A DNA stretch of 63,249 nucleotides, filler included, from Reticulomyxa filosa (lineage: Eukaryota; Protista; Foraminifera): assembly GCA_000512085.1 (NCBI GenBank). It is 22 parts of 22 records of this genome, joined end to end, with 100 filler letters (N's around TTAATTAATTAA, not from the genome) between each part and the next. Parts side by side here need not be neighbours in the genome. Positions count along the whole stretch, not along the records: positions 42,281 to 46,160 come from ASPP01019899.1; 21 more parts are not named here. The stretch is one strand, 5' to 3'. Below are positions 1 to 63,249 of the stretch, piece by piece (position 1 is the stretch's first letter; the number at the start of each line of letters is the position of its first letter). Below the pieces are notes generated by a model. That model was not told the origin of the DNA. It saw only the letters and a program-made list of their open reading frames with translations, and made no database searches. Made by a program: the position numbers and the translations under genes.

Positions 1-1378
1 CTTTCATTATCATTTCACGGTCTTTTTGATCCATGTCTCCGTGCATTGCACTCACTGTGAAATCGCGTTGAATCATTTGATCGGTCAACCAATTCACCTT
101 TTTTTTTTTTTTTTTTTTTTAATATTTTATTTCAAAACCAAGACTAATTTCCAAGAGGAAGGAAAAACAAACAACAAAAAAATAACTTTTCGACGGGTGT
201 TGCAATAAATGATGGCTTGCGAAATCGTGATTGTCTCATACAAATCACACAACGTTGCAAACTTGTACTCTTCCTTTTCAACCGCAATAAAATATTGCTT
301 GATGCCATCCAAGGTCAATTCTTTCTTTTTCACCAATATTCGCACCGGATTTCGGAGAAACCGATTGGTCAACGTCAATATATCCACTGGCATTGTTGCA
401 CTGAACAACGCCACTTGAACGTCCTCAGGTAAAAATTTAAAGCATTCGTAAATCTTTGGTGTTTTTTTTTTATACGTAATGATTTAGAAATTATACGTTG
501 CAAAATAAAAATTTATATAAATATCACAAAAGTACAAACAAAACTTGGTCCTTGAACCCACGTGAAAGCATTTCATCCGCTTCGTCTAACACGAACAGCC
601 TCAACTTGTCCAAGCGCAATGTCCCGCGCTCAATCATGTCATTCACACGTCCTGGGGTTCCCACAACAACTTGTACCCCTCCTTTCAAAATGTCAATGTC
701 TTCACGCACCGCTGTTCCGCCTACACACGCATGGGTCGTCACTTTCATGTACTTTCCCAGGTCCGACATTACCTTTTTGTTTGTTGGTTTGGTTTTATGC
801 TCAATGTTATAACTCATAAAACAAATGCTCTTTTAAGAATTAAAAAAAAAAAAACAAACAAACTAACTTTGTGGATTTGCTGCGCTAACTCTCGGGTTGG
901 CGCCAAAATCAACACCTGACAGCTGGGTTCTTCTATTTTGAGCAGCTGCAGCGCTGCAATGCAGAACGTAGCTGTCTTGCCAGTGCCACTTTGCGCTTGC
1001 GCAATTGTGTCATGGCCTTCAATGATGGGCTTTATGCCTCTTTGCTGGATACCAGAAGGCTTTTCAAAACCAATGCCATAAATACCTCGCAGCAAGTTAT
1101 CATTTAAGTCCATGTCATCGAACGACTTTTATTTTTATCCCCCCCCCCATCAAAAAAACACCACACACTTCGCAAATAAAAGCAGCAAATACAAAAAACA
1201 CACAAAAATATTACGAAACATCGACGATCTTGTCCCAATTCGTTTTAAACTCATGGTCGTCTTTGAGATTTCTCTCGTCGACGGCTGAGTCCTTTGGTAG
1301 TGTAAAGTCCTCGAGTTCTGCTGTTAAAGTTTTCGCCTCAACAACTGACTTGGAAAATGTGTCAAAGCTCTGTGTCAT
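1..1378 (-). CDS. EIF4A: eukaryotic initiation factor 4A, DEAD-box helicase (3' end runs off the window)
   Basis: Spliced translation gives NWDKIVD|[71 protein letters not shown] at 1378. GT-AG introns at 1126-1219, 773-867, 454-544 and 98-186. Confidence 0.96.
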
Positions 1379-2309
1379 AATCCAAAAAAGAAAACAAAAT
1401 TTTCAAATTATTTAGCTTAATTTGCGTAAATTTTTGCTTGTTTGCTTAAAGAAAAAAAAAGAAAAAAGGTTCCCCTAAGGCCAACGACCTGTTCCTTAAA
1501 TAAAAAGTAACTACATCCAGAAAGATTAAACTAACTCGATTTTTCCATAAATATTCAAAAATATAGCAACTTTCTCTGTAAATTTTAAGTTTAAAACTTT
1601 TTTGTCCAATGTACAAGTACAATTTAAAGATTCAAACAATAGAATGTGAATACGATTGTGTGTTTTGATAACAAACTCAGAAATGCGGTTGGTTACAACA
1701 GTTTAAACACTAAATAACCCTTTAAAATACTGTTAATTGACATCTTTATTGTTAAGCAAACACTTTGCGAAATTTGCAAATTTGACAATTCGTTGTTTTT
1801 CTCACAAAATTACTTAAATTATTTTTCAAAAGAAAACACCTTTGAATTACTGCCATGACAAAAAGAGAATTAAGCGTGATGGTTGTTAAAATTATCAATT
1901 AATTCGACTCATTTAAAAATTTTTGCGCGTCTCAAATTTGCAAAATGGTTAATTTCAAATAGACAGGAATGTGTAACAATGTTGCAAGGATGCGATGTTT
2001 TTTGTTTGTTTTGGCATCAATTAAAGCCAAAAAAAAGAATTCTCACAAATTGACAAACGCCATCTTTTGTTTCAGATAAAATGTTTTGGTGACAATCATC
2101 AGAGAGACAAGCAAGAAAGTGAGTGGGAAAATTTTTTTTTCTTTTCTCCAGGCGCCTGAAAGGAATACGAAGGTAAAAAGCAATTTCATTGATGTATTTT
2201 TTAGGTATAGGTGTACTGTCATATTTTTCTATATGCACATCATATATCCAAAGAAGGCCAAAAATGAAAATGTTGAAAAGATGTTGTGTGTATTGCAAAA
2301 TTCAATCAA

Positions 2310-5300
2310 TCAAACAAAACCTAACGAAAAATCTCCAAAACCATAATCAATTTCTTCATCGACTTCATCGACAGGGAATTCGACATCACTGTAGCTGCGC
2401 AAAGTGCGAGTGGCCGGCTCTTGAAAATGCACAGGCAATTTTCTTCCCATTCCCAAACCTCCAGGAGGGAATCCTCTTCCATGTCCACCACTCGGTGGAA
2501 TTCCATTCGCGTCCACTCCGGATTGCATCCTACCCATCCCTCCACCAGTCGGAGGGAGTTGTAGTAGTCCTCCTCGTCCCATGCCTCCATTGGTGATCAT
2601 TTGTTGTCTTGACGGATGAATTTCCAATTGTGCATCATTATTCATCACTGCTGCTCCAAACGAAGACGAAATTGCTGGAATTAAGCCTATCACATTTTAG
2701 TCAAATAAAACATAAAATTGTTTGTGCCAAAGGGAAGGACGGAGGGAAGAAAGGGATGAAGAAAAAGTAAAGCTGAAGTTACTATAAATTTACCAGGGTT
2801 TGTATTGATAGCCATTCTTGGAGATTCATAGGCGTGGCCACTGATAGGATTGTTTCTATCAGCAAAGCCGCGATCTCTGCCACGTGGGTTATATCTCGAT
2901 CGTGCGTTCATTCCTCCAGCTCCTCGCCCTTCTCCCATGTATAAAGATCTGCCTCCTCGTCGCCTTCGATACCCGCCACCACCTTCTCGATCCCTGTCTC
3001 GATCTCGATCGCGGTCTCTGTCTCTGTCGTTCTCTCGATCTCTGTCTCTGTCTCTATCTCGATCACGGTCTCGATCTCTGTCCCTTTCACCACGTCGATT
3101 CATGCGGTGATCCCAGCCTCTGTCGCGTTCCCATTCCCTCTCTCTCTCATTTTCTTCTTCTTTGAATGATTGCATTGTTAGTCTATCTTCGTCCTTTTGA
3201 TAGTTTTGGAACATTCCACGCTCACGTTTCTGTAATTTATCATATGTTTGTTTGTTTTTTTTTTTAAAAAAAATAAAATTGGATCCATAAAAGGGATAAA
3301 GAGAAGACATTCACACTAAACTTTGGCAATTTCTTTGTCCAAATGCTCTTGATGTCTATTTCGAATGTGTTTGTGTACGTAGACATCGCCTTTAAACAAT
3401 TTGGTACATATTTTACATCGATACTTTCCATCGCCAACTTTCCGAGTGGAATCATCCAAAAACTTTTTTTCTTTGCGCTCTCGCCACGATGTTTCGTGAT
3501 ATTTGGTTTCCATAAGTTGAGCAATTCTGGAGTCAACATCTTTTTCCCACGGCGTAGGTTCTTGTGGAGATGTCATAACCATTGACAATGTCGTCAAAGT
3601 CGGCTCTTTTCTCACATGGGTCTGCATTCTCATTCATTGAAATAGTTTTGGTCCGCAATGTTTATAAATATATGTATATGTATGTATATGTGTGTGTATA
3701 CATATACATATACATATACAATGTAATAAATTATGTAGATCACAACAACCAAATGTTGATATGAAAGATGGAAAAGAAAACACATACACACGAATGCTAT
3801 AAGGCATACATTGGCACAACGTGCAAACAGGTGTTCATCGTTCAAGTATTGTTGTCCACAATAATAACAAACCAAATGCACCATACGCAAATACAACAGT
3901 AGCAAATTCAATTTGCGAATTTGATCTAATTCGGGCAGTACTTTGTATATAAGATTATCGTTCAAATCTATCCCGCATTCCTTGTCACATTTTTGACACA
4001 AGGCCAAGGCCTGTTTCGTGTCGTGCTTCACCCGATTTGGGAACAAGCCTTCGACCGGACATATCTTTGGTCTACGCCGCGATTTTTGTTTGGGCAACAA
4101 ACTCAAACAGTATTGATCATTAATCTGAAGGCCATTTAATCCTCCTGTTTTGTGTGAGGTCATTTATTGCAAAGAGAGGGTATGTGTACTTTTACAGTGT
4201 ATTTACACATATACATATATGTGTGTATATAACAACTGTCCTCAAATCGAAAGAGTGTATAAAAAAAAAAAAAAAAAAAAAAAAGGAAAAAAATGTCAAA
4301 CCGGCAGTGTGATGCAACAAGACTTTGCTGCAATTCTCTTGTGTATCAAATTCGACCCATCCGTACCTCACTTTTCTTGGATTTCGAATGGGGTCGCTCA
4401 GTATCATTTTTTTGAAGCCTGGCCGTTTGCTGAAATGTTCGACTAATTGTTCGCGTAAAATTTGCAATGGGATGGCTTGGATGAAAATGGAATTTTGGTA
4501 AAAGCGTTCAGAGTTGATAAAATGTGACCGTGAAGAAGAAAACGGCTCTCCAGGTAGGCCTGATGCTGCCACTGTAGAGGATATTTCTCCGCTGACGACA
4601 CCAGTCGTTTCATTTACTTCTTCAGACAATCGCCCCGAGACGCTGACATTTGACTTTGTAGTGGTGCCTTCTTCATTTATACACTCACTATCGACGTGAT
4701 CAGTTTTCGTTCTTTTTTCCTTGTCTTCTTCCGTTATCTCATCATCCACATCACCTTCTGCAGCTGTGTAATCAATACAATTAGTGGAGATAAAGAGAAT
4801 AAGGCACAACATAAGAAAGACATTCTTTTGCACGAAAATAAAAGAAAACAACTTTAAAAAAAAAAAAAAAACATAACATGGATACCGTCTCTATGCTCAA
4901 TAGGCCCTTCATTGGAGCTCAAAGTAGTTGTTGCAATAACTGTCTCTTTACTTTTGTCTCCCGTTTCTCCGGAAATATCCGTGGTTTGTTTGGTGTCAAG
5001 TGTAGCTTTATTGTTCGTATCTGCCTCCACTTCCAATTGCATTGTGGAAGGAACATAAAGTTGTTTGATTTTGTCCAGTAATTCCTCATGAGTAGGTTTG
5101 AAGATATTGTCGCCTTGGTTGCTGTTATCATTGCCAGTAGTCATATACAAACCAACTACATCGGCATTCAAATGGACTTCGGACAACTCATCTTTTAAAA
5201 ACTCTTTGAAAAAGCTTTGACTTTGTTTTTTCGCACGCAAGTTTCTTTCTTGTATCAGTGCGTCCACCATCACTGGGTCATATCTCTCACGAAACCTTTG

Positions 5301-6519
5301 AAAACACAAGAGCAAAATACATGAATGAATAAATGAGTAAACAAGTGGACTATGACAAAGTAACATATTTCATTTCATCAATTTTTTTTTTTAAAAAAAA
5401 AAGGGAGCGAAGAAGAGCGTAGCAAAGATGTGTGTGATACCATTGGTGATCTTTAAATTGTTCAAAAAAGAGCATATCTTGAGATTGTTCAAATTTTCCA
5501 CAGTACTCATTGTACTTGTCAAGTGCTTGTTGAGGTGAGATATCAGTATTTTTGATCATGGCCATAAAGTCCTTAAAAGAGACCGGTTCCTTGTTATTGG
5601 AATTGTTATTATTGGAAGTGCTTGAATGATTGTGGTCATCGCCGTCCATTCGATGGGTTACATTATTATGATCATCACCCATAGTAATGGCGCCTTTTCT
5701 CAAAACATCGCCAGTGACGCTGTCGACAATGGTGCCATTTTCCAACATGACGCCAACACCAGCAGCACTTCGAATTCCAAAGGATTCCAATTCTTGTGTC
5801 GTCAAATGTTTGCCATTATTATTATTATTGTTATTATTATTATTGTTGTTGTTGTTGTTTGTGCCAGCATTGCCAGCGTTTTTTGCAGCCGATTCTATTA
5901 ATGGACTTCGGCTTTTGGTGGTACTGCGACTACGACTATGACTTCGAGTTCGACTTCGACTTCTGCTGTTGTAGCGATTGGCAAAGGTGTTGTTCGCCTG
6001 GTTGTTGTTGTTATTCATTGGATTTCGACCGCGTCGATAAGTAAAGCGTCCAAATTCTCGATCTCGATTACGGTCTCGATCTCTGTCTCTATCTCGATCT
6101 CTGTCTCTGTCTCGATCTCTGTCTCTATCTCTGTCACGTTCTCGGTCCCTGTCTCTGTCGCGATCTCGATCTCCTCCTCGGTCGCGATCGCGGTCCCTAT
6201 CTCGGCCGTCGTTGTTTCTTCGGTTGTAATGTGACGACACATTGGACCGGAAATAGCTGTTGCGTCCGCCCACGCTGTGATAGCTGCGGTCCGCGTTGCG
6301 GTGGCTGCGACTATGGCTACGTGTACGTGAACGACTGTGGCTTCGTCGCAGTCCACGCTTGTTGCGGTGGATTGGAGGTGTGGGGATCTTGTGAACATTC
6401 GCCATCATTTGTTGTGTTATGCGCTCTTTCTCTATCATCTCTTTTTCTGCATTGTCATCCACAAAGCTTGGCTTGTCCAATGTGTCCACTGCTCCTGGAG
6501 TCGTGTCTATTGGATCCAT
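2310..6519 (-). CDS. SRRT: SERRATE/Ars2 (multi-exon; start codon uncertain)
   Basis: Motifs in Ars2 order: SFKDFM..ISPQQALDKYNEY..FFEQFKDHQW|FRERYDP; RRM SIFIQAIP..YGWVEFD; LLLYLRMVHLVCYYCG; C2H2 finger KYRCKICTKLFKGDVYVHKHIRNRH; C-terminal RSYSDVEFP. Confidence 0.9.
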
Positions 6520-7540
6520 GATACTTGTGTCTGTTTCTTTATTTTCACGACTGTCATCATACACCCCCCAAAACATTACAATAAAAAAAAAAAAAAAAAT
6601 GAAAAAATAAAAAAATAATTTTTTTTTTAAAAAAAAGGGGTTTGTTCAGCGTTCGTCATCGATTTCGATTCAGCACATTCAACATACACATACATACACA
6701 TTAACAACAAACAAAAAAAAAAAAAAGTTACGCAAATGCGAAACATTTTTTTGTCAAAAGGTTGTGACAAGTTTTTTGGGGGGGGGGAGAGGGGGTGCAG
6801 GAAGGGTGAAGAGGGAGGGAGAAGGTAAAAAAAAATTCCTCTTTTTTTTGTTCGTAAAATGATTCACACCAACAATACATCTTACAATTGCCATTTTGTT
6901 AGGTCACATTGGGCGTCCAAATAATTGTTGTGAATCAACAAAAAAATTTCCATAAATTAATACAGTTTTTCGTTGGCAAACAAAATCGGGGCAAAACAAA
7001 AATAAGAACAAAAAATAAAATAAGAGAGGCTGAGAAACCTATGAGAACGACTAGCGCTGTGTTTACTGCTCATGTTCACTGATTGAAGGTATTGAATTTC
7101 TGAAATTTCATTCATTTTAAAAAACTCTTTGGTTAGGAAAAAAACATTTAACACATACAATTTTATCTTATTTTGTAATTATATTTGCCGACTTGTAACA
7201 GCTTGTGCAATCTCCTTTTAAATGTGAAAAGTGTAACATGTATTATCACTGAATGAAGACAAAAATGTGGAAGATGAGTTATGCAAGGAAGTGTTGAGTG
7301 TCTCACTAAATAAAAAAAAAGGGTATCAAAGAAAAGGCGTATACACTGTTAATGCTTTGATTGTTATGAGCATATCTGAAAAATGAGTTTTTGGTGGAGA
7401 GAAGGACAAGAAAACAAAAAGACTTTTGCAAAGTGTAGAAAATAAACGGAAAGAAGCAAAACAAAAAAAAGGACAAATTCCTGCCCTCGTAAATTAAAAT
7501 CCCTTTCAATAAAAATGCAAAAAAAAAAAAAAAAAAAGAT

Positions 7541-8143
7541 TTAAATCATTGCAACTTTAAAGACAGCAAACAAGCCAAAGTGGTCACTTGGTAAAACCGG
7601 GACTTGTTTTTGAAAACCACTTGCATACGTTTTGGTATAGGTCAAGCGAGGAATAGGCTGAGTGCCAATGATATCAATAGTTTTGAGTTGAAGTCGAGAG
7701 CCTTCGGACTTGAACAAGATACGATCCAAACGACTTCGATACCGATGACCAAGCATAGGATTGTTGACGCCATCATAGGTGTAGCCGGGATTGGTTTGAA
7801 GATAGTTTTGTCCATGAGCTTCAATCCAACAGTCTTTCCAGGAAGGGGATAGCTTCATCCACCCGTCGTTCTCTTCCTTTGCCGTGGGGTCAACCCAATT
7901 CATGTCCCCCCCAAACATTACATGTCTACGGTTGGAGAGAGTCTCCAAGCTCAATTCCAGTTGTCGGCGTCGCTGTTTCGTGTATATCTCTTTTTTCCCA
8001 TCAATCGTCGGCCCAACCGGAGATTCCAAATGACTCGTCGCAAATGTCACCACCAAATTGTTCGCCAACTTTACATCAAAATATACCAACTCTCGACCCA
8101 TACCACTGTTTTCAAAAGGTACCACTTGAAGTATACCTTGCAC
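7541..8143 (-). CDS. TDP2: TDP2-like exonuclease/endonuclease/phosphatase (EEP) protein, last exon (5' part lost in the gap)
   Basis: MGREL, ATSHLES, FGGDMNW, WKDCW, GYTYDGVNNPML, RLDRILFK, PSDHFGL are EEP/TDP2 motifs. Confidence 0.8.
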   Translation of the reverse strand: MQGILQVVPFENSGMGRELVYFDVKLANNLVVTFATSHLESPVGPTIDGKKEIYTKQRRRQLELSLETLSNRRHVMFGGDMNWVDPTAKEENDGWMKLSPSWKDCWIEAHGQNYLQTNPGYTYDGVNNPMLGHRYRSRLDRILFKSEGSRLQLKTIDIIGTQPIPRLTYTKTYASGFQKQVPVLPSDHFGLFAVFKVAMI

Positions 8144-8262
8144 TTCGTGCCGAGTCAGTAATGTGCAAAAATATGCCTATTTTTTAATAACACAAATAAA
8201 TAAATAAATAAATATATATATACATATATATATGTATATATTTATTTATTTATTTATTTATT

Positions 8263-8362
8263 NNNNNNNNNNNNNNNNNNNNNNNNNNNNNNNNNNNNNN
8301 NNNNNNTTAATTAATTAANNNNNNNNNNNNNNNNNNNNNNNNNNNNNNNNNNNNNNNNNNNN
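8263..8362. other. artificial contig-joining spacer (first of 21)
   Basis: N44-TTAATTAATTAA-N44. Identical copies start at 9929, 15338, 18162, 23553, 24713, 26860, 28180, 32965, 35526, 37403, 38646, 42181, 46161, 47526, 53565, 55248, 57035, 58145, 60740 and 61842. Confidence 0.99.
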
Positions 8363-8463
8363 ATAATTCGCAATACAGTATATTTGCATATGAAAACACA
8401 AAATTTTATATATCTCGATATATATAAATCCTTAAGTAAATCCTTAAGGAATTAGTTAAAAAA

Positions 8464-9928
8464 ATGTTGTATCGCCACGATCAAGTTGATGGTGGTACTT
8501 ACCGGTTGCCAGAACACTTGGTTACGCCAAGTCAAAGTCAAAATCGTTTGAAAGATAAAGACAACTTTCAAAGGCCCGCAGCAACAGCGGAGAAACGAAC
8601 AATACCAACCAACTAGTGAAATTTTTTTTCCGAGACATCACGCAAGACTACGACAACAACAACAGCAACACGGCTACCTTGCTCCAACGTTTTTTAAGGT
8701 CTGATGTCGACAGACCGATCGAAACCAAGACAACAGTAGTAAAAACTACACCGCTTTCGTCCTCGTCCCAATTTAACATTGCAGAAAACAGACCTGTCGC
8801 CAAATATGTAGCGATTTTGGACCACGACACCAGACAGAGATGCAGAAGAAAAGGAAACAGAACAAGGTAGAGGAAGGGAGGACATCATATCATTCAGCGA
8901 GGACCGTTTCAATGGTAGCAAAGAACCAAGAAACCAGCATATCGATTTCATTCGCGTATCCCCTCCAGCCAATCAAAATTCTCGATTTGGACAATGAACC
9001 TGTTTCCACCACAACACAACTGTATGTAGTGAACGAGAGACAAACATTCAAAACAGACAGCATCGCAATCAAAGGCACAGCAAGCTTACCGGCAACTGGA
9101 CGAACATTGCAAATACACGAACATTCCAACGCAGAAAAAGCGATACCAGTCAAAGCGGATACTATCCAATTGCACCAGATACTTGGAACCGATAAAACCC
9201 GCGTAATTGAGATGATGCCACCTGAGCCACCACCGATCCAATTACCAAATCAACCAGTACAACCACCGGAACACATTGCGAGCACAGAAACCACAATTCC
9301 CCCCCCCCCCAGCCAAAACCATTCAACAAGCGAAAACGCGGACGTACCCGTATTGGAACCCAATAAACAATCGACAGCGTCAAATGAACCCGATGACAGC
9401 CAAGAATTCCGTGACCAAAATCTATCCAGCAATACACAAGATGACAATGCCTCCAGCGATGATACATTGGATTATAACAATAAAATTGCACAGCAGCAAG
9501 AAGATCTCAGAGCCCAACGATGAGAAAGAGGCAGCCATGATTGACGCCTTCGCAAAGGATGATATCTATGATATTGATTACGATGCAGTCCCGGACCCAC
9601 AAATCACCATACCAAAAGTAGATGATTTACAGTGGACAGACATTTGTCCAGTCAATGGATGCGGTGCAACCTTCAAAACAAACATACATGTGAACAAACA
9701 CATTGCAAGAGATCCTGACACCGTTATACACCGGCATATTACAATACATAAAAAAGGATATCATATCTCCACTGTCGAATCACAATACCAGCAAATCATG
9801 CAATACAGGGTATGCACCCCAAATGTTTAAAGGCGCTGAATCGCCAACAACCACAAATAACAGAAATAAAAATCGATTTCAATGGTCCCAGCGCAGATGA
9901 TGATGAATTAACACAATGGAGATTTCCA
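8464..9928 (+). mobile_element. degenerate intronless ORF with a C2H2 finger; possible 5' part of a non-LTR retrotransposon
   Basis: A/C-rich coding-like strand broken by stops and frameshifts; CPVNGCGATFKTNIHVNKH near 9646-9702. No reverse transcriptase is visible in the contig. Confidence 0.3.
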
Positions 9929-10094
9929 NNNNNNNNNNNNNNNNNNNNNNNNNNNNNNNNNNNNNNNNNNNNTTAATTAATTAANNNNNNNNNNNNNNNN
10001 NNNNNNNNNNNNNNNNNNNNNNNNNNNNTTTTTTTTTTTTTCCCAAGAAAAAACATAATTATAATACATTTTTTTTTGTCGTTAGTTCTCATAC

Positions 10095-10219
10095 CATGAA
10101 AAGCCACCTTTTCCCAATGTTTCGCCAACAAACCACTGCCCTATCTTATACGTATGAATGTTCATTTCGTCATTCAAAGGTGAATTTTCCTTATTATCGA
10201 CAACTAATGGAGTAGCCAT
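10095..10219 (-). CDS. protein kinase, first exon (remainder lost in the gap)
   Basis: MATPLVVDNKENSPLNDEMNIHTYKIGQWFVGETLGKGGFSW ends in the Gly-rich loop LGKGGFS, followed by a GTATGA donor at 10094. Below the ORF-track length cutoff. Confidence 0.75.
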
Positions 10220-10240
10220 GCAATCAAATTAATTTCTTAT

Positions 10241-10320
10241 AGTGATACACAAACTTTCCAGAAGCGCAGCAAGTTTTTTGTAGTGACACAAACTTCCCTG
10301 AAGCACATCAAGTTTTTTAG
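10241..10320. repeat. imperfect tandem duplication of about 40 bp just upstream of the kinase ATG
   Basis: agtgatacacaaactttccagaagcgcagcaagttttttgt followed by agtgacacaaacttccctgaagcacatcaagttttttag. Confidence 0.75.
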
Positions 10321-11097
10321 AACGAAATTATTGGAAAACATTAAAAAATTGACACCAAATCAGACACTGTAATGATCACAAAACAGACAATACTAATGAG
10401 CACTGACCCGAAAGTTGGTATCACTCATGTTACACTCCAGAAAAAGTTTAAAATGGCTTATTTTTCTCCAGTATATAATTATTGATTTAGTTTCAAAAAT
10501 TGTCAATGCTATTACATTCTCCGAAGCTGTTTTCAATTAAAATTAATTCTATCAAAAGATTAGGAGAAACGTATTTGAAGAACGAAAGCGCTTGAAAAAA
10601 AAAAAGACTTTTGGTATATACAAAAACGTTCATAATATATTTACATTTCTTTCAAAATGAAAAATTATTGTGTAAATAATCAAAGTACAGCAGTACAATC
10701 TACATACACAAGCAATTAATTTTTAACAGTTTATTTAATAAGACAATTGAATTTTAGTATAATTTCCTGTTGGTGGTTCACTACTTCAAATAACACCGGA
10801 ATTTTTTCGTTGATTACGTATGCTTGCGTTCAACCGTTCCTACTTGATTGAAAATGTTCCAACGTTTTCAGTTGCAATACAAAATTTCACTAAAACAACA
10901 AAAGAATGTCAATGTAACTAATGTTTTTTTATTTTGTTGAAATAAAAATGTTTCAATGCAAAGTCCTAATAACACGCGAAAGCAATGTCGGAATTTAATG
11001 CGACATAATTTTGGGATCATTTGTTCAATATAATCATATTTACTTATCCATTTGCCAAAACCAACATTTATTTTTCAAACGCCAAGACATTATAGAC

Positions 11098-11277
11098 TGT
11101 GTTTCATAATACAAGGGTAACCGGTTTTCCTTCCCACATTACGTTCGCTGAATAACTGCCGAACACAGCCGGCACGTAATCCACTGGGATTTCGTTGCTT
11201 ATATAGATCACCAACAACGCTGTCTTGTTTGAATCCATGTCCACTATAGATACTAATTTCAATGTTCTTATGTACAT
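11098..11277 (-). pseudogene. Rho/Rac-family small GTPase pseudogene
   Basis: MYIRTLKLVSIVDMDSNKTALLVIYISNEIPVDYVPAVFGSYSANVMWEGKPVTLVL*NT matches the Rac N-terminus (Y.[25 protein letters not shown]). The P-loop is degenerate and the Trp codon has become TGA. Confidence 0.8.
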
Positions 11278-13656
11278 TTTTTTAAGATTTGAGCAAATAT
11301 GCCCTTTTTATCCCCCTTTGAGGGTCACCAGTTTACTGTTTTCGTGGGTGAACTTGTTGTCGGTCAGGATTATTTATTTAAAATTAGACTAAGCGTTTTA
11401 AACCGTTACTATGTTGCTTTTAAAAATAATTTCTTATGTTATAGCTTATCAAAAGATACAGTCAAAAAATAAATGATATAAATATATAGATATATGGTTT
11501 TTTTAATGTTCAAACAAATTTCTAACGTACTGGATCAAACAATTTTGAAATAAAAATTGTTAAATTTATTAAACAAAAGCATATGACATTAAGAATTTGT
11601 TCCGTTACATTTTAGCACAATAACTTAAATTTCATGAGTTGTATTTATAGTGGAGCGAAAATCTCAGACGAAATGCTTTTTTGTCCTTACTTTTCCAGAA
11701 AATTCTGTTCTGACATTAAAGCATTTTACAATATTAGAAAAATACATAGTAACGGAAAACTAGATTAAATACATCTGATTAAAAAACCAAATAATGTATC
11801 AAAAAAAAGAAATTAAAATGATTAGACATTGACTAAAATCAAAGATATAATTTGAATGGACTGATTTAAAAGAAATCAAAAAGATTGTAAATGATGACGA
11901 ACAACATTTCAGAAATTTGAATATTAAGATTATTCATTAAAAAGGTAAATTCATGCAAGTATATTTATTAAAGTAATTAAATTTATATGATAGCTGTAAA
12001 TTCAACAAAAAATTATAAATATACTAACAGTAGTGATAAAAGAAAAAATGATACATGTGATTGTGATCAACAGAAGAAAAAGAGGAAAAAAATGAACCTT
12101 CATGAAAAATAAACATTTAGCACTAATTTTTTCTAAATATATAGACAAATCTTGTAATCTTAAATCGGAAAAACAAAAAAACAAAAAAAACAACTAAGAA
12201 AAACTAAACCACATTTCGGTATGCGTATTTGGCGGCTTTTTTTCGCCATGTTGTTTGTGTGATTTTTTGCGTATGGAGCAGTGCGGAGGGGAAACGCTTT
12301 AAAAAAAAATGCTTTTATTTAGCGGCCTTTGAGCTCGCTGTGACTTTTTTGAAAGCCGATACGGCTTGTGATGCCGAAGACGTTATCAAAAAACATTTTT
12401 GCTTGAAAAATTCGTAAACTTTAAACTTTTAGCCTGTGCAAAAGCTTGACCTAACGAGAAAAAAATATTGTTATATTTCTACGTCAGAAATGTGCATAAT
12501 GCACAAAAATTTCTTCTAAATCAAAAAAGTGTCACTACGAGACACATCTTCAACCAAAGCATTTTTCGAAAAAAGCTTTACATTTTGGACTTGTAAAATA
12601 GAAACAGCACAAAATTTTGCGTGTCTCATTATAAAATCTGTCCAAAAAAAATGTTTTTGTCTTGGAGAAAAGAGTTTTTTGGCGATGTTTTGCGAAGATA
12701 GAAAGCGAATAGTCAAACAATTTGCAAAAGATCTAAAAAATATTTATTTTTTCTGTTGCTGAGACGATGCTGGCAGAAATTTTGACAAATAACGAGTTGA
12801 AAGAAGAGATCTCGCGACAAAATGTGGAGATATATTTGTAGACATTTTTGAATGTTGAAGAGTCTTCAAAAGGAACAACTGATTAAGTGCTTTATCGATG
12901 TACAGTTTAGTAGTGTTCTCAAATTAAAAAAAACAATGTGACACAGAAACACGAAAACGATCAAAAAACAGGACATTAGTATAATTTGTATTTTTTTTCC
13001 TCACTTATAAACAATCTACAACACTAAAAAAGAGTAATGACTTACTTGCAATCAGTAGCAGACATGACAAAAACCAACAACACAAGAAAAACAAGTTTGT
13101 GTTTTTAAAAAGGAAAGCTCTTTGAAAACTTTTCAAAAACGTTGAAACCGTTCAACGCAATATTTCAAATAAAGCATGTTTGCTCTCTTGGATGCAATTA
13201 CAAATTATTGCTTTGGTTACAATCAACTATTTTAAAAAAAAATATTTTTTTCAACTCAAAAGAGTGAATCAATGAACTTTGTTCGGTTTGATTTACTAAA
13301 TGTTAGTAGATTGCTTGCAGAAGTGTGTAAAAGTATTTCCTAACTATGAAAGAGTTAAAAAACTATGCTTACAAAAGGAAAGTCGTATAACTCTGAATAA
13401 AGCCAGTTAGACTGTTAATTCTATACATCTATCTAAAGTGATCTTAAAAAAATTGCTAACATCTGCAATGATGTAATTTTTTATTAATAAATTTAAAATA
13501 TTTTTTTTCCATCAGATAAAATGTTGTTGATCATAAAGAAAACAAAAAAACCTCTACAAGAGCAAGAATTAAGTAAGCCTTCTTTTTGTTCTTTTGAGCA
13601 TTTTCCATTAGTAACTGCTAAATTGCTTTTACATATTCACCAAACAGAAACAAAAA

Positions 13657-15337
13657 ATGGTTAGTCACTTTTTTCTTGTGCACAAAAAGTTTTTAAAAAA
13701 AGGAGTAGATCCAAAAAAAATACGTAAACAAAATACAAGGACAAACACTTTGCTATTGAATCCTGTGGACATGAAAAAGCAATATTTAAGGCAACCGGCC
13801 TACGAAATGATGGACGAATGCCAGAGAGTGCGAAAGAGAGCAATTGGGAAGGTTTGTTGAATACAATCAAAGAAACGTTCCATTTGGCAACAATACCCTC
13901 ATTTCTTTTGGTAAAAAAAGATAACATTGACGATCATATCGACAATGATGACGATTTTTTTGATCTTTGGAATGCGCTTATTAAAGATAAAAAGGAAACA
14001 ATAATAATAAAAAAATAGAGATGTTTGGAAATAACAAAAGAAAACAAGAAAATGACGTGGCGTCCAAAAGATTCAAATAATCCAAGTTTTCAAGGTGAAA
14101 TGGAACAAAAAAATTGGGAACACTATTTTGAAGATTTGAAACAATTGATTGGAGGACTGTTGGATGGAGAGTATTTAGAAGATGAAAGTCCAAATAATAA
14201 AATACAGACTGCAGATGACTTGAAACGTATTTGGGCTGATCGATATGACGAACATGACAGCAATAAATGGCCTTTGAAACTTCAAGTGATCTATTTAGAC
14301 TCGTCGACAAGCAGCACAATGGAGCCAGGAGCTGATGAAAATACAATTACACTAAACATAACTTCAAAAGAAAAGCAAGGATTGAATGATAACGAAGATG
14401 AAACGAAATATGCATTGGATGGACCACATCAAATAAATTCTTCCTCCTTTCCATCTGCAAGCCCTGCAAGAAAGCAAGGCGAGAATTTCGATATAAAATT
14501 AATGTTGGAGTTGGTGAAAAAAGCAGAGGAAGCAGCAAAACGTAATTAAAGATCAAAATGTGATATTGATACTAGGAGGCACTGGAGCTGGCAAGTCTAC
14601 TTTAATCCACTTTCTAGCTGGATCGACTATGCAAATGAATTGCGAAAACATTTGAAAGATGCAATTTGTGGTAATTCTTTGATTCAAAATATCAATGAAC
14701 AAATGAAACAGTTGATTATAATGTAATCGAAGATGAAAAGGAAGGGAATGAAAGTACATTACAAGCTTATTTGGACAAAATGGCACAAGTGCAAGTCTGT
14801 TACCCTGATCTCCGTAGCTCTTACAACAAAGCATGTCAAAAGTTGAAAAAGAAAGTTGTAATTTATGTGGACGTAGCAAGGGAATGTATTAAAAAGGATA
14901 AATTTATGGAGCTTCGAAAAGAATTGGCGAAGATTGGAAAGATTTTAATTCTTCAAGAACATCTTCGCTCTTTCATAGATATTAAAGAAAAGATCAAAGA
15001 TTTGGAAAGTGAATTATTGGTTCGTCTCAATCATGTTGCAGATGAAGGACGTGATGCGCTGAAAAAAACAATCAAAGAGGAAAGAATAGACAATATTAAA
15101 GAAAATAAAGAAAATAAAGAAAATAAAGAAAAAGAAGAAAGAGAAAGAGTGGAAGTAGTTAATGTCCGAGTTGAAAGACTTGACAAAAATGAAGTCTACA
15201 TCTTAAAAACGAACGTTTTTCTCTTGGAGGAAGCAGCAAATGCGTTTGAATTGCCTTGTGAATATGTTGGACTTGACAAGTCGATAAAAGAATTAGTTCG
15301 TTCATTTGTAAATGAAATAATTGAATATTTTGAAAAA
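13657..15337 (+). pseudogene. large P-loop NTPase/GTPase with helical C-terminal region, disrupted
   Basis: An out-of-frame Walker A, VILILGGTGAGKSTLIHFLAG (motif at 14575-14601), follows ORF 14025-14549. Several frameshifts and stops; no Walker B/G3 motif follows, suggesting an internal deletion. Confidence 0.65.
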
Positions 15338-15530
15338 NNNNNNNNNNNNNNNNNNNNNNNNNNNNNNNNNNNNNNNNNNNNTTAATTAATTAANNNNNNN
15401 NNNNNNNNNNNNNNNNNNNNNNNNNNNNNNNNNNNNNGTTTGTGTTTTTTTTTTCCTTTCCTCATTTTTCTCTCTTCCTTCCAATTGTTCGAAGGTTCAC
15501 AGTGCAGGTTATTAAAAACAAAAATATTTA

Positions 15531-18112
15531 TTAATTGTCATCCGTGTCACTGCTCAGATCAACAGGATGCGCTAATTGCGGTCTGTTTGCCAAATGGCGA
15601 CTGCGACCATACACGGACGTGGTCTTATCTTGATCGAATATCATTTGGCCAAAAGATTCGGCGTATCTCTTGGCATAAACCAAGACACTGGGATTGGCAG
15701 TGTTTCCCAGTGGGAATGGGATGGCAAACACAAAGCAGTAGCAAAGACTATAAATGTACTGAAACAAATCGGCACAAGCCTCAAACTTTTCATTGATTCT
15801 CATGTCGTCTCGCAAAACAACGTAGCGAACAGGTTTGGTTTTGTTTTCTTGTTTTTTGGGATGATAAGGCCAGAGAATGAAATCAAAGAGACGATAGCTG
15901 GTGATTTCATCGGTGACAACGCAAGGAACACCAAGATTTTCATAAAAGCCATGTCCATCCTCTTCGTTGTAGACTCCAAAGCGATCAATGATGGATTTGT
16001 TGACAACCAAGAAATTGAGTTTGGGTTTCCACTTTAGCGCTTTGCGATCTTGTTTATCGACAAAAAGACGAATGGCGCGTTGTATGGCCACAATTTCTTT
16101 GCTGTAAAGTTCACCGAAGCGATTGTCGGGGAGACCCCCGCGGAAGATGATGATATTTTTGGGGAGAAGTTCAGGTTTTTGTCGAATGTGTTTGGAAGTG
16201 AAGCAATTGTTTAAAACGGTTAAGAATAGACCGATCATTCCCTCGTAGGAAATGACATCTTTGCGAGAAGGCATTAAATGAGCGCTGAAGAATGAGTATT
16301 GAATGGTGCCAATCATGGGTTTGATATTGAGACATAGCATAGCAATAGATGGATTGCCACGAACGTGGGATAACTCAATGCCAACAGTCCACGTTTTATC
16401 GCAATCGATATACTTATCGCCATGAAATAATCTGGGTTTGATTTGGAACAAGTCATTGCCAATCTTGGCACACACATCATCAAAGGTGCCATTCGTAGCG
16501 GAGAAATTTCTGGTAGTGCTCTGATTGATGCACTGGATTAAGCACGCATCTTCGCCAGCATTTTGCGACTGCAAAAAGCGTGTGGCCTGTTGTTTCATAA
16601 ACGACCCTTTCATATCATCGCTAAGAATGATCATGACCAGTTGAAGCTTCTTTTGCAAGACCTGCTTCCATTCGGACATACGCGGATCAGTATAGTCAAT
16701 GAGAATCACCGTCGGTTGCTCCACGACAAAGTTGACAAAGCCACGACGACTAAAGTAATCACTGCAACATTTCCAAAGATTGTCAACACATTGCTCCGTG
16801 TATCGATCCGACGAGTCGCCCACAATGGCCCAGCGTGTCAAATTAGTCACCGATTCGCCAAGAAACCCACCGACATTCTTCCATTGGAATGTTCGAATGC
16901 CCTCAGTCATCGGCTCCCCGTACTTGTTTATCAACTCGATATCGGGATATTGCAACTCGATGCCTCTCACCGACAACCCGCGTTCCAGCACCTCAATATC
17001 GCCCAACTCCACACCATTTCCATTCTTCTTCCCTTTCGTCACCGACCCTTCCTTCCCACGTTCCGCACGCTTCTCGTCTACTCGCTCATCCTCATCATCG
17101 CCATCGCCATTGTCGCTCCCACTGCTCTCATCCTCCATCTCCTCTTCATCCTCTTCCTCTTCTTCTTCTTCTTCTTCTTCTTCTTCGGCATGTCCACTCT
17201 TCTTCTTCTTCTTCTTCGCTCTGCCTGACTTGCTACTCGTCGTCTCCGATTGCGAATGCTTTTGCTTCGACTTTTCTTTTTCTTTTTCTTTTTCTTTTTC
17301 TTTTTCTTTTGTTCTTTTTTCCTTTTCTTTTTCTTTTGTCCCCTTTTCTTTTTCTTTTGTTCCTTTTTCTGTTTCTTTCGTCCCTTTTTCTGTTTCTTTT
17401 TCTTTTTCTTTTTCTTTTTCTTTTTCTTTTCTCTTTTTTTTTCGATTTTTCTTTTTTCTTTTGTTCGCTTTTCTTTTTCCTTTGTCTTCTCTTTTGTCTT
17501 TTCCTTTGTCCCTTCACGCTCCTTCTTCTTCCCCTTTTCCTTCTCCTTTTCCTCCTTCCGCTTCTGGTCCTCCTTGGACATGTGCTGCAACAGCGCGTGA
17601 ATGCGACCGAAGCGCTCCTTAATGCCCATCGACGTTCTCTCCAAAATGTCGGCGTACTCGTTTTTGATGAGCTCGTTGTCGCTGCGCAGCGTGAGCTTGG
17701 CGAACTGCGGCAGATACACCGACCCTGCAGTGTCCACAATGACAAAGCGCTCGTGTTTGTCCGGGTCGCACTTGACTCGATACACGCGATACAAGTAGTC
17801 TTTGTACGACACCTTTTCCCCGCCCGACAGCGTGAACTTGGAGTGCTCGTCTTGCGACATGTCCACCTGCACGATCTTACGGCTGCGGCAGTTGTACGTC
17901 ATCACAAAGTATTCGTTCACCAGCCATTTGTCCAGGCTCTGTTGCAGCTCGCTCGGATGCATGTGCTGCCAATCGAACTTGCGCTGCGCCAAATCGTAGA
18001 TGCTCTCTGCAGATACCAGCTTCGACGCCACGTCGGCCTTGAAGATCGCCTTTTCTTTTTTGCTGGCGTCGCGGGGTTTTTGTACTTGCACGGAGCACTT
18101 TTTTTTAAGCAT
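15531..18112 (-). CDS. divergent Piwi/Argonaute-family protein (PAZ-L2-MID-PIWI), 5'-truncated, one frameshift near 17434-17442
   Basis: PAZ: VMTYN..IVQVD..SKFTLSGGEKVSYKDYLYRVY..VYLPQFAKLT. MID: LIQCI..CAKIG. PIWI: WTVGIELSH, IIIFRGG, LNFLVVNK..RF, FDFIL, PVRYVVLRDD, YSLCY, PSVLVYAKR. Confidence 0.88.
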
Positions 18113-18114
18113 TT

Positions 18115-18161
<47 letters not shown>

Positions 18162-18261
18162 NNNNNNNNNNNNNNNNNNNNNNNNNNNNNNNNNNNNNNN
18201 NNNNNTTAATTAATTAANNNNNNNNNNNNNNNNNNNNNNNNNNNNNNNNNNNNNNNNNNNN

Positions 18262-18300
<39 letters not shown>

Positions 18301-18301
<1 letters not shown>

Positions 18302-21300
18302 GTCGAGGCAATTTGAGACGAGGGCTAATGATAAAAAAAGAGGTGATACGAAAGAAGATGACACAAAAAGACAAAACGTCCTCAAAGCATCAACGACGAA
18401 AAGCGAGTTTGCAAAAGAAAGTGGAATTGATGGGAGACGCAAAAGACGCGGAAGAGTTGCGGCTGATGGCGGAAAACTCGAAAGAGTCCTCGCCATCTCC
18501 TACACCTAAAAATTCTTTGTCCGTGTCAACTGCAAAGAGAACATCGAATCCAAACAATGCCGATCAAGCCAAACGAAATTCCAAAAAAAAGAAAAGCGAA
18601 ATTCAAAAGGTAATTTCATATATACGTATATATGCATATATAATATTTGTTTGGTATATTGTCCTGGAGTGTACTTTAAATTTATTTCATTGCAACTAAT
18701 TTAAAAAAAAAAAAAAGGAAATAATGATGGAAGTCGTCGATCCTCAAACGCAAACACTCCAACAACTCAGGGAGGGGGATTTTTGGAAGAAAGGTATCAT
18801 GTGAGCACGGTGAAAAGAAACTCGAAAAGAGACTCTGAAAAGCATTTTATTTACAAAGAGGGACCTCGAGATATTGGGACGACGAAGGCATCGCCTCGCT
18901 GGGAGCCTGCCAAATACAACATTCAAGACACGGGAGGCTTTTTGTCCGAAAGGGTGCGAGCCGACGTTGTCAAGACCAAAGAAAAAAAACCTGACGTTTA
19001 CAAGGTGTGTCTTTGTAACGTTTGTTTGTTTAGTGATGTTACATTTATCCATTTTATTCGAAATAAACAACAGGAAGGGCCCAGAGATATCAACAAAGCA
19101 CATGGCAAAGATTGGACTCCGGCGAAATACAATATTAAGGAAACCACTGGGTTTTTGGAAGAGCGAACAAGAACTGATGTCATTAAAACAAAAGATAAAA
19201 AGGCAGAAGTGTATAAGGTGTGTTGTGAGTCTGTAAACAAAAGAACAAGTATATGCAAATATGTTTATAAATACACATATATGTATATACATATATAGGA
19301 AGGTCCCAGAGATATTGACAAATCTCACAGCAAAGATTGGACCCCAGCGAAATATGACATCAGAGAAACGAATGGATTTTTAACAGAGCGCACACGTGCA
19401 GATACATTGAAGTCCAAAGACAAAAGGTCGGAAGTGTACAAAGAAGGTCCGTCCGACTACACAACACCCACAAGCGACTGGACACCTTACCAATATGAAG
19501 AAAAAGAGACAGGTAACCTTTATTTCGATGAGCTCTTTGCACTTTTCGATTGGAAAAATATCATTGTGTCTGTGTAGCATATATATAAACATATATGCAT
19601 ATATATAAATATATGTATGTGTGCATATGGGGAAAAAAGGTGAATTTTTAGGTGAGAGAGCAAGAGCAGTGAGCAGGACGAGCACGGTTGAGGATAGGTC
19701 GGAAATTCGAAAATTAGGGCCGAGAGATATTGGAAGATTCGATGAGAACTCGAGTGAATGGAAGCCAGCAGAGTATGAGATCCGCGAACACAAAGGCAGT
19801 ATTTTGGACGACAGACCCAATTACCTGAAAACGAATGCAAGAGAAGAAGAAGAGCGTGAGAAGAAAAAGAAAGAGTGGGAAGAGGAAAGAGAAAGAAGGA
19901 AGCACTATGCCCCGGCAGACGCGATGAACGAGGCGTATAAATTGCCGGAATGGGCGACCAAAAACAATGAGCGTCGTCTGAACACGCATAAACGCGAAAG
20001 AACAGAGGTCGCTCGTCTGGAGTGGGAGCAATTGAAAGCGATGCGTCGCGAAATGAATCCCAGTGAAATGCAACCGCACGATTACCAGTTGCCGGAATGG
20101 GCAAAGACCAAGGCCACGACGGCGATGACGGGCACGGGAAGTGGAGCGTTACTTCGAGATATGCATGACACGACTCCGCAACAAAAACGCAATCACGACG
20201 CGGAGAACGAGTGGAAGCGACTGAAAGAAGACCGCAAACACATGAACCCCAGAGACTTGCGACAAAATGACTATGAAATGCCTGATTGGGTCAAACATGA
20301 AGATGAGCTACGAAAGCTGCAACAACAAAAGAATCAAAGTGTGGACGAGGAAAGGATCAAAGTCCAGTCCAAAGTTATATTTACAACAAACAAAAATTAA
20401 TGCAAATATTAAATTGTGTGAGGAATTACACTAAAATGAATTAAATAAAAAATTAGGTCGCCACAGCAATATCTTCCAAAGATGTTAGCACGTATTATGA
20501 TGATCAGGCGCGCTTACACAAGAAATCCCAACAAGAAAGCAAAAATGGCAAATACCAATTGGATGATTTTGTTATGCTGAGTCGCGATCGCAAAGGGTAC
20601 ATTCGGTACATTGGCGAAGTCGAGTTTGCTCCAAAAAATGGCACCGAGTGGTATGGCATTGAATTGGTCGAAGGCAGTGTTGGAATCAACAATGGCGTGG
20701 TTGGTGGAGTCGTCTATTTTGAATGCAAAATCAACAAAACCAATGAAAAATGCGGTATTTTTTTGACTGAAGATAACATTCGCAAAAAAATCACCAGCAA
20801 AGACAAAACCTCCAACGCTTCTCAGCGAAGACGAGAGAGTTTGCAAATGAGGTTACAAAACCAAGGGTTTTTGGAAGAACACGAACAACAAGAACTCAAT
20901 TCCTTCAACGACAGCGATGATGATTCTCACGACGCTGAAGAAAAGAGGGAGGAAACTACCACCGCTGGCCAAGAGAATGAATACATGATCGCTGATGGAG
21001 TTTCTGCTATCGACCAAATCATTGGTATTTGGCATGTCCGATATGAAGATGGCTCCACTTGTTCATATCGCATTGAGAAAGGTAGAGAGTCTATTCGTTT
21101 GTTTGTTTGTTATTGTTTTCCTTTCGCTTTTATTATTACCCTTTTCTTTCTTGTTCACAGATGGCTCTGTTGACCGGGTTCCTGAAAACGTCCATGGATG
21201 GGAAGGCAGAGTCCGTATCGCTTATGATCCAGATGCCGAACAATATGCGATTGAATGTGAAGAAATCAAAGGAGTCTATGAGTTTGTCTCGTTGATTGGA

Positions 21301-21381
21301 CCAAATGAAATCGAGGTTCAAAATTGCAATGAAAAAACTCAAACTGAAATGGAAGGACAAGGCATGCGATTGCAAGTCTAA
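18301..21381 (+). CDS. CAP-Gly domain protein with two types of N-terminal tandem repeat (5'-truncated, multi-exon)
   Basis: CAP-Gly: GYIRYIGEVEFAPKNGTEWYGIELVEGSVGINNGVVGGVVYFEC..GIFL (about 20594-20766). GT-AG introns at 19005-19073, 19218-19298, 19513-19639 and three others. Confidence 0.8.
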
Positions 21382-21787
21382 AGGAAAAAAAAATATTTTT
21401 TGTTTTGTTTTTAATAGATTTTGTGTTGGTTCGTGCAATAAGTGTACAGGTCATGTAATAAAATAACAAAAACTGATGCACATGAATTGTTTTTTTATGT
21501 ACGAATGAGCAGATTCAAATGTTCTTGCTTTATTAATAACATTGCTCAAAGTAAATTGAATAAAATACTACACTTTCTTGCATCCAAATTTTTTCTGCTG
21601 TTTGAAGCAACAAAAAAGTTTAAATAATTGGAATAAGGATAGATCAAGAAATCCTTTTATAAGTAGTAACATTTGCCAGACTTGTACAAAAATTCAGCAC
21701 ATTTTGGCAGGAGAAACGGAAAAATGAAAAAAAACTATTGTGTGACATCTTTTTTCCTGAGGATATCTGCAACAATAAAAATAAAAA

Positions 21788-22446
21788 ATGCAATTTGGAA
21801 ATAATGACGCAAAAAATTTTACGATGGATTACACCTTCAGAGAAAATGATATTGTAGTTATTACGGACGGGTACCACTACCTAGCGTGTGAAAATGAAAA
21901 GCTTGTGTCAACAGATAAATTCAGCTATGAATGCCTATGGGCTTGTCAACTGAATGACGGGACATTGTATCGAGAAATCTACTTAAAGAGCATAAAGAAG
22001 AATAAATATTTGAATATTGGAGAATTGCATAAATTTTACTACTCAGACGTCAGCAGAACATCATTCAAAATATTTTTAAGTGACGAAAGCAAAGACTTCA
22101 GAGAAGTATATCAGCATTCGGATCCCTCACTTCCATGTCCGATTCGATTTGGTGACGACAAAAAAAGTTAAAAAATGCAAAAAAGAGCATATACATATTT
22201 TTTTATTTTAATATTTTCATTTTTCACTTATGATAAATTTATAAATACTATGGGATGGAACATCCGAAAATGATATGTTTGCAGAAATACAAATAACTGA
22301 ATCGGGTGAGGTGGAATTTGAAGCTATTATTTCAAGACATACATTATCTGTCGACTTTGAATTTAAGTGCATTCAAAAGCACTCCAAAGATTCGAGAAAC
22401 AAAAAACAAAGAACAAAAGTGGACGAGAAAGTAGAACAAAAGTAGC
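21788..22446 (+). CDS. hypothetical protein, possibly beta-trefoil (fascin-like) fold; two exons
   Basis: ATG ORF 21788-22171 with DGYHYLACENEKLV..W and IYLKSIKKNKYLNI. A phase-1 intron to tttgcag near 22285 gives an open second exon. Confidence 0.45.
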
Positions 22447-22827
22447 TGATGGATTTCGATTGATATTGTTTGCTTATTTGCTTTGTGCTTTTTTTTAATC
22501 ATTTTTTGCATTTTGTCATCTCTGTGATTTGAGATGTTCATATTCCTTCTTGTTTAGGATTTAATCATTGTAACCTTGATTTGTGGAAAGACCCAAAAAA
22601 TTGCTTGAGCATTTCCTCCGTTTTTTGAAGAGTGCCACTTTGAAACATATTTTTGTAAACGTTTCTTTTTGATCGTATAAACCGTGACTAAACAAGTTGT
22701 ACCAGAAGAGAAAATCTCAAGTTTGTATAATTTTTTTTTTACACGCTTTACTTCGTCAAACTAAAAAATTTAACTTGTAAGGGAGGGTCTGTTGCTGGGA
22801 AATAAAAAGTATTACCCGAAGAAAGAG

Positions 22828-23552
22828 ATGAATCCTAACCGTCCTTTGCAAGTGTTGTTCGGGAATTTTGTACATTGTCCTTCGTTCGGTGCGTTATCTT
22901 TTCTGAAAGAAAGATTTGTCGGTGTGTCAAACGGAAAGATAGTATTTATTGCCAGCAAAATATCAGAAGTAAAGAAGTACGTGAAGACAGCAGGCCTTGA
23001 AAAAGCTTTCGACGTCCCGAAGGATGTACAAGTCACAAACACAAAGCGTGAGTTTATAATTCCAGGATTTGTGGATTTGCACAATCACCCATGCCAGTAC
23101 AGTTACATGGGAACGGCAACAGACAAGCCAGTTATGGATTGGTTGAATGCATACGCATTTCCGACAGAAAAGCGATTTGAAAAAGATACGCAATGGACAA
23201 AAGATGTATACAGCAAAGTGATTCGAAAGCTTCTCTTGAATGGTACGACTTGCGCCTTATATTTTCCAACGATGCACTTGAATAGCTGCCTTACACTCGC
23301 AAACCTATGTAAGCAAATGGGACAAAGGGCATTTGTTGGGAAGATATGCATGGATCAAAATTCTCCAAAGGATTACATTCAACAAACAGCCGATTGTTTG
23401 CACGACACAAAACAATTTATTTTATCTGTGAGACACGACATCAACAACGAATTGATTCAACCTGTCATCACACCGCGGTTCATCCCTACCTGTTCCGATC
23501 AACTGTTGCAAGGGCTGGGTCAATTGGCCAAAGACTTTCAGTTGTTTTTTTT
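22828..23552 (+). CDS. GDA: guanine deaminase, amidohydrolase family (3'-truncated)
   Basis: IPGFVDLHNHPCQY, DWLNAYAFPTE, NGTTCALYF, GQRAFVGKICMD, VITPRFIPTCS. Confidence 0.92.
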
Positions 23553-23682
23553 NNNNNNNNNNNNNNNNNNNNNNNNNNNNNNNNNNNNNNNNNNNNTTAA
23601 TTAATTAANNNNNNNNNNNNNNNNNNNNNNNNNNNNNNNNNNNNNNNNNNNNGGGGGGGGTGTTGATTTTTTTTTTAAATCA

Positions 23683-24712
23683 GTTGGACTGCATTTTTGC
23701 GTTGCCAACTCCAGGCACAGTGATGAATGTGACTTTGAATATTGGGAGCGACCGAGTGATAACAACAGCAATTGTGTCCAATAAAGACAGGGATGAGCTG
23801 CTCAAAGTTAAAACAGCATCAAAGAGGGAGAAAGGAGGACACACTATCCGCTGACATATACATGTACATGTATGCATATTTACGTGCACATATACATATT
23901 TATATATGTATACGTATCTATAAGCGCGTATATACGTAATAATAATGATAATAATAAAAAGAACCATGCAGCATCAGAAGAGACTGTAGATATAATACCG
24001 GAGCCAGCAAACCCATACGAGCAATATTTGGCAGATTTATTTCGCCTGCCGATTTACGATGTGAAGGCAGGCGACACTATTCGAATACAGTGTCAATATT
24101 TGCAAACATTGGAATACGTGAAGAAAGGCTACGGCCTCTTGATCAAGTTGAAATTTCCTGTCAGCACAATAAGCGAGAATACAACGTGGGACGACATTGT
24201 CAAAGTGCGTTGTAAAATTAATGCTTTATCACCGAATACCAAAGTAAAGTAATTTTTTTTTTTTTTTTTGGTTGTTACGTACTCTAAAAATATACATAAT
24301 TTTATGGGTGTGGAAAAACTTGCGCACATCACTGTCAGATACACGTATATTCGCACGAAGTGAAGCAAGAACAATTAAAGGATGGCAGTCATATAGTTGA
24401 AACAACAAGATGTAAGGAAGAAAAGACTGAAAATGAAGACAATCACTATTTAATTGTCAGTCGTATAAACCACCCTCTTTCTTTTTTTTTTTTAAAAAAA
24501 AAAAAATATATATACGTAATATATTCGAAGATTTTTTTTTAAACTTCTTATAAATGAATGAATGAAAAACCCCCTTTTTTTTTAAAAAAAAATAAAAAAA
24601 AGAATTCTTTGAGTGAGTGCGGACGCGATTTCGAATTGTATTATAATGTACAAAGCGACACGGTGGCAGTACATGCAATACGTAAGGGCCACGAAGAGGA
24701 AGAGGAAGAGGA
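23683..24712 (+). CDS. VIT-domain (inter-alpha-trypsin inhibitor/vWA-associated) protein fragment
   Basis: CIFALPTPGTVMNVTLNIG..ITTAIV, DLFRLPIYDVKAGDTIRIQCQYLQTL, RDFELYY across spliced exons. Confidence 0.55.
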
Positions 24713-25129
24713 NNNNNNNNNNNNNNNNNNNNNNNNNNNNNNNNNNNNNNNNNNNNTTAATTAATTAANNNNNNNNNNNNNNNNNNNNNNNNNNNNNNNN
24801 NNNNNNNNNNNNATCTTTTTGCCAATCAGAAAAAGAGTTGGTTTGAAAATGATGTCAACCAATCTTTTTGCCAATCAATTTTTTTTTTTAGTTTGTCACA
24901 TTATTGTTGATTGAGACAATTTTTTGATTGAACATTTTAGTGATTCATAAGTTTTTTTTGTTGAGTTGTTTTTTTTTTTGATTAATTTTTTTGCGGATGG
25001 AGCCAGTTTTTGTGAACTGCAAAAAATTTTAAATGAGAAAGATGAAGATTTGTTGCATCTTGGTTATAGTTACAGTTTGCAGTTGAACTTTTTTTTGCAA
25101 AAGCTTTTCCCTTATTTTAGAAAATCATT

Positions 25130-26138
25130 ATGTCAACAGATAAAGTGGCTAAAAATCCTAAAATGCAGGCAGTTTTCGATTTTACTAGTGAACATTGTTG
25201 TAAATGGAAGAGTTATGTGCCGTATTGTCAAGACTCTCCAATGTTGAAATTGGTGCTGGCGGAACTGGAAGAATCGCACTGGATAACAGCTCTTGATAAT
25301 TACTTCCAAAAAATGAGTGACTATAGTTTGCCAAAAGAGTTATGCCAGATAATAGTGTCTTACGTGATAAGAAATGGGCAAGAAAGTACAAAAGATGTAT
25401 TTTTCAAAAATTTTGCGAGCATGGAGTTTTGCACTGCAGAACATCACACCGCTTTACATCAAAGTTACCGTTATGCCGCTAGCAGAATAGAAAACATGGT
25501 CGAAAAGTTTTTAATGTTAACTGGGGATGAACAGCTCAATTATCATTATCTTATAGAATTAGCACAAGAAAGAAACGCTCGACCCAGTGATACGATTTCT
25601 CCAATTTTCGCTGTGATGCGAAAAATGATAAAAAATATCATTTGGTATCGCTATGGTGTTATTCCTTGTGGAGATCTTCCATTGCAACCATCTGACATTG
25701 TTTGAGCTTGCATACACTATATCAAATACACAGACATGTATATGTGCATATATGTATATGTGCAAAATGTACACATTGTATATGTAACACGATGTAAATG
25801 GATAGTTTGGACAATTATGGAATGGTCAATGGTTTTATTATAAGGACGGACATCCTCATTGGTATGGAGCCACCACTCATTCGCAGTGGATTGGCTTGGC
25901 CAATTTCGATTTGAGTTCTTTGTTGCAACGAATGGATAGACATGATGTTGATTTATTATACGAAGGCTCACTCTTGTGGAAGCCTTTGGCCCTGTCTCGT
26001 TGTGGCTGTTTCAAGTGTGACGAAGAGACTGTTCAATTTGGTAAAGGCGCTGACAGCGGAACATCTGCATTGCCAGCGCCAAAACAAGAAGGAGACAACG
26101 AGAAGCATTTTAAAAAAAGAAACAAAGTTGTAATGTGA
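25130..26138 (+). CDS. hypothetical protein of about 300 aa, two exons
   Basis: ATG at 25130. A phase-0 intron at 25700-25805 (GTTTGA..GATAG) joins to an open exon FGQLWNGQWFYYKDGHPHWYGATTHSQW... Confidence 0.6.
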
Positions 26139-26400
26139 TGTAACCCTTTTTTTTTTTTTTTCAATATTGAACTTTTTTTCCTACTTTAATACTCATTTGA
26201 GAAAATGTACACTCAAAAATTTAGAATGATAACTTGAAAACAAATTTCTTTTTTTTCCAAAGAAAGACGACCAAAAAAAAAAAAAAAAATCAATTTTTTT
26301 CCCACGTATTGCTTTCCTTCTCGTCTCTTCCAATCATCGATCGACAATGCTTTTGCAAGCAAGGATCACAAGAGTGATCCTCCACATACAAACAAACAAA

Positions 26401-26819
26401 CTATACTTTGGACTGAATCGCATGAAGCCATTCTCGGTAGTCCTGAGTTGTTGCAAAACGTCCAAAACTTATCCGCAACAATTGATAAATCTCTCGTCGG
26501 GCAGCGTTGAAGAGATTGACCAAGTTGACATTGCTCGAGTCCTTGCCTTCGGCAAACACAACCAAGTTTTTCCGAACTTCGTAACTGACATTAATGACAA
26601 ACGACGAGCTTCGTGAAACATACTTTTCAATTAGCAAGCGTGCCTTTTCGGCCATTGATTCATTCGGATTTGTAAACACAATAAAAGAAAGCGGGGTGCC
26701 CTCCTTTGGCAGTTCTACCATTAATATCTTATCAAACGATTCGTTCCCAGAATATTCTGGTTGTTGTTTCAGTTGATCCAGCCATTGTTGCGTTTCAATC
26801 AAAAACAGCATATTTTCGA

Positions 26820-26820
<1 letters not shown>
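26401..26820 (-). CDS. RGS-domain protein, last exon
   Basis: ARLLIEKYVSRSSSFVINVSYEVRK..LFNAARREIYQLLRISFGRF matches RGS C-terminal helices. Confidence 0.8.
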
Positions 26821-26859
<39 letters not shown>

Positions 26860-26959
26860 NNNNNNNNNNNNNNNNNNNNNNNNNNNNNNNNNNNNNNNNN
26901 NNNTTAATTAATTAANNNNNNNNNNNNNNNNNNNNNNNNNNNNNNNNNNNNNNNNNNNN

Positions 26960-28179
26960 AAATAAATAAAAAAACTGATATTTTTGCCAGGGACCGGAAT
27001 GACGTTTATCTGTATTAGGAATAGCATTTGCACCTCCATTTTGAAAGTTTCGATCTCGATATCCGCCACCAAAACCTCCCCTCCCTCTTCCTCGAAACCC
27101 AGAGTATCCCCCTCCCCTATCAAATCCACGAGAGTTATAGCCATAGCCATTGCCATGGCTATAGTTGCTACCATAGTTATTGCCATAGCCATAGCCATTG
27201 CCATTGCCATTGAAGCCATCGTTGTATCGATTATTGGGTCCATTGCTGTGCATTGCATTTTTATTTGTTTATTTTAAAAAAATCTCGCATAATAGCTAAA
27301 ACGAAGCAAAGTTCAAACAAAACTTGAAATGAGCCCCCGGATTCCAGGAACGATTGTAATCAAAGCCTCCGCCTCCCCCGCCTCCCCCGCCTGCTCCTCC
27401 TCCTCCTCCTCCTCCTGCTCCTCCTCTACCTTCTCTATAGTGATTGAATCTATTGGACATAAGGCTGGGCCGTCCTCGATCGTGATTCCAATCACGTCGC
27501 TGCGCCCAGGGCATTGATGTATTGTTCCTCATATCCCCGTTGTTTCTTCTGCTGTCTCCCATAGCACCACTGCGGTTATCATCTAATCTCCGGATATCCC
27601 TAGACAGATCCGACGTATTTACATACATCAAACATATAAATATATATAAATAAATATATATAAATAAATATATATAAATATATATATACATATAAATTTT
27701 ATTTTTTTTTTAATGGAAGAGAAAAAGAACAACCCAACTGAACCCCTCCGTTTGCGCCAAAGTGATTGCCGATCCTTGGGTTGGCATGATAATGGGACGG
27801 CATGGACTCTTTTTCACTTTTTTTGTGATTGGAATTGCGAGAGCGTTTATCAGCGCTTTTGTGCGAGCGCGAGTGTGAGCGTGACTGTGGCCGCGACCGC
27901 GATCGAGACTGCAAGTGCGAGTGCGAGTGCGAGTGCGACTGCGAGTGCGAGTGCGACTGCGACTGCGACTGCGAGCGCGAATGTCCACTCTTTCTATTGC
28001 TGTCAGTTTTACTGCTTTCGTCTGACTGTTTACTGCGTTTGGAGTCACGACTGCGGTTATTGCTTTCCGCACGTTTCTTCACACTTTTTTTTTCTTTGGA
28101 TCGTTTGTGTTTCGACACATGTTGATCTCGACTCTGTTCCTCCTCTTCTTCTTTGTCTTTCTCTCTATCTCTCATTTTG
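26960..28179 (-). CDS. RS/SH- and RGG/GN-rich low-complexity protein fragment (likely RNA-processing factor)
   Basis: Three spliced low-complexity exons: SRSRSRPQSRSHSRS, GRGGAGGGG, RGGGYSGFRGRGRGG. No folded domain visible. Confidence 0.5.
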
Positions 28180-30599
28180 NNNNNNNNNNNNNNNNNNNNN
28201 NNNNNNNNNNNNNNNNNNNNNNNTTAATTAATTAANNNNNNNNNNNNNNNNNNNNNNNNNNNNNNNNNNNNNNNNNNNNGGAGTAAATCAAACAGAATTA
28301 AAAGAAACATTAATTAAAAATAATTTATTATATTGGGCCGCTGGTCGAAATATTATATCCATTAGAGCAGAAAATTCAAATTCAAAAAAATTTGATGAGG
28401 GATGGTATCCAATGCCATTTTTAATCTTTCGAATATTTTTGTTATTTGAAATATGTGTTCGAATAAAACGAGAAGGGAGAAGTTTTGTTGGATTACCAAG
28501 AGGTACAACATTTAAATAAGTATATGAAAAAGGTGTGAAAGAATTACAAGTGCAATTAAAATCCTTTCAAAGCAATTGAAAGTGAAATATGATGTATGCA
28601 ATGGAATAGCAATGGAACAAACTCTTGTTGCAAAAGCAAACATTCATACAATTCAAAATGGAGCATTTTATCGTCGTGATCAATCAATCAAACCTATTTT
28701 CAATTATATCTTAATTCGACTGAACGAAACCAATTTGATCAATTTTACAAATCAAAATTTCCCAAACTTATTCAAAGTGTGACAGAAATAAATCAAGAGT
28801 GGGTTCGATTTTATTTTGATACGCATGTGTTTCACTCTCAAGTGATCCCTTTGTTATCTCCTGTTTCTTGAAATTCAAACATCAAATCTTTTTTTCAAAT
28901 TACTGTATAGTTGGAGTTTTAATTAATTATCTTATTGATGAATGAAGCGTTTAATTCGTTTCTGAATTTGATGAAAAATCTTTGTTAGTAATAGCGTCAT
29001 TTGCTCAATTTGCATGTAGCCAATGGCACACATTAGTTGTTATGCCATTAGATTTTGTATATTTTTTCTAGAGTCAATATTCTATAATTCCATTAATTTT
29101 TCAGATGAAGTTGCAGTGTTAAGTATAACAAAAAAATTTCAAAATATTGTGAAGAAAGGGCCAATGATAGCATTTTCTTTATCCTCCATTTTTGAATTAA
29201 ATATTTGCTTATTTTTTAAAGTTTTTTAAATGGAGGAAAAGCAAATGTTGGGAAATCATACCTTTTGTATTAGTTATTTATTCTCACATTTACATTGTTA
29301 TTCTCCAGTTATCGCTTTACGAACTTTTTCTCCCTACTCTCTCCCCTGCATGATAATTTTTTCTTACACATTAAAGAAGCTGATAGATTTGTACAACATA
29401 CTAACGTTTTACTCACTTGCATGCCTACTCTGCTATTTATCCTGCTGACTTGGCCTGACAGGCTGTCGGTGTCAGTGCTTTGTCTCTCGTATGACGCACC
29501 CGTGATGCCCAATCTGGCACTTTTTCTGAAAACACTGTTGTTAGCACATGGATATCAAATCTTCAAAAATAGGGGGTTCAAAATTGACACTCATCCCGAC
29601 GACACCTTGATCATGCCCGATGGACGTGTCCAGTTCAAGTACCTTTCAAGGGGGAACTCACACTTAGCCGAACTCATCATTGCAATGACCGATCGCAAAT
29701 TTGGAATGTATTGTTGAAAAGGTCAGCGAGAAATGGGGATTTCGATCCCCAAGCACATGGACCTTTACATCAGCAAAGTCATGACCGTCATTGGAGTTGG
29801 TTACTTGAATAATGATATTTGGAAAAGTAGATCATCGTCACGAGCCTGTCAAAGTACATTCTTTCTCTTGCCAGGCTTGTCTCAGTCCGATTAGATCTTG
29901 TGTGTTCTCACAAAGAACAACTTCAAATGACAGCTGTGCTGGAACGCATGAGACAACGACGAATGTATTTATAAGAGACTGGAGTTGTACATGTATCTTT
30001 TTTTGGAGGGGTTCCTCATCTTGTTTACTTGTCTACAAGTCAAAATGCAACCAATCAATTTTTTCAGATGATTTACTTTTTCACTCAATCAAAAAAAAAA
30101 AAGAAATAAATGTAAAACGATTGTGATATACACAAACACATACACAGATATAAATTTGATTATATTAAAAATGGAGGAAATGTTAAGAGAACATTTCTGC
30201 ACGCGTGGAGTCTCCGACATGCTTGTCTTGTTTTTTTCTTGCAAATCGTTCAAATATTTACTAAAGCTGTTTCCATTAAAAATTTTTTTTCTTTGATTGA
30301 AGACCAAGTTTTTTTTAATCTACTCATATTTATCTCCTAAGTGAAAAGAATTTTTAAATAGAAAAGGATCAACTGTTTTCGCCTTGAGCTATAGTGAATG
30401 TATAAAAAACAAATTCATTTTCTAATCAACTTGGTATTTGCATAAACCGCTTGCAATCCATTTAAAGTTTTACAAGTATATTTGTTTGCCACAAATTTTT
30501 TCTTATTTTTATCCAAAGTGGCTTTATTGCTCACTGAATGTTCTTCAGTTTCAGTGTGCCTAGTAGAAGTGGAGGGGACAAACAGATGAGAAAATCTTG

Positions 30600-32220
30600 A
30601 GTAAGTCCTTTGGTTAGCTAAGAGGCAACATGAAATCGTCGCTGGTGTTGATGATGCTACATGTATCAAATGCATTCGTTGTGATATCAAGCGCAAATGA
30701 GATGAATACAAGCAATTGCAGCTGGACGAACAGACAAAAACACTTCACTCAACACAGTAACACAAGCATACTGGCAATATCACGCGATATGTTGCTCAAC
30801 CACTTGTGGAAATTGGAAACGTGGAAGTGTGAGCAATATTTACAATTCTACAACAATATGACAAGCGCACCATCATTGCAAATATCCAACAATGAATCAA
30901 CAAACAAAATTATACGTATTTTCCAAAGCACTCTGAGTGCCAACATAAAGCAGTCCAAAAAGAACTGGCACTCCAAAACGTCGACAATGAATATACTCAT
31001 ATCCATTTCAATCATACAATTGACAATATATAAAGTGACACTCACATCAGCGACATTCAGGTATATAACAGTAACACAAAGACTAAATGAAAAAAAAAAG
31101 GGGAGGTTAACGTATATCAAGAGATATGAAGTGGAGATGATGAATTGTGTATGTTATTGATTTAATTTAAAAACAATTTTTTTAAAAAAACAAAAATAAC
31201 AGCGTACTGAAAAATAGCAAAGTGGATGCAATGCTAAGTACGCAACGGTCGAAAAGAACGCACAACAGCCAGGAGCGAGTATCTATTGGGGACGTTGGCT
31301 GTGATAAATCGTTTTTGGTACAACACGACCACAAGCAAGAATTCAACCACCAACATTATTTGCAGCCGCTGCAAATATTTTTTTTCCAAGTCTCGCTGCA
31401 CAATCCAAGCGAGTATCAACCACAAACTTTTGCAAAGCACAATTCGCCACAAAACATATCGACCACAGCTTTGCCACAATTTTGAAAGATTGTCCAATAT
31501 TTCAATGTTAAGTTTGTTTGTTTTTTTACTTTCTTTTTTTTTTTTGTTTAAAAACAAACAAATAAATAAAATAGATATTGCAACTGCGCAGCGCCGTTGA
31601 TAAAAGGAAAATGGAAAAACAACGTATACTTGGAATGGATGTTAAACAAGCTGCAATTGCTGGCGCAAATTGTGACGGCAAGTCCATCGTTGTCATCTCA
31701 TGGTCCAAACATGACTTTGATGTGATAGATGCGCTGTTAGCGCAAATGAGGAAAGTGGTTGCAACGCAGCCGACGAACAACTCGGTCGTTGTGACTATCC
31801 TTGTTTATGCAAACAAGCGATCTATTGCAATGATCATAATCTCAGGCGCTTAGCCTTCAATACAACATTCGGACAAACTGTCCAGCATTGCAGTGTTCTA
31901 TTCATCAACAAATTGCTCCAAGTTAAATGCAAGCATTTGCAGGCAACAATGATATGCACATTAAATCCCAATTAATGTCAATTCAAACGTCGACTGTACC
32001 ATGGATAAGTTATCTTTGTCTTTTTTCTGTTGTTCAATAACTGCATTATTTTTTTGCTTGCCGTTTGTATATAGAAAATATTTGTCAAACATTACGGAGC
32101 AAATGGCAGTTGGAATGAAAAAACTAAAGGATGAATATTATAACTACTTACTGTGGTTTGCAATGCGAGCGCTGCATTGTAATTTCAAAGGCCAAGAGAA
32201 TGTAAGTCTTTTGTTTTTAT
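30600..32220 (+). pseudogene. decayed multi-exon gene remnants
   Basis: Short coding-like stretches with stops, including IGDVGCDKSFL (possibly a degenerate Walker A) and CSWT..H (possibly a TRAF finger remnant). Confidence 0.25.
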
Positions 32221-33064
32221 TTATATTCGATTCATAACTATGTATTGTGTGATTATTTACAATAGGACATCTAATCAAATGAAATGAAAAAAGAAAATGG
32301 AGTAGCAACCACCCCCCGTCTCCGTAAGGAGAAAAACTGGTTTGCTCTATTCGCTTTTTGTAAAATATATTTAAATGTTGTGTGTTTTATGATATAGGTT
32401 CCCCCGTCCAATCAAAATTTAATCTATATGCTCCCTCTACACAAAAAAAAACTAATGATAACTATGGGGTTGAAGTCAACTCCGTTATCGAAAAAACAAA
32501 AAAAGGTTTGTATATGTTTTTTATTTATTTTTATATGTACATTTGTTATAAAATGTTTGTTTGTACTTGTGATGAAATAGGAATTCCCCCTCAAATGAAA
32601 GAACTATATTTGTATATGTGTATTTATTTATTTGCTCAATCACAAACAAAAAAAAATTTGAAGTATTTATTATAGTGAAAAAAAACTGGCGTTTGATCGT
32701 AGCCAACTTGTGATGTTATAAATATTTTTTGTTTGTTTTTTTAAAATTATAAAGTATAACTTTGTTTGGTCTGCATATAGGTATCCGGGTGCAGCAAAAA
32801 AATATGTTTATGTATATGTATTATTTCTTTGGGGTAATTGGAAAAAGGGGATTAAATAAAGTAATAAGGAGGAAAAAAAGGTATTAATAAAGATAAAATA
32901 AAAAAAGGGGGAAAAGCAAAAAGGATTGAAATTAAATAATAAAAAAAAAAGAATGGAATAATAANNNNNNNNNNNNNNNNNNNNNNNNNNNNNNNNNNNN
33001 NNNNNNNNTTAATTAATTAANNNNNNNNNNNNNNNNNNNNNNNNNNNNNNNNNNNNNNNNNNNN

Positions 33065-33399
33065 AATGTATGTCTTTTTGTATATTCATTTCCACCAAAA
33101 GACAACAAAGTGATTTGATTGTTGACTTTGTCGAAGTTACTGTTACTATCTACCAGTTTCACTACACAGTGTCCAAATAATGTAACATCACTTGGATACT
33201 TACAGATAAACTTGTATTCGTTTTTGAGTGTATGATAAGAATAACAAGCTCTTTGACCATGACCTCCACAAATGAGGAGTTCGTGTTTGTGTAGCACACA
33301 TTGAGATTCTATTAGTGGAGTGGGCAACTCCTTCAAAGTTTGAAAGTGGGTAGTAAGCTGTCGACTTTGTTCAGTTTCCCTTTTAGTTTGCTTGGCCAT
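33065..33399 (-). CDS. kelch-like beta-propeller protein, N-terminus (3'-truncated)
   Basis: FQTLKELPTPLIESQCVLHKHELLICGG..CYSYH..GHCVVKL..LLSFGG shows kelch GG blades. Confidence 0.75.
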
Positions 33400-36300
33400 G
33401 TTGTTAAGGTTTAGGAAGTTTTTTTTAGAAAAAGGTACTGTGACCTGACCCTTTTTGAGAAAACAAATATCCTACATTGACATTTTTTATTTGGTTAATG
33501 AAACAAAAAAAATTGCACATAATTTGAGCAATGAAAATTGAAATGCATGAAAAGTTGAATTATTGTATCGAGAATTTTCAGTGAAAAAGTACTACCATTT
33601 GCCAATCTTGTGTCCTTTTTGAAATAATGAAACACAGAAATTGTACTTTTCTTTTTGAATTAACTTGTTTTTAAAAACGACAATAAAAATCAGTTATTAA
33701 GGATCTTGAAATGATTTATACTTTATGTAGCTTTAACTTGTATTCACATTTATTTTTTGTCTGTACAAATCCTTGTATTAAGGCTTGCAAACAAGTTCTT
33801 TTTTAGTGAGATTTAAAAAACAGGATTGTGTGAATCTTAAACAAGTTCCATCCTTTTCGTTTTTTTGCATTGTACAATGATTAGAGTTTTTATCGTGTTC
33901 TCCACTAGTTTTTTTGTGTGAATTCATGCAATTTGTAATTCCTGTTCAACCAACATTTGTAAAAAAGAACTTTGGAAAAGCATTATTACGGCATGCTGCA
34001 CGTCAATATTTTTTATTGCTATGTTATAAAAGGACAAACTTTGTGAAAAAAAAGACATTTTTTAGCAACTAAAAACCATAAGTAAATCGTGATTTGTTTC
34101 ACAAATCATCATACAATAAGCATAATTGATATTACAGCAAAAGATCTTTATTTCAATCAAAAACAAAACTGGTCAATGTTGTTATTGAATGTGATATTGA
34201 GAAAAAGTGTTTGACAATCAATTAAATCGCAAAATAAAAAGAGAAATGAACAAGAAGAAGAAAAAAAGAAATATTATTTAAAAATAATTGAATTAGATAA
34301 AAATGATAAATGAAATATCTCAACATAACATATTTAAATGTATTGGGACCCTATTTTGTAGTGCAATTTGAAAATTCAATTGGATAAATTGAGACTGGAT
34401 CATTAAAAGAGAATTTCATATATTAATTATTTTAATAAAAATGACCAATTTCAAGAAAAAATATTAAAAGTGTTATGAAAATGTATTGTCAATTCATACT
34501 CAATCATTAGATTACAACAAATGAATCATTTTCATTTTTGCACATACAAATAGCAAAGAATTACAAGTAATTAAATTCGGCTTAACATTGTAAACGTCAA
34601 TCATTACATGAAGATAATGTAATGACTATCTGAAATTTCCTCTTTTTGTACTTATACTTGATCATTGTATTAAATGTAATTATATCAAGAATCATCAATT
34701 GCTCACCAAATCTTGTTATTTCTTAAACCATTGTTCAAAATAATGGTTTTATAATCAGATTTATTCAATATATCCAAGTAATGTGATGCTATTCATCAAA
34801 TTTAATTTGGTATGAAGAAGTTGTCTAATGAGGGCACAATGAATGAGGTTTCAGATTGGCCTCTTATTCAACAAAGACATAATATCCAGTGTTTCGTGTT
34901 TTCGAAAAGAAAAATTGATTAAAATTATTCTCAACAGAGTGTACATTTAAGATATTTGAAAGTTCATTTATGTTGTGCACAATTCACACTTTGCTTATTA
35001 TGTCATTGTGGAAACAAAGCAAGTGACAGAAAAGGGCTAAACATAGAAGAGTGGGACATTTACTAATATTTCTTCGTAGTTGCACAATTTTCAATCTATT
35101 CTTAAAAATAAATTACTTTGTTCTTTATTTGATACCCAACAAAGCTAAGTCCATGATTTGTGTTTATGTAAAAAAAACACTTTCCACTCATTTAATGCGT
35201 AATTTTGACAACTATGAAACATTTCAATAGATAAAAATTTATTGAAAAATATTTTTGTTAATGTCTTATTCCTGAGATGTATCAATATTTATTTAAAAAT
35301 AAAAGAATTGCGTGTGTTGTACTTTATTATGTCAAAATTGAATTTATCATCAATCTTTGAACTCAATTTTGAATAATTATTTGATATAATAAATATGCTC
35401 ATGAAATATCAAATGAAAATTTATCAACTCTGTTGTTATGATTAACATGCATTCTTTCATTATGTAATTGCAGATTTTCGTTTCTTTAAATGTTTTAGAC
35501 TAAGTTCAACATTATATTGTTAAATNNNNNNNNNNNNNNNNNNNNNNNNNNNNNNNNNNNNNNNNNNNNTTAATTAATTAANNNNNNNNNNNNNNNNNNN
35601 NNNNNNNNNNNNNNNNNNNNNNNNNTTTTTCATTGAATAATTTTAAACACAAAAGAAGTAAATGAATAAATTGAGTGCATCTACAAACAATTGAAATAAA
35701 AGCACTTGTACTATTATTATTTTTAGTTGCAATTACAAAAAAAATTGGAGTGTTCCATAGATAAAATGTCTCATTCCTTTTTCAGAAAATTACCTTTATG
35801 CAATGTAAAAAATAAGGCATTCTCTATCTTCTTTTAAATCAAAACATATTTTGTTTTTTTAAAAAATTGAAAGCGTTTAAAGCTATTCAAATTATTCAAA
35901 ATTGATCTTTGTACAATTCATTTAAGAGATTGCTTGTAAAAATGAAATTATGTCATATGTTCATTACTAATATATTGATCATTTTATATGAGAGTTCAAC
36001 AATGAAGTTAATATATAACATGTTATACCTAAAGAAGTCATGTAGAATTTTACTTTTAGAAAAAAAAAACATAGTTGGTAGATGCACTCTTTCCATCCTT
36101 TTGTGTTTTTGGAAATTATCGAGACAAGGATAAAATGCATTAAAATGTTAACATTTTGAAAGATGGAAAATTATCCATTTTATTTTATTTTATTATTCAC
36201 CAAATTGCGATAAAATCATTACTACCTTTTTCTTGAACGTATTTATGGACTAATTACATATTTGCAAAAAGGGAATTTTGAAGAGAACTCTTTGTAAAAA

Positions 36301-36648
36301 AAAAAATAAATAAAAAAACATTGACCCTAAATTCAATAATTCAGTCTGAAAATACTTCATAAACTATTAATGGGAATTGTTTGAAATGAGTTTTCAAAAA
36401 TAAAACAATAATTCGTATTCAATTGTACGTTCTTGTGCATTTAAATTACCATTTCCCATAATTTTGAGGAAACTAGAAAAAAAATTCTTGTTGTTCTCAT
36501 TGCAAGTTATATTTATTAAATAAAAAAAACTCATTTTCAATTTTTATTGACCCTTCGCGAGCTTAAAAAAAAAAGTTGAAAAGCATCTTTTTCATCATTT
36601 TGCGTCAAAGATCATCTCAAGGAGAAAAAAAGATACTTTAGCCTAGTA

Positions 36649-37402
36649 ATGAAAGTTTCGTTTAAGTTGTTTTTTTTTAGATCTTTTTCTTGTTTTTCTC
36701 ATTTTGTTTTACGATTGAAACAGTCAAAAGAAGAAGAGATCCAAATCATTATTCATCATTGGATTCGAACATTAAACATTAGATTAGGATGGATCAAAGA
36801 TTTTGACAAATTTGTTGTCAACTATGTTAGTTCATTTGTTTCTCTTTCATTTTATCAATCAAAATAAACATTTATTTAACATAGGCATCTACATTCTTCA
36901 TGTTTGAAACATTTCGTTCATTATCCAAATTAATCAATACATTTTCTGGACATAAAGGCAGTGTGCGGAGTATTGATTATTCAACATTTGATGATTGTCA
37001 ATTGATTTGTTCTGGATCAGATGATAAAACAGTTCGTGTATGGGATGTCAATAATAACAAACAAATTCAATCATTTTGTGGACATTCATATATTGTGAAT
37101 TGTGTAAAATTTTCACAATATCATTACCATAATAATCATCAAAGTGTCATTTGCTCTTCATCACATGACAGAACTATTCGTTTTTGGGATTTCAAACATA
37201 ATCAAAAATTACAAATATTCAATGGACACACTGATAGTGTTTGTGGTATTCAATTTTCATCATTTAATGGTGGTAGATATTTGTTTTCTGGATCATTTGA
37301 CAAAACAATTCGATTATGGGATGTTGAAACATCAAAATCATTACATGTTTTCAATGGACATAAAGATTGTGTTTTTTGTGTTGATATTTCACTATTACAA
37401 AG
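36649..37402 (+). CDS. WD40-repeat protein (3'-truncated)
   Basis: Repeated GH..V..F..CSGS.DKT.R.WD units, preceded by the exon EEEIQIIIHHWIRTLNIRLGWIKDFDK. Confidence 0.92.
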
Positions 37403-37502
37403 NNNNNNNNNNNNNNNNNNNNNNNNNNNNNNNNNNNNNNNNNNNNTTAATTAATTAANNNNNNNNNNNNNNNNNNNNNNNNNNNNNNNNNNNNNNNNNN
37501 NN

Positions 37503-38077
37503 TAGTCGCCGCGGCCGGTATCCTTGCGCCGCAGCAGCGCCATCAGCACGCCGGCCAGACCATGAAGGCCGCTCACCAGGTCGGCGACCGGGATGCCGGG
37601 GATTGCCGGCCGTCCGTCGTCGCCCAGGGTGAGGCTCAGTACGCCGGTCATGGCCTCCAGCGCGAGATCGTGCGCGGCGCGGCCGGGATAGGCGCCGTCC
37701 TGGCCGAAGGCGCTGATCGAGCAATAGACGATGCCGGGGTTCTTCGCGGCGACCGCCTCGTAGCCGATGCCGAAGCGCGCGGCAACGCCGGGCCGGAACG
37801 ATTCCACCAGCACGTCGGCTTCGCAGGCCAGGCGGAAGAGATCGGCACGGCCGGGCTCGCTCTTGAGGTCGAGCACGACGCTCTTCTTGCCGCGGCCCAT
37901 GTTGCGGAAGAACACCGAGGTGCGTTCGTCGGGTGGCAGGATGTGACGGCCGGGATCGCCCTCGCCCGGCGGCTCGACCTTGATCACCTCGGCGCCATGA
38001 TCGGCCAGCGAGGTGGTGAGATAGGGTCCCGGCAGGAACCAGGAGAGATCGACGACCTTGATGCCCTGAAGTTTCAT
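37503..38077 (-). CDS. bacterial CaiB/BaiF class III CoA-transferase, N-terminal half
   Basis: LQGIKVVDLS..PGP..LADHGAEVIKVEPPGEGD..R, RGKKSVVLDLK, ADVLVESFRPGV, SISAFGQDG, AHD (catalytic Asp position). High GC, no introns. Confidence 0.93.
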
Positions 38078-38645
38078 GATGACTTGCCCAGCAATGCGTC
38101 GTTGTCGGCGCCAAGTGGTGAACAGGCGGATTGCGCCAGCCGCTCGCCGTCGATGCGCAGGGGATTGGCGAGGACGCGCAGTTCGCCCTTCACCGGATGC
38201 GGCACGGCGGCGACCATGCCGGTCTCGCGCGCAAAGGAACTGTCGAGCGCCTCGTCGAGACGATAGACGGGCGCCGCCGGCAGCAACCCGTTCATCGCGG
38301 CCAGCCACTCCGCCGTCGTGCGGGTGCGGAACGTCACGTCGAGTTCGGCCGACATCGACGCACGATTGCGGGCGCGCGTGTTGGGATCGGGAAAGCGCGG
38401 ATCAGCCGCGAGATCGTTTCGGCCCGTCACCTCGCAGAGAGACAGCCAGAATTTCTGCGTCATGCACATGATGAAGATCCAGCCGTCCTTGGTCGGGAAG
38501 GTCTGGACCGGCGCCAGCGAAAGATGCGCGCTGCGCGGCACGCGCGGCGAGACATCGCCTTCGTTCAGGTACCACAAGCCGGGATAGGTGAGCTGGTGCA
38601 TGGCGACGTCGTAGAGGCAGGTGTCGACGTCGCAGCCCTGCCCGT
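38074..38645 (-). CDS. bacterial CaiB/BaiF class III CoA-transferase, C-terminal half
   Basis: GCDVDTCLYD, PVQTFPTKDGWIFI, DPRFPDPNTRARNR, PAAPV, SPLGADNDALL. Its TGA overlaps the next gene's ATG (ATGA at 38077-38074). Confidence 0.9.
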
Positions 38646-38745
38646 NNNNNNNNNNNNNNNNNNNNNNNNNNNNNNNNNNNNNNNNNNNNTTAATTAATTA
38701 ANNNNNNNNNNNNNNNNNNNNNNNNNNNNNNNNNNNNNNNNNNNN

Positions 38746-39698
38746 GTTTAGTTGTTTCAATATCCCATATTCGAATGGTATTATCACATGATCCAGAACA
38801 AATTGTATATCCATTTCCACCAATTAAACCAATATGATTCATTTTATTATCATTTTTGTTATTGTTTGGTAATGGTGAAATATCAACACACCAAACATTA
38901 TCTTCATGTCCATTGAAAACATGCAATGATTGTGATGTCTCAACATCCCATAAACGAATTGTATTGTCACCAGATCCAGAACACAAATATCTACCACCAT
39001 TAAATGATGAAAATTGAATATCATGAACATAGTCTGTATGTCCATTGAATATTTGTAATTGTTTATTATGTTTGAAATCCCAAAAACGAATAGTTTTATT
39101 TGTTAGTGAAGAACAAATTACATTTGTACTATGACATTGATAATAATATGATGAAAATTTTACAGAAAGAACAGGAGATTGATATTCATTAGTTGATTGA
39201 ATTTTATTTTTGTTATCAATATCCCATGCATTAACAATACCATCATAAGATCCAGAACAAATGAATTGACAATCATCAAATGTTGAATAATCAATACTGC
39301 AAACATTTTCTGTATGTCCAGTGAATGTGTTGATTAATTTGGATGATGATCGAAATGTATCAAATATTAGGACAGGATATACCTATGTTAAATAAATATT
39401 TGAATATTTTTAATTTATGTTTTAAAATAAAAAATAAATGAACTAACATATTTGACAATGAGTTTGTCAAACTCATGAATCCATCCGAATTTGATTTGCA
39501 ATATTCGAATCCAATGTTGTATAATATCTTGAATCTTTTCTTCTTCAGACTGTTCAAAATATGAATTATATACAAAAAATAAAATAATAAAAAAAAGTGA
39601 AAGTTTTTAACTTTCCAAAAGTCTAATTCTTTATCTTTTTTTACAAATGTACTGGAATAACTGTCTTGACCATCTTTCTTCTCATATATTGTAGCCAT
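38746..39698 (-). CDS. WD40-repeat protein (3'-truncated), paralog of 36649-37402
   Basis: ATG at 39698; exon EEEKIQDIIQHWIRILQIKFGWIHEFDK; open WD40 exon below about 39384. Confidence 0.92.
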
Positions 39699-42382
39699 GT
39701 TTTGTTTTATAGCTTTAATCAATCAAGTTCAAAGTGGTTTTTTTTTTCAGATTAAAGTTTGTATTTTGTTATTTCATTGAATCAACAGTAGAAAAATCTA
39801 GTTTTACTGTCTTTGGCATCATTTATTTCATAAATTATATTCTCTTTAATTTGCAAAATACTTTTTTTGCGTTGCATTTTTCATAAATACAAAGTAAACA
39901 TTTTTTGTGTCATTTTTTTTTCGAAAGGGGCTAGACAAATTAAGTTGATAATAGATTTTATATTTATATAATAAAGCGAGACATGTCCATTGAAATGACT
40001 ACATCACCTTTGGACTTTACATGCGCAATTGTGTACAACAATCTGTGTTGTTCGGTGTTATATAAGAAGAAAAGTTATTGAACAAAATGGAAAAAAATTT
40101 TATAAAAAGACGTAAATGCATATTGGATGGATAGTGCCAGTGGAGGCATCATTATTTGGAGACTGATATCTGTTATTATTTGTTTTGAGATGAAAATTTT
40201 TTCATATTAATACACATTGATGTCCACTCTGTTCCAAAATCAATTGTAATTATGTAATCGAAATTTTCAGTATTTTTATGAGGAATATTAATTTGCATTT
40301 GCGTTGGAATGCAAAGCCATTCTTCTGTTGATATTTGTTAATTTTCTATTAACCCACATACAAATGAATAATTTTTACCTGTTGTATCTTCAATTTCTTT
40401 TTGATCCTGGGATATTTTTGCTTTTTCTGTTGATTTGTTTGATGTTTTAAAAAAAAATTGATAAATATTCACCTAAAATGAAATTTGTTATTGATTTTAT
40501 TGATTTCTTTTTTTTTTTTTTTAACTCTTCACTCAAAACGAATTTTTTTTATTTAATAAATGAAAAACTTTTTGATTTGTATATCTTTTTGAAGTGCTGA
40601 TATATATAATGTCAAAAAAAATATTTTTGTTGATCCATGTTATAACTAACTTGGAACTATTTTCTTTGCAAATTCTGTATTACTTTTTTTTATTGATAAA
40701 AAAAATTAGATGTTTTATTTTTCTTACAAAATATTTTTGTTCAATGTAAAAACATATTTTATTTACTGATTTGTTGCTAGTGATCTTTCAATAAATATTT
40801 CTAAGAATCAAAGATTGAACCAAAAAAAAATTAGAAACCATTTGTTATCAATACACCAAATGATTTCTGTATGTTCATTAAAAATATGTAGTAATTTAGA
40901 TGTTTCGACATTTTATCTTTAATACAGAATATAAATATAGATCAATTCAATGCCAGTATGTTGATTAAATATTTGAAATTACTTATTTTCTTATTGTCAT
41001 ATGATAAAAAAAACAAATAATATGTTATATAGTAATGGTATTGTGAAAATTTCAACACAATACACATTATTTGAATGTTTATACAACGATTGATCTAGAG
41101 CAAATGAGTTAACTACTATCAAATATTGGACAATCAATACTCCATATTCAATCTTTGCGTCAATTGATCATATCTTTAACTCATCATTACTCAATGATGC
41201 TCTATTGTCAATATTTATGCTAACAACACTGCACATTCCTCCTCCATTTACCATGCAATCATATGTTACTTTATCTGTTTTTTTTTAAAAAATTTAATTT
41301 ATATCTGTTCGTTACGTCAAAGAGTAGCAAAAAATTTTCATTCTCTTGATGGTATTCAATTAGTTCTCTATCTTCCATTTACTCATGAGTTAGTTGAAGT
41401 GAAGGTTTTAGAAATGAAAGAGGAAACAAATTTATTGTTCCACATTGAATCTTTGTATGAACAAAAAACAACCTCAAATTAATATTGGCCGTAAACATTA
41501 TTAGTACTTCCTTCAAAAATAGCATAAACAAAAGCGAATACTGGCACTCTGGCAAGAAAATTAACACACACACACAAAAAGACACTGTAGGAAGCTCAGG
41601 TACAGAAGTTGTAAGTGTAATACGACGACGAATACTTTTATTGAGAGCAGTCTCAATACAACAAAATTGATTTAAAGAAAGAATACTTAACAACAAGAAA
41701 AGAAAAATGATGAAAATAAATCAAAAAATGATAGTTCAATCAAAGGCCCAGTTTATGTTCGGGATGAAAATATGTGAATAAAGCTTTTTGATTTATCTTT
41801 TTTTTCCTTCATTAAAAATATCATGTTGCCAAAAACGTAAGATTGAATGTAAACGGATTTTTAAATAATACTTTTTAAACTTCTTTGTTTTCAAAGTGAT
41901 GTAAATGGATATAGAATATAATATTATTAAGAATATCTTCTCTTTGCAAATAGCCACAGCTTAGATAGAGCTATCTTAAGATGAACTATTCCTGAGAATA
42001 AAAGAATTTTTTACCTGAATGTATTCTTTTGAGTTATCGATCATTCATATCCTGCTTCAGGAAAAGATATTGTTTTTGATAATGCGCACTGTTGTCCTTT
42101 TTATTTTATCCTGTTTTGAATGTTCGATACTATATAAAAAAAAATTGCAAATAGACATCAAAAAAAAAAAATTTAAAAAANNNNNNNNNNNNNNNNNNNN
42201 NNNNNNNNNNNNNNNNNNNNNNNNTTAATTAATTAANNNNNNNNNNNNNNNNNNNNNNNNNNNNNNNNNNNNNNNNNNNNAAAAAAAAAAAAAATGAATA
42301 AACATTAAAACGTGTTAAAACAAAAAAAACTTTAACAATAATAACACATCTTTATATATTTGATATTTTTAATACTAATTAG

Positions 42383-42682
42383 AATGAAGAACGCACAATT
42401 GAATGCACCAATGGTCATCCGATATATGTAAATAAAGAAGGATGGAAAACGGTAAGCGGCGTTTCCCATGAAATGTATGATTTTAAAATCCAGAAACTAA
42501 AAGTTGGCGATCAAGTTTGTTTAGAAAGCGGACACCTTGCTCAAATTACCCACATTCATTCCACTTCTCTCAAAGAACCTGTCACCGTTTACAATTTGAC
42601 CGCGTCTAAGGGTCACACCTTCTTTGCCAATGGTTTGTTTGTCCACAATAAAGGATTTTGTGAAGGTTGCATCATTTTGTAA
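42383..42682 (+). CDS. last exon of a Hint (intein-like) domain protein ending in a CaaX box
   Basis: Acceptor ctaattag| then NEERTIECTNGHPIYV (block B TxxH), LKVGDQV, VYNLTASKGHTFFANGLFVHN (blocks F/G), then KGFCEGCIIL*. Confidence 0.88.
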   Translation, partial: NEERTIECTNGHPIYVNKEGWKTVSGVSHEMYDFKIQKLKVGDQVCLESGHLAQITHIHSTSLKEPVTVYNLTASKGHTFFANGLFVHNKGFCEGCIIL

Positions 42683-43331
42683 TTTGTTTCTTTTGTGTTT
42701 TTTTTTTTTGTGTTGCTCTTCCTTCCTCTGGTCTCTTTTCCACCTTTTTTGTTTTTTTTGACTGTCTTCATGCCAACTAGCACAGTTTTTTTTTGAAATT
42801 TGAAATTGACAAAATGGAAACCTACGGACAGCACAAGGAAATAGAAAAAACATTAATTTTTTGTTGGGTGTTTGAGATTAAGGAATGATTTTGAAATGTA
42901 ACTAGTTGCAGCATATTCGCATGTCAAATAACTTGTCATTTGAGAAATACTTTGTCTTTTAAATTATTAAGAAAAACAAGAGAAAAAAATAAGATCAATA
43001 GATTGACTGACTTTTCAAAAAAATTTGCAAAAGGTTCCAAAACATTAAATTTATATTTTATACTACGAACAGTTTGCGAATGCTAAGGTCTTCTTTGATT
43101 GCGCGTATTGAGAGGCGTAAATTAACAAAATCACAACAAAACAAAAGAGAATATGGTGCGCAGTGCAAAGTTCAACAACACAACAACAACAAAAAATAAT
43201 AATAAACGAAAGTAGGCAATGATTACACGAAGAACCAATCTAATGACCAAAAAAATAAAATAAAAATTTTTCATCATTTGATGGCCCCTGTTGCCTCTCT
43301 TTTTTTTTTTGTTTGTCCAAAACAAGTTTTC

Positions 43332-44740
43332 CTACATCTTAGCTTGTAAAGCAACAGCTTGTTTCTGTTTCATTAATTCCAATTGCTTTGAGCCCTTAAC
43401 CCATTCTCCTTCCTCAAATCGATCGGTTTCGTATCTTTCATACAATTTGACAAACCAGGGCCACTGAAACGAGTCCAATTCATTGTAGTTTTGCGTAATT
43501 TCTTCGCCTTTCTGGATATCTCTCATCGCTATACAATCCCAATGCACAACTGTTGATGGGTCACTTAACCACTTTCGATCACTTGGATTTGGCATGATAT
43601 CTTCCGCTCGTTTGCCATTTTCGAACTTATTTAATACATTGTAGTTGCTAATGTTAGCTCTGTTATTGTGGTTTACAAATCGTCCGATCGACATTTCTAT
43701 TAATACTACCTTATTTCGATTGAACAACAAACATACCACAACACACGAGGAGTTACGTATATAAGCCAACAAAAAAAAAAGGGGGGGGGGGATAATAGGG
43801 GGGGGGGACATTTTAATTTTCTCCTAAAAGAGAACTAACTATAAAAGGAAGAAGACCTTAAAAAAAAAAATTAAATTTTTTTTAAAGTTGTTAAAAAAAA
43901 AAAAATATGAGGCCACCCGCGCGCAAGTTACGAAAAAAAAAAAAAGGAAGGAAACAAAAACAAAAAAAAAATGTTTTTTTGTTGTTGTTGCTTACATTTG
44001 GTATCGGCCAATCATGCATACAATAGCAATAAGACAAAAAACGAGTTCGCTCTCCATCGTTCTCTAAGTTGCATAAAATTTGTTTGAGTTCAAGCTCGTT
44101 GAGCTGGAAGAAATCATCGCTGTTACAAAATTTCCAGGAATAAACAATTGTTCCCTTGGGAATGTATGCCTCGCTGAACACACCAAACCCCTTAAGCATA
44201 GGAACAACACGAATGCTGACAGGGACCTCAAACGTCAAACTGTCGCGCTTTGCGCACATAATCGAACCATTTCGATTGGCCAACACGTCGAAATGTTCGT
44301 AATAGGGTTCCATTTGGACACAGATTCGTTTCCACTTGGCTGCCACCAAATCGACTTTTTCTTGGGAACATACGCCGTTCCACTGAGGAAAACAAGGAGT
44401 TATCATCGTTCGATTATAAATCCTTGAGGATAACGGTGAATTTCCATTCCCACCATTGCGGTTGTTTTTTTTTGCTTCCATTGCTTCCGTTTGTTGCCGA
44501 AGACGTTACTGCATTACTGCCATTGGCACCATTACTGTTGCCACTACCGCCATTGCTGCCGCCATTATCGTTTTCAGGGGCTTGGACCACTACGAGTGTT
44601 GGGTAATAGGTGGAGAACGGAGTGCCTGCACTTAGCGAATTTGAGGTTCGTCTGCTCTTCAAATCATTTTCATTCAACAATTTCCGAGCAAGACTTTTCG
44701 GTAAGTGGCAAGGCTTCACCGTTGGGTTAAGTGCGCTCAT
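43332..44740 (-). CDS. SET-domain methyltransferase-like protein (apparent frameshift at an A9 run near 44465)
   Basis: KGFGVFSEAYIPKGTIV, RFVNH, IAMRDIQKGEEITQNY; intron at 43710-43995. Confidence 0.85.
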
Positions 44741-45569
44741 CAGACCAAAAATTATGTTGTGCAAACTTTGGGACAAAGAAAAACCTAAAAAAAAAAAAAA
44801 AAAAAACAAAACCCCACAACGTACCACTAAACAAGTTGATTTTGGACAACTGGGGCAAATGCCACACTGTAATGAAAGCTGTCTTGACTTGGTGAAGGAA
44901 TATGGTACTTTTTAATTTTTTTTTGTTGTGATAATGCTGAATTTATGAATAATTCCAATAACGTAGGTATTTCTCAAAACTAAGTGTGTCTTCTTCAAAT
45001 TGTTTTGAATGCATGACACTTTTACAAAGAAAAAAGTTTGTTTCTTCGTCTAGTTTTTTAATTTTTTAAAATTTTTTTCCTAGAACGTCCTTAAAGTTAT
45101 TTTTCCTAATTTCATCAGTGATTTTCATCGACTGAAATTATTCTTTCAGTATTAAAGATGATTCAAACAGCACATAAAAGTTGAGTGAGTAATAGAGTGA
45201 TACAAAAGAAAAAGGGCAGTAAACGACTGAGGGGTAGAGTCGAAAAAAAAAGAATTTCCCCCCCCCCTTTGGGAAATAGATATTGGCGAGGTCGACAACA
45301 ATGAAAGTGAGTCTGAGTCAGAAGAATTATCAAAATGCCCGAAAACAGCTGAGCAATCGCGTCATGACGAATTGAGAAAAATATTTTATCGAACTCATGA
45401 CCACAATGAATCTGGTACTTTTCTATTATTATTGTTTTATTATTGTACACACATATATTTCCTATTATGTGTCCATTTTGAATCTTACAAAAAAAACTTG
45501 ATTTTTAAATTTTTTTTTAAAAAAAAAAACGTGTTCGAATTTGTTCGATGGAAAAAAAAAAAAAAAAAA

Positions 45570-45947
45570 GCGAAAATATTGCGTCCAAGCCAACACCAAT
45601 TACTTCAAGAACATCAACAAACGCAAAACTATGAGTTAGCAACGCCAACTGGAGGGCCGTTAAAGAGTAGTAACGACAATGTGTTTGTGGTGTCCTCGAT
45701 ATCATTTCCGTTTATGTCGCCAATGAGTAGTTTGAGCAGTTGCGATTCCAAGGACTTTTCGTTAATGTTGCAGTCACGTGAGATCCTCAGCGATTATGGC
45801 AACGCCAACGAGGTTATAAAAGAAAAGGAAATTGAAATCGATATTGACAAACAACAACAAAAAAACGAAAAAGTCAGCAGCACGAATAGCGAAGCAAACG
45901 TGATCCATTACAACAATAATAACAATAGCAATAACAATGACAATAAC

Positions 45948-45991
<44 letters not shown>

Positions 45992-46160
45992 TAACGTCAA
46001 TTCGAATATAACAACAACAACGGCACATACCAATCCCAATGCGAATCTCGGCAAAAATATCAATGCAAGCGCGAACACAACAGCCAATGCCAATATCAAC
46101 ACCAACAGCAATATCAACAGTAATATCAACACCAATACCAACACCAATACCAATACCAAT
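45570..46160 (+). CDS. Asn-rich low-complexity protein fragment
   Basis: Open frame with poly-N and (TN)n tracts running into the gap; no domain recognised. Confidence 0.4.
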
Positions 46161-46260
46161 NNNNNNNNNNNNNNNNNNNNNNNNNNNNNNNNNNNNNNNN
46201 NNNNTTAATTAATTAANNNNNNNNNNNNNNNNNNNNNNNNNNNNNNNNNNNNNNNNNNNN

Positions 46261-47525
46261 CGTATTTGTACTTTCCATTTCTTTAATTCATTTTGAATAA
46301 TCTTTCTTTTTGGTAACGTCCATCCACTAATACTTTCCATCCTTGAGAAGTAAGATATTCCACACAATATTTGAATTGGACCATTTTTGAATGTTTCATT
46401 CAATTCTTTTCTTTGATATGTCATTAAATAGCGCAACATAAAACATGTTGTAGGAGGTGAAAAGAAAGTAAAGTCCAACAACATTTGATTATTATTAACA
46501 TTATCTTGACGCCAATAACTTAATGAATGAATATAATTGGAATTTTGGAATAATATTTCTTCAATATCTTTAACTCCTTTCATCCATGATTTTTTATTTA
46601 ATTCTACATATGATTGAATCAGATTATTGACATCTTTTAATGAAATAGAAGTAGGTTCATGTTTGGCATCAGGATATAACTTATTTTCAAAAATATCCAA
46701 AAATTTTTGATGATGAAATGATAATTTTTTAATTTCATTTCCATTCAATGTTTTCATTATTCTCAAATGTACTATACTTTTCAATGATATCATAAGCTTA
46801 TTTTGCAAGTCAATATTCTTATTATTGGAAGCCAATTTTGGAATTTGATTATCATAAAAATCAAGCATTTCTTTTACTTTATTTGCTTTTAAAAATCCTG
46901 ACATAATTGTTGTGCATGTTATTTCATTGATTGGAATAAATTTTTCTGGTCGTTGTGAATAATTTAATATCTCCATCATCTTTTCCGTTTCTCTACATTT
47001 TGCATATACATTCAACATTGAACTTATTGCAATTATATTAATATCAATATTAGGATCATTTATCATTTTATTCCAAATTAATTCAGCATTTTTAATATCA
47101 TGTGCATTTGCACAAACTGATAATAAAGAAGTAAAAGTGATCAAATTTGGTTCAATTTTATATGTATCAGTCATTAAAATAAGATAATGTAATGCCTGTT
47201 TAATATCTCCTCTATTTGCACATCCCCTAATCATTGTACTAAATGTAATGATATCAGGAATCAATGATTGATAACCATATCGAACTTGTTGTTGTTCAAA
47301 CCATTGTTCAAAATAGTTTTCTTGCAAATCAAATTTATTCCACACACCTAAATGATATAAAACTGTATTATAAAATATAATATTTGGATGAATATTTTTA
47401 CTTTCCGCAATTTCAATAATTTGCTTGATCAAATTAGGGCATTTTAATTTTGAACATTTTTTAACGGCTGCAGAATAGATAGAGATATCTTGAAATGGAT
47501 TTTCTTTGAGACATTGAATAATTTT
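46261..47525 (-). CDS. pentatricopeptide-repeat protein with probable C-terminal SMR domain (truncated both ends)
   Basis: About 35-aa units: PNIIFYNTVL, PDIITFSTMIRGCANRGDIKQA, PNLITFTSLLSVCA, INIIAISSMLNVYAKC, NEITCTTIMSGF. C-terminal LDFTFFS..IQILCG. Confidence 0.85.
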
Positions 47526-47625
47526 NNNNNNNNNNNNNNNNNNNNNNNNNNNNNNNNNNNNNNNNNNNNTTAATTAATTAANNNNNNNNNNNNNNNNNNN
47601 NNNNNNNNNNNNNNNNNNNNNNNNN

Positions 47626-47666
<41 letters not shown>

Positions 47667-47737
47667 GGAGAGATTTGCACATCTTTTTTAAAATTTATTC
47701 CCTCCGTTTTTTTTTTTTAAATTAACATTCAAAACAG

Positions 47738-50700
47738 GGGCTTAGTCAATACTATGGACGTGAAGTGTTGCCAGAAGAATTGCAACAAGTGTTGTTACAG
47801 TCACAACAGCAACTGACACAAGAACGGTATCAAGCGAGCATTGTTCGTGCCAGGGAGCGTCGGGAAAGACAGCGCGAGGCGATGGCGGAAAATGAGATGG
47901 ACATGGAAGCAGCAGACGCGAGATCGATAAGCTCGAATGACATGCAGGAAGATAGGAATGCAGAACGTTTCAGAGAAGGGCACGACGATGACGACGATGA
48001 CGATGACGAAGAAGATGATGATGATGATGATGAGAATGACCACGACCACGAACACAAACGCGAACATGAGCATGAGCATGAAAATGATGAAGAACAAGGA
48101 CAGGAAGAAGAAGTAGAAGAACAGCAACAACAACAAGATGACGAAAAAAAGACAGGAAATGAATACATCTCCGTTATTATTTTCGTCTTCTAACCGCTCA
48201 CAACGACGACAACAACAACATCAACAACAGAGACAACGACAACAATCGAATAAACAAAAACAAGTCTCGGAAGGCGAAGAACCATTTCAAGCACATAAAC
48301 TATTGTTCTTTTTGTTACAAAGTTGCATTGATGAAGTATCCGACGGCTGCAAACGCGTGAAAGAAATTAGCGAAAGTAACAAAGATGTGCTAAAAAAAAA
48401 GAAGCATGGGAAGAGACCAAACGCAAGGCATTGTCATCCTCACAACAAGCAAAGGCAAATCCTGAGGAACTCAAAAAAAAAGAAACTGGGAAGAAAAAAA
48501 AAAAAAAATGAAAAGCCCACTTCTACTGACTCAAGCAATACGTCCCAACATGCAGTCGATTCTGCCAACAAAAACAATCTCAGTCCACACAAACAAAAAG
48601 ACGATGATAAACCAGACTTTTCATTGAAACAAGTGTTCCCAACATCATCTCCGTTGACCAGATTACTGATTATTGTCCAAAGAGAGCTGTTCATCAAAGC
48701 AAACTCGCACAGACAATCGTCTCATGCCGATGTCAATTTGCTGCAAGAGTATATCCTCAAAGCTATCCACGCTTCCATTTTTATTCTAACACAGTATTTG
48801 TATACGTTGTTTGCAGAGTATCGAAGCGAATGTTTAAATATCATTTCCAATAGTTTCATTGGCAAAGCCCTCCTTCCATTGCTTACTGTTTTGTCTGGAA
48901 CCATTCTAACAGAAGTACTTCGAGATGTTGCCGAAAGTTTATTTTTATTTTTTAAAAAAAATTATTAATAATGATAAGTATACGTATTATGTTTTTTTTT
49001 TAAAAATTTTTTTGCAAACAGAAACATGGCAAGATTTGACCGAGTTTTTACTTGTGTTGGACGAACTGTGCAATATGGACGAAGAAATTTCCAATGAATT
49101 GGCCCAATTGCAAAGCGTGCAGCCATTAACTGGAGACAACTCTGTGTTGGTCGAATCTGCACATTCCTACCTGCCCAACACATTGGATGAAAAGCATGTT
49201 TCCATCCCTGGGGCCAACTTTTTGATATTGCAGTTTGACGAGCGATGCAACACAGAACGCGGACAAGATTATTTGCAGCTGTGTTTAGCCGACGGCACTC
49301 CCATTTGTAGTGACTTGCATGGCCCGCCGCATGAATGGAATACGTCACCATTGATTGTCCCTCACAACGAAATTTTATTCCGATTCCAGTCACGACTGTC
49401 CGGATCCCAAAGTCAGCACCACTGGGGATACGCTTGTTTGGTCACCGGAATTCGACTCGGACATCACCCAAAGCATTCCATTATGTTAGATTTATTACAT
49501 ACCGCTGCAAACGTTGTTGGAAAAGTTGAGACTTTCAATTGATTTGCATTTACTTCAACTTTTTTTTTTTTTTTGCATTGAATTTTATACACGCAAATGG
49601 ACAAGATTTGTTCAATTGCGGATATATATTTATTCAGATGATCATTGAAGTTCATTTTAAGCCAAAAAAAAAAAAATCAGAGTTTGAGAACGTTAATGGT
49701 CGGTCGAGAACCCGACGAGACGGAAAAAGCCCACTTGAAGTGGCTGACGTCGCCGCTATTCAGTCGAGGACGTGAAAAATATTTTGTAGAAGAGAAATCG
49801 GAAAAAGATAAGGACGACAGCAAAGAAAAGGAGCTAAAAAAAAAAGAGCGATCTTTGGTTGGTTGCAGCGACAATCAACTGGAGAGCCCAAAGCCGAAAC
49901 AATTCAATCTAAGCATCAACATGGGATCTCCTTCGTGGTCTCCCGTCGTTTCTCACCAAAGCTTTCTTGAAGATTTGGCTGTGATGAAAGTAGATTCCAA
50001 GGCCGCCGAGTTTGTCCGCAAAATGTTTGGCCAGCTTAAAAAAGAGGCAACTGATCGCATCGGCGGGAAGATTGTGGACCAAACAATACATTACGCAATC
50101 GCAGCTATTCTCAAACATTTGGGATTGGTGGAAATTGCCAGAAAGTTTGCTTCTGGTTCAGAATCGGTAAGTTTCATTTGTATTCATTTGAGAGTGGTCA
50201 TGCACTAGAATACGATATGCACGTCCAAATATATATATCTGTATATATGTATGTATACGTATAGTAACAACTAGTTGTTTTTGTTTTTTTTTTTTTTGTG
50301 ACGAGGGTAACAGACACCAGGCCATATGCAAAGTCAATGGAATCAAAAGTTGCTATTTGTCTTTAAATTAGCAAAACGACTGAGACAATGGATTATTAAT
50401 GAAAAACAGTCGCTGCAACAAGATTACGAAAGGACGATTACCGAGGCCTCTGAACGGGGAGAACAATTAGATGCCCAGCAAATCAAGGTATAAGTGGTCT
50501 TCATATGTTTTAATGTACTCGATTCAATTCAATTCAGTTGGACTCGATTCATTGACTTGTTTGTTTCGATGACACAGAGGTTCGAAGAGAGAACCACCTA
50601 CGAAGGCCTCTGCAACGAAATGATCGAAAAAGCGAAATTCCTGTTATCAATGCGTCCATATTGTCGAATGTACATGCAAGGATTGACCTCGGATGAAGAA

Positions 50701-53564
50701 TTGCCTGACTTTTCATTTGCGGTGGAAATATCAAGATTGCAATCCCTAGAAAGACGTGCGTCAGACACCAAGTCTGATTTGGACTCCTGGAAAGCAGCAT
50801 TTTCGACGTGGCAGACACTAAACACGATATTGTTTCACAGACGACAAAAGAAAGAGCACATTGGACAACAGACATCACTTCCCGATTTGCTCATCACCTT
50901 TATTCAATCGAGCACGCCGTTGCAGACTTTTTTGAAACTGATAGAAGCACAACAAAGTCGAGGCTTACTCCGCAGCAACTCTTTGCAAAAACTGTTAGAG
51001 TTGATTGAGCTCCGCGAAAATCGGCATTTAACAGATGTGGAAAAATTGGCTGGAAAGCGTCGAAAATCACTGAGGAGTTTGTCTGCCAAGATCATAGTCC
51101 TGAGCCAGTGGCATTGTCCATTACGCGAGTTTGGAGACAAAGAGGGACCAAGAACAGATCACTTTTTAAGTCATATTGAGTCGTGTGGAGAGACGATTGA
51201 AGCGTCTGTACGTTCCAATTGGGAGACTTTATATGACTATTTTACACATTTAATTAAGGTTCGAAGTCATATCTCTGTAAACTTTCCATTTCAAATGCTT
51301 TGAACTGTAACAAATTATATACATATTGTTGGATGGGGGGGGGGGGGGGGGGGTAATTGCATAGAGCACGGAAGTACCGTTGCAAATGAAACAACAAGCT
51401 CTAAATTGCTGGGGAGTTGTATTGACACAAGGAGAGGAAACGTTTATTTCGAATAGCAAATTGATGGACTTAATTCATGACATGTTAGGCGAATACATAT
51501 CGATCTTGAAGAGATCGTGGTCGTCAGAAGCGAGCAGTGTGCTGCTGTCGAATGTCAGCAGTCCACTTCAAGCCAGTGATACCAAAGAAGATGACGCAAA
51601 CAATCGAGAGGCCAACTCTAGTAAAGAAAAGCAAACCGAGGCAGTACTGGCAAGCGTTGGAATCGATTGGAAAAGTTTACACCCTATCAAAAAGATTTGA
51701 ATTTACAATTGGTGCAACACTTATATACACTCTTGTCGATTGTATTGGTGGGCTTCAATCAACAAGTTGAACTTATTTCCTTTTTTTTTTTTTTTCTCTC
51801 AATAAAAAAACAAAACTAACTGATCCATTTGACGCAACAACTAAAACAGGGAACAAAATTTGTCGGCCCTCCAACTCCAGACAACCTAAATCTTCAAAGT
51901 TTACAAACACACGTGTTACGTCATTTGTTCGACGAATTGAAAGATCACAGCACACGTTTGTCGTCAATGATCGATGCTGCACATGTCTATGCACAGTCGC
52001 AACGGAATGATGGCGAAGCATCCACTTGGGACGCTCAAAGGGATATCCAGTTTGTGACGACCGGGTATGACCATAATTACTTGCAAGTCGAACATCTTTG
52101 TCATCGCAATTTGGTGATCATTCGCATATTAACGTATCCACCCAACGCCACGGTTCAGTCCTTTTTGAAATCAAAATACGTGTCGCAGATTTTGGTAGAC
52201 TCGATTGCACATGGATCGCCCCGCGTCCAACGAGTGGCCTTGACTCTGCTCCGCGATATCCTGCAAGTTATCACACCCTCGGAATTGATGGCCATGAATG
52301 TATTTCCAGCTATACGAACGGGACACTCCATTTCGACGCCATCCAAATCAAGTGATCCCACTAAACAGCCCAAAATGCCTGCTTTTTCGGCTCTGCAGGT
52401 TTTAAGTAAAGATGACTCTTTGACAAGCAATGTGGAAGGTGATGCTCCTGGCGATCCTGCAGACTTTATCTATCATTTGTTTGAGACTATTGGGACTTTG
52501 TTGGCCATCCAGGTTATGTTTTTTTTTAAAAAAAAAAAAAAAATCCTTTTTCATTTCAAAATAAATTATTTTTTGTAGAATGAACAAATTTCCATGAATT
52601 TGAAAAATGGATGGTCGTCATTGGACCACACGCTAAAGTGGTCGGCCGAAGTAAGACGAGATCTTGGATTACACTATGTTATGCTACTCCGTGGGCTGCT
52701 TCAAACTCCATCGTGGAAGCATTTGGTAAGCGAGTGCATCTATAAAGTGCTGACACAAACAACCCAGAGGATGGATCTGGAGAAGGGCGTTGTCATCAAA
52801 GATAACATCGACAAGCAGGAATATTTACCAATTAAACGACTAATGGGATGTTTGGCAATTCTTGGCGGACATACAGAGAGGTTACGGCCTGGATGTCGTG
52901 TCGAGTTAAAAATTAGCGAAGAAGAGGACGACCATATGATCGAACGAGGATTCTGTTTGTCTGTCAACCGATCATCGGGACTGTTATGTTATCACTTTTT
53001 TTTTTTTTTTACTTTTGTTCATAGACAGTCATACAAACATTGATGTTCAAATGAAAACTAACTAGATGTTCGGTATTATTTGATAACGTAAAAAAGCCGG
53101 TGACGATTGAAATGAAGAAAGTATTACCAAAGAGCGAAATGAGTCCATTTGGATGCATCCCGGTGACGCCACAATTGTTATCTTATTTCATTCCGTTCAC
53201 GCAGCCCTCACACTTTGATACCCGCGATCCACGCAAGAAGGAGAGCAAGACCGCCGCGGCCGAGAAAAAGGAGTCGGAACAAGCGAGCGTGAAAGAGAAG
53301 ACAAAGAAAGGAGACAAAGACAAAAAGAAAGCAAAGAAAGACAGTTCCAAAGCCAACGATTCAAGCAAGACGGAAGTAGAGCCACCTATTTCACTCACAT
53401 GGGATTGTCCCATGTGCACTTTGGTCAATTCCATCGACTACACCACGTGTGAAGTATGTTCCACGCCAAATCCAAACTCGCAAGAGATGTTGTACTTTGA
53501 AGAGCAGATCATGCATGCGTCTGCACCAAAGCAGAAGAAGGTCGACCAGGATGGTGATGATGAT
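47738..53564 (+). CDS. giant HERC2/HECTD4/ZZEF1-like protein (probable E3 ligase), internal fragment
   Basis: UBM-like LPEELQQVL; CUB-like VESAHSY..VSIPGANFLILQFDERCNTERGQDYLQL; LAILGGHTERLRPGCRV; RanBP2/NZF finger WDCPMCTLVN..CEVC. Multi-exon. No HECT domain within the contig. Confidence 0.65.
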
Positions 53565-53664
53565 NNNNNNNNNNNNNNNNNNNNNNNNNNNNNNNNNNNN
53601 NNNNNNNNTTAATTAATTAANNNNNNNNNNNNNNNNNNNNNNNNNNNNNNNNNNNNNNNNNNNN

Positions 53665-53858
53665 GAAATGATAAAGTGGATCTTATTGCAAATAATGCTC
53701 GCAAGAAAGCCCATCAATTGCAACCAGATTTGACTCAACAGCATAAACCAGCGGCATTCCTGAATAATCATGGATTAAATCACTTCTTTACAGAGCAATG
53801 GAATAGACATTGGATTTGTGAATCCAAGACATACAATGCCACGATATTTACGATCTAA
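53665..53858 (+). mobile_element. relic of a non-LTR retrotransposon RNase H C-terminus
   Basis: (G)NDKVDLIANNARKKA resembles the RNase H end GNExADxLAK, followed by EQWNRHW; decays afterwards. Confidence 0.4.
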
Positions 53859-56800
53859 CCTGATGGAGGCTCAATCATTTGAAAAGATTGTATTGCATTC
53901 ATTGATTATTTTGCGTTTCTTTTTGAGACTGTAATGTTTTTCTTTAATTACTTTTGTGTGGACCTTTCTGATCGTTTTAAGTTTTGTGAGGTTCTTTCTT
54001 TTATTTTTGTTTTCCTTTTGAGTACTGTGTTCTATTTCTTAGAACGATGTGCTATTTTAACTTGAAAGATCTGAGCTTGTGCAAGGCAAAAAAGAAGTGC
54101 AAGCTGAGGATGAAACGAGAGTAGTGCGACGCTTGACACACCCATCTAAAAAAAAACAAAAAAATATTCTCTTTTCCATTGCCCTTTTGTTCTTTTTCTT
54201 GTTGCATTTCATTGAAATGGTTCACAAGATTCTCCAAATGTTGTGTTGTTGATTTTTGAAAATGCACAAATACAGCCTTCCAAGTCATTGAGAATGTATG
54301 TGCTTTGATCAACGTCGCCAATGTCTTTCCTTTTCTCCCAAATATTTTCAATATCGAGAACGTCTCATCTTTTTGTTCATCGTCAGTGATAGAATCATTT
54401 CCGACTTCGGCTGAACCTATCTTGCGATCTTTCTTTGGTAGATCGGTTTTCCATTACTTAACAGTACTTTTCCATTATCCATGTTCATTTGTTGCAATTT
54501 CTTTGATTGATACCCATTGAATTTATCCAATTTAATTAATGAATTAGGATTTGGCAATCTGTTTAATGATGTTTTTTTTTATGGAGATAGAATGTTGCTG
54601 TTGAATTCATAAAGAAAAACAATTTGAACAGTACTAAATACACACTGCAATACAAAAAGTAAACAACAACATTACAAAAAACAAAAATAGTGTCTTTAAT
54701 GTCCTTGTGGTCGTTCATATCCTAATATCGCTTGAATGAAGCAGGCTTCGAATACCTTGAATACTGCAGCTCCAATTGCATCATGTTTAATCCTGTAAGT
54801 CTTTCTTTGAATACAGTTACATCTTTAGCCCCGATCATATATAACAATCTGGTGCTTGTAATGTATTTATAATCTTTGGAAATATATTCTTTCCAATGAG
54901 AAGTATTTTTATACATACATACGGTCTTGTTATTCAATGATTGTAGGAATGTCATTGTGTGTTGTAAATGATCTTGGAATGTTAATCTATCCAATTTTAT
55001 TGGTCCAAAAATTCATTTTTGTATGTTATCTCTTGGTGTTGTTTCTAATCAACAACATTTTGAGATTGTTGTTCTTTTGTTTATTCTTCAGGGCCAATTC
55101 CTTTCACAATCACTTCTTTCGTCTTGAATTCTCTATCTGACACATGACAAATGATGTATTTGCCTGATACTACTGCATTAATATCATTCACAATGTCTTA
55201 AACATTATCCACATTACTATTTCTGTTTAGGCGTAACACTAATTTGTNNNNNNNNNNNNNNNNNNNNNNNNNNNNNNNNNNNNNNNNNNNNTTAATTAAT
55301 TAANNNNNNNNNNNNNNNNNNNNNNNNNNNNNNNNNNNNNNNNNNNNGCTTACGTATAAAAATCCTTTGCGCTAAAAAAAAAAAAAAATTCACAAAAGAA
55401 CATGCAAAGTGATAATATGCATATGACATTGACCTCCATGTTGTAATGCTTCGAAAAGTTAGAGTGTCTTGTTATGTGTGGGATTGGAGAGTAGTCACCA
55501 CAGACAAAGTGCTGATAACGGTGGTACTATTTGTATACCGGGAATTGTTATTCATATTCGGTAAATTGTCCATTCGATAAAAGGAGTGTGGCGAACACGC
55601 AACTCAACTCTCATCCATTTTATTCGATCTGCTCTCGCTCATTGTCAATGTTATTCTCTCAACATCTTTCATTATTCTCTTCTTTTGTTTTTCTTTACCT
55701 ACTGTTTGTTGTTTTTGTTATTCATTTTTATGTTCGTTATTTTTTTTTTTAAACACATCGTTTACAGTTTTTTAACAGGCAGAGAAAGACAAAGTTACAA
55801 AAGTGGAATCCAATTAGGAATAAAGTTTGAGTTGACGCAATGAAGCAATTTCGACTATTGCAAAAAGCTCGTTTTCAAAATTTCCCTTTTTTATTACAAA
55901 ACAAAGGAAACAGTACATCTCGTAGTATTGGAAAAAAATGAATCAACGTTTATGAGATATTAACAATATCAAATGAAATTTTTCTTTACAATTTTAATGA
56001 AGGAGAACTGCAAATAGTCGGTAACAATCGAACGGAATGGCTGACAACCCCCTTTTCTCAAAAACAATGTACACAAAACTCACATGTCAGTATTTACTAG
56101 AACAAATCAATTTTCTTTTCCTTTTCTACCTCCTTCAGACATTTGTTGTTATCATATATCATATCTTGGAGGAGCAAATAGCGTTCTATGCGTTTTCGAC
56201 CGCTCACACTTACAACTTGCACACATCCAACCAAATTGGAAAAAGATAGTCTGAAAAAAGATACCCAGTCCAAAACAGGACAATCATCTTGGACATGATA
56301 AAAAAATCGAAAACATGGCAATTGCATCGACTGGGACATCATTAATTATCGAAATAGATCGTGTGCAAGCAATCACGGATTGGAATATCATTTCAAGTGA
56401 GCTTCAATAGGTATCTTATATACATATATGTATGTAATCTATCAATCTTGAGCGCAAATAACATACGACGAGGACGCATTGTTCGTGAACAGGTTGATCT
56501 GTAAACCAAGGGAACAATGAGGAAAAAACGCCGCTCGAGAACGACAACGATGAGGAGGAGTGAGAGATCGAATGGTAACGACAAATAAAGACACGAGAGT
56601 GAATGCGAGAACGAAAGTAAAATGATACGAAAAAAACATGTGATTGAGATCACCGAAGCAGTCGCAGTGGACGATCGTTTTTATGGAATTTTACGGCGGG
56701 TACTGCTCCCTATCTTTGAAAACTTTTGTCCGAGAATTGAACCATTCACCTCTCTCCGAGAAATGTTTTTTTTGAGATGAAATTTGGGGGCATGTTACTT

Positions 56801-57134
56801 TTTCACTCACAAGAAAAATGACATCAATACCCATTAGAGATTTTTAACTTTTTTTTTACTTCTCAAATGCAAGTAAGAAATCACGCACGTGGAAGAAAGC
56901 AAAGTAACTTTCCATCTTCGTTATAAGTACAATCCTGATATTCAAAAATCCACACACAAAATTGCATAAGACTTGGTCTGGAAAGAAGATAAAGATACAG
57001 AAAAATGCAAAGGTGTTGCATAACAAAAATCACANNNNNNNNNNNNNNNNNNNNNNNNNNNNNNNNNNNNNNNNNNNNTTAATTAATTAANNNNNNNNNN
57101 NNNNNNNNNNNNNNNNNNNNNNNNNNNNNNNNNN

Positions 57135-58094
57135 TTTTTTTTTTTTTGATGTACAATATATTGACATAGTAGTGGAACCTAACGCAGAAGGTGATAATGG
57201 TGGGGCATTGAACGGACCACTAAGAAAGGGAACGGAAAGAGAGATGCAGAGAAACGGTAAAAAAGACAGTAAGGAGATGATAGATAGCAAGAAGGAGAGC
57301 GAAGAAGAATTGAATTTGGAGAGGATCGTGGCCCGACGTTCATTCAATCGAACAATAAGTGAGTTGTCTGACAAAGCAGAAAAGGCACGAATCGAGCACA
57401 TGGTTCATCGACAGTCGTTGGAATTGTCACAAAAATACATGCGACATCCAATGGACGTGAATAGTCGGAATATGACGGAGGAAATGAAAAAAGAAAAGTT
57501 TGAGATGAGCATTGTGACCGAGGTGAATGAACCGCAGCAACAGCAACAGCAACAGCAACAGACACCACCAATCATTCATGTGTCAACCAATCAACAAACA
57601 GAAGCCAATAAAAAACACTTGACAAATAAAGACAATGCCAAAAACAAAAGTAGTAACAAACCTCCGAAAGACACAAAAAAATAAAGGCAAGAAAAAAAAA
57701 ACGTGAAATGAAAGATAAGTCAAATGGCAAAGATGAGACCAACAGCGTCGACGCTCAACACGATTCCTTTCAGAAACAGCCACCCCCATCTTTAGATGAA
57801 AGACGCTCTTCGTTCGACTCGTATGCATCTTCGCCATCGACTCCATTGTCCTCTTCTTTTGCCAACCCCGGACCCATTCTCACCGATGCTGCAGACCCAC
57901 CAATGCAAGACCAACACCACTATCATCATCATCATCACACAAATGACAGTTGGAGTGATGATGCTCACTTGATCTATTTGCCCAACCTACCGGAGCCACA
58001 ATTGCCTATCTCCTCTTCAGATCCAATTCAAGTTGGATCAATCCCTTCTCATAATGATAGCAAGGATGTCGCCAAGGATCCCAATGTCAACAAC

Positions 58095-58126
<32 letters not shown>

Positions 58127-58144
58127 CAAGGAAAAGCAAAAAAA
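57135..58144 (+). CDS. low-complexity (Q/H/N/S-rich) protein fragment
   Basis: Consecutive ORFs 57172-57684 and 57708 onward, separated by a frame change at A-runs. Confidence 0.45.
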
Positions 58145-58935
58145 NNNNNNNNNNNNNNNNNNNNNNNNNNNNNNNNNNNNNNNNNNNNTTAATTAATTAA
58201 NNNNNNNNNNNNNNNNNNNNNNNNNNNNNNNNNNNNNNNNNNNNGACCGAGAAAGCCGGCATGCTGGTAGAACCAGATAATAAAAAAAATTTAAAAAAAA
58301 ATAACAAAACAAAGAGAGGGAGTTTTTGTTTGTTTTCTTTCATTGAGTTGAAAATACAATTTATTTGGTAATTGCAAATTCACTCACAAATACAAACAAA
58401 AATATTGTTGCATTGCACGTTGCACTCTTTGAATTTACTTGTCGTTATTGGTAATCAGTTGTTGGTGCATTCAATATTTCAATTCTAAAAATCTAACCTA
58501 CTTTGAACTTTTTTTTATCATTGGAGCAGTACGAATTAACTTACAAGAGATATCCCACCAAATGCACAATTATGTTTTTTTCCCACAATACTTAAGAGTA
58601 AATCTTTGGCACGGAAGCACAATTTGCGAATGATGTATTGATAATGAGTTAATACAAAATAGAAGATATTCACACAAGTTCCAAAATTATATTCGAATAC
58701 GTGTAACGAAGTTAGGAGGAAGTTCGAAAAAACGTGTCAAAAACCCGCCAAAGAAAGGTATTTTATATGTTGAAAAATAGACAGAAAAACAAGCAAAATA
58801 TTTCTCACGTGAAATTGAAACTCTAATCGAATCAAAGCGAATCAGTGAGCCAAAGTGCGAATAGTGAATTTGTGAGGGAGACAAAAAAGAGTTAGTTTTT
58901 TTAATGCGTTTCGTCAAAAGTAAAACCAAACTATC

Positions 58936-60640
58936 ATGTCAACATCAAAAAAAAAAAAAAACAAAAAGATGAGTGAAGAAAGAAGTAGTGAAAAAAGTGA
59001 CGGAGATAAAAATGTGAATGATGAAAATGCAAACGTGAATAATGAAACTGCAAATGACAAGGAAGAGGATGGAAATGAGAATGAAAATGACAAGAGCAGT
59101 CCAAAGGCTCAAGTTGATCCTGATGAGAGCTCTGAAAACGAAAGCTCTTATCAACAACAACAAAGTATATCGGACATGCGCACACCGGGCATGACAAGTG
59201 AAGATATTCAAAAAGCCGTAGAAAACGAAAGTGAAGACGAAGAAGGTCTGTCTTGTTTTTAGAAAGCTGTTTTGTTATTATTATTTTTTTTTTTTAAATA
59301 AAGGGGACAAAAAGGACTGAGGCTAAGGGAGGCTTAAAAAAAAAAAGTCAGTCAGTCAGCATCTTTCGAACTCAAAAAAAAAAAAAAAGACAACACTGAG
59401 GTGGGAACAAAGGAAAAAGGAGCAGAAGAACAAGAAGTAGGACAGACAGAAAACAACCAGCAAGAGGCAGCCCCTGCAACTCATGACACGCAACAGAGTA
59501 CTGATACGAACACTTTTGAAAACAGCAACATCAGGTAAAGACTACGAAAAAAAAAAGATAAATGCACAACCAAGCAAGCAAATAAAGTTCATTTTTTTCT
59601 TTTTATTTATTATTGAAAAAAAAAAAAAACCGGTGAAAGAGAGCGTGATAAAGAACGACGTGAAAATGAGAATGACAACAACAGTGAAACCAATGAAATC
59701 AACGAAAACGATGAAATCAATAAAACCAATGAGGTCAATGCCAACAATGAAGTCAATGAAAACAATGAAAACAATGAAAACAATAATAACAATAATAACA
59801 ATGAGGGCAATGAAAAGGACAAAGAAAACGAAAATAAACCGGAAAACGAACAAGTAAAGGAAAGTGGTGATGCAAATGTGAACACGAAAGAAAAATCAAG
59901 TAAAAAGGATGATGAAAATGAAATTGAATTTTACAATGACAATGACAGTAGTAATGATAGCGATAATGACAATGATAGTGACAATAATAATAATAATAAT
60001 AATAATAATGACAATAATAATGATAACAATAATGATAACAATAATGATAACGACAATGACAATGAAAAAATCAAAGCCAATGCAAATGAAAGTGAAAATG
60101 AGAGAAAAAGACAGACATTGAAATACAAAATACCAACGTCGAAGACAATGCAAAAGAAAAGGAAGTGGAAGCTACTGAGGCTGAGGCTGAGACTGAGACT
60201 GAGACTGAGGTGGAGGCAGAAGATGGAACAGACACCAACACAGACACCGAAACAGGAACAGAGACAAAAAGTGACAATGGCAATGAAGACGACGAAAGCA
60301 AGCAGGAGACGGAAGAAAAAGCGACAAAGTGCATGTTGCAGAAGGCCATCCGCCAAAGTGCGCGAGAAGGCTCCACCGACGCATTGCAGCAACTCATTGA
60401 TACGTTACGTAATGAGCCCATACGACAAGCGCTGCCCATTGACGAAATGCTCTTTTATTGCATTAAAGTCAAGTCCCCACTGGCATGTGATTATTTGTAT
60501 TCGCATTACTACATCGATCAATACCACGCCCTAACTATTGCCGAAAGAATGTTTCTGGAACATTCCAATTCTTTGCAAGAAAATATTTCATTTTACATCT
60601 TTACTGTCTTTAACCAAATTACCAAATTCCTTGCAGTTAC
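58936..60640 (+). CDS. acidic Asn/Glu-rich protein with a helical C-terminal domain (multi-exon, 3'-truncated)
   Basis: ATG at 58936, GT-AG introns, N/D/E tracts, then ATKCMLQKAIRQSAREGSTDALQQLID..LFYCIK.. Confidence 0.5.
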
Positions 60641-60706
60641 ACTTTTTTTTTTTTTTAAAAAAAAATTGTATCAAAAACACACACAATTTTTTAAGAAATG
60701 AAAAAA

Positions 60707-60739
<33 letters not shown>

Positions 60740-61574
60740 NNNNNNNNNNNNNNNNNNNNNNNNNNNNNNNNNNNNNNNNNNNNTTAATTAATTAANNNNN
60801 NNNNNNNNNNNNNNNNNNNNNNNNNNNNNNNNNNNNNNNTCTCCAAATAAAACAATCAAAAACAAATGATTCAAACATTTTTTCCTTTTTTGTTATTTTC
60901 AATAAAATTTTAAAAATTAAAAACTTTAAAAATTGCAAACTTTTTCTTGCTTAGATATATAATCTTTGTTTTTGACTATCTTTTCTTAGAAGAGGAAGAA
61001 GCACATTGTAATTGAAGTTTTAGATAAAAAAGGAGTTAAAGAAATAGTTTAGAGTGAGAATTTTCTAACTCTTTCTTGCAAATGTGAACATGTTAAACAG
61101 TAATAATAATTGATTTTTTTGTATTTAAAAAAAGAAAACTATATTCTCCATTTATAAAAACAAAATTATATTTTAATTATTTTATTCCAAATTTATTTCA
61201 TAACAATTTTATCAAAATAATCTGTTTATCCAAATTTTATTTATCTATTTTTTTTTTGGAAAGACTTGAATAATTATTTATTGAAAATCGATCCAATAGA
61301 CATAAAAAAGAAAATTTCACTCAGACAAAAAGAGTTTTATAATTTTATTTTTTCAACTCTATCGCAAATTGTTTTGTTTTTGGATAGAAAATTGTTTCTA
61401 TTTTTTTGCATAAAAAAAATAAATAAACTCCATTTAATATCCCTTCATTAAAAACAGAGTTTTTAAACTTCTCTCCGTTTTTGTAAAACAAAATTTTTTT
61501 TTTTAACAGAAATTCAACTCCAACTTTTTTTTACTTAAGTTTCGATTGTCTAGTACTAATAAAATAAAAAAAAA

Positions 61575-61841
61575 ATGAAGCAAGCAAAGGAAGAAAACTC
61601 AAAAAATGAAGTAATTTCATTTTCACTCCAACATTCTTGCTTTAACAAAGACTGGATTTTGCGATCTTACCAACAAGAACAAATCAAACATTTTATTTGT
61701 TTCATTTGCAAACAAATTGTAAACAACCCTATGGACATTAACTGTTCACATCATGCAAATATGGATCAAGTGTTAATTGCTGGAGAGCATTGTCTAAAAT
61801 TATATCTTGAAAATAATGACAACTCTTGTCCAATTCAATCA
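61575..61841 (+). CDS. RING-variant/TRAF-type zinc-finger protein, N-terminus
   Basis: FICFICKQIVNNPMDINCSHH..GEHCLKLYLENNDNSCPI is a degenerate C3HC4 RING pattern. Confidence 0.7.
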
Positions 61842-63249
61842 NNNNNNNNNNNNNNNNNNNNNNNNNNNNNNNNNNNNNNNNNNNNTTAATTAATTAANNN
61901 NNNNNNNNNNNNNNNNNNNNNNNNNNNNNNNNNNNNNNNNNACGGATGATGTTTTTTTCTTTTTGGCGAACAATTGGTTGAGCAACTTTTCCTTTTTTAA
62001 AAAAGGGACCAACACTTTTTCTTTTGTCAATATGACGAATTCAATGAAAAAAATATCACCTAAGTGAATGGGTTATATTTGTTCATTTTGTGTACAAGTC
62101 ATGCTATTCATATGTTTGCTTTTGAAAAAGCATATTTGGAACAATAGAAAACAAGATACTCGTTTAATGTTCGTTTACTTGTTCAAACACTTGATGATTA
62201 TCATATTGTTAAGTACCAACATAAACGACAAGAAAATAAAGAAACTAGACCCTTTTTAGAAACCTTTCGTTGATATTTTCAGAATAAAGCAAATACAATA
62301 ATTTCTGAAGTAATTTTTTAAGAAATTATTTGTAATAAAAATTTTGTTGAAGTTTTTTGCACAATTGAAACAAGTGTAAATTTCATTACGTACTAAAGTT
62401 AAAAAAAAACTAAGATCACGATAGATATTAGAATCGACGCTTGTATTGTGATTTATCCAAATTTTCAAATAAAAATAAGCCAAGAAATGTATGTTGCGTA
62501 TCATATATATTTTTGCACATGAATTATGAATATTTCTATTTTCACTATTTAATTCATTCATCAAAGCTTTCTCTGATTTTTTTGCTTTTGTCTTGTATTT
62601 TTCTTTGTTGCTTTCTTTTTCTTTCACTCTTGAAGCTTCAGCAAGAAGATCTTTTTCTTCCCCTTTCTGGTTGCTCAGCATTAATTTCTGCTTGAATGTT
62701 GAAAAGATTAGGAGAGGGGTTTGTTAAAGTTTTTCAGAGTATTTTTTAGAACCTTTTTTTTGTGAAAGTAAAAACGTTGTCAAACTGAATGTTTTGTACA
62801 ATTTCGATATTTCTACAACTAACAAACTAACGTCGTGCTCCCTTTTTTCAAAAGAAGCCACTTAATCAATGGTCAAAAAGAAAATATCATCCGTTGCTAC
62901 TTCATTTTATTCAAAAACTTATGAAACATCAGCTCAAATCTAACATATACAAAAAAAATGCATATTGTAAATTAATATCGATATGAACAAACTATACACA
63001 TTTTCAAAATTTGAAACTGTTGCAGAATATTGAAATGCACAAATTCAATTAAATATTCAATTTAAAATAAACCACAAAAAATTAAGATATCAAATCATAG
63101 ATGATCAAACAAAAAAATAAAAATGAAAATAACAATGCACATGTTCTGCATAATCTTCACAGCATAATTCTTTTTTTGCATTCTGCTAGTATCAACGACA
63201 ATTTGGTGCTGGAAAAGATATAGGGTTATGCACTTCTTTGGCTATTTTG

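Follow-up and report, generated by a model that had tools for sequence, protein, structure and literature searches.

A gene of Reticulomyxa filosa, whose last coding exon lies in the 63,249-nucleotide stretch of joined contigs that we analysed (the window), belongs to a family in which a Hint domain interrupts what is very probably a G-protein gamma subunit (Gγ). The Hint domain sits between the NPF motif and the CaaX tail, and it is followed at once by a lysine (Lys+1). We judge the chances a little better than even that the Hint excises itself and that its flanks are rejoined through Lys+1, which would yield a prenylated Gγ of ~70 residues rather than releasing a pheromone-like peptide. The architecture itself is real and conserved, and is apparently undescribed.

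The exon at 42383–42682 translates as NEERTIECTNGH...VYNLTASKGHTFFANGLFVHN-KGFCEGCIIL-stop, with the codons for the closing His and Asn at 42644 and 42647, followed by Lys at 42650, a first Cys at 42659, the CaaX Cys at 42668 and TAA at 42680 (Table 1). It corresponds to residues 141–239 of a full-length homolog, P0001, at 78–79% identity. Pfam PT-HINT scored 30.5 bits on the exon (cut-off 27.7) and NCBIfam intein_Cterm scored 25.8 bits (cut-off 15.6). An ending of the form C-a-a-L occurs in 1 of the 1135 stop-ended frames of at least 30 aa in the window, namely the Hint exon itself; any CaaX ending occurs in 7 of the 1135.

Table 1 Features of the Hint gene and its upstream linker, in window positions
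Feature	Position	Strand	Detail or evidence
Artificial linker, 44N-TTAATTAATTAA-44N	42181–42280	.	21/21 window gaps identical
Intron, 3′ part	42281–42382	+	CTAAT 42375–42379; acceptor AG 42381–42382; phase 0; contig begins at 42281
Last coding exon	42383–42682	+	99 codons and stop: 89 C-terminal Hint residues and 10-residue tail
Hint block B, C-T-N-G-H	42404–42418	+	Thr 42407, His 42416
Hint blocks F and G, VYNLT...FFANGLFVHN	42587–42649	+	TIGR01443, residues 69–89, above cut-off
Lys+1, first post-Hint residue, candidate nucleophile	42650–42652	+	Family conservation
Tail KGFCEGCIIL, predicted Gγ C-terminus	42650–42679	+	Translation, homolog layout
Upstream tail Cys, possible S-acylation site	42659	+	Translation
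CaaX box CIIL, predicted geranylgeranylation site	42668–42679	+	CaaX rule (PMC9678972)
3′ untranslated region	42683–42878 at least	+	X3 contig 12, without joint

Transcript-like contigs bear on both ends of this exon. Contigs from runs X1, X3 and X4, which come from three studies, switch to other sequence precisely at 42383, and the sequence joined upstream encodes CSIKYRNLTT, the homologs' Hint stretch before NEER, in frame. The splice acceptor AG at 42381–42382 is used. Positions 42282–42362 were covered by no contig of X1–X4. The runs X1, X3 and X4 were guessed to be RNA or were unlabelled; contigs of X1–X3 behave as spliced RNA, since a 286-base GT-AG-type stretch of a neighbouring SET-domain gene is absent from them. 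Two other runs, X21 and X22, matched the T-rich 3′ end only, and X14 matched two short coding pieces at a low share, on which no conclusion here is based. The original prediction, of a spliced Hint exon with a CTAAT..AG acceptor, block B CTNGH, an intein-type His-Asn end and then only KGFCEGCIIL and a stop, is upheld by the coordinates, the three runs joined at 42383, the two profile matches and the translation. It had also named splicing past this stop as an outcome that would refute it: no such joint was seen, X3 contig 12 running from 42383 past the stop to 42878 unbroken. An X3 contig differs from the window at 42656–42657, changing the tail Phe to Pro; among the rows listed, no difference falls on Lys+1, on either Cys or on the CaaL.

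The 5′ exons were not found in the window, where tblastn of five homologs matched the 42383 exon alone. The N-terminal partner had been described as lost in a gap. However, the 100 letters before the contig are no scaffold gap: all 21 gaps in the window, from 8263 to 61941, carry the identical linker, with stops in all frames. Since the upstream gap is artificial, the 5′ exons lie on another contig, and, the window being a chain of separate contigs, order across its gaps means little. Upstream of 42383 the X3 contig holds 411 bases and the X4 contig 511, compared with the 420 that P0001 would need for the 140 codons ahead of this point. Because only 30 letters of the window gene's own upstream sequence could be read, its N-terminal domain is assigned from homology and length.

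Among longer proteins, 14 homologs were identified, with identities of 63–78%. Two of the 14 carry a name (Reticulomyxa filosa 'YD repeat protein'), and the rest are JGI or Logan proteins from contigs of ~0.9–1.3 kb; six further family members, down to 35% identity, emerged when cluster representatives were scanned without a profile. An HN-K-x-CaaL end is present in 13 of the first 14 homologs, the remaining one being incomplete. Among 177 stored proteins, 31 have an HN-K-x-CaaX end (19 cluster representatives, whose clusters are related at 35–79% identity, and 12 further cluster members), and none of the 177 has such an end outside the family; one family member, P0014, is missing its C-terminal end. 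Conservation of a CaaX box after His-Asn, which had been proposed as a check on the gene, is thus borne out, with Leu as X.

Full-length members share one layout: a 62–63-residue N-terminal part, Cys1, the Hint, His-Asn, Lys and a tail of 6–11 residues. For 25 stored proteins we tabulated an NPF-like motif, Cys1, a Hint of 168–203 aa, HN, K and CaaX. With the Hint removed in silico, the flanks total 68–73 aa in 20/25 rows, and the spacing from NPF to the CaaX Cys is 6–10 residues in 20/25 rows; of the five rows outside the 20, three are start-truncated, one is an over-long gene model and one gives a 92-aa product. Within R. filosa, an X3 contig joins NLNT, the end of fragment P0177, to NEERMV, the start of P0030. 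P0177 begins with a Gγ-like domain and P0030 shares the exon boundary of the window gene, and in this paralog the N-terminal domain and the Hint exon are therefore linked directly by the contig. The R. filosa paralogs P0006, P0013 and P0030 have different last exons, and the gene model P0013 is without the NPF part and the block-B Cys-Thr, through model error or decay.

We consider it very probable, from its sequence, that the 62-residue N-terminal part is a Gγ, and it reads as one interrupted just after NPF. On this part alone, Pfam G-gamma aligns residues 10–59 with profile positions 5–59 of 69 at E 0.15 (12.6 bits, cut-off 27.1), leaving 10 profile positions for the tail, and it alone among five weakly matching Pfam families reaches the DP..NPF stretch. 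Five of 11 N-terminal parts match Pfam G-gamma (best E 0.025). Scanned as a whole protein, P0051 matches profile positions 8–67 at E 0.17; the same scan gave no G-gamma row for P0070, P0158, P0023 or P0177. These weak E values, 0.025–0.17, are all below cut-off. A profile of the N-terminal part is colinear with transducin gamma (7l0p_G, E 0.17; 6b20_C, E 1.1) through C-x-E-V, F/Y-V, DP and NPF, and these two are the only ones of 14 rows that span positions 13–59; the best PDB row, above Gγ, was yeast SRN2 (E 0.016). Coiled-coil families match the first helix as well as or better than G-gamma, DivIC in 9/11 parts (best E 0.0014) and Mis12 in 5/11. Helices are predicted at 2–28 and 32–45, followed by a loop; in the two most divergent members the motifs read DP..NYF and EP..NEY. 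No Gγ appeared in the 7 rows of a phmmer search of PDB with a single N-terminal part, nor among the rows of the full-length profiles A1 and A2. As an extended two-helix chain, the N-terminal fragment alone gave no usable fold match, with 1 in Foldseek (E 4.4) and a best Z of 3.8 in VIA-align, where all matches were long helices; residues 1–62 had no match in an Atlas search.

The Gγ layout is present: two helices, DP and NPF, a nearby CaaX and ~70 residues without the Hint. The C-terminal domain of Gγ starts at NPF and ends in a CaaX box, in which Leu directs geranylgeranylation (PMC9678972), and rhizarians have most components of the GPCR system (PMC3971589). Because the Gγ-like partner ends at NPF just before Cys1, the tail would be the cut-off Gγ C-terminus. 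At the level of sequence, the total length and the NPF–CaaX spacing that the tail supplies are an independent check on the Gγ identity. Compared with Gγ (PF00631, 7l0p_G), the family thus has the two helices, C-x-E-V, DP, NPF, a short linker and CaaX; it differs in the 170-residue Hint between NPF and CaaX and in scores below the family cut-off.

The C-flank after the Hint is 5–11 residues long and in some members shrinks to KCVIL or KGCCIL. Its prenylation is likely, as predicted from the conserved CaaL. A second Cys stands upstream of the CaaX Cys in 24/25 tails; P0070 and P0013 are without it and have Lys+1. Yeast and plant Gγ are S-acylated at an upstream Cys, and by analogy the upstream tail Cys fits S-acylation.

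The Hint domain has the Hint fold and blocks A, B, F and G. The model of P0001 has a mean pLDDT of 75, with 80–94 across most of the Hint. Its best Foldseek match is Tetrahymena BIL2 (E 1e-12, TM 0.84 of target), with the Clostridium BIL 2lwy second (TM 0.85) and inteins next; the matches to BIL2, 2lwy and inteins number 63 at E up to 0.001. Block-B C, T and H are invariant in 24/24 rows of A2, and the terminal HN is present in 23/24, which is every row with an intact end. Cys1, whose position for the window gene is outside the window, is invariant in 18/18 rows of A5. Both junctions are conserved down to 35% identity, and since no intact member has lost Cys1, block-B Thr/His or His-Asn, both appear to be under selection. 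Asn-driven cleavage is predicted and likely. Separately, Pfam AXH (ataxin-1/HBP1) is the top-scoring family on 12/12 homologs, above cut-off in 11; the match covers the N-terminal three quarters of the Hint (P0001–P0013), and the Hint profile also picks up ataxin-1 and HBP1 chains. On these sequence matches, AXH and Hint domains may be evolutionarily related.

Lysine at +1 is invariant, in 31/31 family proteins with intact ends and in 25/25 rows of the layout table. It is also common in related Hints: 264/355 HN-ending Hint domains from 148 representatives have it, a count inflated by a query ending in HNKG, and by majority it is the +1 residue in 88/118 proteins. Arg is the second commonest +1 residue, at 23/355. 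In prokaryotic loci, where the search pattern stops at HN, Lys+1 follows 46/79 block-G motifs. For comparison, the overall frequency of Lys is 5%. Since Lys+1 is typical of related Hints, it was probably already part of the Hint at insertion and probably contributes to the Hint's chemistry.

Multi-Hint proteins with HN-K(G) junctions are widespread in prokaryotes (P0029–P0176), and 137 of the 146 representatives with a Hint match have two or more Hints. The locus L182:1101–2003 runs from a signal-like start through a Gly-rich flank, Hint, KG and a second Hint to a K-Gly-rich stretch; L182 had been a candidate relative of the window gene (74% in the best segment), and was set aside as a bacterial tandem Hint. 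These tandem proteins share the HN-K(G) junction with the family, but they are bacterial or archaeal multi-Hint proteins with Gly-rich flanks, and none ends in HN-x-CaaX.

The original prediction took Lys+1 to exclude splicing. We reasoned otherwise: the lysine is invariant and common in related Hints, and BIL2 ligates through a lysine amine. BIL2 splicing is reported to yield a Lys-epsilon isopeptide bond, and BIL2 to conjugate ubl4, the N-flank, to ubl5 and a Ras GTPase (PMC8616854). The +1 residue of BIL2 itself is Met; its nucleophilic lysine would thus be elsewhere in the flank, and BIL2 is a precedent for a flank lysine, not for Lys at +1. A-type BILs can splice with no need of a +1 nucleophile, and often cleave C-terminally, according to PMC5874633; according to PMC7765530 they cleave and cannot ligate. 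The two reviews disagree on A-type BIL ligation.

Excision and rejoining would start from a host gene that encodes a likely Gγ with the Hint between NPF and the CaaX tail. An N-to-S acyl shift at Cys1 would place the final residue of the Gγ body, Asn in 22/25 rows, in a thioester. The side-chain amine of Lys+1 would then attack this thioester, giving a branched intermediate and an isopeptide product; alternatively, the alpha-amine of Lys+1, freed by Asn cyclisation, would attack to give an ordinary peptide bond. Asn cyclisation would release the 19-kDa Hint. Geranylgeranylation of the CaaL Cys could precede or follow splicing, and the resulting protein would anchor Gβ at the membrane. Several points weigh against this scheme. 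The available portions of the literature consulted for comparison hold no direct precedent for a +1 Lys nucleophile. Lys and Gly are in any case abundant in Gγ tails, and Lys+1 may have been retained for membrane affinity. The Gγ match is below the Pfam cut-off, with coiled-coil families competing. A stronger version, in which foraminifera build Gγ by lysine-dependent splicing with an isopeptide at Lys+1, as an obligatory or regulated step, and Lys+1 marks a widespread, undescribed class of Hint ligases whose simplest test case would be the 240-residue protein, is offered tentatively and probably claims too much.

If the unspliced precursor were itself the working Gγ, Asn cyclisation or thioester hydrolysis could act as a timer or switch that detaches Gβγ. 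The Hint termini are adjacent, so the body and the prenyl tail would remain close. Cleavage residues are intact at both junctions, +1 is not Cys/Ser/Thr, A-type BILs often cleave C-terminally (PMC5874633, PMC7765530), and membrane release of Gβγ is a known control point (PMC9678972). However, C-terminal cleavage alone needs no invariant Cys1, block-B Thr/His or Lys+1, the flanks hold exact Gγ length and spacing as though they were joined, and a 170-residue domain near the anchor might hinder contact with Gα or the receptor. We consider a working precursor of this kind unlikely.

It is less likely still that the Gγ-body thioester is passed to some other amine or thiol, such as a lysine of Gβ or another protein, or the upstream tail Cys acting as a relay, making the Hint a tagging or cross-linking device. 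Conjugation of ubl4 to ubl5 and a Ras GTPase by BIL2 (PMC8616854) would be a model for such a transfer, and the Cys upstream of the CaaX Cys in 24/25 tails could serve it. Yet P0070 and P0013 keep Lys+1 without that Cys, and a body handed on to a different protein would lose its anchor. S-acylation, as in yeast and plant Gγ, would explain the upstream Cys.

That the 62-residue part is an unrelated coiled coil, with the tail released as an a-factor-type lipopeptide signal, seems to us equally improbable. The sub-cut-off Gγ scores and the competing coiled-coil families leave room for it, as does the presence within a single species of paralogs whose tails differ (P0006, P0013, P0030), but DP..NPF, the helix pattern, the total length and the NPF–CaaX spacing jointly fit Gγ, and tails as short as KCVIL or KGCCIL would offer too little for a specific ligand. 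Pheromone-like lipopeptide release and simple detachment, the two readings offered by the original prediction, are not supported as the main explanation, the partner being Gγ-like and ending at NPF. It is marginally less probable again that the Hint is inactive and acts as an appended binding module, in the manner of the weakly similar AXH domain that tops the Pfam scores on 12/12 homologs (11 above cut-off), since Cys1, Thr, His and His-Asn are retained across 35–79% identity and BIL and intein structures rank first in fold matching.

Returning to excision and rejoining through Lys+1, we compared the family with known Hint systems. BIL2 of the Tetrahymena BUBL system (PDB 6y75, 6tmm) is the best sequence and fold match to the family Hint: it too is a BIL-type Hint of a eukaryote, has Cys1 and His-Asn, and is without Cys/Ser/Thr at +1. 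BIL2 ligates through a lysine amine (PMC8616854), which for the family Hint is a proposal. BIL2 is flanked by independently folded ubiquitin-like domains and has Met at +1, whereas the family Hint interrupts one small protein, has an invariant Lys+1 and is followed by a 5–11-residue CaaX peptide. With A-type BILs and BUBLs the family shares a short Hint, a His-Asn end and the absence of a +1 nucleophile and of an endonuclease, as it does with the Clostridium BIL 2lwy and PT-HINT (short, endonuclease-free, His-Asn end, no +1 nucleophile). It is not placed as BILs and BUBLs are, within variable regions or between domains that fold independently: BILs occur in variable parts of bacterial proteins that are not conserved (PMC5874633), whereas the family Hint occupies one fixed site in one conserved small protein, encoded by conserved eukaryotic genes with spliceosomal introns.

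In Hedgehog (Hog) proteins, as would be the case here, a Hint thioester gives a signalling protein its C-terminal lipid. Hedgehog, however, has cholesterol as nucleophile, a sterol-recognition region and no His-Asn end, whereas the acceptor in the family would be its own prenylated peptide, in the cytosol. The Hog-type Hint with a sterol-recognition region is absent, the protein ending 10 residues after HN, and Pfam Hint PF01079 scored 12.5–19.7 bits (cut-off 29.7). Class 1 mini-inteins share Cys1, block-B TxxH, the block-G HN and an intact host length and spacing with the family, which differs in having no Cys/Ser/Thr at +1 and in its host, a signalling subunit rather than a replication or nucleotide enzyme. 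By analogy, the family Hint would work like BIL2 and A-type BILs while placed like an intein, rather than being a Hog protein; for the ligation part of this comparison we again put the chances slightly on the favourable side.

A spliceosomal intron interrupts the Hint, and its position in the window gene matches that in P0030/P0177. Because the insert is fixed in a multigene family, is interrupted by an intron and has no room for a homing endonuclease, it looks domesticated rather than a mobile intein. The empty form of the host gene would be the ordinary Gγ of other eukaryotes. Searches that reached close relatives only found no Hint-free form among 3 and 4346 candidates, returning just two R. 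filosa fragments of Hint-bearing genes, and 0/593 pattern matches in metagenome contigs were Hint-free forms. A FastTree analysis of 105 Hints grouped 14/15 family rows with support 0.80, leaving P0070 outside. IQ-TREE on a 48-row subset, from which 7 close family rows and the majority of distant ones are omitted, separated 8/8 family rows from the rest by a branch whose support is only 59. A single origin of the Hint is allowed by these sequence trees, with weak support and no donor that could be named.

Our literature search, which covered neither subscription papers nor the R. filosa genome paper nor supplements, turned up no paper in which Hint or intein terms occur together with Gγ or prenylation. 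Of two surveys of eukaryotic Hint domains and inteins, the available parts of PMC2362128 make no mention of G proteins, foraminifera or Rhizaria, and those of PMC5784728 none of G proteins, Reticulomyxa or Rhizaria. Eukaryotic inteins are scarce, and most eukaryotic Hint proteins are without known function (PMC5784728). If the Hint does splice, protein splicing would operate inside a core signalling module, and Gβγ would owe its membrane anchor to a reaction that the protein itself catalyses, a counterpart in the cytosol of Hedgehog lipidation. Lys+1 chemistry would amount to genetically encoded isopeptide ligation, and Lys+1 dominates a large prokaryotic Hint subfamily. The 240-residue protein is a small soluble substrate with which to probe Lys+1 as a fourth splicing nucleophile. 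The Hint insert also explains the annotation of the family genes as 'YD repeat protein' or 'hypothetical', and Gγ surveys run at the Pfam cut-off would miss them.

Other genes in the window were characterised in less depth. The SET-domain gene (43320–44700, minus strand; Pfam SET E 0.00026, 21.8 vs 22.4 bits) is convergent with the Hint gene, and contigs of X1, X2 and X3 lack its 286-base GT-AG intron, 43995–43710. A long Asn/Thr low-complexity open frame occupies 45231–46208, at the contig end. The WD40-repeat gene at 38750–39606 (minus strand) was rejected as Gβ, with WD40_Gbeta at 53 bits vs 150; it is on a different contig from the Hint exon, across an artificial linker. Viral contigs scanned for a Gβ motif yielded 6 matching loci, but these were not Gβ. 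Two metagenome contigs, L032 and L067, carry a very divergent Gβ pair, which forms a long branch with support 100/100 inside the protist Gβ group.
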